DNA of 26,257 nucleotides. Origin: Gammaproteobacteria bacterium (GTDB lineage: Bacteria > Pseudomonadota > Gammaproteobacteria > SZUA-229). Below the pieces are notes generated by a model, which saw only the letters and a program-made list of their open reading frames with translations, did no database searches and was not told the DNA's origin. The position numbers and the translations under genes are program-made. This document shows positions 1-26,257 of the stretch, in pieces; position 1 is the stretch's first letter, and each line of letters opens with the position of its first letter. The DNA lies in assembly GCA_041563375.1 (NCBI GenBank), contig JBFFND010000001.1:1-26257 (forward strand). Reading direction: 5' to 3'.

Positions 1-128
1 AGCATCAGGCCGCCCAGCACCGCCTGCTCGGCTTCAATCGAATGAGGCGGCACCTTGAGGCGCTGTGCACTATCCGTCTCACGGAGGGGGTAATCATTAC
101 TGGCAGGATATGATAGGGAATCTGGCAT
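1..128 (-). CDS. dnaB: Replicative DNA helicase DnaB, 5' end (partial, runs off the window)
   Basis: Hand translation from ATG at 128 gives MPDSLSYPASNDYPLRETDSAQRLKVPPHSIEAEQAVLGGLML. KVPPHSIEAEQAVLGGLML is the DnaB N-terminal signature, and the position downstream of rplI is usual. Confidence 0.93.
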   Translation of the reverse strand, partial: MPDSLSYPASNDYPLRETDSAQRLKVPPHSIEAEQAVLGGLM

Positions 129-214
129 GGTGGTTTAAAACTTAACTTATAAAAAATTAATGGTCATTATGCCTGAAAAAAATCGGCCAATTCGGCTTTT
201 CGGACATACGCCAC

Positions 215-243
215 AATATATGTAAACTACTGACAATTGGCAA
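215..243 (-). promoter_or_regulatory. Putative sigma70 promoter for dnaB
   Basis: Minus strand TTGCCA (243-238), 17-nt spacer, TATATT (220-215), about 87 nt upstream of the dnaB ATG. Confidence 0.55.
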
Positions 244-311
244 ATAATCAGCACGGCAATAACAGCCCATTCAGCTGATATTGACAAGCGCGCATTTCAG
301 GCCGCCACAAC

Positions 312-342
312 GACAACAGCCGGGCATTGCCCGGCTGTTGTC
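312..342 (-). terminator. Hairpin, probable terminator of rpsF-rpsR-rplI
   Basis: Perfect 15-bp inverted repeat GACAACAGCCGGGCA / TGCCCGGCTGTTGTC starting 24 nt after the rplI stop. The U-tract is weak. Confidence 0.65.
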
Positions 343-365
343 TATAACGCACAATAAAGTAACGC

Positions 366-818
366 TTATTCTTCGCCGATTACCGTCAGTTTAACCGTGG
401 CATCAACATCGGTGTGAAGATGAATGTCAATTTCATACTCACCCGCTTCACGCAGTGGCCCAGTTGGCATGCGCACTTCTTTCTTTTCAACTGCAGCGCC
501 GGCAGCTGTAACTGCATCAGCGATATCTGCATTACCGATAGAGCCGAACAGTTTGCCTTCAGCACCTGCCTTGGAGGTAATGCTGATGCTCATTGTGTCC
601 AGTTTGGCTTTACGCTCCTGCGCAGTTGCCAGTGCTTCAGCTTCTTTTGCTTCGAACTCGGCACGACGTGCTTCCAGCTCTTTAATGTTTTCTTCGTTGG
701 CAATCTTGGCCTTACCGAATGGCAGTAAAAAATTACGTGCAAAACCCGGCTTGACACTCACCACATCGCCCAGCTTACCCAGACGATCAACTTTTTCTAA
801 TAAAATGATATCCATCAT
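366..818 (-). CDS. rplI: 50S ribosomal protein L9
   Basis: IILLEKVDRLGKLGDVVSVKPGFARNFLLPFGKA and GKLFGSI motifs, 150 aa, follows rpsR. Confidence 0.98.
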   Translation of the reverse strand: MMDIILLEKVDRLGKLGDVVSVKPGFARNFLLPFGKAKIANEENIKELEARRAEFEAKEAEALATAQERKAKLDTMSISITSKAGAEGKLFGSIGNADIADAVTAAGAAVEKKEVRMPTGPLREAGEYEIDIHLHTDVDATVKLTVIGEE

Positions 819-863
819 TAAATCCTCTATTAAAACCTTATGCTAATCAATCAGTGAAATTGC

Positions 864-1085
864 TTAGTGCTGATCAGTGTATGGCAGCAATGCAAGATAA
901 CGCGCACGTTTAATCGCAGTGGTTACCTGACGCTGGTACTTGGCTTTTGTACCTGTAATACGTGCAGGAACAATTTTACCGGTTTCGCTGATAAAGTTTT
1001 TCAGCAGGTTAAGGTCTTTGTAGTCGCACTGGGTAATACCTTCAGCAGTGAAACGACAGAATTTTTTACGACGAAAATAAGCCAT
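864..1085 (-). CDS. rpsR: 30S ribosomal protein S18
   Basis: [26 protein letters not shown] and [13 protein letters not shown] motifs. Confidence 0.98.
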
Positions 1086-1116
1086 GTTTATATCCTCTCA
1101 ATAAATTAAAGCTGAA

Positions 1117-1533
1117 TTACTCAGCATCTTCAGCTTCAGCGGATACTGTGTCTTCTTCAGTATCTGCCCTTTCTGAGTTGTTATCGGCTGTGCGGTTATC
1201 AGATTTTCTGCTTTCCTCGTCCTTCAACAAAGGTGAAGGCTCGGTCACAGCTTCTTTCATCTTGATAACCATATTACGCAGTACCGCATCATTGAAACGG
1301 AACATAGACTCCAGCTCGGCCAGTTCTTCATTGCCGCACTCGATATTCATTAAGACGTAATGTGCCTTATGGATTTTATTGATTGAATAAGCCAGTTGAC
1401 GACGGCCCCAGTCTTCCAGACGGTGAATTTTTCCACCATTGGTTTCGATAATGCTCTTATAGCGCTCGATCATTGCGGGCACCTGCTCGCTCTGATCCGG
1501 GTGTACCAGAAATACTACTTCGTAATGACGCAT
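1117..1533 (-). CDS. rpsF: 30S ribosomal protein S6
   Basis: [25 protein letters not shown] and [13 protein letters not shown] motifs, acidic C-terminal tail. Confidence 0.98.
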
Positions 1534-1604
1534 GATATGCTCCCTACGGTTAATGTCCCCTGCGTATAACCAGCGATAGTTCGGCTAAGCAGTAGAACAA
1601 GGAG
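1534..1604 (-). ncRNA. Probable S6:S18 ribosomal-protein leader (cis-regulatory RNA)
   Basis: The minus strand reads CTCCTTG ... GCAGGGGACATTAACCGTAGGGAGCATATC-ATG. A possible hairpin, then AACCG, then the SD fits the S6:S18 leader layout. No covariance model was run. Confidence 0.45.
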
Positions 1605-1648
1605 TTAAAGATAAAAATATGACAGCGCCACTGGGGCGAAATCACACA

Positions 1649-1685
1649 GGCCGGGCATTTTACGCGGTTTCAGCGCATAGCTCAA
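1649..1685 (-). promoter_or_regulatory. Sigma70 promoter of the rpsF operon with GC-rich discriminator
   Basis: TTGAGC (1685-1680), 17 nt, TAAAAT (1662-1657), then GCCCGGCC. This is the typical architecture of a stringently controlled promoter. Confidence 0.7.
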
Positions 1686-2133
1686 GCAAACGACCACTAT
1701 TTCTAGCGCCCACCATGGAATCGGCTGAAAACCGCCAGAAACCCGGTGCCAGGCAAAGCCCGAAAGCATAAATATCTTTATATTTCAAATAGTTATATAC
1801 AAAAAAACATGAATTCGGCCGCTCATTGCATAGAATAGACACCTGTCAGCAGAGCTACCGGGCGAGGTTTTATGTGCAATCTTATCCGGAATTACCCTGG
1901 CCGAGCCCGGTAAATGCCGGTATAAAGTTCGCCGATACATCAGTACGGTCGTTTCTAACAACCCCCTGGCAACTTATGCGCACAACCTGTTGAGGAAGAT
2001 TGAACAAACACTAACTGGCTAGAACAGCTGACCTGAATGCTGTACAGCATATTATTAATCATGAGCAGCTATGCCATTATGCAAGCCCGATGGGATGCTT
2101 TAATGATCACTGTAATAGCCACGACATATTTTA

Positions 2134-2177
2134 TTAACATAACCCGCACATCACCTTAACATTCTGGTAACAAATCC
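2134..2177. promoter_or_regulatory. Four 11-bp-period direct repeats upstream of the porin gene
   Basis: TTAACATaacc / CGCACATcacc / TTAACATtctg / GTAACAAatcc start at 2134, 2145, 2156 and 2167. Confidence 0.45.
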
Positions 2178-2241
2178 GGAATAGGATTGCGCCATCGAAA
2201 TTAATCAAATCATTTGTGACCACCTAGAGGAAAATTAGTTT

Positions 2242-3228
2242 ATGAAAACTTTCACAAAAAACGCGACAGCCCTTGCTATTTTAGCTGCACTTGCAGCACC
2301 TGGCATTGCCTCAGCTGAAGCGACGCTGTACGGCAAAGCACATCTTTCATTTGGTTCTGTATCTGAAGATGATGGCGTAACTGATGCCAGCTCTACAGCG
2401 GTTACATCCCATGCTTCTCGTGTAGGCATTAAGGGCACTCTGGATACCGATGGCACAGCAAAGGTAATCTATAAGTTTGAGTGGGAAGTTGATATGGCTG
2501 ATGAGAAGAATGCGTCTGACAACAATATCAAATCACGTTCACAGTTTGTGGGCATCAAAGACAGCTGGGGCCAGGTTCGCATTGGCCGTGACGACTCACC
2601 TTACAAACTGGCTGGCAAGAAAAATGTTGAATTCCTGAGCGACACCTGGGCAGACTTCAATAACATTATTGACAAGGGTCAGGACACACGTAATGATGAC
2701 TCGATTGCCTACTGGGGTGATATTGGACCAGGCAAACTGGGTGTAGCATATGCCGCAGGTGAAGATGCCCCCACAGCTGGTGAAAATGCAGGCGAGTCAA
2801 CCAGCATCGCCTATGACATGAAGATGGGTAGCATCGGTTTCGCACTGGCCACTCAAACCATCGAGAAATCTGCGACTAATGATGAAACCGGCACTAAATT
2901 CTCTTTTGGTTATAAAATGGGCGATACCAAGCTGGGTCTGATGTATGAAACCGTTGAAGATGACAACACTCTGGACGACAAAAACACCTTTGTAAGTGTT
3001 AATCACAGCCTGAGCAAGACAGACAGCATCGTATTTGCCTATGGTACTAAAGACCAGGGTGCAGCGGATGATGCTACGATGACAGCACTTGCCTATAAGC
3101 ACAAAATGGGTAAAGGCCTTGAACTATACGGTCTGTATGCTGATGGTGCTGATGGTGGCCTGAATGACGCGTCTAAACTGGCGGGTGATGGCTCTGCTAT
3201 CGTTGCCGGTATGGTAGCCAAGTTCTAA
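2242..3228 (+). CDS. General outer-membrane porin (Gram-negative porin family)
   Basis: Signal peptide ending ASA, mature start EATLYGKAHLS, SRVGIKG, KSRSQFVGIKDSWGQVRIGR, alternating beta-strand pattern, C-terminal Phe, RBS AGAGG. Confidence 0.9.
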   Translation: MKTFTKNATALAILAALAAPGIASAEATLYGKAHLSFGSVSEDDGVTDASSTAVTSHASRVGIKGTLDTDGTAKVIYKFEWEVDMADEKNASDNNIKSRSQFVGIKDSWGQVRIGRDDSPYKLAGKKNVEFLSDTWADFNNIIDKGQDTRNDDSIAYWGDIGPGKLGVAYAAGEDAPTAGENAGESTSIAYDMKMGSIGFALATQTIEKSATNDETGTKFSFGYKMGDTKLGLMYETVEDDNTLDDKNTFVSVNHSLSKTDSIVFAYGTKDQGAADDATMTALAYKHKMGKGLELYGLYADGADGGLNDASKLAGDGSAIVAGMVAKF

Positions 3229-3324
3229 TTGTGACTACTGTATAACTCCGGAGCAGGCAACAGTCTGCCCCGGAGCTAGTCATAACTATAAAGATAAGAC
3301 TCCTGCAGACTGGTCATCTGCATT

Positions 3325-3352
3325 AGCACCTAGTTAACACAGGTGCTTTTTT
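3325..3352 (+). terminator. Rho-independent terminator of the porin gene
   Basis: AGCACCT / AGGTGCT stem, 9-nt loop, followed by a T run. A second hairpin lies at 3246-3275. Confidence 0.65.
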
Positions 3353-3395
3353 GCGTAAACCTTTAACCGTTATATTAACCAGACTCAATCCCGAA

Positions 3396-4784
3396 TCAGG
3401 CACGTCTCCAGCTGGTTTCGCCAGCCTTGTCTTCCAGTTCAATACCCTGCTCTTTTAGCTCATCTCGAATACGATCCGCCTCACCCCAGTTTTTATCTGC
3501 CTTGGCCTGTGTGCGTTGTGTAATCAGTTCATCAATCTGCTGATCACTCAAACCGTCGCTGCTGTTACCGGCACTTTTCAGATAGGCCTCAGGGTCTTCC
3601 TGCAACAGCCCCAGTATACCGCCCAGATGCTTCAATGTTGCCGCCAGTGAGGCCGCACGTGCCGGCTCACTGCTTTTCAGCTTATTGATCTGGCTGGCCA
3701 GATCAAACAGCACCGCAATCGCTTCGGAAGTATTAAAGTCTTCATTCATTGCATCCTTAAAGCGACTGACATATTCATCGCAAGCGCTATCCATCTCGCC
3801 GATGTCAGTATCACGCAGGGCAGTGTATAAACGGCTCAGTGCAGCACCGGCACTGTCCAGCATCTGGTCCGAATAATTCAACGGGCTGCGATAATGACTG
3901 GCCAGAATGAAGTAGCGCACATCCTCCGCACGGTAACGCTCAAGTATTTCACGCACGGTAAAAAAATTGCCCAGTGACTTGGACATTTTTTCATCATCGA
4001 TGCGCACAAAGCCATTGTGCATCCAGGTGTGAACAAACTTCTCACCGGTGGCGGCTTCGGATTGTGCAATCTCATTTTCGTGATGCGGGAATTGCAGATC
4101 CTGGCCACCACCGTGAATATCAAAGGTATTACCCAGGCAACAGGTCGACATGGCAGAACATTCAATGTGCCAGCCAGGGCGCCCCCTGCCCCAGGGTGAT
4201 TCCCAGAAAGGCTCACCAGGTTTGGCCGCTTTCCACAAGACAAAATCAAGCGGGTCATCCTTAAACTCATCCACCGCAATGCGTTCACCTGCGCGCAGTT
4301 CATCGGTTTTCTTGCCGGACAAACGACCATAGTCGGCAAACTTGCTCACGTCATAATAAACATCACCGTTCTCTGCAGCATAGGCATAACCTTTTTGCTG
4401 CAGTACCGTGATCATCTCGATAATGTCCTGCATGGATGTGGTTGCGCGTGGTTCTTCATCGGGTGGTAATACACCCAGCGCCTCGGCGTCCTCGTGCATT
4501 GCCTGAATAAATCGTTCGGTCAGCAGATTGAAATCCTCACCTTTTTCATTGGCACGCTGAATAATCTTGTCGTCAATATCGGTGACATTACGTACATAAG
4601 TCACCTCGTAACCCAGCGATCTGAAATAGCGGGTGACCATATCGAACACCACCAGTACTCGCGCGTGCCCCAGGTGACACAGGTCGTATACGGTCATACC
4701 GCAAACATACATGCTGACCTTACCGGGAATAATGGGTTTGAATTCTTCTTTCTGACGGGTGTAACTGTTATAAATTTTTAGCAT
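3396..4784 (-). CDS. cysS: Cysteine--tRNA ligase
   Basis: [17 protein letters not shown] (HIGH-like), [29 protein letters not shown] and KMSKS motifs. Confidence 0.99.
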
Positions 4785-4870
4785 TGCTTACTTTAAAAAC
4801 GAATTGAAAGACCTGAATGGTTTATTATACAGTGGTTTTAAGCTTCTCGCTTTTCATTTGGAGAACCCGC

Positions 4871-5344
4871 ATGATTAAAGTCTTATTCGTCTGTATGGGC
4901 AATATTTGCAGATCACCCACCGCAGAAGGCGTGTTCCGACATGTAGTCCAGCAGGCCGGGCTTGCCGATAAAATCCATACCGACTCCGCTGGCACCCACG
5001 CCTATCACATCGGCGAGCCACCGGATTCCCGTGCCCAGCAGACAGCCCGTAAACGGGGCATAGTGCTTGATGATCTGCGGGGCCGCAAGGTCGAGGCCGA
5101 TGACTTCAGTCACTTTGATTATGTACTGGCAATGGATCACAGTAATCACACCAACCTGCGACAACTGGCCGGTAGCGATGCAGATAAGCTGCATATGTTC
5201 CTGCAGTTTGCAGAAAATTTTGATGAGCAGGAAGTGCCCGACCCCTACTACGGTGGTGACCAGGGTTTTGAACATGTGTTCGATCTGGTGGAAGATGCCT
5301 CTGCCGGCCTGCTGGCGCATATCCGCAAACAGCATAGTCTGTAG
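4871..5344 (+). CDS. Low-molecular-weight protein-tyrosine phosphatase
   Basis: P-loop VCMGNICRSPTAE and DPYY motifs. I moved the start from 4817 to ATG 4871, which has GGAG upstream. Confidence 0.93.
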   Translation: MIKVLFVCMGNICRSPTAEGVFRHVVQQAGLADKIHTDSAGTHAYHIGEPPDSRAQQTARKRGIVLDDLRGRKVEADDFSHFDYVLAMDHSNHTNLRQLAGSDADKLHMFLQFAENFDEQEVPDPYYGGDQGFEHVFDLVEDASAGLLAHIRKQHSL

Positions 5345-5381
5345 CGCATAAAAAGTACAAACCAGCCTGTACGACGTTTGC

Positions 5382-5498
5382 CTTAAAAAGAAAACGCAAA
5401 TGAACGCGAACAACGCAAATAGACGCGATTAAAACCTTAGTTCTTCAGAATTTGGCGTTCATTCGCGGTTTTCGCGTTGTTAGCGTTAACTTTTTAAG
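5382..5498. repeat. Palindromic miniature repeat element built from AACGC(G/A)AA(T/C)-type units
   Basis: Terminal inverted 9-mers CTTAAAAAG / CTTTTTAAG, inverted arms of roughly 9-nt units and an AT-rich spacer of about 20 nt. The 20-mer at 5403-5422 is identical to the reverse complement of 22007-22026. Confidence 0.8.
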
Positions 5499-5589
5499 AA
5501 GAGGTTATTTATATAACAGCAAACATGGATGTCCAGATTGGGTTTCTCATTTGACTAATGACGAAGGACCAACGACCAACGACGCTTCG

Positions 5590-5675
5590 CCTGCCTCCCG
5601 CGGAATACCGTACTTCCTGTACATAACCGCTATCGGCGTCCTGCCTCCCGCGGAATACCGCACGTCCTGTGCATA
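5590..5675. repeat. REP-like tandem direct repeat, 50-bp period
   Basis: CCTGCCTCCCGCGGAATACCG(T/C)AC(T/G)TCCTGT(A/G)CATA at 5590-5625 and 5640-5675: 36 bp with 3 mismatches. Confidence 0.85.
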
Positions 5676-5705
5676 AAAAAGCCACTCGATTGAGTGGCTT
5701 TTTAT
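5674..5705. terminator. Bidirectional Rho-independent terminator downstream of rne
   Basis: AAAAAGCCACTC-GATT-GAGTGGCTTTTT, with A and T tracts on both sides. Confidence 0.85.
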
Positions 5706-5739
5706 GGTCTTCTATTTCAGGCCATAAACAGCGACCTGA

Positions 5740-8730
5740 TCAGGAAGGAAACTCCCAGGGTTTGCGTTCAGATTTTTCTGCCGATGCAGCCTGTGCCTTA
5801 TCCTGTGTCGAGGAGCGTTTATCTTCCTTGTTTGCTGTGCCTGCACTGGCTGTCTTAGCCTGGTCGTCTGCCTGGGGCTTTTTCTCTGCCACTGGTGCAG
5901 ACCCGGCTGACTGATCCGCTGACGACTTAAACTCCCGTGGTTCGGGTTGTTTAGCCGCCGGCCTGGCGCTGGCAGCTGGCTCGGCTTTAGCCTCTGTTTT
6001 TCCCACTGTCGGCTTCTCAGCGACCTGTGCGGCTGGCTTTGCTGCCGCATCAGTGCTGTCAACGGCTTGCGGCTTACTATCTGCTACCTTTTCCGCATTT
6101 TTTTCAGCTGGTTTTGCCGCGGTTTTTACATCCGCCTGCACTGCTGATTCGTTAGTCGCCGGACGCATCTGCGGCTTATTCTCAGACCCTGAGTCCGCCC
6201 TGGCACCTGATCGGCTGTCCGGCTTTGTCTCGGTCTTCGGCTCGCTACCCGCAGCAGGTGTATCGGTCTTTGCTGCTACAGGCTTATCAACTCCTGAAGA
6301 CTTCTCTTCAGGACTGGACGAGCGACCCTGTGGTGACTTTTTCTCAGATGACTTATCTGTAGATTGATCAGCGGGTTTCTCGACTGCTTTATCTACCCCT
6401 TTTTCAGCAGCCTTTTGAGCTGGTGCGTCTGCGGCTTTATCAGCAATTTTTTCAGCCGGCTTGTCCTGTACTTTCTCAGATGACCTGTGCCCTGCCCTGT
6501 CAGCAGACTTCTCTGATGTTACCGGCTTCTGCGACGGGTTATCCTGTTGTGCTGATTCAGCAGACTGGTCGGCTGACGACTGCTGCTCATTCTGCTGACG
6601 AGTATCCGTGCGGTTACTGCGACGACGACCACGACCACGGCGATTACCACGGCGACTACGTGTTTCCTGCTGCTCTGAAGAATCGGTCTGTTTTGACTCT
6701 GCCGGAGCATTGTCGCTTTTCACCGTTTCCTGTGCGTCTTTATCTTTTGCTGGTTCACGTCTGGGCTTGCGCTCTGCTTGCTTGCGACTGTCTTTTTTAG
6801 CACCGCTATCCTTGCGAGCATCAGAACGGCTGTCCTGCTGACGCCCCTCCTGTTGACGACCCTGGCGGCTGCTACGGCTTTTTTCCCCGCGGGCATCACT
6901 GCGACTGTCGGTGCGCTTACCTGTGCGACGAGTGCCACGGCTATCAGCAGTGCGATCAGTACGTGTGCGCTTGCTGCTCGACTCAGCGGATTCTTCTTCA
7001 GACTCATCGGCACCAAACAGGGCCTTGAACAAACGCGGAATCAGACCCAGTGCCGGTGCTTCCTGCGATGCTTCCTGCGATGCTTTCTGCGCTGCTTTCT
7101 TTTCTACCACCGGCGCTGGTTGTGCCGGAGTTACCGACTGCACCGCGGGTTTTTCCGCAACATTGGTATTGTCCGCTTCTCTGCTGGGCAGATACACGGC
7201 TTCTTCACTGTCAGCCAGATCATAGGATTTGGTATCCTCATAGGCCTGACTTTCCGAAATCCGCACACGGGTCACCTCGTAGTGCGGTGTCTCCATAGAC
7301 TTGTCGGCAATGAAGGAGATTTCCACCCCGGTACGGGCTTCGATATCAATCAGATCACGACGCTTTTCATTAAAGATAAAGGTCGAGACCTCAACCGGCA
7401 CCTGGATTATCACACGGCCGGTATGTTCCTTGAGTGCTTCTTCCTCGGCAATGCGCAACAGCGAGAGTGATAGCGATTCGATATTACGGATGGTGCCATA
7501 GCCATTACAGCGCGGGCAGACAATCTGTGTCGCCTCGCCCAGTGATGGGCGCAGACGTTGACGTGACATTTCCAGCAGACCAAAGCGGGAAATACGTCCT
7601 ACCTGCACACGGGCACGGTCCATTTTCAGGGCATCCCGCAGACGATTCTCAACCGCCCGCTGGTTTTTATTCGCCATCATGTCAATAAAGTCGATCACCA
7701 CCAGACCACCCAGGTCACGCAGGCGTAACTGACGCGCGATTTCATCCGCGGCTTCCAGGTTGGTATTGGTAGCAGTTTCCTCGATATCACTGCCCTTGGT
7801 GGCACGTGCCGAGTTGATATCGATAGAGATCAGTGCTTCGGTATGGTCGATCACAATCGCGCCGCCGGATGGCAGGCTGACTTCACGCTGATAGGCCGAT
7901 TCAATCTGGCCTTCGATCTGGTAACGGTTAAACAGCGGGATGCTATCGTCCTGGTACAGTTTCAGCTTTCGCTGGCTGTTGGGCATCACCTGTTTTACGA
8001 AGTCTTCGGCGGTTTTATATACATCCGGGTTATCAATCAGGATTTCACCGATATCTTCACGGAAGTAATCACGCAGCGCACGGATAATCACATTGCTTTC
8101 CTGGTAGATCAGGAAAGGCGCATCACGTTCCGCAGCAGCTTTTTCGATCGCGCTCCATACCTGCACCTGGTAGTCCATATCCCATTGCAGTTCTTCCGTT
8201 GCACGCCCCACACCGGCGGTGCGCACAATCAGCCCCATACCCTGGGGAATTTCCAGACCATTCATGGCTTCGCGGATTTCTTTACGGTCATCACCCTCGA
8301 TGCGACGGGACACGCCGCCAGCGCGCGGGTTATTTGGCATCAGTACCAGATAGCGGCCTGCCAGCGACAGGAAGGTGGTCAGGGCCGCACCCTTGTTGCC
8401 ACGCTCTTCCTTGTCGACCTGAACAATAACCTGCTGGCCTTCCTTGATGGCACTGCGAATATCCGGGCGGCCGGAGGCATTGCGGGCTTCTTCGGTAAAG
8501 TAGCTGCGGGAGATTTCTTTAAAAGGTAAAAAGCCGTGGCGTTCAGCGCCATAGTCAACAAAGGCGGCTTCCAGGCTGGGTTCAACCCGGGTAATTGTGC
8601 CTTTGTAGATACTGGCTTTCTTCTGTTCGCGAGAGGCGACTTCGATATCCAGATCGTAGAGCTGCTGACCATCGACCATGGCCACGCGAGTCTCCTCTTT
8701 CTGGAGTGCGTTTATAAGGATTCGTTTCAT
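5740..8730 (-). CDS. rne: Ribonuclease E
   Basis: [56 protein letters not shown] and CPRC motifs. Amphipathic [13 protein letters not shown] and a long disordered R-rich then A/K/P/E-rich tail. Confidence 0.99.
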
Positions 8731-9135
8731 TGGAATGTAAACCTAGTGTAGATTGACACCCTGATCTTGACTGCAGCGGTACAAGGCTGAGCTGTTGCTG
8801 AATGGCGCCGGTGACCTCACCAGGCTTGGCCATAAGAAACAGATAAACAGCCACTACCCACTCCTGCAGTGACACAGACGGCTGTATTGCATTGTGATGC
8901 AAGCCGGTCACATTGGGCGTGTGCAGTTGTTTGATTAAGTTGTTGATCAGAGAAAATGTCATGATTTGTTAGTTTGTTGTGGCAGATTTACGGCTCTGTC
9001 GCACCATCTTGGGTTTATAGCTTGTCGCATAAACCCGGATTCTTTAGTTAACTCCGGCAGGTTTTAATGCCCTGAGTGCCCCTGAATAGCCCACCCTGCT
9101 CACAAAGTGATCAAATAATAACTACAAACATGCTG

Positions 9136-9148
9136 TAAGTCATTGATT
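9136..9148 (-). promoter_or_regulatory. IHF consensus site in the rne/rluC divergent region
   Basis: Minus strand AATCAATGACTTA matches WATCAANNNNTTR exactly. Confidence 0.5.
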
Positions 9149-9221
9149 TTAAGGGCGAATAAAAAACTTCTATTTGCGGAACAGATACAGTCTTACAAAT
9201 TTCAGCAAGCGGGACAAGCTT

Positions 9222-9230
9222 TGTTATGAT
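9222..9230 (+). promoter_or_regulatory. Extended -10 promoter element for rluC
   Basis: TG-T-TATGAT ends 6 nt before the ATG at 9237. Confidence 0.5.
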
Positions 9231-9236
9231 ACGCCC

Positions 9237-10181
9237 ATGATAGAATCAGCCCAGCACAGTGTACAACTGGTCGAAATCGGTGCCCGCAACCACCAGCAAC
9301 GACTCGATAACTTCCTCCTCAGCCAGCTCAAGGGCGTCCCCAAAAGCCGTGTCTACAAACTGCTACGCAGCGGTCAGGTGCGGGTCAACAAGGGTCGCAA
9401 AAAAGCCGATTACCGCCTGAGTGAAGGCGATGTGGTGCGTATACCGCCAGTGCGTATGACGCAGGCCGATGAAGGTCTGGCACCCGCGTTTCTGCTGGAA
9501 CAGGTCAGTCAGTCGGTGATTTTTGAGGACGCGGATCTGCTGGTGCTGAATAAGCCCGCCGGCCTGGCAGTACACAGCGGCAGCAATGTGCGTTTCGGCG
9601 TGATCGAAATACTGCGTCAGGCCCGACCGGATGCCGAGATGCTGGAACTGGTGCACCGTCTCGACCGGGAAACCTCGGGCTGCCTGGTGATTGCCAAATC
9701 ACGACCTGCCCTGAATCAGCTGCACCAGCATTTTCGCGATGACGACAGCGGCATGCAGAAAATCTACCGTGCGATTGTCATGGGTCGCTGGCAGGGTGGC
9801 GAACAGCTGGTGGATCAGCCATTGCTGAAAAACTCACTGCGCGGCGGTGAACGCATGGTGGAAATCACCCCCCAGGGGAAACCGGCGCGCAGCCTGTTTA
9901 TCCCACTGGAATACAGAGACCGTCTCAGCCTGCTGGAGGTGAAACTGTTTACCGGGCGCACCCACCAGATTCGTGTACATGCGCAGTCACTGGGACACCC
10001 GGTGGCCGGTGACCGAAAATACGGCGATAACGGGTTTAACCAGCAACTGCGGGAAGCCGGCTTTAAGCGCATGTATTTGCATGCCAGCCAGCTCACTTTT
10101 TCACTGGGGCAACAACGCTATGATATCCACGCACCGCTGGATAGCGAATGGCAGACACTGCTCGACACGGCATTGTCATAA
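9237..10181 (+). CDS. rluC: 23S rRNA pseudouridine synthase RluC (RluA family with S4 domain)
   Basis: QRLDNFL, GQVRVNKGR (S4), NKPAGLAVH, HRLDRETSG (catalytic Asp) and GRTHQIRVH motifs. Divergent from rne. I set the start at ATG 9237 rather than TTG 9174. Confidence 0.95.
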   Translation: MIESAQHSVQLVEIGARNHQQRLDNFLLSQLKGVPKSRVYKLLRSGQVRVNKGRKKADYRLSEGDVVRIPPVRMTQADEGLAPAFLLEQVSQSVIFEDADLLVLNKPAGLAVHSGSNVRFGVIEILRQARPDAEMLELVHRLDRETSGCLVIAKSRPALNQLHQHFRDDDSGMQKIYRAIVMGRWQGGEQLVDQPLLKNSLRGGERMVEITPQGKPARSLFIPLEYRDRLSLLEVKLFTGRTHQIRVHAQSLGHPVAGDRKYGDNGFNQQLREAGFKRMYLHASQLTFSLGQQRYDIHAPLDSEWQTLLDTALS

Positions 10182-10243
10182 CAACGATTTAATGTACCTG
10201 AATTACACCTGCATCAACACTCCCCGCTGGATACCGGAAAACC

Positions 10244-11260
10244 ATGATCAGATCGAAGCTCCCGCCCGTCAAGCAACCTATTAGCAGAATGACCAACGCC
10301 ATTGCCCTGGCATTCTATTGCACCCTCGGTACACTATTACCACTGACGCAGAGTGCAGCGGAAAACGGGGTAACTGACTGCCGCCAGATCAGTGACGCCA
10401 CACAGCGCCTACAGTGTTATGAAAATCGGGATCCGCTAAACAATCACCTCACCGATACGGTACTCGACGAGCGCTTACAGCAGGAGCAATCCACCCTGGA
10501 TAACAGCTTCAGTCTTACCGCGCATCGCCCCACCTATATTCTGCCCCTGACCTATATGGACACGCCCAACAGTGCACCCTTTTCAGGTACCGATGTACCG
10601 CTGGAGAATGGCACCGACATGGATAACCTGGAAGCCAAATTCCAGATCAGTTTCCGCGTGCCCATTATCAATAATTTTCTCATCAAAAACAGCCAGCTCT
10701 GGTTCGCCTACACCCAGCTCTCGCTCTGGCAGCTATATAACCGCGACAATTCCTCACCGTTTCGGGAAACCAACCATGAGCCGGAAATTATCTGGTCCTT
10801 TCTTATTAACCACGGTTTCGGTGATATTAAACTGACCCATTTATCCGTGGGACTGAACCATCAGTCAAATGGCCAATCTGAACCCCTGTCACGCAGCTGG
10901 AACCGCCTGTTTCTGAGTAGCGTACTGACTTATGATCACTGGGTGCTCGAATTTCGTCCCTGGTATCGCCTGCCGGAACTGTCCGGTGAAGACGACAACC
11001 CCGACATCGAGGACTATATGGGGCATTTCGATTTAAGGCTGGGGCAGAAAAAACAGGAACACCAGTTATCCACCCTGCTTAGAGGCACCGTCAGTGACGG
11101 TAAACTGCGCGCGTTTTATGAAATCGGTTACAGCTTCTCGATCAACCGTAAATTCCGCGCCTATGTACAGTACGTCAGTGGCTACGGCGAATCACTGATT
11201 GACTATAACCATCGCAACCAGCGCCTGAGTGTCGGCATCATGCTTAATGACTGGTTTTAG
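10244..11260 (+). CDS. pldA: Outer-membrane phospholipase A (OMPLA)
   Basis: EAKFQISF, LWFAYTQLSLWQLYN, SSPFRETNHEPE, HQSNGQ..LSRSWNR catalytic motif, GYGESLIDYN, C-terminal Phe. The start could instead be 10289. Confidence 0.92.
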   Translation: MIRSKLPPVKQPISRMTNAIALAFYCTLGTLLPLTQSAAENGVTDCRQISDATQRLQCYENRDPLNNHLTDTVLDERLQQEQSTLDNSFSLTAHRPTYILPLTYMDTPNSAPFSGTDVPLENGTDMDNLEAKFQISFRVPIINNFLIKNSQLWFAYTQLSLWQLYNRDNSSPFRETNHEPEIIWSFLINHGFGDIKLTHLSVGLNHQSNGQSEPLSRSWNRLFLSSVLTYDHWVLEFRPWYRLPELSGEDDNPDIEDYMGHFDLRLGQKKQEHQLSTLLRGTVSDGKLRAFYEIGYSFSINRKFRAYVQYVSGYGESLIDYNHRNQRLSVGIMLNDWF

Positions 11261-11319
11261 CCGTTTACAATCAGTTAGAATGCAGTATCCGACACTGGCC
11301 AGACAGATTTGATGAAACC

Positions 11320-12636
11320 ATGCAAAAGACATTCAGAACCATTTCCCTCAGCCTGTTAATTTCGCTTGCCGCCGCACCGGTGTATGCACTGGATTTCCTG
11401 GAGTCCTATCAGCTGGCGGTGGAAAATGACCCGGATATACTTGCGGCGCAGTATGATTATCAATCCACACTGCAAACCCGCTCGCAATCCCGCTCATCAC
11501 TGCTGCCCAATATTGATCTGGATATTTTCGGCTCACGCACCGAACGGGATGGTGCCTCACTGATGACAACAGCTACCGGGGATTACGATACCACCGGTTA
11601 CACACTGTCACTCAGCCAGTCTATATATAATCACGGCCTGCATTTGCAACTGGAACAAACCGATCTGTCAATTGCCGCCGCAGCAACCAATTATTCTGCA
11701 CAGCAACAGGCACTGATCGTGCGCGTAGCCGAAGCCTATTTCAATGTACTGTCAGCCGAAGATACCCTGGCCTTTGCCAAAGCCGAGAAAAAGGCCATAG
11801 GTGAGCAACTCGAACAAACCCGCCAGCGTTTTGAAGTGGGTCTGATTGCCATCACCGATGTCAAGGAATCACAGGCACAATACGATCTGTCAGTTGCCGC
11901 GGAAATCCAGGCACAGAACCAGGTACACACCGACCGTGAAACCCTGCGCACCATTATTGGCAGCTACCCGCAGAAACTCGACCAGCTCGACAGTGAGCTA
12001 CCACTGCTGGTGCCTGAACCTGCTGATATCGATAAGTGGGTAGCCACCTCAAAAGAAAATAACCTGGCACTTAAATCAGCACAGTATGCCCTTGAGATCG
12101 CACAGACACAGATCGGCATCGACCGCTCGGGGCACTACCCTTCACTGCATCTGAACCTCTCGCACGATGACAGCAGCACCGATACCGAGACCACCACTAT
12201 CGACACTGAAGATACGCGCCTGATGCTCAACCTGAATGTACCCATTTATTCCGGCGGTTTGACCAGTGCAAAAACCCGTCAGGCGGTGGCCCAGAAAGAA
12301 CGCGCCCGCTCACTGCATGAACGTGAACTGCGCAACGCGGTAAAATCGGCACGGGACAGTTATCTGGGTATCAGTGCATCGATTGCTCAGGTAAAGGCCT
12401 TCAAGCAGGCTCTGGTATCAACACAAACCGCTTATGAAGCCAGCCAGGCCGGTTTTGAAGTGGGCACACGGACTGCGGTGGAAGTGCTTTCGGTATTGCG
12501 TGAACAGTTTCGTGCAGAACGTGACTATGCACGCTCACGCTATGACTACATTCTGAATATTTTACGACTAAAACAGGCAGCGGGCATTTTGTCCGAAGAC
12601 GATGTGGTGCAGATCAATCAATGGTTAATCGACTGA
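11320..12636 (+). CDS. tolC: TolC-family outer-membrane channel
   Basis: Signal peptide, SSLLPNIDL, RVAEAYFNVL, RFEVGLIAITDV, GHYPSLHL, VPIYSGG, GFEVGTRTAVEVL and ARSRYDYILNILRLKQAAG motifs. Confidence 0.9.
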   Translation: MQKTFRTISLSLLISLAAAPVYALDFLESYQLAVENDPDILAAQYDYQSTLQTRSQSRSSLLPNIDLDIFGSRTERDGASLMTTATGDYDTTGYTLSLSQSIYNHGLHLQLEQTDLSIAAAATNYSAQQQALIVRVAEAYFNVLSAEDTLAFAKAEKKAIGEQLEQTRQRFEVGLIAITDVKESQAQYDLSVAAEIQAQNQVHTDRETLRTIIGSYPQKLDQLDSELPLLVPEPADIDKWVATSKENNLALKSAQYALEIAQTQIGIDRSGHYPSLHLNLSHDDSSTDTETTTIDTEDTRLMLNLNVPIYSGGLTSAKTRQAVAQKERARSLHERELRNAVKSARDSYLGISASIAQVKAFKQALVSTQTAYEASQAGFEVGTRTAVEVLSVLREQFRAERDYARSRYDYILNILRLKQAAGILSEDDVVQINQWLID

Positions 12637-12680
12637 GCACCGCAACCCATACAATATTTCGTCTTTATGCGTAAACCATT

Positions 12681-13376
12681 ATGAGTGAACAACGCCCCTA
12701 TCAGCTGTTAATTTTCGACTGGGACGGCACCCTGATGGATTCGGTGGCACGCATTGTTGACTGCCTGCGCCTGGCCAGTGACTCTGTGCTGGGACAGGCC
12801 GAACGCAGCACCGATGACCTCAAGGAGGTGATTGGCCTGGGGCTCAACGAAGCCCTGCGCCAGCTGCACCCGGACTGCAACAGCACACAGATACAGGCCA
12901 TGGCCGACGCCTACCGTTACCAGTATATGCAGGTTAACCAGACCAGCTCCAGGCTGTTTCACGGGGTTGAAGACCTGCTGCATCGTCTCGAACAACAGGG
13001 CTACTGGCTGGCGGTAGCCACCGGCAAGGGTCGCGAGGGACTGGACCAGGTACTGCAACTCACCGGCCTCACGGATCGCTTTCACTGCACCCGCTGTGCA
13101 TCGGAAACCTTCTCCAAGCCGCATCCGCTAATGCTGGAAGAAATTCTGCAACAGACCGGGCTGGATGCGCGCGATGCATTGATGATCGGCGACACCGAGT
13201 ACGATATGGAGATGGCCAGAAACGCACAGATGGATCGGCTCGGTGTCAGTTACGGTGTACACTCTGGTGAACGCCTGCACAAACACCAGCCCATTGGCTG
13301 TCTGGATGACATTACACAGCTCGACCACTTTCTTAAACAGTTGAGCCTGCAGGGCGTATCCGGAAAAGTGTGCTAA
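12681..13376 (+). CDS. HAD-IA family hydrolase (phosphoglycolate-phosphatase-like)
   Basis: IFDWDGTLMDS (DxD), VATGK, SKPHP and IGDTEYD motifs. Confidence 0.9.
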   Translation: MSEQRPYQLLIFDWDGTLMDSVARIVDCLRLASDSVLGQAERSTDDLKEVIGLGLNEALRQLHPDCNSTQIQAMADAYRYQYMQVNQTSSRLFHGVEDLLHRLEQQGYWLAVATGKGREGLDQVLQLTGLTDRFHCTRCASETFSKPHPLMLEEILQQTGLDARDALMIGDTEYDMEMARNAQMDRLGVSYGVHSGERLHKHQPIGCLDDITQLDHFLKQLSLQGVSGKVC

Positions 13377-13435
13377 ACAACACCCTTACATATAGAAATA
13401 AAGCAATACCATAAACCAACACAGCGGAAGCATTT

Positions 13436-14374
13436 ATGAGTGACTCAAACAACTGGGAAAAAGACGTCCTGATCTCAATTGCCACTGAAGGCATCAAAGA
13501 ACAGAAGCGCAGCCGTCGCTGGGGCATCTTTTTCAAACTACTCACCTTCGCCTACCTGGTCGCTATTTTTATTTTTATCAACTCCAGCAGCCAGGATGCT
13601 CACATTCAAAAGAGTGGCAAGCACACCGCACTGGTTGATCTGCATGGCATTATTGCCCCAGATGCGGAAGCCAGTGCAGACAATATTATCACCGCGTTAC
13701 GTAATGCTTTTGAAGATAAAAAAACCGCCGGCGTGATTCTGCGCATTAACAGCCCCGGTGGCAGCCCGGTGCAGTCTGGTTATATTTACGATGAAATACT
13801 GCGCCTGCGTGAAAAACACCCGGATACACCGCTGTATGCGGTGGTCACCGACATCTGTGCATCCGGCGGTTATTATGTCGCTGCTGCCGCAGAAAAAATC
13901 TATGCGGACCAGGCGAGCATTGTCGGCTCAATCGGTGTACGCATGGATAATTTTGGCTTTGTTGAAGCGATGAAAAACCTGGGTATCGAAAGGCGCACCA
14001 TCACCGCCGGTGATAACAAGGCGTTGCTCGACCCGTTCGCGCCGGAAAACCCAGAAGTGGTAACACATATGAAAGGTCTGTTGAGCAATGTGCATCACCA
14101 GTTTATCAATGCGGTCAAACAGGGTCGCGGCGAACGCCTGAAAGAAGTCGAGGGCATGTTCAGTGGCCTGATCTGGACCGGCGACCAGAGTGTGGAACTC
14201 GGCCTGGTGGATGAACTGGGCAGCTCCAGCATGGTGGCACGTGAAGTATTCGACGCAGAAAACATTGTTGACTTCACCGTACAACCGGATTTTTTCGAGC
14301 GCTTTTCGAAGCAGATTGGTGCGCAGGTTTCCAGCCTGCTGATTGAGCAAAGCAACAACATGCAATTACGTTAA
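13436..14374 (+). CDS. S49 family peptidase (SppA-like signal peptide peptidase)
   Basis: N-terminal TM segment, LRINSPGGSPVQS, CASGGYY (Ser nucleophile), SIVGSIGV and FSGLIWTG motifs. Confidence 0.93.
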   Translation: MSDSNNWEKDVLISIATEGIKEQKRSRRWGIFFKLLTFAYLVAIFIFINSSSQDAHIQKSGKHTALVDLHGIIAPDAEASADNIITALRNAFEDKKTAGVILRINSPGGSPVQSGYIYDEILRLREKHPDTPLYAVVTDICASGGYYVAAAAEKIYADQASIVGSIGVRMDNFGFVEAMKNLGIERRTITAGDNKALLDPFAPENPEVVTHMKGLLSNVHHQFINAVKQGRGERLKEVEGMFSGLIWTGDQSVELGLVDELGSSSMVAREVFDAENIVDFTVQPDFFERFSKQIGAQVSSLLIEQSNNMQLR

Positions 14375-14392
14375 GGCTTATAATTCCTGCCC

Positions 14393-14432
14393 ATAAAAAA
14401 AGCCGCACAGTTAAACAGTGCGGCTTTTTTAT
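14393..14432. terminator. Bidirectional Rho-independent terminator
   Basis: AAAAAAGCCGCAC / GTGCGGCTTTTTT 13-bp stem with a 9-nt loop, between the convergent S49 and DUF5666 genes. Confidence 0.88.
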
Positions 14433-14458
14433 TTGAAAACCGGTTTTACTGTATAAAA

Positions 14459-15901
14459 CTAGTCTTCAATTTCTACCGAGTCCGCAACTCCATCAGGTCC
14501 GCCATTTTCCACTTTATCTTCAATACTGATCACGGTCTGATCAATATCTATGAGCGTAATGAAATTCGCCCAGTTACTCACAGTGCTACCATCGCCATCT
14601 TCATAATCGGTGACGTTGTCATCCACAGTAAAGGCCACACCCAGCACAGTCACCGAATTATTACTATGCGCCGTGACTACGCCCTGCAGCTCGGTATCTT
14701 TTATCTCAGCTTCACGTTTTACCCGTGTCGCAGCTACAGTGTTTACACCTTCTTCAAATCCCAGCACATCAACAAAATCACCCATTTGTAACTCGCTCAA
14801 TAACAGGTGATCGTCACTGCCTGCGGCGTCATCTTCCATGCGCGTGATACTGCTAATCTGTACTGTCACTGAAGGTTGTGTACTGATAACTTCCAGTGTA
14901 AAGCTGTTACTTTGTATATCTATGGTATCGACTCTGGCACTGATTTCAGCATTTCCACCACGCAGCTCAATCTCGTCCGCGATCAGCACACCGTTTACAA
15001 CTGTGCCTTCGACTTCTATTTTAATGCCAGCACTTAACTGTAACGCACTACTAATATTCGAGGCATCTACGGGTATACCGTTCACTTCAAAGTGATTATT
15101 GTCTGTGTAGCTGGTGATATAACCTTCGATTTCTACCTCATCGGCATCATCGAAGAGATCATCTTCAGCTTCTATCTGGGTTGCACGCAATCTATTAGCA
15201 GCCACATCAAAAGTACCTTTTACGTCAACCAGAAGTCCCTCCTGCAAGCCGTTGCTAAAGCCTTCGAATACACTGACTGATGTAGTATCGACAGTAATAC
15301 CCTGAATCGTGAACAGGTTACTCGAAAGGTTACTGATAAGGCCTTTGACTTCCACCTCACTAGAGCCATCGAAGGTAGATGATTTCAGCTTTACATAACT
15401 CGCCTGCAGGTCACCATTCTGGTCATAAAAACCACTGACCTCGACGACATTACCCTGAACAATCGAACCGAAGTCCACCCCTTCATAGGCGGTATCCGCC
15501 TGGGTAATAATGACTGTCTGCCCCATAATCGTGAAGGATTTTTCAGTCGGGCTCAGGTCCTGTATATCATCAGCCACCGGCCCCTGTAATTCATTCGAGT
15601 ACCGGATGCTTGTTGCTGTGCCTGTGATGCCATCGGCGTTCACATTTCCAGTGAGTTGCACCACCATACCAATCCGCAAATCCTGCTGACTGCCATCAAC
15701 ACCTTCAATATTGAAGGTTGACTGGTCGGTTTCATATTCAACGCCATTGACAAACACACTGCCAAAACCGGTGACTGTGCCACTGGAAATAAAACCACTG
15801 CCGCCGATACCGGCCAGATCGACACCGCCGTTACAGGCAGCCATTATCATTGCGGCCAGCACAGGCATAGCAAAGCGCGTGTTAGTGAATTGATGTTTCA
15901 T
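14459..15901 (-). CDS. DUF5666-repeat lipoprotein, acidic, about six repeats
   Basis: Signal peptide with lipobox-like MAAC (Cys23), then AGIGGSG and GTVTGFGSVFVNGVEY. Repeated units G-x-[IV]...F-x-[VI]-x-G...G-x-x-V-[EDQ]-V-x-G. Family recognised from memory. Confidence 0.78.
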   Translation of the reverse strand: MKHQFTNTRFAMPVLAAMIMAACNGGVDLAGIGGSGFISSGTVTGFGSVFVNGVEYETDQSTFNIEGVDGSQQDLRIGMVVQLTGNVNADGITGTATSIRYSNELQGPVADDIQDLSPTEKSFTIMGQTVIITQADTAYEGVDFGSIVQGNVVEVSGFYDQNGDLQASYVKLKSSTFDGSSEVEVKGLISNLSSNLFTIQGITVDTTSVSVFEGFSNGLQEGLLVDVKGTFDVAANRLRATQIEAEDDLFDDADEVEIEGYITSYTDNNHFEVNGIPVDASNISSALQLSAGIKIEVEGTVVNGVLIADEIELRGGNAEISARVDTIDIQSNSFTLEVISTQPSVTVQISSITRMEDDAAGSDDHLLLSELQMGDFVDVLGFEEGVNTVAATRVKREAEIKDTELQGVVTAHSNNSVTVLGVAFTVDDNVTDYEDGDGSTVSNWANFITLIDIDQTVISIEDKVENGGPDGVADSVEIED

Positions 15902-16704
15902 TTATCTGACTCCTTTTCCAGGGTACTCCGGTAAAAATAAATACCCAGACTGACGTACTCGGCCTCATCTGCCGCTCTCGCCTGATGTTCACTCAGCCAG
16001 CTATCGAGTTCTTCCAGCAGCGTCTGGGCTCGCCGGTTTGCATATTTCTGGAAGGCTGGCACATGTGCTCTATCCAGCTGCTGGCTAGAGACCTTTCTCT
16101 GGAAATGCTTGTGCTGCTGATCAGCCGTCATATTGTGGACAACGGTTTGCATAAGCTCATGACTGTCTGTGCCCAGGATATCAATCAGATCAACCGGATC
16201 ATTGCCCGGCACATAGGCATGAGTAATTAAGTGCAACCGATCACCATGTTTCTCAACACAACCGCTTTGCTCAAGCAGATCGAGCATGGCGCGGGGGGGG
16301 ATATCACCACTGTAATCCTTTACCAGGCTGGCAAAAGACGCCTCACCGTCCATTAATAAGGACTGGGGGACTCCTTCTGTATTACAGAACCGTGTATCAT
16401 TTAACCAGCCGCTGATCACACGAACTGCACGGTTATATTTCTGCCCCTGTGCGTAGGATATGTCCTCGTCCTGCTCCAGCAGTCGCTTAACCTCCTTGCG
16501 TGACAGGCCGGTTTTCGCCGATACTGATGAAACCGTGGCCTTACCCTCCTGGGCCGCAGCTGCGAAAGCCTGCTCAACATAACTCCTGCGCACCAGCTGC
16601 TCAAAATCTGCACAGGCCACACCGTTGCGCAGCAGAACCCGCACCAGTGGCGCGAGAATCTGCATGGCAGCTTGGCTCAGTACCTGATTGATGCTCTTTC
16701 CCAT
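15898..16704 (-). CDS. DUF6502-family protein with N-terminal HTH-like segment
   Basis: ILAPLVRVLLRNGV, HTH-like SSVSAKTGLSRKEVKRLL, RVISGW, SFASLVKDYSGDIPPRAMLDLL, FQRKV and C-terminal SLGIYFY. Its TGA overlaps the ATG of the lipoprotein gene (ATGA). Confidence 0.75.
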   Translation of the reverse strand: MGKSINQVLSQAAMQILAPLVRVLLRNGVACADFEQLVRRSYVEQAFAAAAQEGKATVSSVSAKTGLSRKEVKRLLEQDEDISYAQGQKYNRAVRVISGWLNDTRFCNTEGVPQSLLMDGEASFASLVKDYSGDIPPRAMLDLLEQSGCVEKHGDRLHLITHAYVPGNDPVDLIDILGTDSHELMQTVVHNMTADQQHKHFQRKVSSQQLDRAHVPAFQKYANRRAQTLLEELDSWLSEHQARAADEAEYVSLGIYFYRSTLEKESDK

Positions 16705-16740
16705 AATTGGGAATATATTCCCATTCTGGTATCAGGTCAA
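16698..16740 (-). promoter_or_regulatory. Sigma70 promoter overlapped by a palindromic operator
   Basis: TTGACC (16740-16735), N17, TATATT (16717-16712). Perfect palindrome TGGGAATATATTCCCA at 16708-16723. Extra half-site TTCCCA at 16698-16703 overlaps the start codon. Confidence 0.8.
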
Positions 16741-16979
16741 GCCCTTTTGAGTTGTTTTATCAGCATTATTCAGCCGTCCAGCATGCCCTGCGTAAAAGCC
16801 AGGAGCACACCTCGTAACAATTCAAAAATAACTCAGAAATAAAAGCCAAGACTGTGATTTTATTAAAAAATTAATCTGTATCCGCTAGCGGGAGTGGATG
16901 CTTCGGTCTATGCTCTATCTACTCATTTGCGTATCTGTCAACGGTGCGCGGGATAATAAGAACAACAAACGGGGGGTTA

Positions 16980-19544
16980 ATGAAGCAGGCATTCTGGAAA
17001 AAAGACTGGGTCACCGGTCTTGCCATATGCATTGTGGTGATTGCACTGGGAAGGATCGGCCTGTTCGATAGCCTGGAACACAATGCGTATGACCTTGGGG
17101 TGCAGGCCTCCTCACAGAATGCCAGCGACAAGATCGCGGTGATTGCAATTGATGATGTAAGCATCGCCAATATCGGCCGCTGGCCCTGGTCACGTAATGT
17201 GCATGCAGAAATGCAACAGCTGCTAACAGACGGTGGCGCCAGGGTCATCGCACAGACTGTTTTTTTTGTAGAACCGCAACTCGACCCCGGCCTGATGCAC
17301 ATCCAGCAACTGCTGCAGTTCTATGCCAACAGCGAGCTGTTGCAAATGCAGCAGAAAAACCCGTCGATTAGCGCCGACATTGCCGAACTGGGTAATCGAC
17401 TGCTGACAGCGGAAAAAGACCTGAATAGCGACCAGACCCTGGCTAACAGCCTGCGTGCCAGCGACAATGTGATTCTCGCCATGCAGATGAAAAGTGACAA
17501 GCCCATCGGCCGCCCTGATACATCACTCCCCGATTATGTGAGCCGCAACCAGTTTCTGAATATAAAAAACAACCCAGCCACCAACCCCGATAATGCCATG
17601 CCCCTGCCGGTATCTGAGATTCTCTATCCAATTGAACTGCTGGGGCGTGAAGCCGACAGTATCGGTGCGCTGTCCACCTACCGTGAAGCCGACGGCAGCA
17701 TTCGTTCCGAACCACTGGTGCTGGATTACTATAACCAGATGTATCCGTCCCTGTCGTTGCAAATTGCCATGCGCAGTCTGAACCTCGGTCCCGATGATGT
17801 GATTATTAACCTGGGTGAAAGTGTACAGCTCGGTGGACTGACCATTAAAACCAACCCCAACCTGCTGATGAATACCTTTTTCTACAGTAACAGCAACGGC
17901 CCGGTGTTCTCGGTAGATTCATTTTATGACGTACTCGCCGGTAAAATTCCCGCCAGCAAATACAAGGGAAAAACCGTACTTATCGGTGCCACGGCGGTGG
18001 GTGTGGGCAATAGTATGATCACGCCGATCAATGCCAGTATGGCACCGGTACTGACGCTGGCACATTCGGTTTCCAGCATTCTTAACGAAGATTTTTTTAT
18101 CCAGCCACAATGGAGCAGCCAGGTTATTAATGGCATCACCCTGGGGATTGCGCTGTACATTATCCTGCTGCTACCCCGCATGAATGCCGCTCTGTCGACC
18201 ACCGTAAGCCTGATTATCTTAAGCGCACTGCTAGTCACCCATTTCACACTAATGACCAGCCATGGCCTGTGGCTGCAGTTGATGAACCCGGCGATATTAC
18301 TGGTAGCTGGGCATATATTGATAACATCAAAGCGCTACCTGGTCACCGAAAAAGGCAAGCTGGCACTGGATGCCGAATCGGCAGAAACCAATCGTATGCT
18401 GGGTTTATCGCTGCAGGGACAGGGCCAGCTGGATGCGGCCTTTGAAAAATTCCGTCGCCTGCCAAAATCCAACGAAAAACTGGAACTGCTTTATAATCTG
18501 GCACTGGATTTCGAGCGCAAGCGTGTCTTCAATAAAGCAGTATCGGTTTATCAGGTAATCAGCGAACTCAATCCGAAATTCCGCGATGTCAAGGATCGCA
18601 GCTACCGGGCCGAAGCCATGGATGCCAGCGTGATTCTGGGTGGTGCCTCCGCCTCTTCGCGCGGTCTCAGGCTGGATAAAAAGGGTTTTGAAAAGCCCAT
18701 GCTGGGCCGCTACGCCGTAGAAAAGGAAATCGGCAAAGGCGCCATGGGCTCCGTGTATCTGGGACGCGACCCGAAAATCGCACGTATAGTGGCAATTAAA
18801 ACCATGGCGCTTGCCCAGGAGTTCGAGGAAGACGAACTACAGGAAGTGAAAGCGCGCTTTTTCCGCGAAGCCGAAACTGCCGGCCGTTTAAGCCACCCCA
18901 ACATTGTCACCATTTACGATGCCGGCGAGGAACATGACCTGGCCTATATCGCCATGGAATACCTGAAAGGTCATGACCTGGTGCGTTACAGCAAGGCAGA
19001 CAATCTACTGCCGGTGATCAAGGTAATGGACATTATCCGTCGCGCCGCCGAAGCCCTGCACTATGCACATCAGCAGAATGTAGTACACCGTGACATTAAA
19101 CCCGCCAATGTGATGTACGAAGCGGAAACCGATAGTTTGAAAATCACCGATTTCGGCATTGCCCGTATCACCGATTCGAGCAAAACCAAAACCGGCATGG
19201 TACTGGGAACCCCGTCCTATATGTCGCCGGAACAGCTGTCAGGCAAAAAGGTTGATGGCCGCTCCGACCTGTTCTCACTGGGGGTAATGATGTTCCAGCT
19301 GGTCACCGGGCGACTGCCGTTCCAGGGTGAGTCCATGGCAACACTGATGTTTAAAATTGCCAATGAGCCACACCCCAAGCCGGACACCATTCGCCCTGAA
19401 TTACCACGCTGCGTCACCGTGATCATTAATCGCGCACTGGCCAAAGACCCGGAAAAACGCTATCAAACAGGTGCACAGATGGCATCAGACCTGCGTAAAT
19501 GCATGCAGCTGGCAGCCATGCAAAAGAAGGCTGAGCAGCAATGA
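16980..19544 (+). CDS. Membrane-bound CHASE2-domain Hanks-type Ser/Thr protein kinase with TPR-like linker
   Basis: IAVIAIDDVSIANIGRWPWSR and GKTVLIGATA (CHASE2), flanked by 1+3 TM helices. Kinase motifs GKGAMG, VAIK, HRDIKPAN, DFG, GTPSYMSPE and DLFSLG. Start set at ATG 16980, preceded by GGGGGG. Confidence 0.93.
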   Translation: MKQAFWKKDWVTGLAICIVVIALGRIGLFDSLEHNAYDLGVQASSQNASDKIAVIAIDDVSIANIGRWPWSRNVHAEMQQLLTDGGARVIAQTVFFVEPQLDPGLMHIQQLLQFYANSELLQMQQKNPSISADIAELGNRLLTAEKDLNSDQTLANSLRASDNVILAMQMKSDKPIGRPDTSLPDYVSRNQFLNIKNNPATNPDNAMPLPVSEILYPIELLGREADSIGALSTYREADGSIRSEPLVLDYYNQMYPSLSLQIAMRSLNLGPDDVIINLGESVQLGGLTIKTNPNLLMNTFFYSNSNGPVFSVDSFYDVLAGKIPASKYKGKTVLIGATAVGVGNSMITPINASMAPVLTLAHSVSSILNEDFFIQPQWSSQVINGITLGIALYIILLLPRMNAALSTTVSLIILSALLVTHFTLMTSHGLWLQLMNPAILLVAGHILITSKRYLVTEKGKLALDAESAETNRMLGLSLQGQGQLDAAFEKFRRLPKSNEKLELLYNLALDFERKRVFNKAVSVYQVISELNPKFRDVKDRSYRAEAMDASVILGGASASSRGLRLDKKGFEKPMLGRYAVEKEIGKGAMGSVYLGRDPKIARIVAIKTMALAQEFEEDELQEVKARFFREAETAGRLSHPNIVTIYDAGEEHDLAYIAMEYLKGHDLVRYSKADNLLPVIKVMDIIRRAAEALHYAHQQNVVHRDIKPANVMYEAETDSLKITDFGIARITDSSKTKTGMVLGTPSYMSPEQLSGKKVDGRSDLFSLGVMMFQLVTGRLPFQGESMATLMFKIANEPHPKPDTIRPELPRCVTVIINRALAKDPEKRYQTGAQMASDLRKCMQLAAMQKKAEQQ

Positions 19545-20365
19545 GCCTGGCCGATAAAATCAGCATCAGCGGCATTACCGATACAGGACTGGTGCGCAGC
19601 AATAATGAGGACACCATCGGCAGCGACGCAGAGCTGGGATTACTGGTGCTGGCAGACGGCATGGGCGGCCACAAGGGCGGTGAAGTTGCCAGCGCGATTG
19701 CGGTGGACTCCATTCTGCAGGAACTGCGAAAGGTGTTACCCGAAATAGTCAGTGGCAAGATCGACGATAAAACCGGCTACAGCCTGGAAAGCATGGCCGT
19801 TGAAACCGCGATCAAAAATGCCAACAGCCATATATACCGTACCGCGCAGGATAATTCGCAGTATGAAGGCATGGGCACCACTGTTGTGGTGCTACTGTTT
19901 TATGATAATCGCATCACAGTTGCACACGTTGGCGATTCTCGCCTGTATCGACTGCGTGACACACTGCTGGAACAACTGACCCGTGACCACACACTGTTAC
20001 AGGAGCTGGTGGACCGGGGGTTTTATACACGCAAGGAAGCGCGTGAGTCGCTAAACAAAAATCTGGTGACCCGTGCGGTGGGAGTGAGTCCAAGCGTAGA
20101 GATTGATCTACAGGAAGACATTGCACTACAGAATGATCTGTACCTGCTTTGCTCTGATGGGCTTACCGATATGATCAGCGATGACCTGATTGAGGACATT
20201 CAGCTCAACTATAAAAACGATCTGGAAAAAATGAACCAGGAGTTAATCAAACAGGCCAAAGACCATGGTGGCAAAGATAATGTTTCGGTGATGCTTGCCC
20301 AGGTACTCAAGGAGTATCCGGCCAACTCCGCCTGGTATTCACGAATCTTTAACTTGTTATCCTGA
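19541..20365 (+). CDS. PP2C/PPM-family Ser/Thr phosphatase (Stp1/PrpC-like)
   Basis: TDTGLVRSNNED, LADGMGGHKGGEVAS, GMGTT, HVGDSRLY, LLCSDGL and GGKDNVSV motifs. ATGA overlap with the kinase gene. Confidence 0.95.
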   Translation: MSLADKISISGITDTGLVRSNNEDTIGSDAELGLLVLADGMGGHKGGEVASAIAVDSILQELRKVLPEIVSGKIDDKTGYSLESMAVETAIKNANSHIYRTAQDNSQYEGMGTTVVVLLFYDNRITVAHVGDSRLYRLRDTLLEQLTRDHTLLQELVDRGFYTRKEARESLNKNLVTRAVGVSPSVEIDLQEDIALQNDLYLLCSDGLTDMISDDLIEDIQLNYKNDLEKMNQELIKQAKDHGGKDNVSVMLAQVLKEYPANSAWYSRIFNLLS

Positions 20366-20412
20366 ACACACGAATTTGCAAAATTAAACAGACATAATTA
20401 ACAGGTAGAAAA

Positions 20413-21114
20413 ATGGCTAAATTACAAATTTTATTCCATGGTGACGTGATTGATGAAATGGACATCACTAAAGACACTATGACCATTGGCCGCAAGAGTG
20501 ATTGCGACATTCATCTGGACAACCTTGCGGTGAGTGGACACCACGCGCGTATTGTCACGGTGATGAATGATTCATTTATTGAAGACACCAATAGCACGAA
20601 TGGCACCTACCTGAATGGATCACTGATTAAAAAGCAACAACTGTCGAATAACGACATTATCAAAGTCGGCAAACATGATATTAAATTCATCAATGACGCT
20701 ACCGGCAGTGGTAGTTTCGAACACACCATGATCATTAATCCCGCATCGGATGGCCTGCAGGAAACCGAAGGCAGTGCGGCAATTGATCAGTCAGTGAATA
20801 AACTGGCTGCAGAAATCGCCTCTTCCGGTTCAGCTGGCAACCTGCAGAAGGCCCGTATAAAAATTACCAGCGGTGCTAACCGTGACAAGGAACTGCCGTT
20901 AACCAAGGTGCTGACCACACTGGGCAAACCCGGCGTACAGGTTGCCGCTATTACCCGCCGCCCTACCGGCTATTTTTTAATTCATATCGATGGCGGGGAT
21001 AACAGCAGTCGACCCAGGATCAATGGCATGGAAATTGGCTCCAGCGCACAGGAGCTCAAACATAATGATGTGATTGAAGTGGCCGGGGTTAAAATGTGTT
21101 TTATGTTCGAATAA
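20413..21114 (+). CDS. Tandem FHA-domain protein
   Basis: N-terminal FHA with IGRKSDCDI, VSGHHA and STNGTYLNG. C-terminal degenerate FHA-like domain (LGKPG ... RINGMEI ... LKHNDVIEVAG). Confidence 0.9.
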   Translation: MAKLQILFHGDVIDEMDITKDTMTIGRKSDCDIHLDNLAVSGHHARIVTVMNDSFIEDTNSTNGTYLNGSLIKKQQLSNNDIIKVGKHDIKFINDATGSGSFEHTMIINPASDGLQETEGSAAIDQSVNKLAAEIASSGSAGNLQKARIKITSGANRDKELPLTKVLTTLGKPGVQVAAITRRPTGYFLIHIDGGDNSSRPRINGMEIGSSAQELKHNDVIEVAGVKMCFMFE

Positions 21115-21212
21115 ACTTTACTCCATTCAATACGCAAGCTGATTAGCCTGCATTATTTTTCATTACGCATGCGCAGAAACACCGACGAACAGAAGCAGGA
21201 CAAAGTCACCGC

Positions 21213-21626
21213 ATGAAGAAAACCCTGTGCCCATTTTCCAAACCGATTATCGGCAACTGGTGCCAGTGCCAGCATGCCAACCTGGATGAGCGCTGCGCGG
21301 GAAAAATGACCTGCCTGCGGGCACATGATTACCTGGCTGGCTGTTATGCACTGGTGGATATTTTCAGGGAAAAGTCCCGTTTTGTGCTGGGTCTTAGCCA
21401 TGCTGACAGTGAGCTGACTCATATGCAGTTAATGAAAATCCGCTGCGGAGGGCTGCAGGGCATGCAACGCATACTGATGGATAAAAGCGAAGCAATCGGT
21501 GTACCGGATGTATTGCAGCTGATACAGCTAGCCGAGCAGCGTTATGGTGAGGTGGATGCTTTTCCGTTCAGCGAGATTGTCAGTGATATACAGAATTTCA
21601 GCCACCGCACGAAAAAACACAGATAA
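21213..21626 (+). CDS. Hypothetical Cys-rich protein, 137 aa
   Basis: Fills the gap after the FHA gene, has AGGA upstream, a globular composition and 7 Cys, including CPF, CQC and KIRCGGL. Confidence 0.75.
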   Translation: MKKTLCPFSKPIIGNWCQCQHANLDERCAGKMTCLRAHDYLAGCYALVDIFREKSRFVLGLSHADSELTHMQLMKIRCGGLQGMQRILMDKSEAIGVPDVLQLIQLAEQRYGEVDAFPFSEIVSDIQNFSHRTKKHR

Positions 21627-21676
21627 GCCCGGGCAGAAAAGAAAACGCGAACAACGCGAATAAACGCAATCTTTAT

Positions 21677-21705
21677 GTAGGCCGGGTCAAACGCAGCGGA
21701 TCCGG
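21677..21705 (+). repeat. GTAG-type REP-like palindrome
   Basis: GTAG-G-CCGG-GTCAAACGCAGCGGAT-CCGG resembles the enterobacterial REP pattern GTAGGCCGGATAAG...GCATCCGG. Confidence 0.6.
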
Positions 21706-21721
21706 TGTGAGTCATGTAGCC

Positions 21722-21803
21722 GTAGCTTGCGATGACGCAGGAACCCCAACGCCTCGGGAATCTTCAGGGGTAATGTTGAGGAGCGTGCCTTACCCCAATC
21801 CAC
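21722..21803. repeat. Degenerate inverted REP doublet (REPIN-like)
   Basis: GTAGCTTGCGATGACGCAGGAACCCCAAC (21722-21750) against the reverse complement of 21775-21803 (GTGGATTGGGGTAAGGCACGCTCCTCAAC): 19/29 identical by hand alignment, 24-nt spacer. Confidence 0.5.
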
Positions 21804-21957
21804 GGATTTTTTGCCCGGTACTCGGATAAACAGGTATCTTTGCTGTTGTAACAAACCTTTGTTAACGATTAACGTAAACAACGCACTAAAGTGCAGGAGC
21901 ACTTTGAACGTGCGAATGCACGGCCCGAAGGGTGGAGCACAGGATGTGCGGGATAAA
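21804..21957. mobile_element. Possible MITE-like non-autonomous element (CCCGAAGGG / GCACAGGATGTGC hairpins)
   Basis: Chain of small hairpins: GTGC-GAAT-GCAC, CCC-GAA-GGG and GCAC-AGGAT-GTGC. It resembles an intergenic element I recall from marine Gammaproteobacteria; the recollection is unverified. Confidence 0.4.
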
Positions 21958-22074
21958 TGAACGCAATCAAAGCATTTTATATTTAAACATTAGCGATCAT
22001 TAGCGGCTATTTGCGTTGTTCGCGTTTTCTTTTGCTTTTCAACACGATGAACCTGACGCCAGAGCAGTATCTGC

Positions 22075-23025
22075 TCAGGCAATGGCGTACTTTTTCAGGC
22101 GATACAGGAACACATCCCGACTGATGCCCAGCAGGCGCGCGGCACGTGATTTATTACCGGCACTGGCCTGCAGTGCCTGGTGCAATAAATCGACTTCCAG
22201 CTCATCCAGTTTGATTCCACTGGCGGGTAATTTAAAGCCGGCATGAGCCAGTGGATCCGCGCTGATGTGCGCCGGCAGATTGCTGGCCTCAATGGTTTTA
22301 CCCTGTAATAACACCACCAGCGACTCACATAGATTACGCAGTTCACGCACATTGCCCGGCCAGCTATAGCCCTGTAAACGTTTTATTGCATCCCGACTGA
22401 GCCTGGCGACAGGCAGGTTATACTGCGCGGCAATCTGCTGGATAAAATGCTGTGCCAGCACCGGCACATCATCAATGCGTTGCGCCAGCGTGGGCAGTTC
22501 AAGGGGTACTACCTTGAGGCGGAAATACAGGTCTTCCCTGAACTCACCGGATTGCACCTGCTGCTGCAGATCGCGGTTGGTGGCGGCAAGAATACGCACA
22601 TTACTTTTAGCCGGGAGACTGTCACCCAGTCGCTGGCATTCACCGTATTCGATAAAACGTAACAGACGCGCCTGTGCAGCCAGTGACAGTTCGCCCACTT
22701 CATCCAGAAACAGCGTACCGCCCTCGGCCTGCTGCACAAAGCCCTTATGATCCTGATCGGCACCGGTAAAGGCCCCCTTGCGGTGACCAAACAGCTGCGA
22801 CTCAACCAGCCCTTCCGGCAATGAGGCGCAATTCACCGCTACAAAGTCACGCTGGCTACGCGGACTGGACTGGTGCAGGGCTCGCGCCAGCAGCTCCTTG
22901 CCGGTGCCGGTGGCGCCTTCGATTAACACCGTCACATCCGTCGCCGCCAGCAGGGCGGCGGTATTCAACAACTGTTGCAGTACCGCAGACTGACCAATGA
23001 GTTGTGCGAAATGTGCTCTAGCCAT
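22075..23025 (-). CDS. Sigma-54 enhancer-binding protein (AAA+ plus Fis-type HTH) with no N-terminal regulatory domain
   Basis: Walker [24 protein letters not shown], Walker [13 protein letters not shown] and [17 protein letters not shown]. The AAA+ domain starts at about residue 9. Confidence 0.95.
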
Positions 23026-23105
23026 AGAAACCTTTCCGTAAAATTTGCTTGCAGATCAATCTGTTATTCAATCAATAGCGCCTGCGCACCCGTTATTAAT
23101 ATACA

Positions 23106-23834
23106 TCAGTGGTGGTGATGCCCGTGCTCTGCATCCCCGGCAAAATACAGATCGCCCAGGTATAAACTGGCCAGCGCCATCACAATCAGTGCGATGGCCA
23201 CCAGCTGTCGTGCCCGGGTCGACTGCGCCAGCTTTCTGACCCAGCCCAGCATCACCCCGGCCGAGAGCATCGAAGGCAGGGTACCCAGGCCAAACACCGC
23301 CATCATCAATGCGCCCTGTAATGCGGAGCCTGCGGTAATACTCATCAGCAATACCACATACACCAGCCCGCAGGGCAACCAGCCCCAGAGCATACCGTAC
23401 AACAGTGCCTGTGCCGGCGTGTTGATGGGCATCAAACGATGCGTCAGCGGCTGAATTTTTTGCCACACCGGTTGCCCCAGCTTTTCCAGACGGACCAGCT
23501 GCGGAAACCAGCCTCCCAGATAGAGACCAATCACCACAATAAACATCACACTGGCCACACGCAGCACCTGATGTGCACTGCCCTGCTCCAGACCAAGGCC
23601 ATTGAGGATTTCCACCCCGAAGGCACCGGCCAGTGCCCCCGCCATCGCATAGCTGCTGATGCGCCCCAGGTTATAGGCACTGATATACAGGCCGCTGCGT
23701 AAGCGGTTATTGCGAATCTCGGCAGGCAGGCTCAGACTCAGCGCGCCCATAATACCACCACACATACCCAGGCAATGCAGACTGCTGAGCAGGCCGATAA
23801 GCAGAACCGATGTGAGGGTGTGCGGGGCATCCAA
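23106..23834 (-). CDS. DsbD_2 / 'sulfite exporter TauE/SafE'-type membrane protein with His-rich tail
   Basis: GLLSSLHCLGMCGG, YNLGRISSY, WGWLPCGLVY and FGLGTLP motifs, several TM helices, C-terminus EHGHHHH. The TTG start is uncertain. Confidence 0.85.
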   Translation of the reverse strand: MDAPHTLTSVLLIGLLSSLHCLGMCGGIMGALSLSLPAEIRNNRLRSGLYISAYNLGRISSYAMAGALAGAFGVEILNGLGLEQGSAHQVLRVASVMFIVVIGLYLGGWFPQLVRLEKLGQPVWQKIQPLTHRLMPINTPAQALLYGMLWGWLPCGLVYVVLLMSITAGSALQGALMMAVFGLGTLPSMLSAGVMLGWVRKLAQSTRARQLVAIALIVMALASLYLGDLYFAGDAEHGHHHH

Positions 23835-23976
23835 GGTGGCGCTTACTGTCTCTTAATCATGAACAAACGTTTCAGGTCTGGCCAGATATTAATCTCTGCC
23901 AGTGTGCGGCTATTTTAATGCATTACAGCCGGCAGCATAAGCCCGCAACCCCCACACAGTGCAGATGCCGGTGAGA

Positions 23977-24399
23977 TCAACTTTTATCGGTTTTCTTGAA
24001 GGGCAGAACACTCGCCGATGAAACCGCCTCGTCACCCTCACCCGCGGCCAGCTCTTCCCCCAGCATCATATCCATGGCCTCCAGTGTGCGGCGCATAATC
24101 ATGCTGGCAGCATAATGGAAAAACAGGATTTCACAGGGCACTGGCTCGTGCAGTGATTCACGGTGCTCGGTCTTGAACTGTGTCCAGGCCACAATGGGAA
24201 CATCGCCGAGCACCTTGTCCACCACAATCCATGCATCTTTCTGCAGGATCAGGTCAAGGTGTTTGAGACCGGGAATCTGCAGGCGAATTTCTGCATTAAT
24301 GCGCTTCAGCGCGGTTTGCACATGATTGTAATAGCTGGCGTTCACCTTACCCTGACGGGCACTGAGCTGGGGGACTTCATTATGGCGTGTGTAGAGCAC
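23977..24399 (-). CDS. Hypothetical protein, 140 aa
   Basis: Co-directional ORF filling the gap between the vWA gene and the membrane-protein gene, with protein-like composition. The GTG start is uncertain. Confidence 0.7.
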   Translation of the reverse strand: MLYTRHNEVPQLSARQGKVNASYYNHVQTALKRINAEIRLQIPGLKHLDLILQKDAWIVVDKVLGDVPIVAWTQFKTEHRESLHEPVPCEILFFHYAASMIMRRTLEAMDMMLGEELAAGEGDEAVSSASVLPFKKTDKS

Positions 24400-24498
24400 T
24401 GGACGTCTCGCTTACTGTACAGTTACTTTAACTGTAGCCCAATCTACGCCAAAAGCTGCCGACAGCTGATACAAAATCAGCCGCCAGCAGCTACACGA

Positions 24499-26257
24499 TC
24501 AGGCGGTGAGTGACGCAAACAACGTAGGCAGTTTTTCCGGCAGACGATCCACATTATCAATAATGGTGTAGTTATTTTCACCAAAGATCCGTTTAACGTA
24601 ATCATCTGCATTCGGATCCAGGGTTAAGCAATAGGTTAATACACCGGTTCCATATAGCTCTTCCACAGCCTTCTTGGTGTCATGACGTAGATGCTGCGGA
24701 TCACGTTCGTCAATATCCGCCGGTTCACCATCGGTGACCAGCAAAATCAGCTTGCGCCGCTCTGGCTGTTTCAACAGGTGATGACCGGCATGACGCAGGG
24801 CCGCACCCATGCGGGTTGATAAGCCACCACGCATACCCGCCAGACGTGATTTTGATTCATCATCAAAGTGCTGGTTAAAATCCTTGAAGCGATAATACTG
24901 CACATCGTGACGACCATCAGAAGCAAAGCCGTGCAGCGCAAAGGGATCGCCGATACCATTGATTGCAGTGGATACCAGCGTTGCGGCTTCACGGGTTAGC
25001 TGCAATACAGTCTTATCCGATCCCTGCATGGTTTCATTGGTGGATTCGGACAGATCCATTAACACCACCACCGACAGGTCGCGACTCTTCAACACATTAC
25101 GCATGGTAATGCGCGGATTCGGCTGCTCCCCCATGCGGATTGAAATCATCGCATCTACCGCGGCATTGATGTCAATTTCGTCGCCGTCTTCCAGGCCGCG
25201 TTGACGTTGCACACCTTCCGGTGTCAGCAGATCAATGATCTGCTTGATACGGTGCGCAACCGGCTTGTATTCATCCAGAATCAGCTTGATATCATCCGGG
25301 TCACCTTTCGGCTGGCGCCGCTCATATACTGTGGCCCAGTCTGGACGATGCAGCTGAATCTGGTAATCCCATTCCTGGTAATGATAAGGGTCGGATATCG
25401 GTTCCTTACCCCACATTTCATTAAAGGATTTGGTTGCATCAGTCAGGTCATCTTCGTATGGGCGCATTTCGGTCGAACACACCCAGATTTCCTGGGCATC
25501 ATCCCCGGCCAGTTCACAATCCACTTCGTTAGCCATTTCAATCACGCTTACCTGGCGACGCACCTGGCGCAGACTGGCGGGCAGATATTCGCTCTCCTTA
25601 TTCCAGTCGAACTCTTCAAATTCCCAGACATACCGATTGTCATCACGGTAAGGTATGCGAATGCGTTCAAGGATACGCAAGCTGGGCACTTCCTTACGCG
25701 CGGTAAAGATATTGAACAGCTCCAGCCCCATATGCCATGAGAACTGATTATCATCCTGTCGCTCGTCAATCTGCTGGTGGAATTTCTCAACGAAAGCAGC
25801 AATTTCTGCATCCTCACTGCTGACCGACTGATCCAGCAACATCAATGCGATATGCTCCAGCATCAACATGGTTGGATGCTCCGGCTCCTCATCCTCATCC
25901 GCCAGCTTTAACAGTGAAATCCACAGTTTTTTCAGACCGGGAAAATCATGGATTGCTTTATACTCAACCCGCGCATCTTCCAGAAAGCCAATAAAAAACA
26001 TCTGTGCAGGACTCAGCTGCTCTGCCGAAATGGGCCCGGTGGAATAGCACATATGCGCCGCCATATGGGCTGCAGTTGCGCGATACAACTCAAGTCCGGG
26101 AACCTTTTTATCACCCTCACCCACATCATCCACCGCATCCGGCATATGCAGAATACGGTGTTCGATATAAGGACGGAAATCGGTGTAATCAGCACCCGTC
26201 GGGCGCAGGAAGAAATTACGACCCCAGAGCGCGCGCAAATAGAAATTCAGCTTACGC
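24499..26257 (-). CDS. CbbO/NorD-family vWA-domain adaptor protein (5' end outside the window)
   Basis: The frame stays open to the window edge (RKLNFYLRALWGR). Motifs YQEWDYQIQLHRPDWATV, EDGDEIDINAAV, MIDAS DLSES, STRMGAALRHA and LLVTDGEPADID. Confidence 0.88.
   Translation of the reverse strand, partial: RKLNFYLRALWGRNFFLRPTGADYTDFRPYIEHRILHMPDAVDDVGEGDKKVPGLELYRATAAHMAAHMCYSTGPISAEQLSPAQMFFIGFLEDARVEYKAIHDFPGLKKLWISLLKLADEDEEPEHPTMLMLEHIALMLLDQSVSSEDAEIAAFVEKFHQQIDERQDDNQFSWHMGLELFNIFTARKEVPSLRILERIRIPYRDDNRYVWEFEEFDWNKESEYLPASLRQVRRQVSVIEMANEVDCELAGDDAQEIWVCSTEMRPYEDDLTDATKSFNEMWGKEPISDPYHYQEWDYQIQLHRPDWATVYERRQPKGDPDDIKLILDEYKPVAHRIKQIIDLLTPEGVQRQRGLEDGDEIDINAAVDAMISIRMGEQPNPRITMRNVLKSRDLSVVVLMDLSESTNETMQGSDKTVLQLTREAATLVSTAINGIGDPFALHGFASDGRHDVQYYRFKDFNQHFDDESKSRLAGMRGGLSTRMGAALRHAGHHLLKQPERRKLILLVTDGEPADIDERDPQHLRHDTKKAVEELYGTGVLTYCLTLDPNADDYVKRIFGENNYTIIDNVDRLPEKLPTLFASLTA

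Follow-up and report, generated by a model that had tools for sequence, protein, structure and literature searches.

A palindrome enclosing the −10 hexamer as a predicted autoregulatory operator of the DUF6502 family

The stretch of DNA analysed here (the window) comprises 26,257 nucleotides of a gammaproteobacterial genome. On its minus strand, two genes joined through an ATGA overlap form an operon, the first coding for a DUF6502 protein and the second for a DUF5666 lipoprotein (Table 1). The match to the DUF6502 model scores 173.6 bits, against a cut-off of 27, and aligns residues 8-244 of the 268 with model positions 3-241. This is the only Pfam family that the protein matches at E ≤ 0.01, and neither a TetR_N nor a lambda-repressor domain was found in it at this threshold. 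A terminator hairpin closes the operon. A simple terminator scan did not pick up this hairpin; RNA folding gave −29.3 kcal/mol (z = −4.1), a stability equalled in none of 200 shuffled sequences. The divergent neighbour upstream codes for a CHASE2 Ser/Thr kinase and is followed by a PP2C phosphatase gene. The kinase gene is not conserved as a neighbour, and several genomes of the same genus have a second DUF5666 lipoprotein gene there.

Table 1. Features of the DUF6502-DUF5666 operon and its promoter region in the window.
Feature	Position	Strand	Basis or remark
−35 hexamer TTGACC	16735..16740	-	Promoter scan, pair scores 10/12, spacer 17 nt
−10 hexamer TATATT, inside palindrome	16712..16717	-	Promoter scan
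Perfect 16-bp palindrome TGGGAATATATTCCCA, predicted DUF6502 operator	16708..16723	.	Encloses −10 hexamer
ATG start codon, predicted leaderless	16702..16704	-	7 nt (cccaatt) after −10
Third TGGGAA half-site, probably fortuitous	16698..16703	-	Overlaps codons 1-3 (ATG GGA AAG)
DUF6502 gene, 268 aa	15898..16704	-	Pfam PF20112, E 4.9e-51
DUF5666 lipoprotein gene, 480 codons, second in operon	14459..15901	-	Pfam PF18914, E 8.3e-46, six repeats
Intrinsic terminator hairpin at the operon end, made up of A-run, GC stem and U-run	~14396..14430	-	Readable on both strands

The first-pass annotation, made from the letters of the window, had described in front of the DUF6502 gene a promoter whose −10 hexamer is embedded in a perfect palindrome and is followed almost at once by a start codon without a Shine-Dalgarno sequence. 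Every element of this layout is in place, in the order TTGACC-N17-TATATT-cccaatt-ATG on the minus strand, with the −10 hexamer offset from the dyad centre by one base, and there is indeed no room for a Shine-Dalgarno sequence between the −10 hexamer and the ATG. This ATG is the earliest possible start downstream of an in-frame TGA situated 27 nt upstream, and the alignments with orthologues start at residue 1 of the protein. From the sequence we infer that transcription starts at, or within a few nucleotides of, the A of the ATG, which would produce a leaderless mRNA. A search of RNA runs found none that contains the window; metatranscriptome contigs from four runs that fall on the corresponding locus of Thiomicrorhabdus chilensis cover its internal and 3′ parts and miss the 5′ end. 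Other promoter types are ruled out by the sequence: a sigma-54 promoter (no GC at −12) and an extended −10 promoter (no TG at −15/−14). A MerR-type layout, in which a dyad is centred in a spacer of 19-20 bp, was likewise rejected, the spacer being 17 nt long and the dyad centred on the −10 hexamer.

Does such a dyad arise by chance? With up to one mismatch allowed, the pattern occurs once in the window, and at least once in 5 of 100 shuffles. The degenerate form TGGGAW-N4-WTCCCA occurs four times in the whole 2.83-Mb genome, as against zero for the reversed control. Among the sequence comparisons, the decisive argument against a chance dyad is its conservation in other genomes. All 11 orthologues in related genomes (57-62% protein identity) are preceded by TGGGA(A/T)TATAATCCCA, once with CGGGA, at a distance of 6-8 nt from the ATG, and in these 11 relatives the flanking DNA does not align.

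The first-pass annotation had predicted that a dyad over the −10 hexamer would also be found upstream of homologues in general. For this purpose, 80 loci (L025-L104) with 30-63% protein identity were fetched from a species-level genome collection by means of a peptide pattern in the DUF6502 protein; because the selection used the protein, the upstream DNA of this sample is unbiased. Among their sources are metagenome-assembled genomes assigned to Planctomycetota, Nitrospirota, Spirochaetota and Thermodesulfobacteriota. Cultured carriers of the same cassette are Thiomicrorhabdus arctica DSM 13458 (L053), T. chilensis DSM 12352 (L051), Pseudohalioglobus sediminis (L060) and P. lutimaris (L061). 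The prediction was borne out: the dyad lies 17 to 21 nt before the start codon (−17 to −21) in 49 of the 80 loci. Ten further loci have it at −43 to −64, where the same promoter and operator are followed by a short leader, and three at −113 to −270, so that 62 of the 80 have a dyad within 300 nt of the start codon. It is situated still further upstream in another ten, probably before the upstream gene of a cluster, and was not seen in the DNA examined of the remaining eight. Thus, the leaderless layout is the majority state among the loci and not a universal one, as the ten dyads at 43-64 nt before the ATG indicate.

The spacing is tightly kept. The gap between the end of the dyad and the start codon is 2-4 nt in 46 of 48 measured loci (3 nt in 32, 4 nt in 11 and 2 nt in 3), and the start codon after a dyad located on the −10 region is ATG in 46 of 48 and GTG in the other two. 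In 41 aligned 16-bp sites, the −10 positions read TATAAT 21 times and TATATT five times, the rest being other A/T-rich variants; most homologous loci also have a TTGAC-like hexamer, at 16-18 nt upstream of the −10. Column by column, only the −35 hexamer, the dyad and some T/A positions flanking them are conserved. The dyad consensus across the loci is TTTGGGAWTATAWTCCCAAA, or ATTTGGGATTATAATCCCAAAT when symmetrised. The motif originally proposed, TGGGAA-N4-TTCCCA, therefore stands as a palindromic dyad but not in its exact extent, as the core that the loci share is TGGGA-N6-TCCCA, its centre resembling TATAAT. The gene order is kept as well: an ORF follows the DUF6502 gene in 74 loci, and in most of them it codes for a lipoprotein with the same N-terminal motifs as the DUF5666 partner. 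On this comparative basis, the palindrome in the window is probably this genome's copy of a family-wide operator that is built around the −10 hexamer of a sigma-70 promoter.

One element of the original description is of a different kind. A third TGGGAA hexamer had been noted over the start codon, forming with the nearer arm of the palindrome a second, overlapping dyad, and the three half-sites at 10-bp spacing might be read together as one working operator of three parts, with repression reaching across the start codon. All three hexamers stand where that description put them, and one other locus, L045 (51% identity), shares the arrangement with the same TCCCAATTATGGGAA. The third half-site is not conserved, however: ATGGGAA was found in just these two of about 92 loci, and ATGGG follows the dyad in four of them, which is by our estimate about the expectation for a glycine at position 2. 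Besides, a dimer suited to an inverted repeat would fit the everted pair differently. The second dyad over the ATG was accordingly rejected and a three-part operator is very unlikely; the third half-site is probably due to chance, a by-product of the Gly-Lys codons.

The dyad also varies. In the most distant clade (L098-L104, 30-32% identity), an altered dyad, TGGGGTAAACTACCCCA (TGGGGTA-N3-TACCCCA, a 7-3-7 arrangement), occupies the same place. Paralogues L016-L018 (21-24% identity) are preceded by two tandem TGGGA-N5-TCCCA dyads at 100-160 nt before the ATG, which lack the TATAAT hexamer. In L057, L067 and L073, a second dyad lies upstream of the −35 hexamer, where it cannot act as a −10. The symmetric arms change together, which is evidence that a dimeric protein reads the dyad rather than RNA polymerase alone. 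The protein differs among the same groups: in the helix-turn-helix (HTH) region the main group has TGLSRKEVKRL, the distant clade TGISRKEVKRQ and the paralogues TG(V/I)HRKD(I/V)KR, so that in the recognition-helix region RLxE becomes RQRE in the distant clade, while S68H and E71D distinguish the paralogues. Ascertainment accounts for part of the conservation of the HTH motif in L025-L104, the motif having belonged to the search pattern; in a set of 150 diverse representatives that HMMER retrieved independently of this motif, T65, G66, R69 and K70 are each at least 90% conserved. The N5 dyads adjoin each paralogue. They were discarded as a marker of paralogue-bearing genomes, as they occur at chance frequency overall and also in genomes without a DUF6502 hit.

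A scan of the genome for a regulon, another check that had been proposed, yielded two further strong sites, both on contig C199. A weight matrix derived from the sites of other genomes gives the site in the window 30.0 bits, the best score in the genome, and the C199:322 and C199:2906 sites 25.4 and 22.1 bits, the maximum in the reversed genome being 12.1. The first C199 site is intergenic and precedes an ORF of 303 aa of unknown family and then a gene for a multihaem cytochrome c; the second lies directly after the stop codon of this first cytochrome gene and before another multihaem cytochrome c gene. Two other matches, C22:3313 with the weight matrix and C293:2022 with the exact pattern, are inside ORFs and were taken as chance or coding. 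Genomes of the same genus have extra sites before additional DUF5666 lipoprotein genes, and also between an AhpC/TSA-like gene with a cytochrome operon and the gene for a very large multihaem cytochrome lipoprotein; in five genomes an extra site precedes that of DUF6502 by about 1.5 kb. Across 41 related genomes, 23 N6 dyads were counted in the 12 with an orthologue, of which one per genome adjoins the DUF6502 gene by construction, and nine in the 29 without. The latter number is about what chance would give by our estimate of roughly 0.7 per genome.

What kind of protein might read this dyad? An AlphaFold2 model based on 150 diverse sequences has a pLDDT of 91.4 and a pTM of 0.77; a shallow alignment had given a pLDDT of 71. 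The model consists of two long N-terminal helices, an HTH at residues 58-77 (helices 58-65 and 69-77, block pLDDT 89-98), a middle domain with a winged-helix-like unit at 124-159 and a helical C-terminal domain. In a Foldseek comparison with the PDB, the top eight matches are all HetR (E 5.8e-4 to 5e-2, probability 0.87-1.0), covering about 300 columns with 13-14% identity, TM scores of 0.34-0.43 and an rmsd of 12-14 Å. The matches that come after HetR have E > 0.17 and are short and of the winged-helix type. HetR (PDB 4J00, 4IZZ, 4YRV, 4HRI and 3QOD), in complexes with DNA, is thus the sole full-length structural match of the model in the PDB, and it was returned as the fold match for the weaker first model, too. 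Differences in domain orientation could be the cause of the low TM scores.

HetR, a regulator of heterocyst-forming cyanobacteria, has been treated so far as a fold of its own. It binds upstream sites and works chiefly as an activator, switching on hetP as well as hetR itself, and is released from DNA by RGSGR-type peptides. The likeness to the DUF6502 protein, as modelled, extends to size (268 aa as compared with 299 aa in HetR), to the order of the domains, an N-terminal helical DNA-binding domain with the HTH being followed by a middle and a C-terminal domain, and to autoregulation, which is proposed here for DUF6502 and is a property of hetR also. With both proteins go inverted repeats that have an essential GGG...CCC core, the arms being separated as GGG-N8-CCC in the predicted DUF6502 operator and by N5 in that of HetR. 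The positions of the sites differ: HetR uses upstream sites, mainly for activation, whereas the predicted DUF6502 site covers the −10 hexamer. Both recognition helices contain E-x-K-R, which is E71-P-K73-R74 in HetR and E71-V-K73-R74 in DUF6502. A 27-residue segment of HetR was confirmed in the PDB chain, and DUF6502 has TGLSRKEVKRLLE, with E71, K73 and R74. Residue-by-residue equivalence is ambiguous, as the spacing between the TG turn and the glutamate differs by one residue. HetR has been characterized as a three-domain transcription factor forming an intertwined dimer, and the palindrome GGG-N5-CCC as its essential DNA consensus, which is read by Arg62, Lys73 and Glu71 (PMC4649674).

The resemblance is structural. 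The Pfam model of HetR (Peptidase_S48, PF03574) has no match in this genome at E ≤ 10, and no HetR chain was matched when DUF6502 profiles were compared by HMMER with the PDB sequences. Nor did hhalign, run with the whole proteins and with the DNA-binding domains, detect homology at the sequence level, the probability being 1% and the alignment off-register; the input was the 150-sequence DUF6502 alignment and 62 distinct HetR sequences from metagenome contigs, which had been found with a degenerate pattern built on the PDB-verified peptide. The Protein Atlas returned DUF6502 clusters alone, plus weak leads to DUF4423 and XRE-type regulators. Judging from the model, HetR is the closest known structure to DUF6502 and a good functional analogy, while membership in the HetR family is not established.

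These observations can be combined into a mechanism. The same control site precedes DUF6502 genes across phyla, and therefore DUF6502 is very probably a DNA-binding and, by prediction, self-repressing protein. We consider it likely that a DUF6502 dimer acts through the GGG/CCC arms to repress the leaderless operon that encodes it, together with a few envelope or redox genes, a reading that draws on the sequence comparisons and on the model. With its two HTH motifs set on the arms, the dimer would cover approximately −18 to −3 and would thereby exclude RNA polymerase and block open-complex formation, so that its own operon is repressed. The same protein would act at the two further operators on C199, in the cluster with two multihaem cytochromes c. 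Some signal would then relieve repression. The middle or the C-terminal domain of DUF6502 may be its sensor, and the signal may be tied to the exported DUF5666 partner. The central interpretation of the first-pass annotation, that DUF6502 is a transcription factor controlling its own operon, hence gains from the dyad conserved upstream of homologues, the modelled HTH and a fold resembling that of a palindrome binder, and loses the third half-site.

The link between the protein and the dyad is correlative, and this leaves room for readings in which the dyad serves another protein or another purpose. Another regulator, encoded elsewhere, might bind the dyad at DUF6502-DUF5666 operons and cytochrome genes, DUF6502 having a different role; the dyads that do not adjoin a DUF6502 gene, namely those at C199 and in genomes G004, G006, G008 and G010, would be in keeping with this. 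It would have to be explained, however, why the dyad travels with the DUF6502 gene across phyla that share little else, why it changes where the HTH region of DUF6502 changes, and why related genomes without DUF6502 contain A/T-centred N6 dyads no more often than expected by chance. A protein that itself has a modelled HTH and the fold of a transcription factor makes a separate regulator rather improbable. It is more improbable still that there is no transcription factor at all and that RNA polymerase touches the conserved flanks as elements of the promoter or of leaderless initiation. The sequence does overlap the −10 hexamer and the discriminator, and it keeps a tightly fixed distance from the start codon. 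Polymerase contacts would hardly account for flanks that are symmetric and co-vary symmetrically, from TGGGA/TCCCA to TGGGGTA/TACCCCA, nor for the same dyad upstream of the −35 hexamer and at 40-270 nt before other start codons; the paralogue sites have N5 spacing and no TATAAT hexamer, and an extended −10 is missing here, there being no TG at −15/−14.

If the dyad is a real operator of DUF6502, is the protein a repressor? Like HetR, it might activate, or both activate and repress. Its nearest fold is that of an activator, and the second dyad upstream of the −35 hexamer in some loci is in a typical activator position. The main site, by contrast, covers the −10 hexamer and reaches to 3-4 nt from the start point, where a bound protein would clash with sigma region 2, and the promoter is near consensus (10/12, 17-nt spacer) and should need no activator. 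An activating or dual role thus appears unlikely, and repression by a DUF6502 dimer is the reading that we prefer.

Such a repressor would have well-known counterparts. Lambda cI at PRM and TetR of Tn1721 are autoregulated HTH repressors with operators over their own promoters and leaderless mRNAs. As in these systems, the palindrome and the core promoter of the regulator gene overlap, the start codon is at the predicted transcription start without a Shine-Dalgarno sequence, and the regulator, here DUF6502, is the first gene of the controlled unit. Unlike in these systems, there is one operator around the −10 hexamer and no tandem operators, the family and the fold of DUF6502 are unrelated to theirs, and the layout is kept across phyla as a fixed promoter-operator cassette.

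The comparison with HetR also invites a speculation on the signal. PatX is exported and cleaved to the peptide HRGTGR, which inactivates HetR (PMC12756182). By analogy, DUF6502 and its exported DUF5666 partner might work like the HetR-PatX pair, in many phyla other than cyanobacteria, although we regard this as improbable. A short glycine-rich peptide, set free beyond the cytoplasm, would signal back to the C-terminal domain of DUF6502, and DUF6502 would then let go of the operator. The source of the peptide would be the conserved N-terminus of the mature DUF5666 lipoprotein, which is strongly conserved as GIGGSG in most loci and as GIGRTG in the clade with the altered operator. If this is true, HetR-type peptide signalling is ancient and widespread and not a cyanobacterial invention.

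An autoregulated HTH repressor acting over its own promoter is a well-known kind of system. What is new is the family, a predicted fold like that of HetR in organisms other than cyanobacteria, and a promoter-operator cassette of fixed layout. DUF6502 is large, with 6,013 clusters at 50% identity (E ≤ 1e-3); a search of 8.4 million papers and preprints found none naming DUF6502 or PF20112, and in the same literature DUF5666 appears only in tables of expression or proteome data. The family now gains a testable role, that of a predicted self-regulating transcription factor, and a testable DNA motif, TTTGGGAWTATAWTCCCAAA. The structural link, which comes from the model, suggests that HetR may have distant relatives outside cyanobacteria. 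The compactness of the cassette and its near-invariance from phylum to phylum mean that it could be used as a portable regulatory part. The candidate regulon consists of DUF5666 envelope lipoproteins and, in this genus, also of multihaem cytochromes c, which hints that DUF6502 may take part in periplasmic or extracellular redox control in sulfur-oxidiser-like Gammaproteobacteria.

Besides the predicted DUF6502 operator in the window, the same genome carries two strong operator-like dyads on a single contig (C199; table), both associated with multihaem cytochrome c genes. The first is followed by a 303-aa ORF, which falls into no Pfam family, and then by a 525-aa multihaem cytochrome c, and the second precedes a 516-aa multihaem cytochrome c. 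Orthologous dyads were found in the related genomes G004 and G008, where one flank is occupied by an AhpC/TSA-like gene and then a multihaem cytochrome gene; on the opposite flank in G004 lies a multihaem cytochrome lipoprotein of >662 aa.

In five related genomes (G011, G002, G004, G005 and G008), the DUF6502 copy of the promoter-operator cassette is preceded, at a distance of about 1.5 kb, by a second one that stands before an additional DUF5666 lipoprotein gene. The cassette of G011 is followed by an ATG opening a frame of only three codons (MKK, then a stop), an arrangement suggestive of a vestigial leaderless start.

The operator also has the words TTCCCA and TGGGAA in common with a REP-like hairpin element, CTCGTTCCCACGC-N4-GCGTGGGAACGAG, that is dispersed through the same genome as 17 copies over 14 contigs (for example, C4:15047 and C17:14824), with none in the window. 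However, this element differs from the operator in being GC-rich and everted, and is unrelated to it in position.

Features of the operon surroundings and of related loci
Feature	Location	Strand	Context
Operator-like dyad TGGGAACATATTCCCA	C199 (locus L111) 322-337		own genome
Operator-like dyad TGGGATATTATTCCCA	C199 (locus L111) 2906-2921		own genome
Orthologous dyad	L106 1856-1871 (G004, contig C48)		divergent intergenic region
Orthologous dyad	L108 1847-1862 (G008, contig C33)		divergent intergenic region
Second promoter-operator cassette	L105 2354-2369 (G011)		ahead of another DUF5666 lipoprotein gene
Strong hairpin with flanking A-run and U-run	14396-14430		between convergent S49 peptidase and DUF5666 genes
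GIGGSG motif	15794-15811	-	residues 31-36 of DUF5666 lipoprotein
CHASE2 Ser/Thr kinase and PP2C phosphatase operon	16944-20365		divergent

Within the window, the hairpin beyond the DUF5666 gene, which a simple terminator scan missed, is probably a bidirectional terminator. The kinase/phosphatase operon likely starts at the ATG at 16981, behind a G-rich Shine-Dalgarno-like run; its upstream region has no DUF6502-type dyad, and this neighbourhood is not common to relatives.

The DUF5666 lipoprotein encoded in the operon and its counterparts downstream of DUF6502 in other genomes (loci L025-L104) strongly conserve GIGGSG at the mature N-terminus, followed by G(T/S)(V/I)TGFGS(V/I)FVNGV. Directly past the lipobox and a glycine-rich linker, G[IVL]GG[ST]G occurs in 43 of the 74 downstream ORFs, and GIGRTG replaces GIGGSG in the clade with the altered operator. 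PatX is the exported precursor of HRGTGR, an inhibitor of the cyanobacterial regulator HetR (PMC12756182). The GIGGSG N-terminus of the DUF5666 lipoprotein is at most reminiscent of this exported precursor.
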